The notes under the pieces: generated by a model | What the model saw: the letters and a program-made list of their open reading frames with translations, nothing else | Databases searched by the model: none | What the model was told of the DNA's origin: nothing | Program-made: the position numbers and the translations under genes | Assembly: GCF_964213995.1 (NCBI RefSeq) | Contig: NC_135821.1 | Span: forward strand, 4,774,001 to 4,838,000 | Reading direction: 5' to 3' | Origin: Mustelus asterias | Taxonomy: Eukaryota | DNA: 64,000 nt | In this document: one piece after another, positions 1-64,000 of the stretch | Numbering within the stretch: position 1 is the stretch's first letter | Layout of the letters: each line of letters begins with the position of its first letter

Positions 1-111
1 TCTAAGGTGGACAGAACATTCTTCAGAAACATTGCTGGATAACATTCTCTCCAGTGTTCGGGACAACATTGGCCCCTCAACAAATAGCACCAAATTAGAC
101 AGTTTAATTAC

Positions 112-428
112 TGATGCGCTTCTCAATCACGAGGCTAGATGCTCGGTAAATAAAAGGCTTTTATTTACTGTAATGAAGCAGCCAATAATTATATACACTA
201 TCCCAGACTGAAGGGGTCCCGGCCAGAGCAGGGACTTTTATACCTCTCCCAGGAGGCGGAGCCCGACTGGGATGTACCACAACACTACAGTACAAAGGTG
301 TAACAACCCCACCCTAACCCCAACAGCAACAAGTAGCACAACCCAACAGTAACATATGTACATCCTTGTAGTACTGGCCAGACCCTGGCTCAGTACTATC
401 CAGTGGGAACCAACGATGGTTCACCACA
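112..428 (-). mobile_element. Solo LTR (probably Gypsy/ERV-type) in intron 1 of ferritin A
   Basis: TG...CA termini (TGATGCG at 112, ...CACCACA at 428), 5-bp target duplication ATTAC (107-111, 429-433); TATAAAAG and AATAAA read on the minus strand. Confidence 0.75.
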
Positions 429-821
429 ATTACTTCATAGGAGAGCTGGCAATTAGTGAAAACTTCCTCAATTAGAAAAAGAACAAATTTATTCCTCATT
501 CAATAGCCCAGGCAACCTGAGGAAGTGAAAGACACATCAATGCAAAAGCCACCCATGAAATGGACCAAGCAGCATCCTTCATTCTAGTTTCACTGCAGAT
601 CAAGAATTCTGGGCACCCCGAACACCACCAGGGCTTTTCTGGTCATTAATTGATAGTTACAAGCAGGGACTTGCTAACATTTCCCTAGCTACAGTCACCC
701 GCATTGAAGCTGAACCTTGTCTAATGTTAACAAGCACCTGACCAGCTTTGTGCTCAGTTCCAAACTCAGGCAGCAGCTGAACTAGTTTCATCCATTAAAC
801 CCCTCAATGGAGAGCAGCTGT

Positions 822-1040
822 CCTCTTTTTTTAGGTCAAACCAAACCAAGTAAACAAACTCAGATTAAATCAGGACAAAGTAAAAAGGGGCAGCTCCCCA
901 AAAAGGGGGGGGGGGGGGGGGGGGGGGGGCGGAACAGCCCGAACAGAAATCAAAGTACAAAGGAAACTTAAAAACATCAAATTAAAATGTGATTATTGGG
1001 GTCAATAATGCACCCCAACCCCTGCGGTGCCCAGCAGGCA
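822..1040 (-). mobile_element. Tx1-clade non-LTR retrotransposon, 3' end fragment, in intron 1 of ferritin A
   Basis: Homologous to the ORF2 end and 3' UTR of the long Tx1 copy at 45508-48016; absent from the paralogous intron of B, C and F (which read CAGCTGTTACAAGG); contains a long G run at about 904-929. Confidence 0.8.
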
Positions 1041-1119
1041 CAAGGAGCAGCCCATTCACTCAACATCACCCTGGATTACACACTGGAGACACTCACCCCC
1101 AGGGGTGAAAGTAAAGAGA

Positions 1120-1397
1120 AGTTTTAGTCACAAGTAGGCTGACATTAACACTGCAATGAAGTTACTGTGAAAATCCCCTAGTCACCACACTCCAGCACCT
1201 GTTCGGGTACACCGAGGGAGAATTTAGCACAGCCAATGCACCCATCATCTTTCAGACTGTGGGAGGGAACCAGAGCACCCGGGGAAACCCACACAGACAC
1301 GGGGAGAACGTGCAGACTCCTCACAGACAGTGACCCAAGCCAGGAATCAAACCCAGGTCCCTGGTACTGAGGCAGCAGTACTAACCACTGTGCCATT
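1120..1397 (-). mobile_element. tRNA-derived V-SINE (HE1-like head, alternative 3' tail)
   Basis: Minus strand reads GGCACAGTGGTTAG (A box) ... GGTTTGATTCC (B box), V-domain GGGTTTCCCCGGGTGCTC, tail CACAGTAACTTCATTGCAGTGTTAATG. Confidence 0.8.
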
Positions 1398-1478
1398 AAT
1401 ATCATTTATAAAGTCACTTCATTCAACTGGAGAAGATCCCACATTTCAGACCACAGTGACAAGGAACACAAAGCTCAC

Positions 1479-1580
1479 CATGGAGAGGTAAATATAGGAG
1501 GAATAGAGCTCCAGGTTGATCTGCTTGTTAACAGCATCCTCACAATCCTTGTGGTAGTTCTGACACACTTGGGAAGCCAT
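1479..1580 (-). CDS. Ferritin M/heavy-like subunit, gene A, exon 1 only (exons 2-4 expected left of the window)
   Basis: ATG at 1580, 102 nt encoding [34 protein letters not shown] followed by a GTGAG donor. Confidence 0.9.
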
Positions 1581-1638
1581 CTCACTGAGGATAAGAGTCA
1601 CACAACAACAAGCTGACCTCTGCCCTCACAAGCTCTTG

Positions 1639-1724
1639 TATTTATACCACTGGGACATCCTACATTCAAACTGGGAATGACATCACCAATGATGATTGAC
1701 AACCCCTGACAGCCAATCAGGAAT
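1639..1724 (-). promoter_or_regulatory. Ferritin A core promoter: TATA box, CRE-like TGACATCA, CCAAT boxes
   Basis: TATAAATA at 1639-1646 on the minus strand; module shared with genes B, C, D, F, G, H. Confidence 0.8.
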
Positions 1725-2053
1725 TCTTTCGATACCAATCAAGTAGCTTTTTCGGGTACCAACGTAATAAACGAACTCAAATTAACTTAGGGACAAAGTA
1801 AAAGGGGCGGCTCCCCAAAAGGAAGGGGGGAACAGCCCGAACCAAAATCAAAGTCGAAAGGAAACTTAAAACGTCAAACCAAAAGGTGATTATCGGGGTC
1901 GATAATCAGCCCCTGCGGCGCCCAGCGGTCGCGGAAGGCGTCAACCGCGCCCGTGGACACCGCATGCTCCCTCTCCAGAGACACCTGGCCGCGAATGTAG
2001 CCGCGGTAGAGGGGCAGACAGTCGGGATGGACGGCCCCGTCGATCGCCCGCTA
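1725..2053 (-). mobile_element. 5'-truncated Tx1 retrotransposon inserted in the ferritin A CCAAT box
   Basis: Near-identical to about 47680-48000; flanked by a 16-bp direct repeat ACAGCCAATCAGGAAT (1709-1724 and 2054-2069). Confidence 0.9.
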
Positions 2054-2235
2054 ACAGCCAATCAGGAATCAGCCATCAATTCAGGCACCAATTAACAAAG
2101 GGTGTTGCGGGGGGGAGGGTGTGGGAGCCAGAGCCAATCAGAGCTTTGGAATCCAGGCAGGTTTGGGAGATTCACCTCGATGATGTCACTGCTTCTGGGT
2201 TCCTCGACCATCTTCCAGCGTGAAAATGTCTCGTA

Positions 2236-2522
2236 GAATAGAATCCCTACAGTGCGGAAGGGGCCATTTGGCCCATTGTGTCTGCACCCAATCTGCGAGA
2301 GTGAATTCCTCCGAGGCCCTATCACTATAACCGCACATATTTACCCTGCTAATCCCCCAACCTACCCACTTTGGGACAGTAAGGGGCAATTTATCATGGC
2401 CAATCCACCTAACCTACACATCTTTGGAGTGTGGGAGGAAACCGGAGCACCCGGAGGAAACCCACGCAGACATGGGGAGAATGTGCAAACTACACACAGA
2501 CAGTGACCCAAGGCCAGAATTG
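2236..2522 (-). mobile_element. HE1-like V-SINE with CR1/HER1-type tail
   Basis: V-domain plus 3' tail GGCCAAATGGCCCCTTCCGCACTGTAGGGATTCTA on the minus strand. Confidence 0.8.
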
Positions 2523-3130
2523 ATTTTTTGATTTGATTTGATTTATTATTGTCACATGTATTGGGATACAGTGAAAAGTATTGTTTCTTGTGCACTATAC
2601 AGACAAAGCATACCGTTCACAGAGAAGGAAACAAGAGAGTGCAGAATGTAGTGTTACAGTTATAGCTAGGGTGTAGAGAAGGATCAACTTAATGCGAGGT
2701 AGGTCCATTCAAAAGTCTGACAGCAGCAGGGAAGAAGCTGTTCTTGAGTCGGTTGGTTCGTGACCTCAGACTTTTGTATCTTTTTCCTGATAGAAGAAGG
2801 TGGAAGAGAGAATGTCCGGGGTGCGTGGGGTCCTTAATTATGCTGGCTGCTTTTCAAAGGCAGCGGAAAATGGTAGACTGTATCAATGGGTGAGAGGCTG
2901 GTTTGTGTGATGGATTGGGCTTCATTCACGACCCTTTGAAGTTCCTTGCGGTCTTGGTCAGAGCAGGAGCCATCCCAAGCTGTGATACAACCAAAAGGAA
3001 TGCTTTTTATGGTGCATCAGTAAAAGCTAGTGAGAGTTGATCTTCTGAAACAATAGAGGCGTTGGTGGTCCTTCTTAACTATAGCATCGGCTTGGGAGGG
3101 ACCAGGACAGTTTGTTGGTGATGTGAATAC
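2523..3130 (-). mobile_element. Rex1/Babar-like LINE 3' fragment
   Basis: Tail TGTGACAATAATAAATCAAATC on the minus strand; homologous to the copies encoding ...[29 protein letters not shown]. Confidence 0.75.
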
Positions 3131-3644
3131 CTGTATCCCAGGCACTGTGGGACTGCAGTGCTAACCACCATGCCAGTGGATTTGGAAAGGATGAGTACAT
3201 TAGTTATGAAATGCTCATGATGTCCAGATATAATTTTAGATGAGTTACTGATATTGGGATTTTTAAATTCATGGAAAATTATTTTTTTAAGTCATTGTGA
3301 TGTGGGCGTCACTGGCTGGGCCAGCATTTACCTAATTGCCCTTGAACGGAGTGTCTCACTCGGCCATTTCAGAGGGCATTTACTGTGGCTCTGGAGTCAC
3401 ATGTAGGCCAGACCGGGTAAGGACAGCAGATTTCCTTCCCTAAAGGACATTAGTGAACCAGAATGGCAATGGTTTTGTGGTCATTATTAGACTTAATTCC
3501 AGATTTTTACTGAATTCAAATTCACCATCTGCTGTGGTGGGATTGGACCCCCGATCATTACCCAGAATGGAATTCAAACCCAGGTCCCCACAGCATTACC
3601 CAGGGTCCTTGGAGTTACAGGTCCAGTGAAAATGCAGGTGAGAG

Positions 3645-4152
3645 AGTCATAGAGATTTACAGCATGGAAACAGGCTCTTCGGCCCAACTTGTCCTTGCCT
3701 CCCTTTTTTTAACCACTAAGCTAATCCCAATTGCCTGCATTTGGCCCATATCCCTCTGTACCCATCTTACCCATGTAACTGTCTAAATGCTTTTTAAAGA
3801 CAAAATTGTACCCGCCTCTACTACTACCTCTGGCAGCTCGTTCCAGACACTCACCACCCTCTGTGTGAAAGAATTGCCCCTCTGGACACTTTTGTATCTC
3901 TCCCCTCTCACCTTAAACCTATGCCTTCTAGTTTTAGACTCCCCTACCTTTGGGAAAAGATGTTGACTATCTTCCTTATCTATGCCCCTTATTATTTTAT
4001 AGACCTCTATATGATCACCCCTCAGCTGCCTATGCGCCAGGGAAAAAAGTCCCAGTCTATCCAGCTTCTCCTTATAACTCAAACCAGATCCAATAACATC
4101 CCAGTAAATCTTTTCTGCACTCTTTCTAGTTTAATAATATCCTTTCTATAAC
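3645..4152 (-). mobile_element. CR1/HER1-like LINE 3' fragment
   Basis: ORF 3783-4082 SYKEKLDRLGLFSL...LRGD.IEVYKI...FTQRVVSVWNELP is the CR1 ORF2 C-terminus; CTATGACTCT-type tail. Confidence 0.9.
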
Positions 4153-5348
4153 TGTACACCCACAGTGCTGTTTATACAGAGCATTCAAAACTAAGTTCAT
4201 TGGGAAATCTGAAGCTGCAGTAATGAAGTTTAACAATTGTAGACAGGATTTTGAGACAGTACTGTGCCTTAAATATTTTGCTTATGTTCCTTTGGGTACC
4301 GTGATGTCTGTAACCAATGTCCTCTATTGTTAATGAAGCAGCATCATGAGCATCATGTTGATTTAATCTGGATTAATGCAGGTTCCTGGGGTTTATAAAA
4401 AAATCACCCTTTCAGCTTGCTGACAGTTTGTCATATGGCTAGGGACAGCTATGCATCACAAAAGTCCAGCTTTTAGAATCATAGAAACCCTACAGTGCAG
4501 AAGGAGGCCATTCGGCCCATTGAATCTGCACCGACCACAATCCCACCCAGGCCCTACCCGCTTTTAGTTTCACTTTTCAGTGCCAACTTGAAGTGGATGA
4601 AGCAATAGTGCTTTCCTCCCTCACCTCCAAACCCCACTGGTATGGAAGTTTCTGTTCAGTTCCTGTCTCAAGGCGTGCTGAAAGCTCCAGAGAACTGATC
4701 CAATATGCAAAAGAACCAACTCAGAGCAAGTGTTAAAAAGCTGAAGCATCTTGTGATTATACTTGCTTCCTATGTAAACTCTAGAAAAGTGTGTATGGCT
4801 GTGGGATGGTGTTTGACTTGGAACACCAGAGCCAGCTAGCAAGGTTTATACTGTATCATGTTTGATTCTTGTAATTGGTACAAGGTTGGTTCTTGATAAC
4901 TTGTATCATACTTGGATTGAAACATCTGCTCACCCAAGCCCAAAGTCAAATTTAAAATAATTATTTCATAAACACTTTGTCTGGGTCTTAGTTGGTCAAA
5001 GCTTAAATAGCCAAATTGTATTTTTTTGGCCAGGGAAGATTTGAACTGAAATTGTGTAATAATAGGTAAGAAGTGAGCAAGTACCACAACAAACTGCAAA
5101 GTGTTATCATTGGTGGAAACAGTTTTCTATTTATGCTAATTGGAACCATAAGACACACCTTGCACTTGGTCAATGTTGTAAAAAAAAAAATCCAAGTTAC
5201 ACTGAATCCTCAAAAAATAAAGCAATTCAACTTTACAAAGCAGCAAAACAATTTATTTCCAGTTCTTTTTTGCAAGATCACATCCCAGCTATTCATTTGA
5301 TATAGGTGCCCTGTCAGAATATTAATTTTTGCAACCTCTATAGTAAAT

Positions 5349-7371
5349 TCAGTCCCTCTCCCCTAGGGTGAGCCTGTCAAACAGGTACTCTCCCATGCCA
5401 TTCTCAGGGGCTCCCAGTCTCTTCAGGTTGGTGATGTGATCTCCAAGCTTCTTGATCATCTTCACTTGTTCATCCAAGTAGTGAGTCTCCAGGAAGTCAC
5501 ACAGCTGGAAGGAGGAGGAAGGGAAAGTAGTTATATCCACTAACAGATACAAATCCAAGCTCCCCTGGGACTGGAGGATATCAAGTGATACATTTAAAGT
5601 TGGTGGAATTACAGTGTCATTAGAATGATGATTTAAGGACACCACAGCAGCTATTGTCAGAGATCTTTTGATTAGCTTCAGGGACAAGGCTGACCCATTC
5701 CCAAAAGGATTAGTAGCTTACATGAGGGTCGGTGTTCCCAGAGGAGAGTTTGTGCAGATCCAGCAGACTCTGGTTCACATTCTTCTCCAGCTGCAGAGCT
5801 CTCTGCATGGCCTCCAGACCATTGCTCCACTCATCCTGCTCTGGCTTCTGAAAGAGGGGAAGACAGACTGTTTGTTCACAATGGAATCAACAAAATACAA
5901 GGTGTCAAAAGGATACAAATTACTTTCATGGGATGGGTGTCACTGGCTAGGCCAGCATTTATATCTGGGTGGCAGTGAGAGCTACATCCTGTAGTCCATA
6001 TGGAGGGGCATTATCAATCATACAGAATTTGAATTAAGCAGCATTTCAAATGAAGTTAGCACAAGGGGAAGTCAAGACAAGGTCACTCATTCCATTAAAA
6101 TCCAACCTGGACATCCTCCAGGATGACTCTGCCTCCACGTTTATTCTGGAATTCCATCAGTTTCTCAGCATGTTCCCGTTCCTCATGTGACTGCTCCTTG
6201 AAGAACTCAGCAAAGTGACTCAGGGCAACATCATCCCGGTCGAAGTAACAGAACTGCAGGGAGAATTTAAAGCCAGTTTAAAATCTAACATCTCCCATTG
6301 TTATAGAATCCTACGGTACAGGAGGCCATTCAGCCCATTGAGTCTGCACCAACCACAATCCCACCCAGGTCCTATCCCCATGCATTACCCTACCTAGTTC
6401 CCCTGACACTAAGGGGCAATATATGACCAATCCACCTAACCCACACACCTTTGTTCTGAACTGTTCAAGAATTAATTCTACTGGCTAAATAGCAACATTG
6501 ATTTTGCTTTTAGCATTTGAAAATAGATAATCTTGTTTATGAAACAAGCAGAAAGGTTACACTCTGTCCAAGCATATGGAAACAGAGAATTAAACTGACA
6601 ATAATGGTACAAAGGACATTCAATAAGTCTTTGTCCTCCATCCAGAAAGTGTATAAACACCCAGATACACAAGGGTTTACTGATCCATTCCATTGAGTGA
6701 ATATCAGTCTACATCCTCTTCACAGCTTTGTGCTCATCAGTTCCAAACTCAGGCAGCAGCTGAACTAGTTTCATCCATTAAACCTCTCAAATGGAGAGCA
6801 GCTGTTACAAGGAGCAGCCCATTCACTCAACATCACCCTGGATTACACACTGGAGACACTCAGCCCTCAATGATTCTCTCACCCCCAGGGATGGAAGACA
6901 AGAGAAATAAGTCTTAGTCACAAGTAGGCTGACATTAACACTGCAGTGAAGTTACTGTGAAAATCCCCTAGTCGCCACACTCCAGCACCCATTCGGGTAC
7001 ACTGAGGGAGAATTTAGCATGGCCAATACACCTAACCAGCACATCTTTCAGACTGTAGGAGGAAACCAGAGAACCCAGAAGAAACCCATGCAGACACAGG
7101 GAGAACATGCAGACTCCACACAGACAGTGACCCAAGCCAGGAATCAAACCCAGGTCCCTGGCTCTGTGAGGCAGGAGTACTAACCACTGTGCCATTAATA
7201 TCATTTATAAAGTCACTTCATTCAACTGGAGATGATCCTACATTTCAGGTCAAGGAACACAAAGCTCACCATGGAGAGGTAAACATAGGAGGAATAGAGC
7301 TCCAGGTTGATCTGCTTGTTAATAGCATCCTCACAGTCCTTGTGGTAGTTCTGACACACTTGGGAAGCCAT
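5349..7371 (-). CDS. Ferritin M/heavy-like subunit, gene B (176 aa, intact)
   Basis: Exons 7371-7270, 6253-6107, 5847-5722, 5504-5349, all GT-AG and phase 0; ferroxidase ligands retained (NLEL, HEEREH, LEKN, DEQV); ends LTLGERD*; AATAAA at about 5253-5258. Confidence 0.95.
6915..7196 (-). mobile_element. V-SINE in intron 1 of ferritin B (same insertion as in A and F)
   Basis: Same sequence and flanks as 1120-1397 and 41281-41546. Confidence 0.8.
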
Positions 7372-7391
7372 CTTCACTATTACTGCCACCT

Positions 7392-7510
7392 AGAAAGTTC
7401 TAGAACTGCCCCTTTCTAACACAACTTGTATTTATACCACTGGGCCATCCTGCATTCAAACTGGGAATGACATCACCAATGATGATTGACAATCTTTGAC
7501 AACCAATCAA
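7392..7510 (-). promoter_or_regulatory. Ferritin B promoter/5' UTR: HSE-like triplet, TATA box, CCAAT
   Basis: AGAAAGTTCTAGAAC at 7392-7406; TATAAATA at 7429-7436 on the minus strand. Confidence 0.7.
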
Positions 7511-7868
7511 GTAGCTTTTTCGGCACCAATCAAGTAGCTTTTTCGGCACCAATCAAGTAAACGAACTCAAATTAACTTAGGGACAAAGTAAAAGGGGCGG
7601 CTCCCCAAAAGGAAGGGGGGAACAGCCCGAACCAAAATCAAAGTCGAAAGGAAACTTAAAACGTCAAACCAAAAGGTGATTATCGGGGTCGATAATACAC
7701 CCCAGCCCCTGCGGCGCCCAGCGGTCGCGGAAGGCGTCAACCGCGCCCGTGGACACCGCATGCTCCCTCTCCAGAGACACCTGGCCGCGAATGTAGCCGC
7801 GGTAGAGGGGCAGACAGTCGGGATGGACGGCCCCGTCGATCGCCCGCTGCCTGGACCAGGAGCAGGTT
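7502..7868 (-). mobile_element. 5'-truncated Tx1 retrotransposon inserted in the ferritin B CCAAT box
   Basis: Matches the 3' end of the 45508-48016 element; tail of 23-bp repeats ACCAATCAAGTAGCTTTTTCGGC; flanked by TTGACA(A/G)CCAATCA. Confidence 0.9.
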
Positions 7869-8009
7869 GACAGCCAATCAGGAATCTGCCATCAATCCAG
7901 GCACCAATTAACAAAGGGTGCAGGGGGAGGGGGTGAGATCCAGGGCCAATCAGAGCTTTGGAATCTAGGCTGGTTTGGAAGATGAGTCTCAATGATGATG
8001 TCTGAATGA

Positions 8010-8270
8010 GTGTCAAGTTGAGGAGGAACTTCTTCACACAAAGGGTTGTGAATCTGTGGAATTCCCTGCCTAGTGAAGCAGTTGAGGCTCCCTCATTGAA
8101 TGTTTTTAAGGCAAGGATAAATACATTTTTGAACAGTAAAGGAATTAAGGGTTATGGTGAGTGGGCGGGTAAGTGGAGTTGAGTCCACAAAAAGATCAGC
8201 CATGATCTTATTGAATGTTGGATCAGGCTCGAGAGGCCAGATGGCCTACTCCTGCTCCTAGTTCTTATGT
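8010..8270 (+). mobile_element. CR1 LINE 3' fragment inserted in the distal ferritin B promoter
   Basis: TTCTTCACACAAAGGGTTGTGAATCTGTGGAATTCCCTGCC (FFTQRVVNLWNSLP) and tail GGCCTACTCCTGCTCCTAGTTCTTATG; promoter sequence ATGATGTC/ACTGCT resumes after it. Confidence 0.75.
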
Positions 8271-8725
8271 CACTGCTTTTGGGTTCCTGGACCTCACTCC
8301 AATGTGATATTAGTTTCTTGGTTTTTCTCTCATTTAAATTTAATAATAACTTGTCACTTAGCTTTTAATAACCTGGTTGGGTTTGTTGATTGCAAGGAAC
8401 TGGGGAGCTGTTCTGGGACAGGCTGGAAGAAGTGGCTGACCTCTTCCTGCCCGTCAGTGTTGTATGTTGGGTGAGTCCTTTTCTGGTCAACTTTCAATCT
8501 TGATGAAGATTATTTGTATCTGATTGAAAAGATATTCAGATGTTCTTGAACTCACTGTTGATTCAGAAAGCACAGGAGGAGGCCATTCAACCTCTGGCCC
8601 TTTGAAACAAAGATGTAATGAGTCCCACTCCTGCTTTTTTGCAAAATTCCTGCAATGTATCAATTTCCTTCTTCAAAATCATTATTGAAGCATCCACCAG
8701 CCTTTCAGACATTGCACTGTTTGTT

Positions 8726-9111
8726 TTTATTCATTCGTGGGACATGGGCGTCGCTGGCTGGGCCAGCGTTTATTGCCCATCCCTAGTTGCCCTTGAACTG
8801 AGCAACTTGCTAGGTCATTTCAGAGGGCAGTTGAGAGTCAACCACATTGCTGTGGCTTTGGAGTCACATGTAGGCCAGACCAGGTAAGAACTGTAGATTT
8901 CCTTCCCTAAAGGACATTAGTAAAGCAGATGGATTATTCCAACAATTGACAATGATTTCATAGTCATCAGTGGATTCTTAATTCCAGATTTTTTTATTAA
9001 ATTCAAATTCCACCATCTGCCATGGTGGGATTCGAACCCGGGTCCCCAGGACATTAGCTGAGTTTCCAGATTAATAATCGAGCGATAATAGCACTCGGCC
9101 ATCACCTCCCC
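8726..9111 (-). mobile_element. SacSINE1-like DeuSINE
   Basis: tRNA-like head GGGAGGTGATGGCCGAGTG...GGTTCGAATCCC and Deu-type core GGAAGGAAATCT...CTGGTCTGGCCTACATGTGACTCC. Confidence 0.75.
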
Positions 9112-9196
9112 ATTCAAAACCATAACAACATTTTCCTTAAGAATAATCCTCCGCATGTCTCTTCCCTCACATTACTGCGGTTCTGAGGTCTGAGTT

Positions 9197-9497
9197 GGCA
9201 CGGCGGCACAATGGTTAGTACGGCTGCCCTACGGTGCCAGGGATCCAGGTTCAATTCCAGCCTCGGGTCACTGTCTGTGTGGAGTTTGCACGTTCTCCCC
9301 GTGTCTGCGTGGGTTTCCTCCTAAAGTCCAAAGATGTGCAGGTTAGGTTGATTGGCTATGCTACATTGCCCCTTAGTGTCAGGGGGATTAGTAGAGTGAA
9401 TATGTGGGGTTGCGGGAAAAGGGTCTGGGTGGGATTGTTGTCGGTGCAGACTCAATGGGCCGAATGGCTTCCTTCTGCACTGTAGGGATTCTATTCT
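9197..9497 (+). mobile_element. HE1-like V-SINE
   Basis: A/B boxes, V-domain and GGGCCGAATGG...CTGTAGGGATTCTA tail. Confidence 0.8.
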
Positions 9498-11325
9498 ATA
9501 AAGCTATTGATTGATTCTTTCCACGGGGAATTGTTTGGATTCACTATGGTAACCTGGAGGGAGTCGGGTAGATGTTGGGTTTGAAAGGTTCATGGCGAGA
9601 AGCAGCGCACTTTGGGATTTGTGTATTTTTTCACAATAGCAAAGTTAAAAGCTTCCTGGAAACTACGAGAGCGGCGAAGATATCAAGATGCAATCACTGA
9701 CAGCAATTTCATTGCAGTTCACATGTACATTCCCAAAATCAACTCCTAATCATTGCAGTGTCAACATTTGAATCCATTCAAAGGGGTTGGGAGACAAATG
9801 GGGCATCAGCAGAATTTGATATGTATGATATGAATATACAAAGAATAGTGGGATGTGGACTAAGGGCAGGCAGAAGGGAATAGTTTAATTTGGCGTCATG
9901 TTCAGCAATACATTGTGGGTTGAAGAGCCTGTTCTTGTTCCGAAGACTTATGGAACAGTTTTTGGAATTTGGTTTTTAGGTTGCTGGAGGAGGATATGGG
10001 AAGGTCAGGCATACTAGGAAGTGAAATATTTATTTCCTTTGGTTTTTATTTCCTTTGTATATTTGATGAAATGTACAAAGTAGTATAATCTCATTCCACA
10101 CATTCCTTTCTGCTCAATAACTTATGCAAGTTCACATTGTCAATGTAGCTTATTCCATCCCGTCAATCAATGGTGAGTACAAGTGTAAGGTTTTCAGAAC
10201 CACATGAGATTCACTCCCGCAAAACAAGGTGAGTGACATTAATTTCAGACAGATTTCCCTATCACCCAATGCAGTTCCCTTTACTCCTGGGAATTCAATT
10301 TGAATAGCCATTTCCGCTCCTAAATCTTAATAGCCCTTATGAATAGTTAAGTGTCAGCTGCCAGTCACAGCAAGATTAAAAACAAAGGGATTGTTTAAAA
10401 AAAGCTTTGTTAAAATTGTTCTTCCCAGGACTAAGCATAGGCTCAGATGGGGTTGATTCCTCAACTGAAGTTGAATATCCTTCATATTTTAACAAAACAC
10501 GAAGATAGTGGGTGCATTAAAAAATTGCACTGGACAAGTCACTGAATGCTCTGGGAATCAGAAGTTCAAATTCCACCATGGAAACTGGTGGATTGCAAAT
10601 AATTAATCTGGAGTATGAAACTAGTCTCTAGAATGGAGACTGAAACTACAAGATGGCTCGTTAATGCTCTTTAGGGTAAAAGACACAGCAATATAGTTGA
10701 CTCTGAACTTCTTGAAGTCTAATCTGTTGAAGGACAAGTTAGGGAACAGCAATGCTGCCATCTCAATAAAAAGCTGCTGGAATGGATATTTGACTGGGAT
10801 AGATATCAGTCTAGTATTTGTGTCCCATATTTCTGACTAGGAGTGTTGCCAGCACAGTAGAGAATATTCCATAGAATCCCTATGGTGCAGAATGAGGCCA
10901 TTTGACCCATTGAGTCCACACCAGCCATAATCTCCACCAGGGCCCTATTCCTGTAATCCCACATTTACCCTGCTAATCCCCTGACACCAAGGGGCAATTT
11001 AGTACAGCCAATCCCTTAACTTGCACATCTTTGGACTGTGGGAGGAAACATGCAGACATAGGGAAGAATGTGCAAACTCCAGTGACCAGAATTTAACCTG
11101 GCCCCTGGCAGAGGCAGCAATGCTAATCACTGTGCCACCATTTATCATGGAGAACAAAGAAACAGACCATTCTTCCTAGAACAACATCACCAGTAACTGC
11201 TCTTGTAATATTTCTTGCTTCACTGAAAAGAAAACAAAATCCAGTCTCATGTCAAGTAGTTTTTAATTTACAGTTGTATTTACATCAAAACAGGGTCTCA
11301 TGCTGGATCCCAGTGCTCAGTTCAG

Positions 11326-15947
<4,622 letters not shown>

Positions 15948-16005
15948 CTCACTGAGGATAAGAGTCACACAACAACAAGCTGACCTCTGCCCTCACAAGC
16001 TCTTG

Positions 16006-16091
16006 TATTTATACCACTGGGACATCCTGCAGTCAAACTGGGAATGACATCACCAATGATGATTGACAATCCCTGACAGCCAATCAGGAAT
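16006..16091 (-). promoter_or_regulatory. Ferritin C core promoter (TATA, CRE-like, CCAAT)
   Basis: TATAAATA at 16006-16013 on the minus strand; shared promoter module. Confidence 0.8.
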
Positions 16092-16662
16092 TCCTTCGAC
16101 ACCAATCAAGTAGCTTTTTCGGCACCAATCAAGTAAACGAACTCAAATTAACTTGGGGACAAAGTAAAAGGGGCGGCTCCCCAAAAGGAAGGGGGGAACA
16201 GCCCGAACCAAAATCAAAGTCGAAAGGAAACTTAAAACGTCAAACCAAAAGGTGATTATCGGGGTCGATAATACACCCCAGCCCCTGCGGCGCCCAGCGG
16301 TCGCGGAAGGCGTCAACCGCGCCCGTGGACACCGCATGCTCCCTCTCCAGAGACACCTGGCCGCGAATGTAGCCGCGGTAGAGGGGCAGACAGTCGGGTC
16401 GGATGACCCCCTCGACCGCCCGCTGCCTGGACCCTGTAGGTGGCAAGCTTTGCCAGGCCCAGGAGCAGGTTCACAAGGAGCTCATCCTCCTTCCCCGCCC
16501 CCCCTCCGCACCGGTGCCTGTAGATCAGGAGCGTGGGGCTGAAGAGCAAACAAAACATCAATAAAAAGTTACTATGCTAATTAAAAAGGGAGTGCAGCCT
16601 TTGACATTCAACGTAGACATGATTCACAGGCTCTTCAAGATTACAAAAAGGGACCCAGAGTC
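16092..16662 (-). mobile_element. 5'-truncated, apparently chimeric Tx1 retrotransposon in the ferritin C CCAAT box
   Basis: Same 3' junction as in gene A (CAGCCAATCAGGAATTC.TTCGA.ACCAATCAAG); the distal part resembles the 58052-58722 subfamily (LAKLATYRVQ). Confidence 0.85.
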
Positions 16663-17124
16663 AAGGCTGGTTTGGGAGATTAGCCTCAATTATGTCACTG
16701 CTTTTGGGCCATAGAAACCTACAGCAGAGAAAGAAGCCATTCGGCCCTTCTTGTCTGGACTGGCTCCTCATTGAAGCAGTCTTGTTTAATGCCACATCCT
16801 TACTTTTTATTCCTATGCTTCAAGCTGTTTAACTCCCCTCTAAGATTATTCATATAATAGAATTCTACTACTGTTTCAGATTGTGTGTCCCAGGTCCAAG
16901 GATACTGTGACATAGTGGCAATGTCACTGGACTAGTAATCCAGAGAGCCCAGGCTAATGCTCTGGGGGCATGGGTTCAAATCCCACCATGACAGATGGTG
17001 AAATTTAAATTTGTTTAATAAAGCTGGAATTGAAAGCTAATCTCAATAACAATGACCATGACAACTATCATCGACTGTTGTAAAAACCCACCTGGTTCAC
17101 TAATGCCCCTTGTCGGGAAGGAGA

Positions 17125-18820
17125 GTTGATTTGATTTGATTTATTATTGTCACATGTACTGGTATACAGTGAAAAGGAAACAGGCCCTTTGACCCAACTT
17201 GTCCATGCCGCCCTTTTTATTTTAAAACCCCTAAGCTAATCCCAAATGCCTGCATTTGGCCCATATCCCTCTATACCCATCGTACCCATGTAACTGTCTA
17301 AATGCTTTTTAAAAGATAAAATTGTACCCGCCTCTACTACTACCTCTGGCAGCTTGTTCCAGACACTCACCACCCTCTGTGTGAAAAAATTGCCCCTCTG
17401 GACACTTTTGTATCTCTCCCCTCTCACCTTAAACCTATGCCCTCTAGTTTTAGACTCCCCTATCTTTGGGAAAAGATATTGACTATCTACCTTGTCTATG
17501 TCCCTCATTCTTTTATAGATCTCTATAAAGTCACCCCACAGCCTCCTACGCTCCAGAGAAAAAAGTCCCAGTCTCTTCAGCCTCTCCTTATAACTCAATC
17601 CATCAAGTCCCGGTAGCATCCTAGTAAATCTTTTCTGCACTCTTTCTAGTTTAATAATATCCTTTCTATAATAGGGTGACCAGAATTGCACACAGTATTC
17701 CAAGTGTGGCCTTACCAATGTCTTGTACAACCTCAACAAGACGTCCCAACTCCTGTATTCAATGTTCTGACTGAAACCAAGCATGCCGAATGCCTTCTTC
17801 ACCACTCTGTCCACCCGTGACTCCACTTTCAAGGAGCTATGAACATGTACCCCTATTGTTTCTTACATGCTATACAGACAAAGCATACCATTCATGAAGT
17901 ACAGAGGTGAGAAGGAAAAGAGAGAATGCAGAATGTAGTGTTACAGTCATAGCTAGGGTGTAGAGAAAGATTAACTTAATGTGAGGTAGGTCCATTCAAA
18001 AGTCTGATGGCAGCAGGGAAGAAGCTGTTCTTGAGTCGATTGGTACGTGACCTCAGACTTTGGTATCTTTTTCCCGACGGAAGAAGGTTAAAGTTAAAAA
18101 TTTATCAATTAGTGTCACAAGTAAGGCTTACATTAACACTGCAATGAAGTTACTGTGAAAATCCCCTAATCGCCACACTCTGGTGCCTGTTCGGGTAACA
18201 CTGAGGGAGAATTTAGCACAGCCAATGCACCTAACCAGCACGTCTTTTGGACTGTGGGAGGAAACCGGAGCACCCGGAGGAAACCCATGCAGACTCGGTA
18301 AAGACAGTGATGCAAGCCAGGAATTGAACCCAGATCCCTGGAGCTGTGAGGCAGCAGTGCCAACCACTGTGTCACCGTGCCACCCTGGAAGAGAGTATGT
18401 TTGGGTGCATGGAGTCCTTGATTATGCTGACTACTTTTCTGAGGCTGCGGGAAGTGTAGAGTCAATGGATGGGAGGCTGGTTTGTGTGATGGACTGGGCT
18501 ATGTTCACAACCCTTTGTAGTTTCTTGCGGTCTTGGTCAGAGCAGGAGCCAGACCAAGCTGTGATACATCTGGAAAGGATGCTTTCTGTGGTGCATCTGT
18601 AAAACTTGGTGAGAGTTGTCGCGGACATGCTGAATTTCCTTAGCTTCCTGAGAAAGTAGAGAGCTTTCTTAACTATAGCGCCAGTGTGGAGGGACCAGGT
18701 CAGGTTGTTGGTGATTTGAACATCTAGAAACTTGAAGCTCTCGACCATTTCCACTTCATCCCCATTGATGTAGACAGGGGCATGTTCACCACTATGCTGA
18801 CTATCTCTTTTGTTTTACTA
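17125..18820 (-). mobile_element. Rex1/Babar-like LINE 3' part interrupted by a CR1 (17176-17853) and a V-SINE (18088-18384)
   Basis: ORF 18431-18754 VESFKFL.V.ITNNLTWS.H...KKA..FLRKLRKF...FYRCT.ESIL; the sequence resumes across both inserts. Confidence 0.8.
17176..17853 (-). mobile_element. CR1/HER1-like LINE 3' fragment
   Basis: ORF 17236-17832 LYKTLVRPHLEYCVQFWSPY...RVQKRFTRMLPGL. Confidence 0.92.
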
Positions 18821-19379
18821 ACATCTACTGTCCCTACCTGGTCAGGGCTACAGGTGACTCCAGACCCATAGCGATGTGGTTGAATCATAACCGCACTCTG
18901 AAATGGCCTGGCAAGCCACTCAGTTCAAGGGCAATAGAGGACGGATAACAAATGTTGGCCTTGCCAGTGATGCCCACATCCCGTGAAAGAATAAAGAAAA
19001 AAAAAGTTGCAATCTCCCAGTAAAATAATGGCTCCACATCCCTCCTCTAGATTTTCCTTCCAATAATTTTGGTTTCTGGTTTCGTCCACTCATCACAGGG
19101 AATAATATTTCTCTATCAAAACTTTTCATGGTTTTCAGGACTTGAACAAAGGCTAGGAGGTGACATCTTAATCTTCCCGTCCATGCGGCGAACAGTCTTA
19201 AGGTTTGCAACTTCTCACCATTATTGAAGTCTCTCATCTTTGGTAACCCCCCCCCCAGCTCCCATTCTGAAGGTTCTTGAGATTCTTAAACCCTGAAAGT
19301 GTCTCAGAGTCCTACACTGCAAAGTACATGCTAAATTTCTCTTTTCGTCAAAACACCTTTGGCCAAGTTTGTTAATTAC

Positions 19380-20057
19380 AAAGTTAAAGTTTATTTATTC
19401 ATCACAAGTAGGCTTACATTCACACTGTAATGAAGTTACTGTGAAAATCCCCTAGTCGCCACACTCCAGCGCCTGTCCGGGTACACTGAGGGAGAATTCA
19501 GCACGGCCAATGCACCCTAACCAGCACATCTTTAGGACTGTGGGAGGAAACCGGAGCACCCGGAGGAAACCCACGCAGACACGGGGAGAACGTGAACATT
19601 TCCCACAGACTGTGACCCAAGCCGGGAATCAAACACGGGTCCCTTTCGCTGTGAGGCAGCAGTGCTAACCACGGTGCAACCCAATCCATCACGCAAACCA
19701 GCCTCCCATCCATTGACTCTGTCTACACTTCCCGCTGCCTCGGCAAAGCAGCCAGCATAATCAAGGACCCCATGCACCGCGGACATTCTCTCTTCCACCT
19801 TCTTCCTTCGGGAAAAAGATACAAAAGTCTGAGGTCACGTACCAACCGACTCAAGAACAGCTTCGTCCCTGCTGCCATCAGACTTTTGAATGGACTAAGT
19901 TGATCTTTCTCTACACCCTAACTATGACTGTAACACTACATTCTGCACCCTCTCGTTTCCTTCTCTATGAACGGTATGGTTTGTCTGTATAGCGCGCAAG
20001 AAACAATACTTTTCACTGTACGCTAATACATGTGACAATAATAAATCAAATCAAAAT
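19380..20057. mobile_element. V-SINE (minus, 19380-19678) joined to a Rex1-like LINE 3' end (plus, 19680-20057)
   Basis: SINE head/V-domain and Rex1-type tail TGTGACAATAATAAATCAAATC. Confidence 0.75.
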
Positions 20058-20065
20058 CATTAGAG

Positions 20066-20536
20066 TGGCACGGTGGCACAGAGGTTAGCACTGCTGCCTC
20101 ACAGCGCCAGAGACCTGGGTTTGATTCCAGCCTCGGGTCACTGTCTGTGTGGAGTTTGCACATTCTTCCCGTGTCTGCGTGGGTTTCCTCCAGGTGCTCC
20201 TGTTCCCTCCCACAGTCCAAAGATGTGCAGGTTAGGTTGATTGGTCATGCTAAATTAACCCTAGTGTCAGGGATATTAGCAGGATAAAATATGAGGGGTT
20301 ACAGGAATGGGGCCTGGGTGGGATTGTGGTCGGTGCAGACTCCATTGGGCCGAATGGCCTCCTTCTGCACTGTAGGGATTCTATGATCTTTGGACTGTGG
20401 GAGGTAATCAGAACACCTGGAGGAAATTCACACAGAGACGGGGAGAATGCGCAGACTCCACACAGGCAGTGACCCAAATTGGGACTGGGAATCGAACCCG
20501 GATCCCTGGCGCTGTGAGGCTGCAGTGCTAACCACT
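20066..20536. mobile_element. Two V-SINEs tail-to-tail (plus 20066-20386, partial minus 20387-20536)
   Basis: GGCACGGTGGCACAG head on the plus strand; CAGTGCTAACCACT head on the minus strand. Confidence 0.75.
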
Positions 20537-21478
20537 GGAGTATGCAAAAATAATTCTCTCCCTGGGCATTTCCCCTTACCTTACTCTCTCTGAGATATCA
20601 TGTAGGCACATCTGGTTTCATTACAGATGTGGATCAGTCCTCAATTTATTGATGAGATTCCTTTCCTTGGATTAAAACTCTGGTCTTGATAGAGGTGGCA
20701 TTGATTCACATCTGGAGTCACCAATCACACTACAGGCACAAGCCTCTCGGGAGAGGCGATAATATTAACATGGAATGACTAAAGACTGGAATTTCACTAC
20801 CCTCACCGCTGTTCCCAGCACTATTCCTAAAATTAACTTGGAAAGATTGGATAATTACATTTTGCAGCATTTGAACCCATCCATAGAAGTGAATGAGACA
20901 AATGGAGTACAGTGGCAGATTGATTAGCATTGCTGCTTCACAGCGCCAGGGACCCAGATTCAATTCAGGCCTCAGCCACTGTCTGTGTGGAGTTTGCACA
21001 TTCTCCCCGTGTCAGTGTGGGTTTCCTCCGGGTGCTCCGTTCTTCTCCCACAGTCCAAAGGTAGGTGGATTGGCCACACTAAATTGCCCCTTAGTGTCCA
21101 AAGATGTGCAGGTTAGGTGGATTGGCCATGGTAAATTGTCCCTTAGTGTCAGGAGGATTAGCAGGGTAAATGTGTGAGGTTATGGGATTGTGGTCGGTAC
21201 AAATGCGATGGGCCGAATGGCCTTCCCCTGTACTGTAGGGATTCTATGATAGAGTAAGATTTGGAAAGGATGATTCTTATTTAGTATAAAATGCACAATG
21301 GGACTAAACCCAGATGCTGCAGATTGTGTTAATATGCGGCAAGATCTGGACAGCATTCAGGCTGGGGCTGGTGAATGGCAAATAACATTCACGTCATGAA
21401 TGCCGGACAATAGCCAACGCCAATCGAACTATCTCCCTGATAACCCTGCCAATCTATTTCCTTTTCATGTCTACATCC

Positions 21479-21781
21479 GGCAGCACGGTGGCACAGTGGT
21501 TAGCACCGCTGCCTCACAGCGCCAGGGACCCGGGTTCGATTCCTGGCTTGGGTCACTGTCTGTGCTGAGTCTGCACATTCTCCCCGTGTCTGCGTGGGTT
21601 TCCTCCGGGTACTCCGGTCTCCCCCCACAGTCTGAAAGACGTGCTGGTTAGGTGGATTGGCTGTACTAAATTTTCCCTCAGTGTACCCGATCAGTCGCCG
21701 GACTGTGGCGACTAGGGGATTTTCACAGTAACTTCATTGCAGTGTTAATGTAAGTCTACTGATGACACTAATAAATAAACT
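21479..21781 (+). mobile_element. V-SINE, alternative-tail subfamily
   Basis: GGCAGCACGGTGGCACAGTGGTTAGC...GGTTCGATTCC...CACAGTAACTTCATTGCAGTGTTAATGTAAG...AATAAATAAAC. Confidence 0.85.
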
Positions 21782-22544
21782 GCAAATTTATTATTGAACC
21801 TGCCCCCATCCTTTCAGACAGAGAATTCCTGATTGTACCAACTAACTGCTTAAAAATAATCCACATCTCTCCCTGTTTCCCCTCATGTTACTGTTCCTCT
21901 GAGATCCCATGTGTTCACATCTGGTTTCATTACAGATATGGATCAGTCCTGGATTGGCTGATGTGTTTCCTTGGATTAAAACTCCGGTTTGAGTGGGCCA
22001 GATGGGGGAGGAAGTAATTCACATCTGGAGCCACCAGTCACGCAACAGGCCCGAGCCTCTGCGGGGAGATGGCACCAATAGGCACAGTTGACCCACCTGA
22101 CAAGAAAATGTATCTGGGTATTGACACCCGTTCTGGTCAAAAAGGACCCGAAATGCCCTGTGGTCACAAAGGGCTTTGTTTAAACTTATGGTGGACATCA
22201 CATGGTAACTCAATGGCCAACCAGATGGACAGCTGAGGCATTGATGAAGATCCGTGCGTCACTGGCTCAGAGGGAACTATTGATTGATTCTTTCCACAGG
22301 AAATTGTTTGGATTCTCTATGGTAACCTGGAGGGAGTTGGGTAGATGTTGGGTTTGAAAGGTTCATGCTGAGAAGCAGCACATTTTGGGATTCATGTATT
22401 TTTTCACAATAGCAAAGTTGAAAGCTTCCTGGAAACTACGAGAGCGGCGAAGATATTAAGATGCAATCACTGAAGACAGCAATTTCATTGCAGTTCACAT
22501 GTACATTCCCAAAATCAACTCCTAATCATAATCGAATCAACTTC

Positions 22545-22957
22545 TAAACTACAAAAGGTTGTGAATGTAGCCCAATCCATCACGCAATCCAGCCTCCCAT
22601 CCATTGACTCTGTCTACACTTCCCGCTGCCTCGGAAAAGCAGCCAGCATAATTAAGGCCCCCACACACCCCGGACATTCTCTCTTCCACCTTCTTCCATC
22701 AGGAAAAAGATACAAAAGTCTGAGGTCTCGTCCCAACCGACTCAAGAACAGCTTCTTCCCTGCTGCTGCTGTCAGACCTTTGAATGGACCGACATTGCAT
22801 GAAGTTGATCTTTCTCTACACCCTAGCTATGACTGTAACACTACATTCTACACCCTCTCCTTTCCTTCCCTATGAACGGTATGCTTTGTCTGTATATTGT
22901 GCAAGAAACAATACTTTTCACTGCATACTAATACATGTGACAATAATAAATCAAATC
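22545..22957 (+). mobile_element. Rex1/Babar-like LINE 3' fragment
   Basis: ORF 22561 ...HPGHSLFHLLPSGKRYKSLRSR.NRLKNSFFPAA. Confidence 0.8.
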
Positions 22958-23417
22958 AGTATTACAGTTGCAGCGTCAACATTTGAATCCATTCAAAGGG
23001 GTTAGGAGATAAATGGGGTATCAGCAGAATTTGATATGTATGATGTGAATATGCAAGGAATAGCGGGATATGGAGCAAGGGCAGGCAGAAGGGATTAGCT
23101 TAATTTGGCATCATGTTCAGCACAACATTGTGGGCCGAAGGGCCGGTTCCTGTGCTGTAACGTTAATGTTTTCGAGACTTCTATGGAATAGTTTTTGGGA
23201 TTTGGTTTCTAGGTTGCTGGGAGGAGTTAAAGGGAGGTCAAGCATGGTAGGAAGTGAAATATTTTATTTACCTCACCGTTTTTAAGAATTTGGTTTGTGC
23301 ATTTGATGAAAGACATTAGTCCTTCCAGAAGAAGGAAGTATGATCCAGTTCCCCACATTCTTCTCTGCTCAATAACTTATGCAAGGTACACATGGACATC
23401 ACATGTTCACTCAATGG

Positions 23418-23553
23418 ACAGTAAGAAGTTTAACAACACCAGGTTAAAGTCCAACAGGTTTATTTGGTAGCAAAAGCCACACAAGCTTGTGTGGCTTTTG
23501 CTACCAAATAAACCTGTTGGACTTTAACCTGGTGTTGTTAAACTTCTTACTGT
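23418..23553. repeat. Perfect 136-bp palindrome made of two Penelope termini
   Basis: 68-bp arms with no spacer, centred on AAGCTT (23483-23488); arms match the Penelope end at about 35056-35126; direct repeat CACTCAATGGACA at 23408-23420 and 23592-23604. Confidence 0.9.
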
Positions 23554-23898
23554 GTTTACCCCAGTCCAACGCCGGCATCTCCACATCATGACACTCAATG
23601 GACAACAGAGACTTTGAAAGCCTTTGGTTTCGATGGAATCTTCGATTGATCCTTCCCACGGGAAACTCTTTGAATCCAGTATCACAACCTATAGGGAGTA
23701 GGGATGGTGCGGAGTACAGAAAACTCCCGGTGGGGAAGAATCATTCTTCACAATTTGTGAATGGTGCTGGAGTGTGAAGTATAAGGAGAGTAGTCACAAC
23801 TCGGCTGACATCAACATTGCAATGAAGTTTCTGTGAAAATCCCCCAGAGATGCAAAGATATGAACGTGACCGTATATCCAATAACTGAAGACTCTAGA

Positions 23899-24181
23899 GG
23901 CAGCACGGTGGCACAGTGGTTAGCACTGCTGCTTCACAGCGCGAGGGACCTAGGTTCGATTCCCAGCTTGGGTCACTGTCTGTGTGGAGTTTGCACGTTC
24001 TCCCTGTGTCTGTGTGGGTTTCCTCCGGGTGCTCCGGTTTCCTCCCACACTCCAAAGACGTGCTGGTTAGGGTGCATTGGCTTGAACAGGCGCCGGAGTG
24101 TGGAGACTGGGGGAATTTCACAGTTACTTCATTGCAGTGTTAATGTAAGCCTTACTTGTGACTAATAAATAAATTTTAACT
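23899..24181 (+). mobile_element. V-SINE, alternative-tail subfamily
   Basis: Intact tRNA-like head, V-domain and tail. Confidence 0.85.
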
Positions 24182-24448
24182 TAATTTCATTGCAGTTCTC
24201 AACTAAATTCCTAAAATTAATTAGTTACTTTTGCTTTCAGAGTGAGATAATGAGGGTAATTAAGTCTGGGACAGGGTAGAGGTGAAGGGAGAGAGCAATA
24301 GGAGAAAATGTTGAACATCAGATAAATGCAACTGTAGAAATGAAGCTTCAATCATTTATGGGGCTGGAAGAGACCAATAGAATATGAAAAAGTTGATTCC
24401 TATTTGATATGAAATATACAATATTATCCTATGCAAAACAAAGAGAAA

Positions 24449-24742
24449 GAATCATAGAATCCCTACAGTACAGGAGGAGGCCATTCGGCCCAATGAGTCT
24501 GTACTGACCACAATCCCATCCAGGTCCTATTCCCGTAACTCCACTCTGTTAATCCACTCTGACACTAAGGGTCAATTTAACACGGCCAATCAACCTAACC
24601 CGCACATCTTTGGAGTGTGGGAGGAAACCCACGCAGACACAGGGAGAATGTGCAAACTCCACACAGACAGTGACCCAAGCCGGGAATCGAACCCAGGTCC
24701 CTGGCGCTGTGAGGCAGCAGTGCTAACCCACTGTGTCACCCG
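24449..24742 (-). mobile_element. HE1-like V-SINE
   Basis: Head, V-domain and CR1-type tail on the minus strand. Confidence 0.8.
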
Positions 24743-26484
24743 TATTCACGCCTTGCAATACAGCATGGGCACTTTCACTGTCCTTTCCAAATTTTTACTG
24801 AACAGCATATCCAATTGGGAACGAGGATAGATTTACAAACTAATTTCAATCTTCCAACATGGGAACTGTCACTTTTCCTCCCTTATTAGGCCAGTAATTA
24901 AATATGGAATGTTGCTTGCCCAGTGACCTAATTTTAGCTCCCTTTAGTACCAGCAGTGAAGGGAACTTGTGTGTGTGTATAGGGCTGCTAGTTGTTGGTG
25001 ACACAGTGGCACAGTGATTAGTACTGCTGCCTCTCAGCACCAGGGTCCCAGGTTCAATTCCAGTTCTCCGTGTGGGTTTCCTCCCTCACTCCAAAGATGG
25101 GCAGGTTAGTGGATTGGCTATGCTAAATTGACCCAAGCGTCAGGGGACTAGTAAGGCAACAGGAATAGGGCCTGGGTGGGATGGTGGTTGGTACACACTT
25201 GACAGGCTGAATGGCCCCCTCTGTACTGTAGGGATTCTATGATAAGCACTAACAGTTCAGTGCATTTTAATAATATCAGGGGAAAGGCAAGAAATGGGAA
25301 TATTTTGTATATTAATAGCCACACATTTGAACTAAAGTAATTAAGACAGGGGTGTGAATAGGCTGGGGCATTTTGTGTTAATGAGCCTAGAACCACCTCA
25401 AACAGATGTCTACCTAAGGCAAGTTAGGATTAATAGCTGCAGAATTTGAATATGTTAAAGGACTTACAGGAAAGATACAAGGGGTGAAGGAAATTTGGAT
25501 AGAGTTAATGTTACTCAAGTGAGATTAAGGTAAATTTGAGACATGGTAGATTTAAATACCAAGACCTACAGGAAGCAGGAATAGCTGTTTACTTTTCAGT
25601 GAGCTGTGTATAAAGGAAGCTTACAGAAAAGGAAAAAAATGCTGCTTTACCTTAAATTACTGGATTGATCGTAATCTATATTTGTGTCACAAATAAGGCT
25701 TACATTAACACTGCAATGAAGTTAATGAAATTGCCCTAATCTGGCACCTGTTCAGGTCAATGCACCTAACCAGCATATCTTCAGATTGTGGGAGGAAATC
25801 TGAGCACCCGGAGGAAACCTATGCAGACATGGGGAGAATGTGCAAACTCCATACAGACAGTGACCCAAGCTGGGAATTGAACCTGGGTTCCTGGTGCTGT
25901 GAAGGAGCAGTGCTAACCACTGTGCCACCATGGTGTTATCATACAGATAGGAGAGTGGTCCTGTGGACCCTATTATCCCCTTTCCCCCCACCCCATTTGT
26001 TGCATTTCAAAACCTAGGAGTTTGGAAATGAAGTTAGAGGACAATGATCTCAAGTCTGATTTGACCAGCTTAGCATTTACCATCAGCTGTGCCCTGTACA
26101 GTGGTTTACCCAGTGTAGTGTCACAACCCATTCAATATGGCGCCTTAAACTGAGTGCTGGATGAATGTCCTGAAAGCAATTTGCAGCTAGTGTCTAAAGC
26201 TTCCAGTTCTTTGTAGGCCAAGTGTCAGTCTGTGGTGCAATACATCAGTCCTAAGTATTGCAACACTAAGTGCACTAAAACAATTAAATGTTGGCATAGG
26301 TGTAATCTAATTTACAATGGCAGAAACCTCATGTTATCTCAACTGAAAAGACACTAAAAACAAACCTAGTCCATGTTGAACAATTGATTTATTTCTCAAT
26401 GGAGCAAGATATCAATGGCTCCTGGTACACAGGGCAAAAGGCCAGTTATACATAGGATACTGAACACAAGTTTGATCCCAGCAA

Positions 26485-28657
<2,173 letters not shown>

Positions 28658-28717
28658 CTTCACTATTACTATCACCTAGTAAGTTCTAGAATTGCCCCTT
28701 TCTAACACAAGCTCTTG

Positions 28718-28808
28718 TATTTATACCACTGGGCCATCCTGCATTCAAACTGGGAATGACATCACCAATGATGATTGACACTCTCTGACAGCCAATCAGG
28801 AATCTGCC
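28718..28808 (-). promoter_or_regulatory. Ferritin D core promoter (TATA, CRE-like, CCAAT)
   Basis: TATAAATA at 28718-28725 on the minus strand; shared promoter module. Confidence 0.8.
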
Positions 28809-28989
28809 TTTTTTTAACGTAGAACAGGAGGGTCCCTGATTGGGCCATCAAATAGGACTCAATCGAGAATTTCATTTGTTTATTACAAAAACAGTTACAA
28901 ATATTCAAAATACAAATATGAAAGATACATTACCAATGCCATCCATTTATCAATAATCTACAATTACTATCTTCTATTTAGGAATGGTT
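28809..28989 (-). mobile_element. Unidentified retroposed insert with A-tail next to the ferritin D CCAAT box
   Basis: Starts with a T run (A-tail on minus); flanked by a 14-bp near-perfect repeat ATCAGGAATC(T/A)GCC at 28795-28808 and 28990-29003. Confidence 0.65.
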
Positions 28990-29010
28990 ATCAGGAATCA
29001 GCCATCAATC

Positions 29011-29772
29011 AAACTACTCAGTTAATGGAAGGGTGTTGGTGAGAGTTACAGAACAAAGAGATCTAGGGGTACATGTTCATAGCTCCTTGAAAGTGGAGTC
29101 ACAGGTGGACAGAGTGGTGAAGAAGGCATTCGGCATACTTGGTTTCATCGGTCAGAACATTGAATACAGGAATTGGGACGTCTTATTGAAGTTGTACAAG
29201 ACATTGGTAAGGCCACACTTGGAATACTGTGTGCAATTCTGGTCACCCTATTATAGGAAGGATATTATTAAACTAGAAAGAGTGCAAAAAAGATTTACTA
29301 GGATGCTACCAGGATTTGATGGATTGAGTTATAAGGAGAGGCTGGATAGACTGGGACTTTTTTCTCTGGAATGTAGGAGGCTGAGGGGTGATCTTATAGA
29401 GGCCTATAAAATAATGAGGGGCACAGATCAGCTAGATAGCCAATATCTTTTCCCAAAAGTAGGGGAGTCTAAAACTAGAGGGCATAGATTTAAAGTGAGA
29501 GGGGAGAGATACAAAAGTGTCCAGAGGGGCAATTTTTTCACACAGAGGGTGGTGAGTGTCTGGAACAAGCTGCCGGAGGTAGTAGTAGAGGCGGGTACAA
29601 TTTTGTCTTTTAAAAAGCGTTTAGACAGTTACATGGGTACGATGGGTATAGAGGGATATGGGCCAAATGCAGGCAATTGGGATTAGTTTAGGGGTTTAAA
29701 AAAAAAAGGGTGGCATGGACATGTTGGGCCGAAGGGCCTGTTTCCATGCTGTAAACCTCTATGACTCTATGA
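29011..29772 (+). mobile_element. CR1/HER1-like LINE 3' fragment inserted in the ferritin D promoter
   Basis: ORF 29033-29686 is an open CR1 ORF2 C-terminus; promoter sequence CCATCAATC|CAGGC is split by the insert; tail CTCTATGACTCTATGA. Confidence 0.92.
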
Positions 29773-29992
29773 AACCAGGCCCCAGTTAACAAAGGAGAGA
29801 GGATGGGGGAGGGTGCAATTCAGCCAATTAGAATAAAAGCAAATTACTGTGGATGCTGGAATCGGAAACAGAAAATGTTGGAAAATCTCAGCAGGTCTGA
29901 CAGCATCTGTGGAGAGAGAATAGAACCAATGTTTCGAGTCCGGATGACCCCTGCTCAGTGTTGAATTAGTGTAGTGATTATCTCACTATCTA

Positions 29993-30266
29993 AAGTAAAG
30001 TTAAAGTTTATTTATTAGTCACAAGTAAGGCTTACACTGCAATGAAGTTACCATGAAATTCCCCTAGTTGCCACAGTCTGGCGCCTGTTCGGGTCAATGC
30101 ACCCGAACCAGCACGTCTTTCAAAATGTGGGAGGAAACTGAAGGAAACCCACACAGACACGGGGAGAATGTGCAAACTCCGCACAGACAGTGACCCAAGC
30201 CGGGAATCAGACCCGGGTCCCTGGCGCTGTGAGGCAGCGGTGCTAAGCACTGTGCTACTGTGCCAT
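29993..30266 (-). mobile_element. V-SINE, alternative-tail subfamily
   Basis: Head, V-domain and tail on the minus strand. Confidence 0.8.
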
Positions 30267-31067
30267 CCCTTAGTGTTTCAGGGGGATTAGGAGGGTTGCA
30301 GCGATGGGGCCTGGGTGGGTCTGGTGTTGGTGCGGGCTCGATGGGCCAAATGGCCTCCTTCTAGAAAGAAAAAGAACACCTCACCGAGGCAGCTGGGAAA
30401 TGTAAATTTAATGAAGAAATCTGCAATGTGCTGACTCTGACCTGCTCTCTGTAAAGGCCCAGCAAGTCCATCAGAGGCTTCAAACCACGACCAAAAGGTC
30501 AAGTCAGATTAAATCAGGATGGACCACCTGACATCAGATTAGGCATTGGAAATGGCAAAGGCACATCTAGCCAACCCTGAAAGTCCCTCATAAACCATTG
30601 TGGACTTGTGCCAGAATTAGGAGAGTTGTCCTAGTAAAGCAACAGTCACTCTCATAGAGTTATACAGCTCAACCACTGTCCAAGCATTCTCCAACACCCA
30701 CCCTGGCATATCAACAGGGCATACCACCAGGGACCCGGGTTCGATTCCCGGCTTGGGTCACTGTCTGTGCGGAGTCTGCATGTTCGCCCCATGTCTGCGC
30801 AGGTTTCCTCCAGGTGCTCCGGTTTCTTCCCACACTCCAAAAGACAGGTCGATTAGGTGCGTTGGCCGTGCTAAATTCTTCCCTGAACAGACAGCGGAGT
30901 GTGGTGACGAGGGGATTTTCACAGTAACTTCATCGCAGTGTTAACGTAAGCCCACTTGTGATACTAATAAATACGTTTTAGAGGTGGTAGCATAGTGGTA
31001 TCCAGTCAGGAGGGAGTTGCATTGAGCTCCCTCAACATTAACACCAGACCCTATGAAGGCCAATGGT

Positions 31068-31579
31068 GTCATAGAGTCATCGAGGTTTAAGCATGGGAAC
31101 AGGCCCTTCAGCCCAACTTGTCCATGCTGCCCTTTTTTTAACCACTAAGCTAGTCCCAATTGCCTGCATTTGGCCCATATCCCTCTATACCCATCTTACC
31201 CATGTAGCTGTCTAAGTGCTTTTTAAAAGACAAAATTGTATCCGCCTTTACTACTACCTCTGGCAGCTCGTTCCAGACACTCACCACCCTCTGTGTGAAA
31301 AAATTGCCCCTCTGGACACTTTTGTATCTCTCCCCTCTCACCTTAAACCTATGCCCTCTAGTTTTAGACTCCCCTACCTTTGGGAAAAAGATGTTGACTG
31401 TCTAGCTGACCTGTGCCCCTCATTATTTTATAGATCTCTATAAGATCACCCCTCAGCCTCCTACGCTCCAGAGAAAAAAGTCCCAGTCTATCCAGCCTCT
31501 CCTTATAACTCAAACCATCAAGTCCCGGTAGCATCCTAGTAAATCTTTTCTGCACTCTTTCTAGTTTGATAATATCCTT
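31068..31579 (-). mobile_element. CR1/HER1-like LINE 3' fragment
   Basis: ORFs 31150-31341 and 31364-31555 (one frameshift) encode the CR1 C-terminus. Confidence 0.9.
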
Positions 31580-31649
31580 GTCAGGTCAAACCAACATGGG
31601 CAATAAAAGCTCCAGCCCATTACCATCTTTGTGCTTCCGGAGTTTGTGC

Positions 31650-31967
31650 GGGACCCGGATTCGAATCCCACCACGGCAGATGATGGAATTTGAATTCAAT
31701 AAAAAATATTAAAAATCTACTGACAATGCTGAAACCATTATGGGTTGTCAGAAAAACCCATCTGGTTCACTAATGTCCTTTAGGGAAGGAAATCTGCCAT
31801 CCTTACCCAGTCTGGCCTATATGTAACTCCAGTGTCACAGCAATGTGGTTGACTCTCAACTGCCCTCTGAAATGGCTGAGCGAGACACTCAGTTCAAGGG
31901 CAACTAGGGATGGGCAATAAATGCTGGCCCAGCCAATGACACCCATGTTCCATGAATGAATAAAAAA
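31650..31967 (+). mobile_element. SacSINE1-like DeuSINE (5'-truncated)
   Basis: B box GGATTCGAATCCC, Deu-type core, tail GGGCAATAAATGCTGGCC...AATGAATAAAAA. Confidence 0.75.
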
Positions 31968-33711
31968 TGATTATGCCAACGTGAGGGTAAAGTACATTAG
32001 AAAGGTACTTGCCCTACTAAAGCAGGATCTTGTTAATGACACCTGCAAGACAGTCTATACCCTAGGTGCCCACTGACTGCAGACGGCACCAGGTGTACTG
32101 ATGGATGCCTGCCACACACGCCCTCTGTAGAGGTCACCCAGGGATCCACAAGATTGTGAAAGAGAAGTAGGCAGTCAGAGTGACACCACTCCCCCAGCCC
32201 TCACCCCAACCCCATGAGCCTAAGCTGTCCTAGAATGAGAAATTGCTGATTCCGTCAGGACTGGCAGGTCCGTAGGAAGTTCCTTCGACTTTGACCGAAG
32301 AACATGATTGGTCATTTTTGCTTCCCATGTGCTGCAGTTTTGCACTTGCCTGCTCTAATCATCCAATCAGAATGTTCCCTGGTCCAAATGATCATATCCA
32401 CTGCATTCCATTCTTGATTGGTGCCCTCTAAGGAGCTTGTAGTTCTGATTGGGTACTGGGAGTGGTGTAGCATCAATTGGAATGTGAGTCTTGGTATTTA
32501 AGATGAGTTGGTCCCACTTGCATCAATGTCAGAGTCTAGTGAGTTAGAATGGCTTCCCAAGTGCAGTAGAACTACCACAAGGACTGTGAGGATGCTGTTA
32601 ACAAGCAGATCAACCTGGAGCTCTATTCCTCCTATGTTTACCTCTCCATGGTGAGCTTTGTTTTTTTTCAAGAAACTTAGTGTTTTTGAATAACCTGTTG
32701 GTCTGTATACAATGAATGCATTGGTTTTATAAAAGTTCTAATGTAGTGCAACTTATTTTATGGTCAGTAATAAACCTCTTTTGCAGTGATTATAACACCT
32801 GTATCATCTATAATAATCTTTAAGCTGTATGATTGTTTTCACCAGAGTCAGAACTATGACCCTGTTGACCTCTTGTTTCTAACATTGCCATTGAGTTAAA
32901 TATATTTGCACAATATTGTAATCATAGAATCCCTACTGTGCAGAAGGTGGCCATTTGGCCCATTTGAGTCTGCACTAACCACAGTCCCAGCCCTGTAACC
33001 CCATGTATCTACCCTGCTAGTCCCCCTGAAATTAAGGGGCAATTTAGCATAGCCAGTCCACGTAACCCGCATCTTTGGTCTGTGGGAGGAAACTCTCCCA
33101 GACATGGGGAGAACATACAAACTCCACAGTGGCCTGAACTGGGAATTTAACCCTGACTGAGGCAGCAGTGCTTGCCACTGTTGCCCTTGTAATTGGTAAC
33201 TGGTTTTACATGGCCAGCTTTCATTAAGCATCTGTAATGGGTTGATACAAAATTGATACAATGGTTGAAAGAGGACTGTCGATGCCAGGTATAAAAGAAA
33301 AAGTGTAAGCTAGAAGCAGGAGGAGGCCATTCGGCCCTTCAAGCCTGCTCCACCATTCATTTTGATCATGGCAGATCATTAAATTTAATATCCTAATCTT
33401 GACTAGCCCTGAGCTAAAGCTAATTGGGTTCTAGGAGATGGTGTCTCTGGTGTCCACTTTGCAGAAGGGCTTTGAGTATGATGGTGAGATATTCTCCTTG
33501 TGATACCAGATGTGAATTGCAGGCAGGTACTTGGGGCAAATAATCCCATTTTTAAAATGAGTGAGATAGGGGATTGTCAATAAATTTGTTCAAGGGCCTT
33601 GGAATATAAATTCCCTTTTTTTTAAAAAATTGAACAAGTGGACGCTTGCCTGATAGGAAAGAATCAGTGGGAGCTGCTTGAAGTAATGTAGGTCGTGGGG
33701 CTTGACTAGTT

Positions 33712-34050
33712 TTAGTCATTTGTGGGACATGGGTGTCACTTGCTGTTCAGCATTTGTTGCCCTTGGTTGGCAGTTGAGTCAGCCACGTTGGCTGTGGCTC
33801 TGGAGTCACATGTGGGGTAGACCAGGTAAGGACGGCAGATTCCCTTCCCTGAAGGACATTAGTGAACTAGATGGATTTTTCTCAATCAACTATGATTTTA
33901 TGGTCATCAGTAGATTCTTAATTCCTGATTTTTAGTGAATTCAAATTCCACCATCTGCTGTGGCAGGATTCAAACCTGGGTCCCCCAGAACATGAGCTGA
34001 GTTTCTGGATTAATAGTCTAGCGATAATACCGCTAGGCCATCGCCTCCCC
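33712..34050 (-). mobile_element. SacSINE1-like DeuSINE in intron 1 of E
   Basis: Head GGGGAGGCGATGGCCTAGCGG and Deu-type core on the minus strand. Confidence 0.75.
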
Positions 34051-35053
34051 TGTAACTGCTGAAGCAGTATTTTATTCAGTGTGTAAATAGGTGTTGGTGA
34101 TGGAAGACTGACCTGAGGCGATTACACAAAGAATAATATTGACTTGCGTATGAAATGCATTGTAACTGGTCTCCTACAACATGAGGACTTTACAATATGC
34201 ATTGAATCTCCAGTGCTGAGGTAGTGAATGGGTAACTTGTTTGTGAAGCTGTGTTTGTATTTTGGCTGTAAATCAGATCAAACCTGACTCTTCCATTTGT
34301 CTCTCTGCAGTCTGCTTACTTTGACCGGGATGATGTTGCCCTGAGTCACTTTGCTGAGTTCTTCAAGGAGCAGTCACATGAGGAATGGGAACATGCTGAG
34401 AAACTGATGGAATTCCAGAATAAACGTGGAGGCAGACTCATCCTGGAGGATGTCAAGGTTGGATTTGATGGATATCTGCATCCCCTTGGACTGACTTTAA
34501 TCCAATAATTAGTGTGATGCACTTGTGTGTTTTGACTTCACTAAATGAACTGTCTGCCATTCCCCTCTTCCAGAAGCCAGAGCAGGATGAGTGGGGCAAT
34601 GGTCTGGAGGCCATGCAGAGAGCTCTGCAGATGGAGAAGAATGTGAACCAGAGTCTGCTGGATCTGCACAAACTCTCCTCTGGGAACACCGACCCTCATG
34701 TAAGTCACTGATGCTGTAATCTGGGCTACTGGATAAATTAATAGTGAAATGTTACACAAGTTTTCTGTATCCAACTGACATTAGGGTGGTTCTTGGTCTT
34801 TATCAGGGGATTGGTGATGGAGAGGGGGACAATGTTGTCCCAGTAATATGTGGTAGGTCATGTTTGACCAATCTCAGAGTTTTTCAAGGAGGTGACCAGG
34901 AAAGTGGATGAAGGGAAGGTGGTGGATGTTGTCTACCTGGATTTCAGCAAGGCCTTTGACAAGGTCCCTCATGGGAGGTTAGTTAGGAAGGTTAAGTCGC
35001 TAGGTATACATGGGGAGGTAGTAAATTGGATTAGACACTGGCTCAATGGAAGA

Positions 35054-35990
35054 ACACAGTAAGAAGTTTAACAACACCAGGTTAAAGTCCAACAGGTTTA
35101 TTTGGTAGCAAAAGCCACACAAGCTTTCGAAGCTCTAAGCCCCTTCTTCAGGTGAGTGGGAATTCTGTTCACAAACAGAGCTTATAAAGACACAGACTCA
35201 ATTTACATGAATAATGGTTGGAATGCGAATACTTACAACTAATCCAGTCTTTAAGAAACAAAACAATGGGAGTGGAGAGCATCAAGACAGGCTAAAAAGA
35301 TGTGTATTGTCTCCAGACAAGACAGCCAGTGAAACTCTGTGGGAGTTACAAATAGTGTGCCATGAACCCAATATCCCGGTTGAGGCTGTCCTCGTGTGTG
35401 TGGTACTTGGCTATCAGTTTCTGCTCAGCGACTCTGTGCCGTCGTGTGTCGCGAAGGCCGCCTTGGAGAACGCTTACCCGAATATCAGAGGCCAAATGCC
35501 TGTGACCGCTGAAGTGCTCCCTAACAGGAAGAGAACAGTCCTGCCTGGTGATTGTCGAGTGGTGTTCATTCATCCATTGTTGCAGCGTCTGCATAGTTTC
35601 CCCAATGTACCATGCCTCGGACATCCTTTCTTGCAGTGTATCAGGTAGACAACGTTGGCCGAGTTGCAAGAGTATGTACTGTGTACCTGGTGGATGGTGT
35701 TCTCACGTGAGATGGTGGCATCTGTGTCGATCTGGCACGTCTTGCAGAGGTTGCTGTGGCAGGGTTGTGTGGTGTCATGGTCACTGTTCTCCTGAAGGCT
35801 GGGTAGTTTGCTGCGGACAATGGTCTGTTTGAGGTTGTGCGGTTGTTTGAAGGCAAGAAGTGGGGGTGTGGGGATGGCCTTGGCGAGATGTTCGTCTTCA
35901 ATGACATGTTGAAGGCTCCGGAGGAGATGCCGTAGCTTCTCTGCTCCGGGGAAGTACTGGACAACGAAGGGTACTCTGTCCACCATGTTC
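35054..35990 (-). mobile_element. Penelope-like retroelement, 3' part with GIY-YIG endonuclease
   Basis: ORFs 35570-36103 and 35346-35669: RVPFVVQYFPG...PLLAFKQP.NLK..IVRSKL...CKTC...CNSANVVYLIHC...WYIGET...L..RMNEH-like; one frameshift. Confidence 0.9.
35118..35154 (-). ncRNA. Minimal type I hammerhead ribozyme motif in the Penelope terminus
   Basis: Minus strand CAC-CTGAAGA-AGGGGCTTAGAGCTTC-GAAA-GCTT-GTG: CUGANGA and GAAA cores, helix I CAC/GTG, palindromic helix III. Confidence 0.7.
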
Positions 35991-36440
35991 CTTTCCTTTT
36001 CCTTTCCTTTGATAGAGGTGTATAAGATTTTGATGGGTATAGATAGTGAATGCAAGCAGGCTTTTTCCGCTGAGGCTAGGGGAGAAAAAAAACCAGAGGG
36101 CATGGGTTAAGTGTGAAAGGAGAAGTTAAAAGGGAATATTAGGGGGGGCTTCTTCACGCAGAGAGTGGTGGGAGTGTGGAATGAGCTGCCGGATAAAGTG
36201 GTAAATGCAGGGTCACTTTTAACATTTAAGAAAAACTTGGATGGGTTCATGGATGAGCGGGGTGTGGAGGGATATGGTCCAAGTGCAGGTCAGTGGGACT
36301 AGGCACAAAATGGTTCGGCACAGACAAGAAGGGCCAAAAGGCCTGTTTCTGTGCTGTAATTTTCTATGGTTTTCTAATCCTGGGATTTAAGCACTTTTTT
36401 CCTCATTTGGATTTCCTCCAATAGGTGGTACAATGCTTGA

Positions 36441-36584
<144 letters not shown>

Positions 36585-37061
36585 TGAGAATGGCATGGGA
36601 GAGTACCTGTTTGACAGGCTCACTCTGGGGGAGTGACTGAATTCACAGCACAGGATAAGCATGTTATTTGTATAATTGACATCTTTGGAGCTGTCAATTT
36701 GTGGCATTGTGGGAATAAACAAATCATTTGTAATGGAGTGAATGTTGCCTGTGTTGTAATTACATCCAGTAATGCAGTCACTGACATACCAGTAGCATTG
36801 TGGATGGTCTAACTTGTTCTTTGTACATTAAATTTGACACCATTTCAAGACCAGTGTCTTGGTTGGGAGGAGTTGTCAGATCTGAGCCTAGCTGGCTGGA
36901 ACGGGATCTGTTGATAAATATTCTCTGCTTTTTGCCCCAAGAGCAAATCTTTCCAAGCACTTGCTGTGAAATAGCTTTTTACTGCCATTCAGTCTCGATA
37001 TAGACCAGGCTTACGGGAGGTCTTGGCTCTTGGTACTAAAGGGAATAACAATGATGAGTTA

Positions 37062-37520
37062 GTGTGATGGAATGCTCCTCACTTGCCTGGATGGGTGCAA
37101 CTCTGACAACACTCGAGAAGCTCGACACCATCCAGGACAAAGCTGCCCACTTAATTGACACCACATGCACAAACACCCATTCCCTCCTCCACTAACACTC
37201 AGTAGCAGCAGTGTGTACCATCTACAAGATGCACTGCAGCAATTTGCCAAAGATCCTTAGACAGTGCCTTCCAAACCCACAACTACTTCCATCGAGAAGG
37301 ACAGGGGGACACCACCTGCATATTCCCCTCCAGGTCACTCATCCTCACTTGGAAATATGTTGCTGTTCCTTTGCAGTCACTAGGTCAAAATCCTGGAGTT
37401 TCCTAATGGTATTGTGGGTCAACCCACAGCACATGGACTGCAGTGATTCAAGAAGGCAGCTCACCACCTGAAGGGCAACGAAGGATGGGCAATAAGCCAG
37501 TGATGGCCATGTCCCATTTA
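37062..37520 (+). mobile_element. LINE 3' fragment (CR1/L2 group) whose tail matches the DeuSINE tail
   Basis: AAGCTCGACACCATCCAGGACAAAGCT (KLDTIQDKA) ... TTCAAGAAGGCAGCTCACCACC...GGGCAATAA...GCCAGTGATG; second copy on the minus strand at about 48085-48310. Confidence 0.6.
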
Positions 37521-37607
37521 AAGAATTAAACTGGGGTCTGGTCAATATTGCTTGAAATGTGATACTTGAGAGTGGGGAATATGGGGATTCCTTATGTAAA
37601 ATTTAAT

Positions 37608-38322
37608 CCTATCGAAGGGCTGAATATAGTCATAAAACCAGCTAAAAGCTCCCTATCACATCAATTTACAATGTGCAGACGCTGGTGTTGGACCTGGGAA
37701 CCAGATGAGAGGTCACGCGATGCCAGATTATAGTACAAATTTATTTAAAATCACAAGCTTTCAGAGTGTTGCCCCTTCGTCAGGTCAAGTCACTTCCCCT
37801 ATGAAGGAGCAGTGCTTCGAAAGCTTGTGATTTCAAATAAACTTGTTGGACTATCACCTGGTGTCATGTGATCTCTCCTATTGAAGGGCTGAATATAGTC
37901 ATTACAAAACCAGCTAAACGCTCCCTATTACATCAATTTATAATGTGGAGATGTTGGTGTGGGACCTGGGAATAAGATGAGAAGTCACAGAATACCAGGT
38001 TATAGTCCAACAGGTTTATTTAAACTCCCAAGCTTTGGCAGCGCTGCTCCTTTGTCAGGTGAAGTCACTTCCCCTATGAAGGAACATAACATAAGAACTA
38101 GGAGCAGGAGTAGGCCATCTGGCCCCCTGAGCTCGTTCCGCCATTCACTAAGATCATGGCTGATCGTTTTGTGGACTCAGCTCCACTTACCCACCCGCCC
38201 ACCATAACCCTTAATTCCTTTAGTGTTCAAAAATTTATCTATCCTTGCCTTAAAAAGCGCTTCGAAAGCTTGTGATTTCAAATAAACCTGTTGGACTCTA
38301 ACCTGGTGTCATGTGATCTCTC
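37608..38322. repeat. Tandem duplication of a Penelope-derived inverted-repeat element; the second unit is interrupted by a CR1 3' end (about 38084-38254)
   Basis: Units begin CCTAT(C/T)GAAGGGCTGAATATAGTCAT; each has CCAGGTTA...TTTATTT...AAGCTTT / GAAAGCTTGTG...AAATAAAC...ACCTGG arms. Confidence 0.7.
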
Positions 38323-39069
38323 ACCAATTTATAAAACTCAAAACCAGCATTTACACTTAATCTTGTTGTCCATTCATTCCCAATCCGAATTGTCATTCCC
38401 AAATCCCAATGGATCTCCATTGCTTCTCCAAGCCTGAAAATGATTGGAGCTTTGTTGCCCCAACTGCATTCATCAGGAAATGTTAGAACCCTAAGGTTAT
38501 TTTAATCTTTCCTGGGATGTGGGGGCAAGGCCAGCATCTGTTGCCCATCTGTAATTGCCCCTGGAACTGAATGGGCTCCAGGCTGTTTCAGAGGGCAGTT
38601 AGGAATCAACCCCTGAAGAGTGAGATATGGAACTGGAGGCAGAGTAATGTCGATGGAACTAAACATCAGCAAAATATAATCCTTCCAAAGGAAGAGCATG
38701 GATCTCATCAAATTAAATTAAATAGACATTCCTCCGGAAACGCTTCCGGCAAACAGCTACTCAATGAATTCAGCGGATTGGAGATATTCAATTTACAAAA
38801 CAATGGCTTCCTGAATGGATGGTGGAAGCAGACTTCATAATGAAATGGTATTGGATATATATTTAAAGACAGATATGGGAAGGGGGAATGGGGGATATTG
38901 AACATCTCAAAGGGCAGATAGAGACACAATGGGCCAAATGGCCTCCTCTGCGCTATATCATTCCAACAACCCAATAAAATGAATCACTTTGTCCCATTAC
39001 ACATCACACACCAAACTGCAATTATTCTTTGCAAATTATACTGGATTTGTCTTCTGTGACTCAAAGGAG

Positions 39070-39386
39070 GGCAGCATGGTAGCAAAGTGGTTAGCACTGT
39101 TGCCCCACAGTGCCAGGACCCAGGTTCGATTCCCGGCTTGGGTCACTGCCTGTGTGGGGTTTGTATGTTCTTTCCGTGTCTGCGTGGGTTTCCTCTGGGT
39201 GCTCCGGTTTCCTCCCACACTCCAAGATGTGCGAGTTAGGTTGATTGGTCATGCTAAATTAACCATTAGTGTCAGGGGGATTAGTCGGGTCAATATATGC
39301 GTTTACAGGGATAGGGCCTGGGTGGAATCATTGTCGATGCTGGCTCGATGGGCAAACTGGATTCTTTCTGCACAATAGGGATTCTA
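39070..39386 (+). mobile_element. HE1-like V-SINE
   Basis: Head, V-domain and CR1-type tail. Confidence 0.8.
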
Positions 39387-39711
39387 GCTGGAAATGCAAA
39401 TCTAGCTGGAACAATCCAGGGTGTGCAATCAGGGTGAGGAATTCAGTTGCATCCTGCACTGGGTGTGATGGAATTAGTCTCCAGAGAGACCATGTTCATG
39501 CCCAAGGGGAACCATCACGGCATCAAATCCAGGATGGAACAACGGAATGATTTTGCTTTGAGATTAGATATCCAGAAGGTAGATTTGGAGATTGATGGCA
39601 CCACATTTTAAATGCTAGTCAGCTCCTAAAATGTTCAAGTTTGGTGTGGGTTTGGAATGTCGATGGATTTCATTGCTCCATATTTCAGAAAAGGAAACGC
39701 AATTATCAATC

Positions 39712-40160
39712 TTTTGACCGACCAAATAAACAAAATCAAATTAACTCAGGGACAAATTAAAAGGGGCAGCTTCCGAAAGGAGGGAATCCACCCGAAACAA
39801 AAGACAAAGTGGAAAGGAAACTTAAAACATCAAATTAAAATGCGATTAAAGTGGTCAATAATGCACCCCAGCTCCTGCGGTGCCCAGCGGGCACGGAAGG
39901 TGTTGACTGTGCCCTCGGACACCGCATGCTCCCTCTCCAGGGACACCCAGCCGCAAATGTAGTCGTGGTAGAGGTTCAGATAGTTGGGTTGGACTACACC
40001 CTCGGTCGCCCGCTGCCTGGACCTGTTTATGGTGAGTTTGGCCAGACGCAGGAGCAGGTTCACGAGGAGGTCTTCTGTCTTCCACCCCCGCAGCCCCTGT
40101 CCGCACTGGTGTCCATAGATCAGGAGCGTGGGACAAACAAAATATCAACAAAAGGTGAAA
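39712..40160 (-). mobile_element. Tx1 3' fragment (diverged subfamily) upstream of ferritin F
   Basis: ORF 39830-40063 NLLL.LAKLTINRSRQRA...VSLEREHAVS.G.V..FR.RWAPQ.LGCIID. Confidence 0.85.
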
Positions 40161-40871
40161 GACAATTATCGGCTGCTTTGGTCTGCTAATCTCAGACATG
40201 GATGAGCTGCAAGTATCCCCTACACAAAGGTGACTCCACGGTTTCCTCCAGCTCTCTGAAGCGGTTACGACCGTTTCTTGGGAATCCAGTTGCTGCCTTT
40301 GCGTTTGTGTTTAAAGGGATTGATGGGAGCACAGATTTAATACCAGGCAACACATCACATCACCAAAGCTAGGATTGAAAAGCTGAATGACCTTTGCACT
40401 GAGATCAGGTGTCGAAATATCGCTGGAAATCAGAACTGCCTCAAAGGGACGAGTCAGATTGTTGGAGAGCGTTTCAATCTGATTCCAATATTCTGAGGCT
40501 CATTGAAGGGACTTGTTTCCCTGAGGAACATACATATTAGGGGCAGGGTTAGGCCATTCAGCCCATCGGGCATGCTTGCCCATTTGATAAGATCATGGCT
40601 GATCTGGTTGCAGCCTCAGCTTCACTTTCCTCGGAGGAAAATTCCCTCAAGACGACGGGATAGTTTTGAATATTGTATCAGCCTCGCTGTCGCTGGCCAA
40701 TAACAAACCTGTCCAGATTATAACACCCACTTCAGCCAAAGGAACAAGTTATCGTCCAATTAAAATGAGAGGGTTAAACAATGAGACATTTTCACGCGGG
40801 AAGATGGTCGAGGACCCAAAAGCAGTGACATCATCGCGGTGAATCTCCCAAACCTGCCTGGTTTCCAAAGC

Positions 40872-41035
40872 TCTGATTGGCTCTGGCTCCCACCCCCTCC
40901 CCCCCTCCCCCCCACACCCTGTGATAATTGGAGGCTGGATTGATGGCAGATTCCTGATTGGCTGTCAGGGATTGTCAATCATCATTGGTGATGTCATTCC
41001 CAGTTTGGATGCAGGATGTCCCAGTGGTATAAATA
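40872..41035 (+). promoter_or_regulatory. Ferritin F promoter (uninterrupted, empty site): three ATTGG boxes, C-rich tract, CRE-like, TATA
   Basis: CTGATTGGCT twice, CATTGGTGATGTCA, TATAAATA at 41028-41035. Confidence 0.8.
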
Positions 41036-41095
41036 CAAGAGCTTGTGTTAGAAAGGGGCAGTTCTAAAACTTTCTAGGTGGCAGTAATAGTGAAG

Positions 41096-43915
41096 ATGGC
41101 TTCCCAAGTGTGTCAGAACTACCACAAGGACTGTGAGGATGCTGTTAACAAGCAGATCAACCTGGAGCTCTATTCCTCCTATGTTTACCTCTCCATGGTG
41201 AGCTTTGTGTTCCTTGTCACTGTGGTCTGAAATGTGGGATCTTCTCTAGTTGAATGAAGTGACTTTATAAATGATACTAATGGCACAGTGGTTAGTACTG
41301 CTGCCTCAGTACCAGGGACCTGGGTTTGATGCTTGGGTCACTGTCTATGTGGTTTCTGCATGTCCTCTGTGTCTGTGTGGGATTGCTCTGGTTTCCTCCC
41401 ACAGTCTAAAAGATGTGCTGGTTAGGGTGTTTTGGCCATGCTAAATTCTCCCTCAGTGTACCTGAACAGGTGCTGGAGTGTGGTGACTGGGGGATTTTCA
41501 CAGTAACTTCATTGCAGTGTTAATGTCAGTCTACTTGTGACTAAAACCTATTTATTTTGTCTCTCATCCCTGGGGGTGAGAGAATCATTGAGGGGTGAGT
41601 GTCTCCAGTGTGTCATCCAGGGTGATGTTGAGTGAATGGGCTGCTCCTTGTAACAGCTGCTCTCCATTGAGGGGTTTAATGGATGAAACTAGTTCAGCTG
41701 CTGCCTGAGTTTGGAACTGAGCACAAAGCTGGTCAGGTGCTTGTTAACATTAGACAAGGTTCAGCTTCAATGCGGGTGACTGTAGCTGGGGAAATGTTAG
41801 CAAGTCCCTGCTTGTAACTATCAATTAATGACCAGAAAAGTCCTGGTGGTGTTCGGGGTGCCCAGGATTCTTGATCTGCAGTGAAACTAGAATGAAGGAT
41901 GCTGCTTGGTCCATTTTGTGGGGGGTTAGTGCATTTGTATAGTGCCTCTTTCCTTGAGTTGCCTCAGTAGCTGTTGTGATAAATTGTTCACTCTGAAATT
42001 CAGCAATCAATTTATGCACAGCAAGATTCCAGTTGCAGCGAGCTCTCTCTCTCTCATGGGGAGATCATGATCAAATAGTTTCACCCAAATAGACCATGTT
42101 ATATCCACCTGGGAACAGATGGAGCCATTTGAGCATAAAGTAGAAAATATTTATTTTGTGTTATACAGACAGAGCATGCTGTTCATAGAGAAGGAAAAGA
42201 GGGTGCAGAATCTAGTGTTACAGTCATAGCTAGAGCACAGAGGAAAAATCAACTTGATGCAAGGTAAGTCCATTCAAAAGTCTGACAGTAGCAGGGAAGA
42301 AGCTGTTGTTGAGTCGGTTGGTACGTGATGTTGGTCTTTATCTTTATCCTGACGGAAGAGAGAATGTCTGGGGTTTCTGGTCTTTAATTATGCTGGCTGC
42401 TTTGCCAAGACAGCGGGAAGTGTAGATGGAGTCAATGGACGGGAGGCTTGTTTGCATGACGGATTGGGCTACATTCACAACCCTTTGTAGTTCCTTGCCA
42501 TCTTGGGCAGAGCAGGAGCCATACCAAGCTGTGATATAACCAGAAAGAATGCTTTCTATGGTGCATCTGTAAAAGTTGGTGAGAGTTGTAGCGGACGTGC
42601 CAAATTTCCTTCTGAGAAGGTAGAGACGTTGGTGGGCTTTCTTAACTATGGTGTTGACCTGTGGGGACCAGGACAGGTTGTTGGCCATCTGAACACCTAA
42701 CCTTGAAGCTCTTGACCATTCCGACCTCCCTGTCATAGACAGGGACATGTTCTCCTTTCTGCTTCCTGAAGTCAAGCATTGGCTTAATGTCCCTCTGAAT
42801 GATGGGAAAAATACCATGAATCAAACTAAACTCACTGGAGAGAAATTGCCCTCTGGGTTTTGTGTAACTTTTTAAAATTTAATTGAGCTATATTCATGAC
42901 CCTTTGTAGTTTCTTGCAGCCTTAGGCAGAGTAGGAGCCATACCCAGCTGTGATGCATCTCGAAAGGATGCTTTCAATGGTGCATCTGTAAAAATTTGCA
43001 TCAGTCTCTAATTCCAAAAATAAATTTACTCCTTTCTTCCCCCACCCCTTAGTTCTGTTACTTTGACCGGGATGATGTTGCCCCGCGTCACTTTGCTGAG
43101 TTCTTCAAGGAGCAGTCACATGAGGAACGGGAACATGCTGAGAAACTGATGGAATTCCAGAATAAACGTGGAGGCAGAGTCATCCTGGAGGATGTCAAGG
43201 TTGGATATCTGCGTCCCCTTTGATTTTGATACAATTAGTGTGATGCTTTAGTTCCTTGTAACATTCTGGTTATGATCCCTATTTTCTCATGTGTTTTGAC
43301 TCCATTGTGAATGAACTGTCTGCCATTCCCCTCTTCCAGAAGCCAGAGCAGGATGAGTGGAGCAATGGTCTGGAGGCCATGCAGAGCGCTCTGCAGCTGG
43401 AGAAGAATGTGAACCAGAGTCTGCTGGATCTGCACAAACTCTCCTCTGGGAACACTGACCCTCATGTAAGTCACTGATGCTGTAATCTGGGCTACTGTAT
43501 AAATTAAAACAGTGAAATGTTACTGTCAAGATTTCTGCATCCAACTGACTTTTTTTTATTGGAGTGGCTCTTGAGTTTTATCTGGTGATGGAGAGGGGAT
43601 AATCTTGTCCCAGTAATCATGGGATACAAGCACTTGTATTTCACAGCCCCTCACCCCCTCCCCTTCAGTCACTCTGCATTGCACCATCTATTGAGGAAAT
43701 CCAATGCTTGATATTTGCTTTGCTGCTCGATGTTAATGACTTGTCCTCCTGTCTTCCAGCTTTGTGACTTCCTGGAGACTCGCTACTTGGATGAACAAGT
43801 GAAGATGGTCAAGAAGCTTGGAGATCACATCACCAACCTGAAGAGACTGGGAGCCCCTGAGAATGGCATGGGAGAGTACCTGTTTGACAGGCTCACCCTG
43901 GGGGAGAGTGACTAG
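41096..43915 (+). CDS. Ferritin M/heavy-like subunit, gene F (176 aa, open frame, several unusual substitutions)
   Basis: Exons 41096-41197, 43053-43199, 43340-43465, 43760-43915; [14 protein letters not shown], ends LTLGESD*; AATAAA at about 44025. Confidence 0.9.
42140..42780 (-). mobile_element. Rex1/Babar-like LINE 3' fragment in intron 1 of F
   Basis: ORF 42344-42817 NNLSWS...[13 protein letters not shown]...[21 protein letters not shown]. Confidence 0.8.
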
Positions 43916-46597
43916 ACTGATTGTGGGGGATGAGCTTTGTGTTCAAGTTTGTATAATTGAGATCTCTGGACCTGTGGTTTTAGAGCGATTGAGCCAGAGG
44001 TGCATTATGGGAATGAACAAACTAAATAAACATTTCATAATGGAGTGAAGCTTGGTTTTAATTATTTGCAGTCACCAATGGACCAGCTACGTTGACAGTC
44101 TAACTCCAAGATACCCTTTTTTTTTTGGAAGGCACCAGATAAATGCTTAATCGTTTGCATCATTTGAACACCAGTGCTAGATTCTCTCCTTGGGAGGAAT
44201 TGTCAGATCTGAGCCTTGCTGGCTGAATCCAGATTTGTTGATGTCCATTGTGTCTCTGCCTTTTGCACCAATGGCAGCTCAAATCATTCAGACCAGTAGC
44301 TGCTGTCAAATGAGTTGTTTTAAATCTTTGTCTGGGTGGATAGTTTCCACAGAATTATTAGTGAAATGCTTTGGAACTGAACCTGCCCACTTGTTGCCCT
44401 GCTAAGCCTTTTCAGTATAGTACTAGATAACAGCAATGGGGTCTGGGAGGTCTCTGCCTTCCTCATACTGAAGGGAAGTACAACTGGGCTTTGGTCAATA
44501 TTGCCTGAAATGTTAGACTTGCCTCAAGGGAGGGCAATATGGGGATTCCTGGAGTAAAAGTCTTCAAACTGTAGTTGATTGAATAGAGTCAATAAATATC
44601 ACAAACCTGTGACTTAAACTCCACACCATCATTTAATCTCATTGTGCATTCATACCAAATAAGAATCATCAATTGCTTTCTCCCAAGCCTAAAAATGACA
44701 GCATTCATTTTCAACTCAGTTGAGAATGTCAATAAGGGCAATGACATCAGATGTGGAGGATTATTTTTAACCAGTGATTTATGATTAGGAATGCGCTGTC
44801 TGAAAGGATGGTGGAAATACATTCAATAATAAATTGACTGACGTGGGAAATGGACACAGTGGTTATCACTGCTGCCTCACAACACCAAGGTCCCAGGTTC
44901 AATTCCAGCCTTGGGTTACTGTCTGTGGGGAATTTGCATGTTCTCGTGTTTGCGTGGGTTTCCTCCCACAGTCCAAAGATGTGTGGATTGGGCATGCTAA
45001 ATTAATCCTAGTGTCAGGGGATGAGCAGGGTAAATGGATGGGGTTATGGGAATAGGGCTGGGGTGGGATTGTGGTCGGTACAGACCTGATGGGCTGAATG
45101 GCCTCCTTCTGTACTGTAGGGATTATATGGATATAAATGTGTTGCTATGATCCAATCAGCTTTTCTTGTCACACGGGGAGGCTGAATCAAGGGGAATGAA
45201 TGACCTCATATGGTCTTCACTTGAAATTGCCAAGTTTTGGGTTTGACCTATCGATATAATAGAGCATCGACCATCTTGTCCTACATTTTAGGGCAGGTTA
45301 TCACTCGTTCAACCACTGCCCCTATCGCCAAAGGATCTACTTTAATGTCTGCAATGAGGAAATATAGGTGTCCAAAGGACAGGCTCTTGATGATCCATGC
45401 TTCAGATAAAATCTTTCCTCGACTCTCATAACAGACTTGAGATTTGGAGAAGGGGAAATATTGGACCCACAGCCCATAAATTTGCTTGGGGGGAGTTTAC
45501 CTCATTGAGGCCTGTCTGCTTACGCCGACGACGTGCTCCTCATGTTCACGGACCCGGCTGACCTGCGGAGGATGCGAGAATGCCAGGCGGTGTACTCCGC
45601 CGCGTCCTCCGCCAGGATCAACTGGGCCAAGTGCTCCGGACTCCTGGTCGGTCCGTGGGAGACGGACCCCCTTCCGGAGGAGCTCAGGCCTTTCACCTGG
45701 AGCAGGACCAACCTCCTCTACCTGGGGGTCCATCTCTGCCCAGCCGAGGAATCCTGGCCGGCGAACTGGCGGGAGTTGGAGCCCAAAGTCTCCGCCCGCC
45801 TGGGTCGCTGGACAGGACTGCTCCGAGTGCTGTCCTACAGGGCGCGCGTTCTCGTCATAAACCAGCTGGTCGCCTCCATGCTGTGGTACCGGCTGGTCAC
45901 TTTGGCCCCTCCCCCTGGCTTTGTCACCGATATGCAGAAAGCCCTCGTGCGGTTTTTCTGGGACAACCGACTGCACTGGGTCGCTGCCGAGGTGCTGCAT
46001 CTCCCGATTGAGGAGGGCGGACAAGGTCTGGTGTGCCTCCGCACGCAGGTGGCGACCTTCCGCCTCCAGACACTGCAGCGATACCTTTACGTCGAGCCTC
46101 CTCCACGATGGCGTGCGATGGCGACGTATTTTTTCCGCCAGTTGCATGGCCTCAATTACGACGTGCAGCTCCTGCACATCAACCTGGGGCGTATTCCGAC
46201 CTCCCTGCGGGAGTTGCCCGTCTTTTACCAGGACCTCCTCACGGTCTGGAACACTGTCGCCTCGCGACGCAGCTCTCCCCCGTCAGGAGTAGCGGCTCTC
46301 GTGCGAGAGCCGCTGCTCAGGAATCCGCACCTCCAGCCTTACGACTTCAGGTGGCTGGCGGAGAGGAGGGCCGTGGACGCCGGGGTGACCAGGATCGGGG
46401 ACGTGCTGGATGGCGGAGGAGCGGGCTGGATGAGCCCCGACGTGCTGGCTGAGCGCGCAGGGGTGGCCGTCTGGCGCGCGGCCAAAGCCATCCAAGACCT
46501 TAGGACAGTCGTGCTCGGCCCCGAGTGCACACGCGGTCTGGAGGCGGCACAGGCGTGCGGTGGGATCCCGCCCGAGCGTTCCCCTGCTCGGACGGAA

Positions 46598-47114
46598 TTA
46601 GTTTAACAACACCAGGTTAAAGTCCAACAGGTTTATTTGGTAGCAAAAGCCACACAAGCTTTCGGAGCTCTTAGCCCCTTCTTCAGGTGAGTGGGAATTC
46701 TGTTCACAAACAGAGCTTATAAAGACACAGACTCAAATTACATGAATAATGGTTGGAATGCGAATACTTACAACTAATCAAGTCTTTAAGAAACGAAACA
46801 ATGTGAGTGGAGAGAGCATCAAGACAGGCCAAAAAGATGTGTATTGTCTCCAGACAAGACAGCCAGTGAAACTCTGCAGGTCCACGCAACTGTGGGAGTT
46901 ACAAATAGTGTGACATGAACCCAATATCCCGGTTGAGGCTGTCCTCGTGTGTGCGGAGCTTGGCAATCAGTTTCTGCTCAGCGACTCTGCGTTGTTGTGT
47001 GTCGCGAAGGCCGCCTTGGAGAACGCTTACCCGAATATCAGAGGCCGAATGCCCGTGACCGCTGAAGTGCTTCCCAACAGGAAGAGAACAGTCTTGCCTG
47101 GTGATTGTCGAGGC
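46598..47114 (-). mobile_element. Penelope 3' fragment nested inside the Tx1 ORF2
   Basis: Near-identical to about 35065-35560; 7-bp direct repeat GACGGAA (46591-46597, 47115-47121). Confidence 0.9.
46653..46689 (-). ncRNA. Minimal type I hammerhead ribozyme motif in the Penelope terminus
   Basis: Minus strand CAC-CTGAAGA-AGGGGCTAAGAGCTCC-GAAA-GCTT-GTG; helix II GGGGC/GCTCC. Confidence 0.7.
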
Positions 47115-48609
47115 GACGGAAGTCCACATTGGCCCGAAGCCTAGACCTCCCCCCCCCAGGTCAGGTGCCCCACTGCGTGTGCCGCCTCGCGGAAATGCCC
47201 TCCATGCCCTTTTCCACCGCGCGGAGGCGTTTCCTGTACGGGCTGCTGCTGCACACCTTTCACTACCGCGTCCTCGCCCGTCGCCCGGATACACCATGGC
47301 GGGCCTTGTTGCCGCTGGGCGGCGGAGGTCCCCAGTGGAGGTCCCTCTACGGAGGGATCTCCCCCAATTATCTCGGGGACCTGGGGTGGAGGGTGCTGCA
47401 CGCAGCAGTGCCGTACAACCGTAGGTTTTTCCGGTACACGGGCTCCCGAGACTGCCCTTTCTGTGGCCTTGTGGAGTCCGTGGACCATGTCTACGTTCTG
47501 TGTTTTAGGCTGCACACCCTTTTTGGTTTCCTCAAACACCTTTTACTGATGTTTTGTTTGCACTTCAGTCCCACGCTCCTGATCTACGGGCACCTGGTGC
47601 GGAGAGGGGCGGGTCGGGATGCCGACCTCCTCGTGAACCTGCTCCTGGGCCTGGCGAGACGCGCCATCAATAGGTCCAGGCAGCGGGCGATCGACGGGGC
47701 CGTCCATCCCGACTGTCTGCCCCTCTGCCGCGGCTACATTCGCGGCCAGGTGTCTCTGGAGAGGGAGCATGCGGTGTCCACGGGCGCGGTTGACGCCTTC
47801 CGCGACCGCTGGGCGCCGCAGGGGCTGGGGTGTATTATCGACCCCGATAATCACCTTTTGGTTTGACGTTTTAAGTTTCCTTTCGACTTTGATTTTGGTT
47901 CGGGCTGTTCCCCCCTTCCTTTTGGGGAGCTGCCCCTTTTACTTTGTCCCTAAGTTCATTTGAGTTTGTTTACTTGATTGGTGTCGAAAGAAATACTTGA
48001 TTGGTGTGAAAAGAAATACCTCATTGGAACATTAGTGCTCAGTTCCACTGATTCACTTTCATTTCTCCCCCAACTTGTTCAGGTTTTTTTTATTCATTCA
48101 TGGGACATGGGCGTCGCTGGCTACGCCAGCATTTATTGCCCATCCCTAGTTCCCCTTGAGAAGGTGGTGGTGAGCTGCCTTCTTGAATCGCTGCACTCCA
48201 TGTGCTGTGAGTTGACCCACAATGCCATTAGGGAGGGAATTCCAGGATTTTGACCCAGCGACTGCGAAGGAACGGTCGATATATTTCCAACTCAGGATGA
48301 TGAGTGGCTTGGAGATTTGGTTTGTAGATTCCCTGCGGATTATCTAGTGCAGGTTTGGTGCCTTCAACTGCTGTGGTCAGTGTCACAGATAGTTCTGGAT
48401 GTGACAAAAGATGCATCAATTCTCCAAGAGATGGGGCAACATCGACACAGTTGTGTTCAACACCATCCACACGGCTCAATTTCCATTTGCAAACTCATTA
48501 AACTGATATTATTGAGGCTAGAATTTGGAGAATAGATGCCATCCGCTTGAGGAAAGTCAAAGAAAGCAACGTTAATTGTAGCAACAACAAGGTTCCATTA
48601 AAAAATAGG

Positions 48610-51600
48610 GATTTTGGCATAAATGTGAGGATAGGATCCTTCCTCCAGGAGTAATTCCACTGACAAATTAATGATCTTATATCATAAAACAAACTTTATT
48701 TAATAACACAGTTTGAATACAACTCTAACAAATGAAGCAGTTTAACCATTAATAATATTTAAAAATGAAAAGAAACAACTTTAATTTCTAACTTATCACT
48801 GTTCTTGTTCCAAATAAGCAACATTCGTCTTACAAACTTAAATGCCACTTTAAATACAGTTAGCAACCATATAAATACTTGCTGTAATGAGTGCAGACAG
48901 TCTTGAAGCTTTCAGAGAGAAAACTGAGTTTCAGATCAACTTGCAGAAGCCTCTGTCTTCAAACAATTCCCAGCTAGAACTACAACTCTAAACTGCAAAA
49001 ATGTCTTCCCTCTGCCAGAGACCCAGCTCTGCCCAAGAACTACTTCATCACATGATCCTGTCAATCAACTTCCCAAAGAAACTTCTGTGTAAACTAAAGT
49101 CCATTGGCTCTATCAAAGTAACAAATTCCCATGTGGGAGGAGTAATTATCCTGCTTTTACAACATCTGAGCTAAATGTTTTTCCAAACACAGAATATGTA
49201 GAATAAAGCTGAATTTTAAACATTTCTCTATATATGTATATGATTCGCTTATGGGATGTGGGCGTCACTGGCTCGGCCAGCATTAATTGCCCAATCCCTG
49301 AGGCCATTTTAAGAGTCAACCACATTGCGGTGCCTCTGGACTCACATGAAGGACAGATTGGGTAAGAAAGGCAGATTTCCTTCCCTCAGGGACATTCGTG
49401 AACCAGATGGGTTTTATGACAATCAACAATGATTTCATGGTCATCGGTAGATTCCTAATTCCAGATACTCATATCAATTGCACTACTATGATGACATGGT
49501 GAATTGATCTGATTGGGCAGATATCACTGGACTGGAAGACATGGGGTTTACATGGGGTGAGGCCCAAGCCACAGCCCAAGACAGGGCCTGATGGAGGAAC
49601 ATTGTTGCTGCCTTATGTCCCATCTAGGTCTAGGAGGATAACTAGAGGATGGATGGAGAGAAACTATATCCTCTTGTGGGATAGTCCGAGAGAGGTGCAG
49701 CAGAGTCTTCAGACGGGAGCTGGACTGTTCAGGGAGGTTGTTAAGAAGCGCTGCTTCACACTGAAGATGGAAATCGGGAAGTCTCACCCTGAAAATGTTG
49801 AGAGTTATTAAAACTTTTCCAAACTGAGCTAGCGAGCTATTTGTTATCTCAGGTTATGAAGGGATGTGGAATCAAGGCTGCATCAAGACATAAAACTGTT
49901 TTTAAAGCTTATTAGTGTCACAAGTGGACTTGCAGTCAAAGCAACAAAGTTACTGTGCAAATCCCTGAGTTGCCACATTCTGGCACCTGTTCAGGCACAC
50001 TGAGGGAGAATTCAGCACAGCCAATGCATCTAACCCGTGCATCTTTCGGACTGTGGGAGGAAAGCAGAGCACCTGGAGGAAACACATGGAAACGCCACAC
50101 AAACAATGACCCCCAGCTGGGAATCAAACCCAGGTCCCTGGCACAGCACGGCAGCAGTGCTAACCACTGTGCCACCCTATTTGCATTTAATCTTGTACAT
50201 TCAGTCACAATTGTCATTCCCAAATCCTACTGGATTTCCATTGCTTTGTCCAAGGCAGGAAAGGATTGGAGCTTTGTTGCCACAGCGGCATTCACCAGGA
50301 AATTTTAGAATCTTATTTGGGAATGTCAATGAAATGAGTCTTCAGTTATAGAATCCCAGTCATGTTAATGTCTTTGTACATCAAGTTTCCAGAAAGGGGA
50401 ATGGATTATTCCTCTCTGTGAGCTCATCATCCCTACTTCACTCCAGGTTGTGATATGGAATTCCAAGCACGTGGAAAGAATCTCCCAATAGTTCCCTCTG
50501 AACCAGTAACCATAGGCCTTTGTCAAAGTGTCTGCTGTCCAGCTGGGTGGCCATGGAGTGTCCATGTGCTTGGACAAAGCCCTTTGTGACCACAAGACAT
50601 TCACCGCATCCTGGAACTGTGCCCATTGGTGGCATCTCTCCCAAGAGGCTTGGGACTGTGGGGTGATATGAATCACTCCCTCCACCATCTGCCCAGTCGA
50701 AACAAGAGTTAACTTGCTGCTTTTCAACCTACGCTAGAATGTTCTCTGGGTCTTGCTGTATATGGGTGAGGAGTGCAACACCAAGAGTTCAGTACAAGGA
50801 AGAGCGAGATCATCCACTTTGGAGCAGGGAACACCAATCAAAGTGTTTGCTGAACAATGTGGGGAACAGTGACGGAGCAGAGGGAATTATGGGTCCATGT
50901 CAGAAATGACAAAAACTATTGCACAGACACACTAATGAATTGAAAAGACAAATAGAATTTTAATCTTCACCCCAATCAGCTGGAGTGTATAAAGTATGGG
51001 TTTGAGCACATGTTAAGCACGGCATTTAGTTCTGATATATTGGCTTTGAAGTGAGGACTTCACCAGAATGATACTCGGGTTAAGGGGGTTAAATGATGAG
51101 GCAGTTTGCACAGAACAGCCGTGCATTCTCTCAAGTACAGAAGAATAAGCGATGACTATAATTGATGTGTTTGAGATGATTGTTAGGGTTCTGGATCAGA
51201 ACCTCAAGCTACCTTCAGACTCCTGACTAGATCCCAACAATGTTTCTATTTTGGTATAAATGTGAGGATAGGATGCTTTATTTAATAACAGAATTTAAAT
51301 ATAACTCTAACAAATGAAGCAGTTTAACCATTAATAATATTTAAAAATGAAAGGATGCATCGTTAGTTTTTAGCTTATCACTGTTTCCGTTCCAAATAAG
51401 CAACATTCCTCTTTCAGACTTAAATGCCACTTTAAATAGTTAGCAACCATACATATACTTGCTATAATAAGTGCTAACATTCCTGAAGCATTCAGAGAGA
51501 AAACTGAGTTTCAGATCAGCTTGCAGAAGCCTTTGTCTTCAAACAATTCCCAGCTAGAAATGAAAATTTAAACTGCAAAATCTTCTTCTCCCGAATGCAG

Positions 51601-52727
51601 ACCCAACTCTGCCCATTAACCACATCATCACATGACCCTGTCAATTAACTTCCCAAAGAATTTTCTGTGTAAACTAAAGTCTTTTGCCTCTCTCAAAATA
51701 AGAAATTCCTATGTGAAAGGAGTAATCGTCCTGCTTTTACAACATCTGAGCTAAATGTTTTCCAGACACACTGACTGCCTGCAGGATAAAGATGAATTTT
51801 AAACATTCCCCTTAAACATAAATATAACATAGAATCCCTGCAGTGCAGAAGGAGGTCATTCAGCCCATCAAGGCTGCATCAACCACAATCCCACCCAGGC
51901 CCTATTCCCGCAACCCCACATATTTACCCTGCTAATCCCCCGACACGAGGGTAATTTTAGTGTGGTCAATCAGCATAACCTGCACATCTTTGGACTGTGG
52001 GAGGAAACTGGAGCACCCGGAGGAAACCCACACAGAGGCTGGGAGAACGTGCAGACTCCACACAGACAGTGAATATATATTTATATATATCAATTGCGCT
52101 GATGGGGTGACATGATTAATAGATTTTATGGGGTAGATTTAACTAAACTGGAAGACATGGGGCTTACTTAGAATCATTGAATCCCGACAGTGCAGAAAGA
52201 GGCCATTTGGCCCATTGAGTCTGCACCAACAACAGCCCAATTCAAGCCCTATCCCCATGACCCCGTGCATTTACCCTGCTAATCCCCCTGACACTAATAG
52301 TCAGTTTAACCTGGCCAATCCAACTAACCTGCACATGGTTGGACTGTGAGGAAACCAGAGCACTCGGAGAAAACCCATGCAGACACGGGGAAAATGTGGA
52401 GACTCCACATACATGGGGTGAGGCCCAAGCCAGAGCCTGATGGAGGAACATTGTTGCAGACTTCTGTCCCACCGGGGTCTAGGAGGATAACTAGAGGGTA
52501 GATGGAGAGAAACAATTTCCTGGTGTGGGATAGTCCGGGACAGGGGCAGCAGAGTCTTCAGGCTGGAGCGGGACTGTTCAGGGAGGTTGTTAAGAAGCGC
52601 TGCTTCACACTGAAGATGGAAATCGGGAAGTCTCACCACGAAAATGTTGAGAATTATTGAAACTTTTCCAAACTGAGCTAGCGAGCTATTTGTTAGCTCA
52701 GGTTATGAAGGGATGTGGAATCAAGGC
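48610..52727. repeat. Diverged direct duplication of a roughly 1.3-kb block (about 48610-49880 and 51250-52727)
   Basis: Shared TTTTGG(C/T)ATAAATGTGAGGATAGGAT ... GAAGGGATGTGGAATCAAGG, with different SINEs inserted in each copy. Confidence 0.8.
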
Positions 52728-52864
52728 AGATTCATAGAGTGAAACTCATGATCAGCCATGATCAAATTCAATGGTGGAACAGGATGGAGGGGCTGAATGG
52801 CCTCCTCCACTTCCAATTTTCCAATCCCAGAAAAAACACCTGAACCTGTCTGTATCCCACAGAA

Positions 52865-53012
52865 TTGATTGGCTCTGGGTAACACACCCCACTCCCTCTT
52901 TCATTGGTGCCTGGGATTCACAACAGAGTCCTGATTGGTTGTCAGGGATTGTCAATCATCATTGGTGATGTCATTCCCAGTTTGAATGCAGGATGTCCCA
53001 GTGGTATAAATA
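52865..53012 (+). promoter_or_regulatory. Ferritin G promoter (uninterrupted)
   Basis: Multiple ATTGG boxes, TGATGTCA, TATAAATA at 53005-53012. Confidence 0.8.
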
Positions 53013-53031
53013 CAAGAGCTTGTGAGGGTAG

Positions 53032-55647
<2,616 letters not shown>

Positions 55648-56857
55648 CTGGATGGAGAATGAAGTTTGATCCAATTTTGACTATTGTGTACTCACAATCC
55701 TGTTCTGAGCTGTTGCTGTATTTGGAAATTAAAATATTTTTGGTCTGATTTTTCTTGTCCTTTACTGGCATTCAAAGTGAAAAGATTTCCAACTTGATTC
55801 ACTCTCCTCTTGTGGTTTTCAGCATGCAAAGGATTTCTGTAACTAATCTGCTCACTCTCTCTGCAAAGGAGAGTCCTACTATTGTGGAATAATCAGGAAG
55901 GGAGCATGCAGTTGGTCACAAGTATTCATCTTCACTGCTATTCCCCAGAATACAGGACTTTAACCAGGTTTGCTTTGTTAACTCCATTTGTCAATCTAGC
56001 TGACTAGAAAGCAACCATCAGGGTTCAAAAGCAAGAGGTGCAGGTTGGGTGGAATGGCCATGTTAAATATGTGGGGATTATGGGGAGAGGGCCTTGAGAG
56101 ACTGTCAGCATTGGTGCAAACACAGTGGCTGGAATGCCCTTGTACTGAATTGTGGAGTCTGGGTTATACAGGGTGGGTGTCTCCGTGCTGACCTGGGACA
56201 GAAACAATGAATCCTGCGTTGCTTTACAGATGGCGTGGTGGAACATTCCAGAATACTGCAGTGTGTAGAGCAACAGTGGAGCAGGATGTAGTCACTTCTA
56301 GCTGTGGACTGTGAAAAACCACTGGCTTCCTCAGAAGCAGTCACTCTATCTCTCCTCAAAGCAGAAGGAAAATCCACTTTTAAAACAGTTCCAGAGTCCT
56401 GCATTGATCCTTTAAGAAACAATGACTGTTCTTAGTCCTTGAAGATGAATCATTTTCTGTGATCAAGATTTTCCCGCCAGCCATTTGTACCCAGTCTGGC
56501 TGACATGTGACTCCAGACCCCACAGCAGTGTGACTGACTCTAAACAACCCTCGGAAATGGCCCAGCGAGCCATGGCCAACAAATACTGGCCTTGCGAGAA
56601 ACAGACACATCCCACCAAAGAATGCGTTTAAATAAAAGATAGACTCAAAGTTTTCCAATAAAGGAGAAAAATGCTGGTGTTTCCAGCTCTGAGATTTGTG
56701 GATTAAACTCCACATCACACTTCACACTGACTGAGCAATAGCGTTCTGTCTGATACTCATCACAAATCCATTTTACATTTCCCCCAACTTGTCAGTTGGT
56801 TTGTAGATTCCCTGTGGTTTTGTCTGGTGCTGGTCAGCCTCTTCCAATCTACCTCCA

Positions 56858-57206
56858 AGGGGAGGTGATGGCCTAGTGGTATTATCGCTAGACTATTAAT
56901 CCAGAAACTCCGCTAATGTTCTGGGGACCCGGGTTCGAATCCCACCACAACAGATGGTGGAATTTGAATTCAATAAAAAAAATCTGGAATTAAGAATCTA
57001 CTGATGACCATGAAACCATTGTCAATTGTCAGAAAAACCCATCTGTTTCACTAATGTCCCATTAGGGAAGGAAATCTGCTGTCCTTACCTGGTCTGGCCT
57101 ACATGTGATTCCAGAGACACAGCAACATGGTTGACTCTCAACTAGGAAGGGCAATAAATGCTGGCCAGCCAGCGACACCCATGTGCCACAAATGAATGAA
57201 AAAAAC
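56858..57206 (+). mobile_element. SacSINE1-like DeuSINE, near full length
   Basis: GGGGAGGTGATGGCCTAGTGG (A box), GGTTCGAATCCC (B box), Deu-type core, AATGAATGAAAAAAA tail. Confidence 0.8.
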
Positions 57207-57708
57207 CCATAATATTGTGGTCAACACTGCAACTGTAAAGAAATTACTAAAAAGTTGTGGACTAAAAAGACTTTGGAACTCTCTTCCTAAAAAGATGGTG
57301 GAAGCAGAGTCATTGAATATTTTTAAGGCAGTGGTGGATAGATTCTTGGTAGATTCTTTTTAAGTGAGGGTGTGATCAGTTATCAGTTATCAACGGGATG
57401 CAGATTTGAGGTTACGAAGAGGTCAACCATGATCTTATCAAATGATGGAGCAGGCTCGAGGGGCTGAATGGCCTTCACCTGCTCCTTGTCCGTCTGTTTA
57501 TATGGCAGCTACAAAAGCAAACTTAAAAAGGCTGATAGAATTTTATTCTTCATCTCAAGCGAGTTGGAAGAGAGATTCTGAAACAGCTGCATAAAAAGCA
57601 GCTTAGCCCACATCTGCAACATTGTGATCAGTTTGGATAAATTCACTTTGGAGAGAATGCAGAACAGATTCACCAGTGAACAAGTTCGGGATGATTAATT
57701 GCACTTTA

Positions 57709-58047
57709 GGCGGCACGGTAGCACAGTGGTTAGCACTGCTGCTTCACAGCTCCAGGGACCTGGGTTCGATTCCCGGCTTGGGTCACTGTCTGTGCGGAGT
57801 TTGCACATTCTCCTCGTGTCTGCGTGGGTTTCCTCCGGGTGCTCCGGTTTCCTCCCACAGTCCAAAGATGTGCGGGTTAGGTTGATTGGCTATGCTTAAA
57901 AATTGCCCCTTAGTGTCCCGGGATGCGTGGATTAGTGGGTAAATATGTAGGGATATGGGGGTAGGGCCTGGGTGGGATTGTGATCGGTGCAGACTCGATG
58001 GGCCGAATGGCCTCCTTCTGCACTGTAGGGATTCTATGATTCTATGA
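57709..58047 (+). mobile_element. Full-length HE1-like V-SINE
   Basis: GGCGGCACGGTAGCACAGTGGTTAGC...GGTTCGATTCC...GGGCCGAATGGCCTCCTTCTGCACTGTAGGGATTCTATGATTCTATGA. Confidence 0.88.
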
Positions 58048-58051
58048 AATC

Positions 58052-58722
58052 AATCTTTTTGACAAACCAAATAAACTAACTCAAACGAACTCAGGATAAA
58101 TTAAAAGGGGCAGCTCCCAAAAAGGAGGGGAACCGCCCAAAACAAAAGACAAAGTGGAAAGGAAACTTAAATCATCAAATCAAAATGTGATTAAAGGGGT
58201 CAATAATGCGCCCCAGCCCCTGCGCTGCCCAGCGGGCATGGAAGGTGTTGACAGTGCCCCCGGGCACCGCATGCTCCCTCTCCAGTCATACCCAGCCGTG
58301 AATATAGCCAGGGTAGATGGGCAGACAGTCGGGTTGGACGTCCACCTCGGTCACTCGCTGCCTGGACCCTGTAGGTGGCAAGCTTTACCAGATCCAGGAG
58401 CAGGTTCACGAGGAGGTCCTCCTCCTTCCCCACTCCCCTCCGCACCGGGTGTCCGTAGATCAGGAGCGTGGGGCTGAAGAGCAAACAAAACATCAACAGA
58501 AGGTTTGTGAGGAAACTAAAAAGGGAGTGCAGCCTATCACATTGAACGTAGACATGGTCCACGGACTCCACAAGGTTGCAAAAAGGGAAGGTTGCTTGGG
58601 AGTCTGGGAACCAATTTAACCTTCTGTTGTGCAGGACTGCTGTATGCACCACCCTCCACCACAGGTCCCCAAGATAGTGGGGGAGGATCCCTCCGCAGAG
58701 GGACCAGAACGATACCAGCACT
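58052..58722 (-). mobile_element. Tx1 3' fragment immediately upstream of the ferritin H promoter
   Basis: ORF 58200-58760 YLGDLWWRVVH...FPFCNLVESVDHVYVQC.RL...FSPTLLIYGH. Confidence 0.87.
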
Positions 58723-58799
58723 AAAAGGATCAAATGATGTGGGCAGTTTGAATGTCCCAATCACTGAATAATCATCCTCACCCTCTTGCCTTCCACAGC

Positions 58800-58942
58800 T
58801 CTGATTGGCTCTGGGTATCACACCCCACCCCCTCTCATTGATTCATTGGTGCCTGGATTCCTGATTGGCTGTCAGGGGCTGTCAATCATCATTGGTGATG
58901 TCATTCCCAGTTTGAATGCAGGATGTCCCAGTGGTATAAATA
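58800..58942 (+). promoter_or_regulatory. Ferritin H promoter
   Basis: ATTGG boxes, TGATGTCA, TATAAATA at 58935-58942. Confidence 0.8.
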
Positions 58943-58955
58943 CAAGAGCTTGTGA

Positions 58956-62023
<3,068 letters not shown>

Positions 62024-63642
62024 GTCATGAGAATGAAGTTTGATCCAGCTCTAACAGTCCTGTTCTGAGCTGTTGCTGTATTTGGAAATAAAAATATTTA
62101 TTGTTGGACTGATTTTTCTTGTCCTTTACTGTAATTCAGTAGCTGGGTTCAAATATTTCTCTCTTGATTCACTCACCTCTTGTCTTGCAAAGGAAAATGC
62201 AACGATCAGGGCGTGTGTAGTATTCATCTTCACTGCTGTTACCCAGAATACAAGACTTTAACCAGGTTTGCTTTGTTCACTCAGTTTGTCAATCTGGCTG
62301 GATAGAAAGGCAAAAGTCAGGATTCAACAGCAAGATGTGCAGGTTGGAGGGGATTGGACATGGTAAATGTGTGGGGTTATGGGGCAATGCCTTGAGTGGC
62401 ATTGGTGCATGCAAACAGTGGGCTGAATGGTCTCCTTCTACATTGAAGGATTCAATGGAGTCTGGGTTATACAGGGTGGCTCTGTCTGTGCTGACCTGTG
62501 AAAGAATCAATGAATCCTGCATTGTTCCTCCAGAAACATTGCTGAAGCATTCTAGAATGTTCCACTTCAGTGTGTAGAGCAACTTTGGAGCAGGATGAAG
62601 TCACTTCCAGCTGTGGCAGACTGCTGGCTTCCTTGGAAGCAGTCACTCCATCTCTCCTCAAAGCAGAAGGAAAATCCAGTTCTAGAGTCCTGCATTGATC
62701 CTTTAAGAAACAATGTCTTTAAAAACACCACTTCTTCCAGTTCTGGAAGATAAATCATTTTGATTAATCTTCCTGACAGCCATTTGTACCCAGTCCGGCT
62801 GATGTGATACCCGACCCACAGCGGTGTGGCTGACTCTTAACCACCCCCAGAAATGGCCCAGTGAGCCATGACCAACAAATACTGGCCTTGCAAGAAACAA
62901 CCGCATCCCACCAAGCAGTACATTTTTAGAAAGAGTGGACACAAAGTTTTCTGATAAAGGGGGAAAAGCGCTGGTGTTTCCAGTTCTGAAATGTGGGGAT
63001 AAAACTCCACATCACACTTCACACTGACTGAGCAATAGCGTTCTGTCTGATACTCATCTCAAATCCATTTTACATTTCCCCCAACTTGTCAGTTGGTTTG
63101 TAGATTCCCTGGCTTTGTCTGGTGCTGGTCAGCTTCTTCCAATCTACCTCCAAGGGGAGGTGATGGCCGAGTGGTATTATCCCTAGATCATTAATCCAGA
63201 AACTCAGCTAATGTTCTGGGGACCTGGGTTTGAATCCCGCCACGCCCATGTCCCACGAATGAATGAAAAAAACATAATATTGTGGTCAATGCTGGGACTG
63301 TAAAGAAATTACTAAAAAGTAGTGGACTTAAAAAGTCTTTGGAACTCTCTTCCTAAAAAGGTGGTGGAAGCAGAATCGTTGAATATTCTTAAGGTAGTGC
63401 TGGGTAGATTCTTTGTAAGCGAGGGTGTGATAGGTTATCAGGGGTTGGCGGGAAGCAAAGTGAGGATGGGTACAAGACAAGTTGGTGTTCTTTGGATCAG
63501 CTGATCAAATGAGTGAAAGAAGAACTATTTTCTCATCTCAAACCCATTTTACATTCCCCCAACTTGTCAGTTGGTTTGTAGATTCCCTGTGGCTTTGTCT
63601 GCTGCTGGTCAGCCTCTTCCAATCTACCTCCAAGTCGAGGCA

Positions 63643-63983
63643 ATGGCCTAGTGGTATTATCACCAGACTATTAATCCAGAAACTTAGCTAATGTTTTGGG
63701 GACCTGGGTTCGAATCCCACCACGGCAGATGGTGCAATTTGAATCCAATAAAAAATCTGGAATTAAGAATCTACTGATGACGATGAAACCATTGTCGGAA
63801 AAACCCATCTGGTTCACTAATGTCCTTTAGGGAAGGAAATCTGCCGTCCTTACCCGGTCTGGCCTACATGTGACTCCAGAGCCACAGCAATGTGGTTGAC
63901 TCTCAACTGCCCTCGGGCAACTAGGGATGGACAATAAATGCTGGCCAACCAGCGACACCCATGTCCCATCAATGAATGAAAAA
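63643..63983 (+). mobile_element. SacSINE1-like DeuSINE within a local duplication (also at 56858, internally deleted at about 63154-63271)
   Basis: Same upstream flank CTTCCAATCTACCTCCAAG and downstream ATAATATTGTGGT in all three places. Confidence 0.8.
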
Positions 63984-64000
63984 TAACATAATATTGTGGT

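Follow-up and report, generated by a model that had tools for sequence, protein, structure and literature searches.

A tandem-repeat tail resembling its target closes young Tx1-like retrotransposons at the CCAAT box of shark ferritin promoters

A short tandem repeat fused to a ferritin promoter of Mustelus asterias raises the question of what a retrotransposon tail that resembles its own target does at insertion, and what it leaves behind in the promoter. The window analysed here is a stretch of 64,000 nucleotides (NC_135821.1, positions 4,774,001 to 4,838,000). In our preferred reading, which we hold with a probability of roughly 0.55, the repeat belongs to a recently active Tx1-like APE retrotransposon. 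The endonuclease would pick the site, pairing of the tail would set the start of reverse transcription, and promoter boxes would be replaced.

The window contains eight tandem H/M-type ferritin genes (A, B, C, F, K, G, L and H). Ferritin A (ATG 1580, minus strand) has exon 1 alone inside the window. Ferritin B (5349-7371, minus strand, ATG 7371, TATA 7436) has four exons and an intact 176-aa ORF 3' of the filled promoter, and ferritin C (11320-15947, minus strand, ATG 15947) has four exons and an ORF open to 174 aa. Ferritin F is on the minus strand (ATG 28657), and K, G, L and H are on the plus strand (ATG 32549, 41096, 53071 and 59001, respectively). Frames of 173-176 aa are open in six of the seven genes that have four exons in the window. 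In the pseudogene, ferritin K, codon 7 is a stop and exon 4 contains a frameshift. The promoter of K (32300-32550, plus strand) is diverged and has its own CCAAT series at a similar spacing of 31 and 28 bp. Ferritins L and H form a duplicated block (54364-56948 and 60768-63243), 81-88% identical across about 2.5 kb. The ferritin 5'UTRs (e.g., 1581-1640 and 41035-41095) are of two types, which assort independently of the upstream and intron types, as in mosaic paralogs. An Rfam scan of the whole window gave no matches. No IRE-like loop was found by pattern in seven similar ferritin promoter/5'UTR segments, and K gave one pattern match.

Of the four young copies of the element, three (A, B and C) lie in ferritin promoters and the fourth (D, 45512-48016) does not. 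The repeat at 7502-7559 contains 2.5 copies of a 23-bp unit with 100% matches; of 26 TRF rows for the window, it scores highest (116). It is on the minus strand, about 105 nt past the ORF2 stop of a truncated element. The repeat forms the 3' terminus of a very young Tx1-like non-LTR retrotransposon, which is truncated at its 5' end and has no poly(A). The first-pass annotation had claimed a tandem-repeat tail in place of poly(A), and the data bear this out, as 2-2.5 units close all four young copies. Its description of two units and a partial third in copy B (minus strand) needs one refinement. The two identical 23-bp units are as described, and the 12-bp partial unit (7502-7513) is the last one in element orientation and is fused to the proximal CCAAT box of the ferritin gene. 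The related units that it had placed elsewhere are present in the other three copies. Copy A (1724-1769, minus strand) has a degenerate first unit of 24 bp without CCAAT and a 22-bp unit, with the host box in register at 1713-1723. Copy C (16091-16135, minus strand) has a 23-bp and a 22-bp unit, with the host box in register at 16080-16090. Copy D (47971-48016, plus strand) has two 23-bp units. The 13-mer core of the unit occurs nine times at no more than two mismatches, compared with 2.7 expected; eight of these are tail units and one is in promoter K. A runs at the 3' ends reach at most 4-5 nt in D, B, I and E and 7 nt in J. No AATAAA or ATTAAA signal was present at the five element 3' ends checked (B, D, E, I and J, of which B and D are young).

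The body of copy B (7560-7866, minus strand) is 5'-truncated and comprises the C-terminal end of ORF2 and the 3'UTR. The body of copy A (1770-2052, minus strand) is identical to it at 273 of 273 positions. Copy D (45512-47866, plus strand) begins with a 5'-truncated ORF2 from the YADD region, split by an unrelated 513-bp repeat at 46600-47112. This repeat is 92% identical to 35065-35559, and its first 62 bp recur at 23427-23488 and, in inverted form, at 23483-23544. The body common to the four young copies shows 0-4 differences in about 240 nt, and CpG o/e is 1.0 in B and 0.86 in D, compared with 0.3 for the window. The near-identical, CpG-rich bodies indicate that the young copies are recent. 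At the 5' end of copy B (7855-7870, minus strand), 13 nt come from a part of the element that lies about 25 nt farther upstream, the mark of an internal deletion or template jump. The body of copy C (16136-16652, minus strand) is a chimera of a young 3' part, identical to D at 258 of 264 positions, and a 5' part (16400-16655, minus strand) of a different subfamily, which matches D at 194 of 255 positions (76%) and I at 209 of 256 (82%). This 5' part may be an older insertion at the same promoter that was overwritten by the young element, or the product of a template switch.

J, E and I are more distant relatives, 70-80% identical, and each ends in a single degenerate unit without CCAAT. Copy J (844-1040, minus strand) is in intron 1 of ferritin A, with one unit and an A7 run and without a CCAAT target. 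No TSD was seen for it, and its insertion site is empty in B, C and G. Copy J is a distinct, fairly recent family without CCAAT targeting. Copies E (39705-40165, minus strand) and I (58049-58705, minus strand) are older. By eye, copy E has a possible 8-bp TSD (39700-40165), and E and I have the same few bases after the A tract, resembling the start of a second unit. A predicted 3'UTR hairpin (47902-47935, plus strand, in D) appears to be retained 5' of the tail in young and older relatives, with z-scores of -2.9 (D), -3.9 (I) and -1.8 (E). It folds in all four copies tested, with 39 of 40 cells paired and one compensatory change; covariation was not significant and did not exceed shuffles (124/500). 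The hairpin loop of copy J contains a 25-nt G/C run.

The tail unit begins with TACTTGATTGG (47971-47981). The ferritin target site, TTCCTGATTGG (40951-40961), and the host site of copy D, TACCTCATTGG (48017-48027), each match the unit start at 9 of 11 positions. In A, C and D, the host 11-mer that follows the tail matches the unit start at 9/11 in a register of 22-23 bp. The spacing of successive unit starts and then the host site was 22 in A, 23/23 in B, 23/22 in C and 23/23 in D. In copy B, the last unit and the host box are fused within the core that they share, and the first bases of the tail are kept; this junction could result from later slippage or recombination. The first-pass annotation had proposed checking whether junctions fall in register with TGATTGG, and they do so in 4/4 young copies in the window, a sample with two independent target types. 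The match to the ferritin site prompted the finding and is post hoc, so the non-ferritin copy D serves as the independent test. Its target is host DNA, because it is duplicated in a 10-bp TSD (45498-45507 and 48017-48026, plus strand, 10/10 identical) that was equalled by 17 of 20,000 random pairs. The probability of its register match by chance is about 6e-4, allowing one base of slack on either side. Sites at 9/11 alone are expected 26.6 times per 128,000 positions (30 Markov simulations). Similarity to the target over the whole unit (22-23 nt) looked extended by eye, but the ferritin and D sites were only in the top 0.3-4% of positions for unit a; the claim of a match is therefore limited to the first 11-15 nt.

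All four young copies are inserted at one type of 11-mer. The TSD is 16 bp in A (one copy at about 2054-2069), and copy B has a duplicate of the target box upstream (7867-7885, minus strand) and the fused junction on the right. No TSD was found for copy C. In the ferritin genes, it is the proximal CCAAT box that received insertions A, B and C; this box is empty in ferritins G (40951-40961), L (52928-52938) and H (58858-58868), all on the plus strand. Promoter F had been put forward as an empty control, but it carries another insertion at the same box. This is a 181-bp, AT-rich (30% GC) insert (28809-28989, minus strand) that ends in A7 and has no tail unit. It is flanked by a 14-bp TSD (13/14; 28795-28808 and 28990-29003), equalled by 13 of 5,000 random controls, and its nick is about 5 nt upstream. 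It also contains a target-like CCAAT-core 11-mer in the opposite orientation (28833-28843) and an AATAAA 76 nt before its end. Counting this insert, the proximal box was entered in four of the eight ferritin promoters.

Pairing between tail and primer at the initiation of reverse transcription is likely. This is suggested by the in-register junctions of the four copies, with D at an independent site, and by an anatomy that parallels UnaL2 and ZfL2-2. In UnaL2, a stem-loop and a terminal repeat are reported to start reverse transcription with slippage (PMC1636434), and microhomology is reported at about 80% of the 3' junctions of ZfL2-2 (PMC2666801). Approximate tail-primer duplexes at the ferritin box were among the best 0.03-0.3% of 20,000 random sites, with 2 nt predicted to be unpaired at the primer end, and the duplex of copy D is modest (best 0.9-1.5%; RNA-RNA parameters). 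Guiding of site choice by the tail is doubtful, because the tail-less insert in F used the same box and the best match to the tail, a CCAAT box of pseudogene K (32411-32425, plus strand), is unoccupied. Of the earlier idea that complementarity primes or guides the insertion, the first half is thus a reasonable one and the second doubtful.

The base at position 4 also bears on this. Both used target types have C at this position, whereas the tail has T. A young copy was present at four of eight tail-like sites with C and at none of the 15 without it (Fisher p 0.008; p 0.02 with ferritin sites collapsed), a post hoc association. These 23 sites were obtained from 33 at 9/11 or better by removing the eight tail units and the unit of J and merging the two TSD copies of A; copy B entered through its left TSD copy. 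If RNA-DNA complementarity picked the site, the element would be reprogrammable through its tail. The tail is two mismatches from each target type, both of which match it in register, and the ferritin boxes rank in the top 0.05% for duplexes of unit b. However, the K box, which pairs best with unit a (-24.5 kcal/mol, compared with -14.1 and -12.3 kcal/mol; RNA-RNA parameters), is empty, the site of copy D is a weak partner (best 0.9-1.5%), and similarity past the first 11-15 nt is unremarkable. With the insert in F and the unused sites without C, this makes tail-guided choice very unlikely in our view. The targets of Tx1/APE elements are reported to be set mainly by the endonuclease, over about 10 bp for Tx1L (PMC4494074, PMC1919474).

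Register by itself does not require pairing, since a tail captured from an old target would also leave junctions in register. The endonuclease alone could set the junction, with units that are captured target pieces plus a short A tract from an earlier read-through or self-insertion; pairing would then be idle and the register a by-product. Each unit is indeed a target-like 11-15-mer followed by an A-rich end. Its first 15 nt match the K box at 14 positions, the best non-element match in the window, and have nine bases in common with the native middle boxes, and a length of 15 nt is within the observed TSD range (10-16). The insertion in F was made at the box without pairing, and tandem SINEU-3 insertions are reported to sandwich a TSD (PMC4494074). 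However, a homologous single unit without CCAAT is already present in J, E and I, so the tail unit descends at least partly from an old 3'UTR. The tail also has T where both used targets have C, and the junction of copy B has moved into the paired core. We consider it unlikely that the tail is such a passive remnant, and favor pairing that sets the start.

The three ferritin copies could also go back to one insertion, which gene conversion or unequal crossing-over carried to the paralogs before it was remodelled; there would then be no real promoter targeting. A and B are identical at 273/273 positions, similar in length and nicked at the same position; at most one of about 240 nt separates the bodies of A, B and C, their young parts start within about 90 nt, and the ferritin paralogs are mosaics. 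On the other side, no two of A, B and C share a 5' junction or a tail, and the insertions of D and F arose independently, that of F at the same box. Divergence of the host flanks is 1-7% in intron 1 and 16-28% in the distal upstream region, compared with 0-0.4% for the bodies. With flanks so much more diverged than bodies, simple co-duplication of filled promoters with their genes was rejected. A single origin seems quite improbable. From the different 5' junctions and tails, we favor separate insertions of A, B and C, and the similar lengths leave room for gene conversion.

The consequence for the promoters differs from what had been expected. The first-pass annotation had inferred that each insertion leaves more CCAAT boxes near TATA. 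Within 200 bp upstream of TATA, the filled promoters A, B and C have 3, 4 and 4 CCAAT pentamers in the same orientation, and the totals for G, L and H are 4, 6 and 5, with four each in promoter orientation; F has 3. The full NF-Y consensus is RRCCAATSR. It is matched once per filled promoter and twice each in G, L and H. The empty promoters have a strong box at about -131 to -152, a second box at -90 to -102, another strong one at -71 and a fourth at -44. The insertion leaves -71, -44 and TATA in place, although two flank positions of the -71 box are altered in copy B. The upstream boxes, including the strong distal one, are shifted about 345-370 bp away in A and B and deleted in C. The tail boxes land at -93/-94 and -116/-117. 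All five purely tail-derived boxes (A, B and C) have a pyrimidine in place of the purine at -2 and fit 3/6 flank positions. The supposed extra boxes are not extra: CCAAT boxes are replaced by weaker ones and none is added.

The tail boxes are spaced 22-23 bp apart, and the native -71/-44 pair 27 bp. Steric exclusion of two NF-Y complexes, which a minimum spacing of 24 bp would imply, was rejected in view of the published minimum of 19 bp (PMC4889920). In that human report, bound pairs peak at 24-28 and 35-37 bp, with none under 19 bp (PMC4889920); the tail spacing is above this minimum and off both peaks. In sequence, the tail box is similar to the native middle box, and its distance from TATA is almost the same. 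One could imagine the tail as a mimic of a transcription-factor site, which pairs with CCAAT boxes to direct or prime insertion into promoters and supplies a near copy of the displaced box at -93/-94, compared with -90 to -102 for the native one. Such an element would be self-repairing and promoter-homing, and its target could be changed via the RNA tail. We give little credence to this idea. The intact frames of B and C are compatible with tolerated insertion, although the insertions are too young to mean much.

For the preferred reading, we believe that the following steps would account for the data. The endonuclease would nick a short preferred site, approximately T-N-C-C-T-N-A-T-T-G-G, which the ferritin proximal CCAAT box matches, and promoter accessibility probably adds a bias to site choice. 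The first 11 nt or so of the last RNA tail unit would then pair with the nicked strand and fix the start of reverse transcription, so that the host site appears as the next unit, in the register observed. Slippage between units would vary their number and type. The outcome is visible in the promoters: the proximal box, -44 and TATA are kept, and the tail supplies one or two weaker CCAAT boxes near the displaced native -90/-102 box.

The identity of the element was determined from copy D, whose ORF2 is encoded from the YADD motif onward. Two fragments of D are 79% and 74% identical to an ENA protein, which has sub-cutoff RVT_1 and zf-RVT matches; Pfam gave no match for the two fragments alone, and ESM Atlas returned only generic RT-like names, at a low recognition value. 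Copy D is 42% identical to an alligator protein annotated as TX1 149 kDa. In a tree of 27 rows, with 26 of 27 candidate relatives kept and with neither a curated Repbase reference nor an L1 row among them, D and turtle elements form sister branches (100/99) within a larger group (98/96) that also includes the "TX1" proteins of alligator, Betta and Takifugu. Assignment to the Tx1 clade is supported by these sequences, and the label rests on automatic names. No endonuclease was found in the window by tblastn with full-length relatives, and all copies are 5'-truncated. An Exo_endo_phos match was present in five of the six longer relatives scanned, four of them above the cut-off.

If one family repeatedly inserts into a single CCAAT box in the promoter of a multicopy protein gene, the known safe havens would extend to Pol II regulatory DNA. 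An encoded 22-23 nt tail with an 11-nt target match would be a natural system for separating RNA-primer pairing from the endonuclease in TPRT, a question that bears on retrotransposon-based gene insertion. Filled and empty ferritin paralogs provide a built-in expression test.

Several known systems share parts of this picture. With other members of the Tx1 clade (Tx1L, Keno, Mutsu, Dewa, Kibi, Koshi and Tx1-Mar), the element has in common a TX1-annotated ORF2, 5' truncation, TSDs and a preference for repeated targets. That clade is reported to target RNA genes, microsatellites, satellites and transposons (PMC4494074, PMC3706591, PMC3812793), whereas this element enters a promoter CCAAT box of multicopy protein-coding genes, and its specificity is loose, as D lies elsewhere. 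The predicted 3'UTR stem-loop, the terminal repeat of variable number, the 3' microhomology and the proposed slippage resemble those reported for eel UnaL2 and zebrafish ZfL2-2 of the L2 clade (PMC1636434, PMC2666801). However, the unit is 22-23 nt here and is reported as 5 nt there, the site match is about 11 nt, and the element protein groups with TX1-annotated ORF2, not with the L2 clade. The tail would work like the UnaL2 type, but the element is not a member of that type. As in human L1, where 5 A are reported to be used for pairing (PMC10830416), an RNA tail would pair with a nicked primer; unlike L1, there is no poly(A), and the ORF2 is distantly related (ENA protein versus human L1 ORF2p, E only about 1e-6). 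In R2 and R1, a target-like 3' end of read-through RNA can also pair with the primer, and targeting is reported to be stronger when element and target are transcribed together (PMC4494074, PMC11194090), although pairing is reported as not needed for R2Bm (PMC11194090). In contrast to R2 and R1, the target mimic here is encoded inside the element and repeated, and so it travels to new sites. In the literature compared, with Repbase and Dfam outside the comparison, no description of this Tx1 element or target was found. Each mechanism has a precedent, and the combination of a long target-mimicking repeat tail with a promoter-box target appears to be new. Overall, we regard the element as a Tx1 that is probably targeted by its endonuclease, whose repeat tail is unusually long and whose target is the promoter of a protein gene.

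What the first reader, a model, noticed from the sequence alone, without database searches (positions are those of the whole stretch)
28795..29780. Ferritin D promoter hit by two other retro-insertions at the same hotspot
Seen: a 181-bp A-tailed insert unrelated to the Tx1 3' UTR (28809-28989) duplicates ATCAGGAATC(T/A)GCC, which overlaps the target used in A, B and C, and is in the same orientation. The insert carries its own CCCTGATTGGG. A CR1 fragment lies a few bases beyond the duplication. All four minus-strand genes are therefore interrupted within about 20 bp of the same CCAAT box. Inference: either a second family uses the same endonuclease specificity, or this promoter is open chromatin in the germline.
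Basis: partly seen in the sequence, partly recalled or inferred. Interest (0 to 1): 0.7.

Follow-up and report, generated by a model that had tools for sequence, protein, structure and literature searches.

The report
Chimeric retro-insert in shark ferritin promoter
A small jumping-gene insertion in a shark ferritin promoter is real but is two different repeats joined together, and the join hints that more than one retrotransposon family homes in on the same CCAAT-type promoter word; the neighbouring CR1 copy is probably a bystander.

Summary
Confirmed: a 181-bp insert (28809-28989) lies between 14-bp target duplications (one mismatch) in the ferritin D promoter. A CR1 begins 7 bp further on, in the opposite orientation. 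Paralog F shows the empty site.

Corrections: (1) Only promoters are split; B, C and D keep intact reading frames. (2) The D junction lies 6 nt from the Tx1 junction (+17 versus +11 from the CCAAT box). (3) The insert is not one element. Public shark reads show two multi-copy repeats: a 5'-truncated, AATAAA-bearing 3' end (about 28870-28989) and a 43-bp piece of a promoter-like repeat (28822-28864), which supplies the CCCTGATTGGG. No read was seen across their join. In other copies that repeat reads CAATC then AGGGA at the join, like the ferritin target.

Best reading: a LINE copy sitting at a CAATCAGG site was read through, and LINE end plus flank retroposed to another CAATCAGG site. The A7 'tail' may be internal priming. 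Sequence preference is favoured over plain open chromatin: an off-promoter site is hit and distal CCAAT boxes are not. The CR1 is at chance level (P about 0.19). The donor locus and the LINE family were not identified.

The parts
28556..28657 (-). Ferritin D exon 1 (exons 2-4 at 27341-27487, 26932-27057, about 26485-26637); intact 175-aa frame
28718..28725 (-). TATA box of gene D, on the gene side of the insertions
   Evidence: sequence
28773..28796 (+). GATTGAC - 12 bp - CCAAT composite (DECA-CCAAT-like; published geometry is 11 bp); present in 7 of 8 promoters (not E)
   Evidence: geometry
28792..28802 (+). 11-bp word CCAATCAGGAA; the Tx1 copies at A and C join directly after it (+11)
28795..28808 (+). 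Proximal copy of the 14-bp target site duplication
28809..28815 (-). A7 run; no poly(A) signal closer than 55-63 nt, so possibly an internally primed and slipped A-tract rather than a true poly(A) tail
28822..28864 (.). Piece 1: fragment of a multi-copy promoter-like repeat (CCAAT boxes; a TATA-like word in the loose ends); holds a 10-of-11 match to the Tx1 target word at 28843-28833 (-)
28865..28879 (.). Join between the two repeats; no read or contig seen across it
   Evidence: depth dip; 37 reads and 12+9 contigs break off at 28864
28870..28989 (-). Piece 2: 5'-truncated 3' end of a multi-copy repeat, 24% GC, last codons and stop, AATAAA at 28884-28879; probably a LINE 3' end, family unknown
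28990..29003 (+). Distal copy of the target site duplication
29011..29772 (+). 5'-truncated CR1 (ORF2 C-terminus, tandem tail), head-to-head with the insert; 90-94% identical to three other window copies; 5' edge uncertain by about 3 bp
29775..29836 (+). Displaced distal promoter of D, only 70-74% like A/B/F
1724..2052 (-). Context: young Tx1 at promoter A, junction +11, 15-bp TSD
7503..7867 (-). Context: young Tx1 at promoter B; the proximal box is replaced by the element's own target-like tail unit
16091..16653 (-). Context: Tx1 at promoter C, junction +11, distal target deleted, distal part closer to an older subfamily
45508..48016 (+). Control: long Tx1 copy (T) outside any ferritin promoter, at CCAATGAGGTA, junction +11, 10-bp TSD
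40930..40973 (-). Control: empty site in promoter F

Best explanation
The D insert is one target-primed reverse transcription event by an L1/Tx1-type LINE other than the young A/B/C/T family. SHOWN: TSD, polarity, 5' truncation of a multi-copy 3' end, and a 43-bp piece of a second multi-copy, promoter-like repeat between that end and the A-run. INFERRED: a donor copy of the LINE had inserted at the CAATCAGG-like word of that repeat and was transcribed past its own AATAAA into the flank (3' transduction). Its endonuclease nicked the ferritin promoter after +17. The nicked end primed in the A-rich flank, helped by a 4-nt match, with slippage giving A7. Copying stopped after about 180 nt, and a second cut 14 bp away gave the TSD. 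Site choice rests mainly on DNA sequence near CCAAT(C/G)AGG, with family-specific or loose offsets, and the site is tolerated because the core promoter stays on the gene side. The CR1 is a separate, probably unselective insertion.
For: 14-bp TSD and empty paralog. All listed loose ends at 28989 go on into one common upstream sequence (13 reads in X24, 4 contigs in X1), i.e. 5' truncation. Piece 1 breaks off at 28864 in 37 reads and 12+9 contigs, whose consensus goes on AGGGA after CAATC; the chance of CAATCAGG within 12 nt of a random junction is 0.0002-0.001, of CAATC alone 0.013-0.016. The insert's best match to the 11-bp target is 10 of 11; 10 of 5000 shuffles reach that. Of 8 genomic CCAAT(C/G)AGG sites in the window 5 carry a junction at +11 to +17 (B counted from its distal copy); of 13 other CCAAT(C/G)(A/G)G sites none does (read by eye). 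One occupied site (48027) is outside any ferritin promoter. Neighbouring family is Tx1-like: RVT_1, homolog cluster with a member named 'transposon TX1'. CR1 background: P about 0.19 that one of 66 repeat blocks falls in a 25-bp zone at one of 8 promoters.
Against: The junction offset differs: +17 at D, +11 for Tx1, +6 or +11 at the inferred donor join (the +11 reading has 3 mismatches to the repeat's consensus). No donor locus was seen: no listed record spans 28865-28879. The 3' flanks of other piece-2 copies were not visible (104 loose-end rows hidden), so n = 2 sites, one of them inferred. The consensus at 28864 agrees only 0.63-0.71. Piece 2 is not shown to be a LINE: no match to its last codons in the final 40 residues of 178 fetched proteins. 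No canonical poly(A) signal near the A-run. The paralogous sites are not independent. For the four young CR1 copies alone P is 0.012, so a CR1 bias is not excluded.
Confidence: 0.45

Rival explanations
1. Chromatin or protein tethering: NF-Y/TALE-bound, bent or nucleosome-free DNA next to CCAAT boxes in germline or early embryo draws several unrelated retroelements (Tx1, the piece-2 family, CR1) to the edge of the factor's footprint; DNA sequence is not read by the endonucleases.
For: GAnnGAC-12bp-CCAAT in 7 of 8 promoters and nowhere else in the window at 11-12 bp; such composites are bound by maternal TALE/NF-Y at zebrafish blastula (PMC6023610). Junction offsets scatter (+11, +17, +23/24). 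The inferred donor site is also promoter-like. L1 endonuclease reads DNA structure more than sequence (PMC1950540 abstract passage).
Against: 0 of 4 distal CCAATCAGAG boxes in the same promoters are hit; copy T sits off-promoter at the same +11 register; spacing is 12 bp, not the canonical 11; no chromatin data; F, G and H are empty.
Confidence: 0.25
2. Template switch or trans-mobilisation: a Tx1-type particle nicked the ferritin site, began on an RNA of the promoter-like repeat and jumped to the 3' end of a second RNA. The chimera arose at D and no donor locus exists.
For: No record across the join; 5 nt at the join (28865-28869) fit neither repeat well; the resident Tx1 family shows target-like tail units and template jumps (B and C).
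Against: The join falls at a target-like word in the right polarity, which a random switch would not predict; the nick is not at +11; D's pieces differ from the majority letters at several places and by a 7-bp gap, whereas the resident Tx1 is about 99% homogeneous.
Confidence: 0.15
3. DNA-repair capture: a staggered break at the promoter was patched with DNA copied from a locus that already held both repeats (templated insertion), without reverse transcription.
For: Short A-run without a nearby poly(A) signal; 4-nt match between target end and the repeat's continuation; 8-9-nt words shared by insert and target.
Against: A clean 14-bp TSD, a homopolymer exactly at the 3' junction and polarity identical to the Tx1 copies are TPRT hallmarks; CTGC is common (0.5% per base).
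Confidence: 0.1
4. Coincidence or assembly error: unrelated random insertions, or a chimeric contig.
For: No listed record confirms D's junctions in 4 of 4 runs; run X1 holds D's intron 1 with 0 differences, but its word share (0.41) equals intron plus exon only (231 of 583). CR1-group elements are 22-34% of elasmobranch genomes (PMC13343379).
Against: Misassembly does not make TSDs; flanks rejoin into a promoter colinear with six paralogs; X1 may be another haplotype or a sister species, and the tool warns that holes prove nothing.
Confidence: 0.05

Closest known systems
Target-specific Tx1-clade non-LTR retrotransposons (Tx1L, Keno, Kibi, Koshi, Tx1-Mar; PMC4494074, parts 1 and 3 of 5 read)
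   Same: Repeated insertion into a multicopy target; several families sharing one target at nearby positions (Tx1-Mar and SINEU in Mariner-N4_AMi); some Tx1 families target other repeats, including LTR elements.
   Different: Targets named in the parts read are snRNA/5S genes, microsatellites, satellites and transposons, not a CCAAT box of a protein-coding gene family; the D insert's own family is not shown to be Tx1 and its junction is 6 nt off.
L1 3' transduction (PMC6425141, passages read)
   Same: Element 3' end followed by tens of nt of foreign flank, an A-run and a TSD of similar length (16 nt and a 44-nt transduction in their example).
   Different: No downstream poly(A) signal, only A7, no internal poly(A), no 5'-TTTT/AA target, and no donor traced.
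Factor-tethered non-LTR element TRE5-A of Dictyostelium (PMC3159450, abstract and outline read)
   Same: Insertion at a near-fixed distance from a promoter element of a multicopy gene family, leaving the gene working.
   Different: That is Pol III and TFIIIB/C; here a Pol II CCAAT promoter, and tethering is untested.
DECA-CCAAT composite element of TALE/NF-Y/Sp2 (bioRxiv 10.64898/2026.02.16.706105, introduction and passages; PMC6023610, passages)
   Same: GATTGAC upstream of CCAAT in the same orientation.
   Different: Spacing 12 bp rather than 11; binding not tested in shark.

Membership tests
Target-specific Tx1 retrotransposon (the D insert) | Tx1-type ORF2 | not testable with these tools
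   Only six codons and a stop lie in the window; no match in the last 40 residues of 178 fetched proteins
Target-specific Tx1 retrotransposon (the D insert) | More than 20% of copies flanked by one target type (criterion of PMC4494074) | tested here: inconclusive
   3' flanks of other copies were not among the rows shown; two sites only, one inferred
Target-specific Tx1 retrotransposon (the D insert) | Same nucleotide-exact junction as the resident Tx1 family | tested here: not met
   +17 versus +11 in A, C and T
Target-specific Tx1 retrotransposon (the D insert) | Target site duplication and 5' truncation | tested here: met
Tx1 clade (resident A/B/C/T family) | RT-bearing ORF2 related to Tx1/L1 | tested here: met
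   RVT_1 below the curated cut-off on a partial domain; homolog P0067 (E 2e-18) clusters with a 'transposon TX1' protein; homolog P0101 matches L1 ORF2p structures; no tree built
L1-type 3' transduction | Element 3' end followed by non-element flank before the A-run | tested here: met
   Two separate repeats in that order
L1-type 3' transduction | Termination at a downstream poly(A) signal with a poly(A) tail | tested here: not met
   Nearest AATAAA 63 nt and AATGAA 55 nt from an A7 run
L1-type 3' transduction | Donor locus with the same join | tested here: inconclusive
   None listed in 4 runs; no genome held
L1-type 3' transduction | 5'-TTTT/AA endonuclease site | tested here: not met
   Site reads CTGCC/ATCAA (L1 consensus)
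SINE or composite non-autonomous family | Many copies of the whole 181-bp unit | tested here: not met
   Reads break at 28864; depth falls from 59 to 11 in X24
Target-biased CR1 | Other copies at the same word | tested here: not met
   0 of 3 other young copies have CCAAT(C/G)AGG in the 50-bp flanks printed; 1 of 3 has a bare CCAAT (about 0.45 expected, hand calculation)
DECA-CCAAT composite | GAnnGAC-11bp-CCAAT | tested here: not met
   12 bp in all 7 promoters; 12 bp is tolerated in the paper's structure models
DECA-CCAAT composite | TALE/NF-Y occupancy, open chromatin | not testable with these tools
   No ChIP or ATAC data

The most novel reading that the evidence does not exclude
Several non-LTR retrotransposon families of sharks, of different ages, converge on NF-Y/TALE-bound CCAAT elements of multicopy Pol II promoters as a safe haven - by reading the factor-bent DNA or by contact with the factor - and shuttle CCAAT-bearing promoter pieces between such sites by 3' transduction. 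This would be a Pol II, vertebrate counterpart of TFIIIB-guided targeting.
Probability: 0.12. Interest if true: 0.8.

Novelty: new variant of a known kind. Interest (0 to 1): 0.45.

Why it matters
Known site-specific Tx1 elements use RNA genes, microsatellites and transposons. A core promoter word of a protein-coding gene family, reused by at least two families, would be a new class of target, and it gives a direct test of sequence reading versus chromatin tethering in a vertebrate. The insert also carries a new, inverted CCAAT box into the promoter while pushing the native distal boxes about 960 bp away, a concrete route by which retroposition rewires paralogs of a large ferritin family. If the flank survey is negative, the D insert is an ordinary transduction-like insertion.

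Tried and rejected
No genome was held, so the genome-wide BLAST was not possible. Exact-pattern scans found 0 matches in metagenome contigs and viral contigs; these collections are not expected to hold shark DNA. The promoter-like repeat's TATA-side motif has 0 matches in the window at up to 3 mismatches. Rfam: 3 matches, all far below gathering scores; no IRE or snRNA. Six look-ups of earlier findings gave nothing bearing on this. Run X9 (organism C) has no depth over the insert while holding exon and promoter; contigs show presence only, so no weight is given. The old Tx1 copies near 39.7 kb and 58.1 kb share a 7-nt flank, but both lie upstream of plus-strand paralogs beside a similar short repeat and may be one duplicated event; not counted. 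A reading with the nick at +11 and an 8-10-bp TSD (the last 6 bases copied from the donor flank) needs two changes towards the target's letters; judged unlikely, not excluded. A single event making insert and CR1 together would leave only 7 bp of duplex between them; judged unlikely.

Full report
SETTING. The window is a tandem ferritin cluster with eight exon-1 copies: A-D on the minus strand, E-H on the plus strand. Public runs holding part of the stretch include ones labelled 'shark metagenome'; I did not try to name the species. B, C, D, F, G and H have open 173-176-aa frames with GT-AG introns. E has a stop and a frameshift. A's exons 2-4 lie outside the window.

THE OBSERVATION. The two 14-mers at 28795-28808 and 28990-29003 differ at one base, cannot be extended, and enclose 181 bp. 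Removing the insert and one copy gives the promoter of F. A T7 run opens the insert and AATAAA lies on the minus strand at 28884-28879, so its polarity is that of the Tx1 copies at A, B, C. The insert has no relative in the window. The CR1 starts about 7 bp after the second copy, on the plus strand, head-to-head with the insert, and the promoter resumes after its tail. Counting the first C of CCAAT as +1, the 3' junctions of Tx1 copies A, C and T follow +11 (B is ambiguous), the D insert follows +17 and the CR1 sits at +23/24. 'Within about 20 bp' holds. 'Genes interrupted' does not: TATA, the upstream composite and the CCAAT box stay on the gene side.

WHAT THE INSERT IS. I laid 4 of the 24 listed runs on 28400-29035 at 82% likeness. 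In raw reads of organism B (X24, about 4 in 100 of the run, 184 reads laid) D's intron had no depth, yet the insert had depth 41-59 over 28818-28861 and 18-30 over 28884-28971, with 11 between. That dip is what overhang from both sides would give (my estimate). In X1, up to 26 and 20 different contigs carry variants in the two parts. The insert is therefore made of two multi-copy repeats.

Piece 2 (about 28870-28989, 24% GC) goes on beyond 28989 into one shared sequence in 13 reads and 4 contigs. It is a 5'-truncated 3' end with last codons, stop and AATAAA. I could not name it: none of 178 fetched proteins matches its end, so 'LINE' is inference and a multicopy gene's 3' end is not excluded.

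Piece 1 (28822-28864) continues on the gene side into a conserved sequence with a TATA-like word (27+11 reads, agreement 0.95-0.96). On the other side it breaks off at 28864 in 37 reads and 12+9 contigs, whose consensus (agreement 0.63-0.71) begins AGGGA after the window's CAATC. The tool hid 104 loose-end rows, 262 pieces and 53 variant rows, so the 3' flanks of other piece-2 copies were not seen.

MECHANISM. The order element end, foreign flank, A-run, within a TSD, is that of a 3' transduction (PMC6425141, passages). The inferred donor join lies at a CAATCAGG-like word in the same polarity as the Tx1 junctions. By chance that is 0.0002-0.001 for the 8-mer and about 0.015 for CAATC alone. 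The A-run has no poly(A) signal within 55 nt, and the repeat's continuation has CTGC then TTT in register with D's CTGCC then T7 (by eye). I infer internal priming with slippage rather than a true tail. The resident Tx1 also carries target-like tail units. Donor, nick chemistry and order of events are inferred, not shown.

SEQUENCE OR CHROMATIN. Of 23 CCAAT(C/G)(A/G)G rows in the window, 10 read on as AGG. They make 8 genomic sites (two rows are A's duplication, one lies in the insert), of which 5 have a junction at +11 to +17. None of the other 13 does, including 4 distal promoter boxes (by eye; Fisher P about 0.003 by hand, overstated because paralogs are related). Copy T, with a 10-bp TSD, occupies a site outside any ferritin promoter at the same +11 register. 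A, B, C and T are about 99% alike in their shared core while the distal flanks of A and B are 90% alike, which favours separate young insertions, though gene conversion could have spread them. These points favour sequence. For chromatin: the box is part of a GATTGAC-12bp-CCAAT composite in 7 of 8 promoters. The published geometry is 11 bp, with 12 tolerated in models (bioRxiv 10.64898/2026.02.16.706105, introduction and passages). Such sites are bound by maternal TALE and NF-Y at zebrafish blastula (PMC6023610, passages). The offsets also scatter. Tx1L endonuclease nicks almost only at its exact site (PMC1950540, passages), so +17 argues against the identical enzyme.

THE CR1. With 66 repeat blocks in the window, the chance that one falls in a 25-bp zone at one of eight promoters is 0.19; for the four young CR1 copies alone it is 0.012. 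The first figure fits a post hoc observation better. None of the other three copies has the AGG word in the flanks printed; one has a bare CCAAT beside its 3' end, which is chance level. CR1-group elements fill 22-34% of elasmobranch genomes (PMC13343379, passages). I treat it as a probable bystander.

AGAINST MY READING. No listed record confirms D's junctions; depth is 0 at 28994-29035 in all four runs. X1 holds D's intron with no difference, but none of its laid contigs has D's promoter letters (for example 28781 differs in 7 of 7), and its word share, 0.41, equals intron plus exon alone (231 of 583). The D haplotype may be polymorphic, X1 may be a sister species, or records were filtered. 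D's distal promoter is only 70-74% like A, B and F while the proximal part is 94-96% alike, so conversion may have rewritten the proximal TSD copy.

WHAT IS KNOWN. Tx1 families target U2/U5 snRNA and 5S genes, microsatellites, satellites and transposons, sometimes several families in one target (PMC4494074, parts 1 and 3 of 5; supplements not read). TRE5-A is guided by TFIIIB/C (PMC3159450, abstract). Searches for Tx1 + CCAAT + retrotransposon + target site gave 0 papers; the listings showed no title on a CCAAT- or ferritin-targeted element. Repbase, Dfam, the unread supplements and subscription papers were not searchable and may already hold these families.

VERDICT. The insert is a chimera that most likely records two successive insertions at CAATCAGG-like promoter words by an unnamed family (0.45); tethering or open chromatin remains live (0.25). 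New variant of a known kind; interest 0.45, limited by one locus, no donor and no independent junction read.

Noticed in passing
window 45508-48016 (+): Long Tx1 copy with a 10-bp TSD at CCAATGAGGTA outside any ferritin promoter, split by a 510-bp repeat at 46600-47112 that also occurs at 35065-35559 (looks Penelope-like from recall; no Pfam hit). Best internal control for the Tx1's sequence specificity.
   Followed up: partly
window 1724-1760, 7503-7560, 16091-16135, 47970-48016: The young Tx1's 3' end is a tandem of about 22-23-nt units, each holding a target-like CCAATCAAGTA; in B this unit replaces the native box.
   Followed up: partly
window 28400-28810; Ferritin exon 1 and promoter are multi-copy in the laid runs (X24 depth about 44 and 29 where the single-copy intron has 0), so the family is much larger than the eight genes here.
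   Followed up: no
window 28658-28717 and paralogs: No iron-responsive element was found in the 5' UTR by Rfam; these ferritins may be IRE-less.
   Followed up: partly
window 32549-36633 (+): Gene E is a pseudogene (stop in exon 1, frameshift in exon 4) with an unrelated CCAAT-rich promoter and no Tx1 insertion.
   Followed up: no
window 28833-28869: Piece 1 holds two inverted CCAAT-like words 17 nt apart; with the loose-end letters they form a 10-bp inverted repeat. Identity of this promoter-like repeat (LTR U3 or gene promoter) is unknown.
   Followed up: partly
window 29775-29836 versus 28705-28802: Sharp drop in paralog identity across the hotspot (94-96% proximal, 70-74% distal for D), suggesting conversion tracts that end at the insertion site.
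   Followed up: partly
window 39717-40157 and 58057-58705 (-): Older Tx1 copies upstream of F and H share the 3' flank GATTGAT and a neighbouring short repeat; possibly one duplicated insertion.
   Followed up: partly
window 16400-16653: The Tx1 at C switches from the young subfamily to an older one near 16400, a recombinant or template-switch product.
   Followed up: partly

Follow-up and report, generated by a model that had tools for sequence, protein, structure and literature searches.

The interval 45511-48016 of the window (the whole stretch of 64,000 nucleotides analysed here) is a 5'-truncated LINE of the Tx1 clade, inserted in single-copy DNA and bounded by an exact target-site duplication (TSD) of 10 bp. 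It is an insertion separate from the three Tx1 copies present in ferritin promoters of the window, with its own TSD, unique flanks and a far greater length; the earlier note had rightly placed an independent insertion outside these promoters. We consider it somewhat probable that this copy belongs to a Tx1 preferring the sequence TWCCTSATTGG and carrying a target-like tail that helps prime reverse transcription. Taken alone, the copy is an ordinary dead LINE fragment. Yet, as the single insertion found outside the ferritin array, it provides the only non-circular hint for such a preference. With two to four events behind it, a tail-matched 11-bp target is thereby raised from what might be an artefact of one gene array to a hypothesis open to testing.

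Anatomy of the Tx1 copy and its nested insert

The three 1-kb bins covering 45001-48000 have a GC content of 0.54-0.60 versus 0.37-0.51 in the 61 other bins, and the segment keeps two frames free of stops, 365 aa (45509-46606) and 253 aa (47105-47866) long, in line with the GC-rich Tx1 segment with long open frames first described. These frames give weak matches to RVT_1 and zf-RVT, below the Pfam cut-offs. The features of the copy are given below; outside the window, comparison was made with contigs of four public runs (X1, X3, X19 and X21).

45498..45507, + strand: 5' copy of the TSD, 10 bp, TACCTCATTG, spanned by a 440-nt X19 contig with zero differences
45508..45510, + strand: three extra bases, AGG, at the 5' junction; the family sequence departs at 45511 (X3)
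45511..46599, + strand: first piece of Tx1 ORF2, end of the RT domain from LSAYADD on (frame, Pfam, similarity to medaka TX1)
46591..46599, + strand: left 9-bp duplication of the nested insertion, GACGGAATT (sequence comparison)
46600..47114, - strand: nested high-copy repeat, presumably Penelope-like, interrupting ORF2 (92% to 35065-35559)
47115..47123, + strand: right duplication of the nested insertion, GACGGAAGT, one mismatch (sequence comparison)
47124..47866, + strand: second piece of Tx1 ORF2, zinc-finger region and stop codon (frame, Pfam)
47867..47970, + strand: pyrimidine-rich 3' UTR (sequence)
47971..48016, + strand: tail of two 23-nt units (47971 and 47994), each beginning TACTTGATTGG (word matches)
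48017..48027, + strand: 3' copy of the TSD plus G, together TACCTCATTGG, one unit length behind the last tail unit

The 5' break lies at 45511, 10 nt ahead of the Y of YADD, so that the truncation falls just before this motif, as had been claimed, and YADD itself is retained; in run X3, the family sequence diverges upstream of 45511, among the loose ends listed. The AGG at the 5' junction may be untemplated or may stem from a short skip that began 6 nt further up the element. Although a Tx1 segment of about 2 kb had been correctly recognised, it is not uninterrupted: 515 bp of the 2,530-bp interval are a nested repeat (46600-47114) with its own 9-bp duplication, and a one-base frameshift lies between the ORF2 pieces, near a C-run at ~47140-47157 where X1 has 24 letters versus 25 in the window. 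The copy is dead because the insert and the frameshift interrupt ORF2. Family copies free of the insert appear as a joint between 46599 and 47149 in at least three of the four runs (X19, X21 and X1, among the joints listed).

From its motifs, we take the nested repeat to be presumably Penelope-like; Pfam, Rfam and PDB returned zero match confirming this label. A YIGET motif in a longer sister copy of the repeat presumably reflects a GIY-YIG-like resemblance, and a core at 46655-46690, on the minus strand of the repeat, is in our opinion hammerhead-like, with no match in Rfam. Two inverted 62-bp copies of the end of this repeat, both matching 46600-46661 letter for letter, lie elsewhere in the window at 23427-23544. 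In folding, the 3' UTR and tail of the Tx1 copy surpass shuffled sequences only modestly (z -2.4, 5/200), a result that was set aside, and the region 44700-48400 gave zero credible Rfam match.

Sequence similarity would assign the element to the Tx1 clade, since ORF2 is closer to a TX1-named protein than to L1: its first piece is 48% identical over 191 aa to medaka "transposon TX1 149 kDa protein" (E 3e-51, pairwise, for this one named reference), and the similarity of ORF2 to human L1 ORF2p is weak (E 2e-6 to 1e-5). The closest protein relatives are found in sharks, a ray, turtles and sturgeon, which makes a cartilaginous fish the likely host. The search for a full-length element suggested earlier succeeded for relatives, as all four scanned proteins of ~1,290-1,300 aa (35-37% identity) carry Exo_endo_phos and RVT_1, but yielded no full-length copy of the shark family; the truncated copy itself is without the APE domain and ORF1. 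Turtle relatives (P0012-P0015, P0001-P0003) are 49-67% identical to the ORF2 piece versus 35-41% for teleost ones, a pattern suggestive of a Tx1 lineage in common or of horizontal transfer; the turtle gene models P0011 and P0015, which hold the YADD region many times over, were read as prediction artefacts. Viral contigs and prokaryote genomes contained zero relatives of the Tx1 copy. Metagenome contigs, scanned for the tail, contained a single locus with a 24-nt match, which shows no further similarity and was attributed to chance.

Target-site duplication and age of the insertion

The window contains the 10-mer TACCTCATTG at 45498 and 48017 and at no other position, and its 3' copy is followed by G, which bears out the flanking duplication described from the letters. 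The 5' truncation, the intact 3' end and this TSD form the signature of target-primed reverse transcription (TPRT). Both flanks of the copy are single copy within the window, and the 440-nt X19 contig covers 45101-45540 with no difference and a depth of 19.9, like single-copy flanks. An assembly artefact at the 5' junction was ruled out, as this error-free contig spans it, and the single-copy depth of the 5' flank together with the uniqueness of the flanks in the window indicates that the target is not a U2 gene, a microsatellite or a DNA transposon. Run X1 stems from a different organism, ~90% identical in the flank. One of its contigs, of 226 nt, matches 45375-45497 and then runs on for 100 letters without placement among the matches listed; because joints are given at their leftmost position, an empty allele would break exactly at 45497. 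This is a strong hint that suggests an empty allele in the species of X1, the joint itself lying outside the 15 of 1,092 joints listed.

These junctions bear on a reading without any real preference, in which the tail derives from read-through at one old promoter insertion, itself passed on from paralogue to paralogue, and the match at the present site is coincidental or the 3' 11-mer a decayed third tail unit. The tiny sample, a motif defined afterwards, the mosaic paralogues and the negative result at two of the three old copies all speak for it. However, the same 10-mer stands at the 5' junction and is therefore flank, not tail, on which ground the 3' 11-mer as a mere tail unit was ruled out; the contig of the other species leaves the window exactly at 45497; and coincidence would be an event of less than 1 in 1,000. 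A random 34-nt stretch shares a word of at least 10 letters with the 3' junction zone in 55 of 20,000 draws, self-hits counted. We hold this reading to be very improbable.

As regards age, the flanks differ at 12/123 positions in X1 and at 20/208 and 15/346 in X3, and the Tx1 insertion is therefore much younger than those species splits. Within the 1,936 Tx1 bases, another letter is present in at least 98% of the X19 depth at 10 or more sites and in at least 80% of this depth at 18 or more, so that near-private changes amount to 0.5-0.9%, a lower bound taken from the matches listed ahead of the 3' flank. Five of the 18 sites at the 80% level are CpG-decay-like, and some near-private changes may originate from a rare source copy. 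At the rate given for the epaulette shark in the accessible part of PMC10587355 (7e-10 per base per generation), which may not transfer, 0.5% would correspond to millions of generations. The recent activity proposed earlier holds as relative youth, with 4-5 differences from the promoter copies in 256 bp, but the near-private changes and the nested insert with its mismatched TSD go the other way, and activity as such is not demonstrable; the promoter copies may be younger still. Summed contig depth suggests thousands of family copies, as a rough indication and not a true copy number.

Target word, tail unit and the ferritin promoters

The tail unit TACTTGATTGG, the target TACCTCATTGG and the promoter box TTCCTGATTGG match one another pairwise at 9 of 11 letters. 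The target starts exactly 23 nt behind the last tail unit, the corresponding spacing being 22 nt at two promoter copies, and the word is cut by the junction at one and the same letter here and at two promoter copies, within one ambiguous A. Outside the Tx1 copies, a match of at least 9/11 to the tail unit is found at 18 of 117,498 positions and ATTGG alone at 173 of 117,510; with five registers allowed, the chance is ~0.0008 for the 9/11 match and 0.007 for ATTGG alone. The likeness gathered in the common word TWCCTSATTGG lies mostly 5' of ATTGG, and the target and the promoter box share a C where the tail has T. The relaxed CCAAT-like target put forward in the earlier note survives as an ATTGG target beyond chance, in the form of an 11-mer lying mostly 5' of ATTGG in the tail register, but 'CCAAT-like' overstates the tie to the transcription-factor box, as the site departs from the promoter box 3' of ATTGG. 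The common word has eight exact matches in the window versus 0.35 expected, seven of them ferritin boxes; because it was derived from these very sites, this count is a description and not a test.

Bare ATTGG was rejected as the target, as 178 such sites lie outside Tx1 bodies, five of which are Tx1 junction copies and the others (~170) empty. A SINE-core box pattern is present at 16 sites (~14 true SINE boxes by eye), 0 of them with Tx1. The 5 of 178 ATTGG sites at Tx1 ends and the 0 of ~14 SINE boxes filled imply that the context 5' of ATTGG matters. The tail RNA unit UACUUGAUUGG would form nine Watson-Crick pairs, one U-G wobble and one mismatch with the target at both kinds of site; with an RNA-RNA duplex as stand-in, the energies are -9.7 and -11.6 kcal/mol, and values of -9 or below occur in 0.15% of 20,000 random 11-mers of the window.

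The setting is repeat-rich vertebrate DNA with eight ferritin first exons in the window, and the other Tx1 copies are distributed as follows.

1709..2069, - strand: sister Tx1 in a ferritin promoter, 16-bp duplication ATTCCTGATTGGCTGT (sequence comparison)
7490..7884, - strand: sister Tx1 in a ferritin promoter, three units resembling the tail, clean duplication absent (sequence comparison)
16067..16652, - strand: sister Tx1 in a ferritin promoter, chimeric, with its 5' part old and its 3' part young (divergence step)
39717: older Tx1 copy, apparent 8-bp duplication GATAATTG, ATTG in the same register
828-1042 (844): older short Tx1 copy in a ferritin intron, no duplication, ATTG 13 nt off
58057: older Tx1 copy, flank broken by a SINE, no ATTG
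1580, 7371, 15947 and 28657, - strand: ferritin first exons (window scan)
32549, 41096, 53071 and 59001, + strand: ferritin first exons (window scan)

Seven promoters have the box, and it is filled in three of them, always at the same one of four ATTGG boxes. The ferritin units combine types of 5' UTR, intron SINEs and the presence of Tx1 in a mosaic fashion, which suggests gene conversion. An in-frame stop interrupts the exon copy at 32549, whose promoter is also of another kind, and the 15947 unit, in whose 3.5 kb of downstream sequence ferritin exons 2-4 have no match, is possibly an exon-1-only copy.

Among themselves, the promoter copies show 0-1 differences over 256 body bases, apart from a 6-nt deletion in one of them, their young sequence begins within ~40 nt of one another, and they sit in three neighbouring, mosaic paralogues; on these grounds and because one is a chimera, three proven events were rejected. 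Separate events are favoured by their 5' junctions, which are not the same, and by the 3' junction of one copy, which departs from that of the others. The three copies may represent one to three events, leaving only two to four independent young insertions. The chimera (16067-16652) differs from the 45511-48016 copy at 61 positions in 255 nt and then at 5 in 261 nt; the old 5' junction of this chimera follows immediately upon a damaged distal ATTGG box, and the promoter has lost ~70 bp, which may reflect an older insertion at the distal box. At 7490-7513, the last tail-like 24-mer is 19/24 identical to the empty promoter and resembles the tail end of the older subfamily, through either RNA-templated replacement of the target or later homogenisation.

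The three older family copies are 78-80% identical, and their tails are without ATTGG; the 828-1042 copy has an expanded C-run, and paralogues supply its empty site. The occurrence of ATTG in other independent insertions, anticipated earlier, applies to the two to four young events, but two of the three older copies are without in-register ATTG and count against a family-wide rule. The full word is present in 4/4 young and 0/3 old copies, the window being no genome sample and the young copies two to four independent events. This pattern agrees with a switch of target in the young subfamily as well as with a tail-led choice.

According to the scheme that we favour, a high-copy shark Tx1 would insert by TPRT, its young subfamily preferring TWCCTSATTGG. 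An APE endonuclease would nick the bottom strand at the start of the word, and the freed primer would pair with the tail unit of the RNA, which would fix the register and, by favouring repeated starts, keep the tail as two to three tandem units. A second nick of variable position would leave the duplications visible at the junctions, 10 bp long at the present site and 16 bp long at one of the promoter copies. As the sequence shows, the nested repeat, presumably Penelope-like, was inserted later, and a frameshift arose. The ferritin promoter box would have been filled for the word that it contains, not for being a promoter.

A loose endonuclease combined with primer-tail pairing that picks the nicks, as in L2, CR1 and RTE, would make the ATTGG target a by-product. 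The exact register with the tail and the duplex energies above are consistent with it, as are the older copies, whose ATTGG-less tails go mostly with targets lacking ATTGG, the promoter copy ending in the tail-like 24-mer, and the high copy number. On the other hand, the C common to both targets is absent from the tail (wobble pairing being possible), the overlaps reported in the available text of PMC6007223 are of one to several bases and not 9/11, and the targets treated in the accessible part of PMC4494074 are, in the Tx1 clade, often set by the endonuclease. We judge pairing alone unlikely, although it deserves some weight. Endonuclease specificity and RNA pairing are inseparable in the present data, and thousands of copies seem many for an 11-bp target.

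With three of the four young window copies lying in ferritin promoters and a tail unit that resembles the promoter box beyond ATTGG (TGTC), unlike the 45498 site, true promoter targeting was also weighed, the element being drawn to inverted CCAAT boxes by open chromatin or NF-Y tethering and the 45511-48016 copy being off-target. However, the three promoter copies are possibly one event spread by conversion, and the other three ATTGG boxes of each promoter were never filled. Moreover, the site ATTGGAAC, by the NF-Y consensus, is presumably a poor NF-Y or CCAAT box, and comparison within the window shows no promoter homology at the insertion site (45498-48027). The letters 3' of ATTGG are AAC at 48017-48027 versus CTG at the promoter box; together with the poor NF-Y match, this points to a DNA word and not to promoter function, and targeting of promoters as such appears highly unlikely.

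A broader reading, which we find doubtful, is that a shark Tx1 lineage adopted as its target the inverted CCAAT box found in RNA polymerase II promoters, its tail of two or three box-like units both priming and handing spare ATTGG boxes to the promoter, with the proximal promoter left intact. If true, the element would be a retrotransposon that has a transcription-factor site of protein-coding genes as its target. Independently of this broader reading, a short promoter-shared target mirrored in a 23-nt tail would constitute a new class of Tx1 target. It would also offer a clean system to separate endonuclease from RNA-DNA pairing in the site choice of LINEs.

Comparison with known Tx1 and other LINE systems

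The general scheme of TPRT is that outlined in the accessible part of PMC2881922. The targets listed for the Tx1 clade in the available text of PMC4494074 comprise U2, U5 and 5S genes, microsatellites, satellites, DNA transposons and LTR elements; the same text takes more than 20% of flanks of one type as the mark of a target-specific family. As far as this text and that of PMC4640811 go, preference set by the endonuclease is common in the clade, and it carries a higher prior there than tail pairing, a process described at initiation for other LINE clades in the accessible part of PMC6007223. A literature search covering few subscription journals returned no published report of a CCAAT-type target for Tx1 or another non-LTR element, and Repbase may hold the family.

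Tx1L of Xenopus, Keno, Kibi/Koshi and the crocodilian Tx1-Mar and Tx1-9_AMi, as presented in the part of PMC4494074 at hand, are like the shark copy in ORF2 similarity, 5' truncation, TSD and apparent target preference, and full-length relatives have APE, RT and zf-RVT. In contrast to the elements covered there, the shark copy has as its target a short word found in single-copy DNA and in the promoters of a protein-coding gene array, and its tail is a 23-nt target-like repeat. According to the accessible sections of PMC6007223, L2, CR1 and RTE share with it a tandem repeat at the 3' end, the unit of which agrees with the first bases of the TSD, a likeness interpreted as pairing when reverse transcription begins, but their units are of microsatellite size and overlap the target by one to several bases, whereas the shark unit measures 23 nt and matches at 9/11. 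R1Bm, R2Ol and the I factor, in the same sections, likewise have a target-like RNA 3' end whose pairing aids priming; R1 and R2 hit rDNA precisely, whereas the shark Tx1, a member of another clade, tolerates mismatches.
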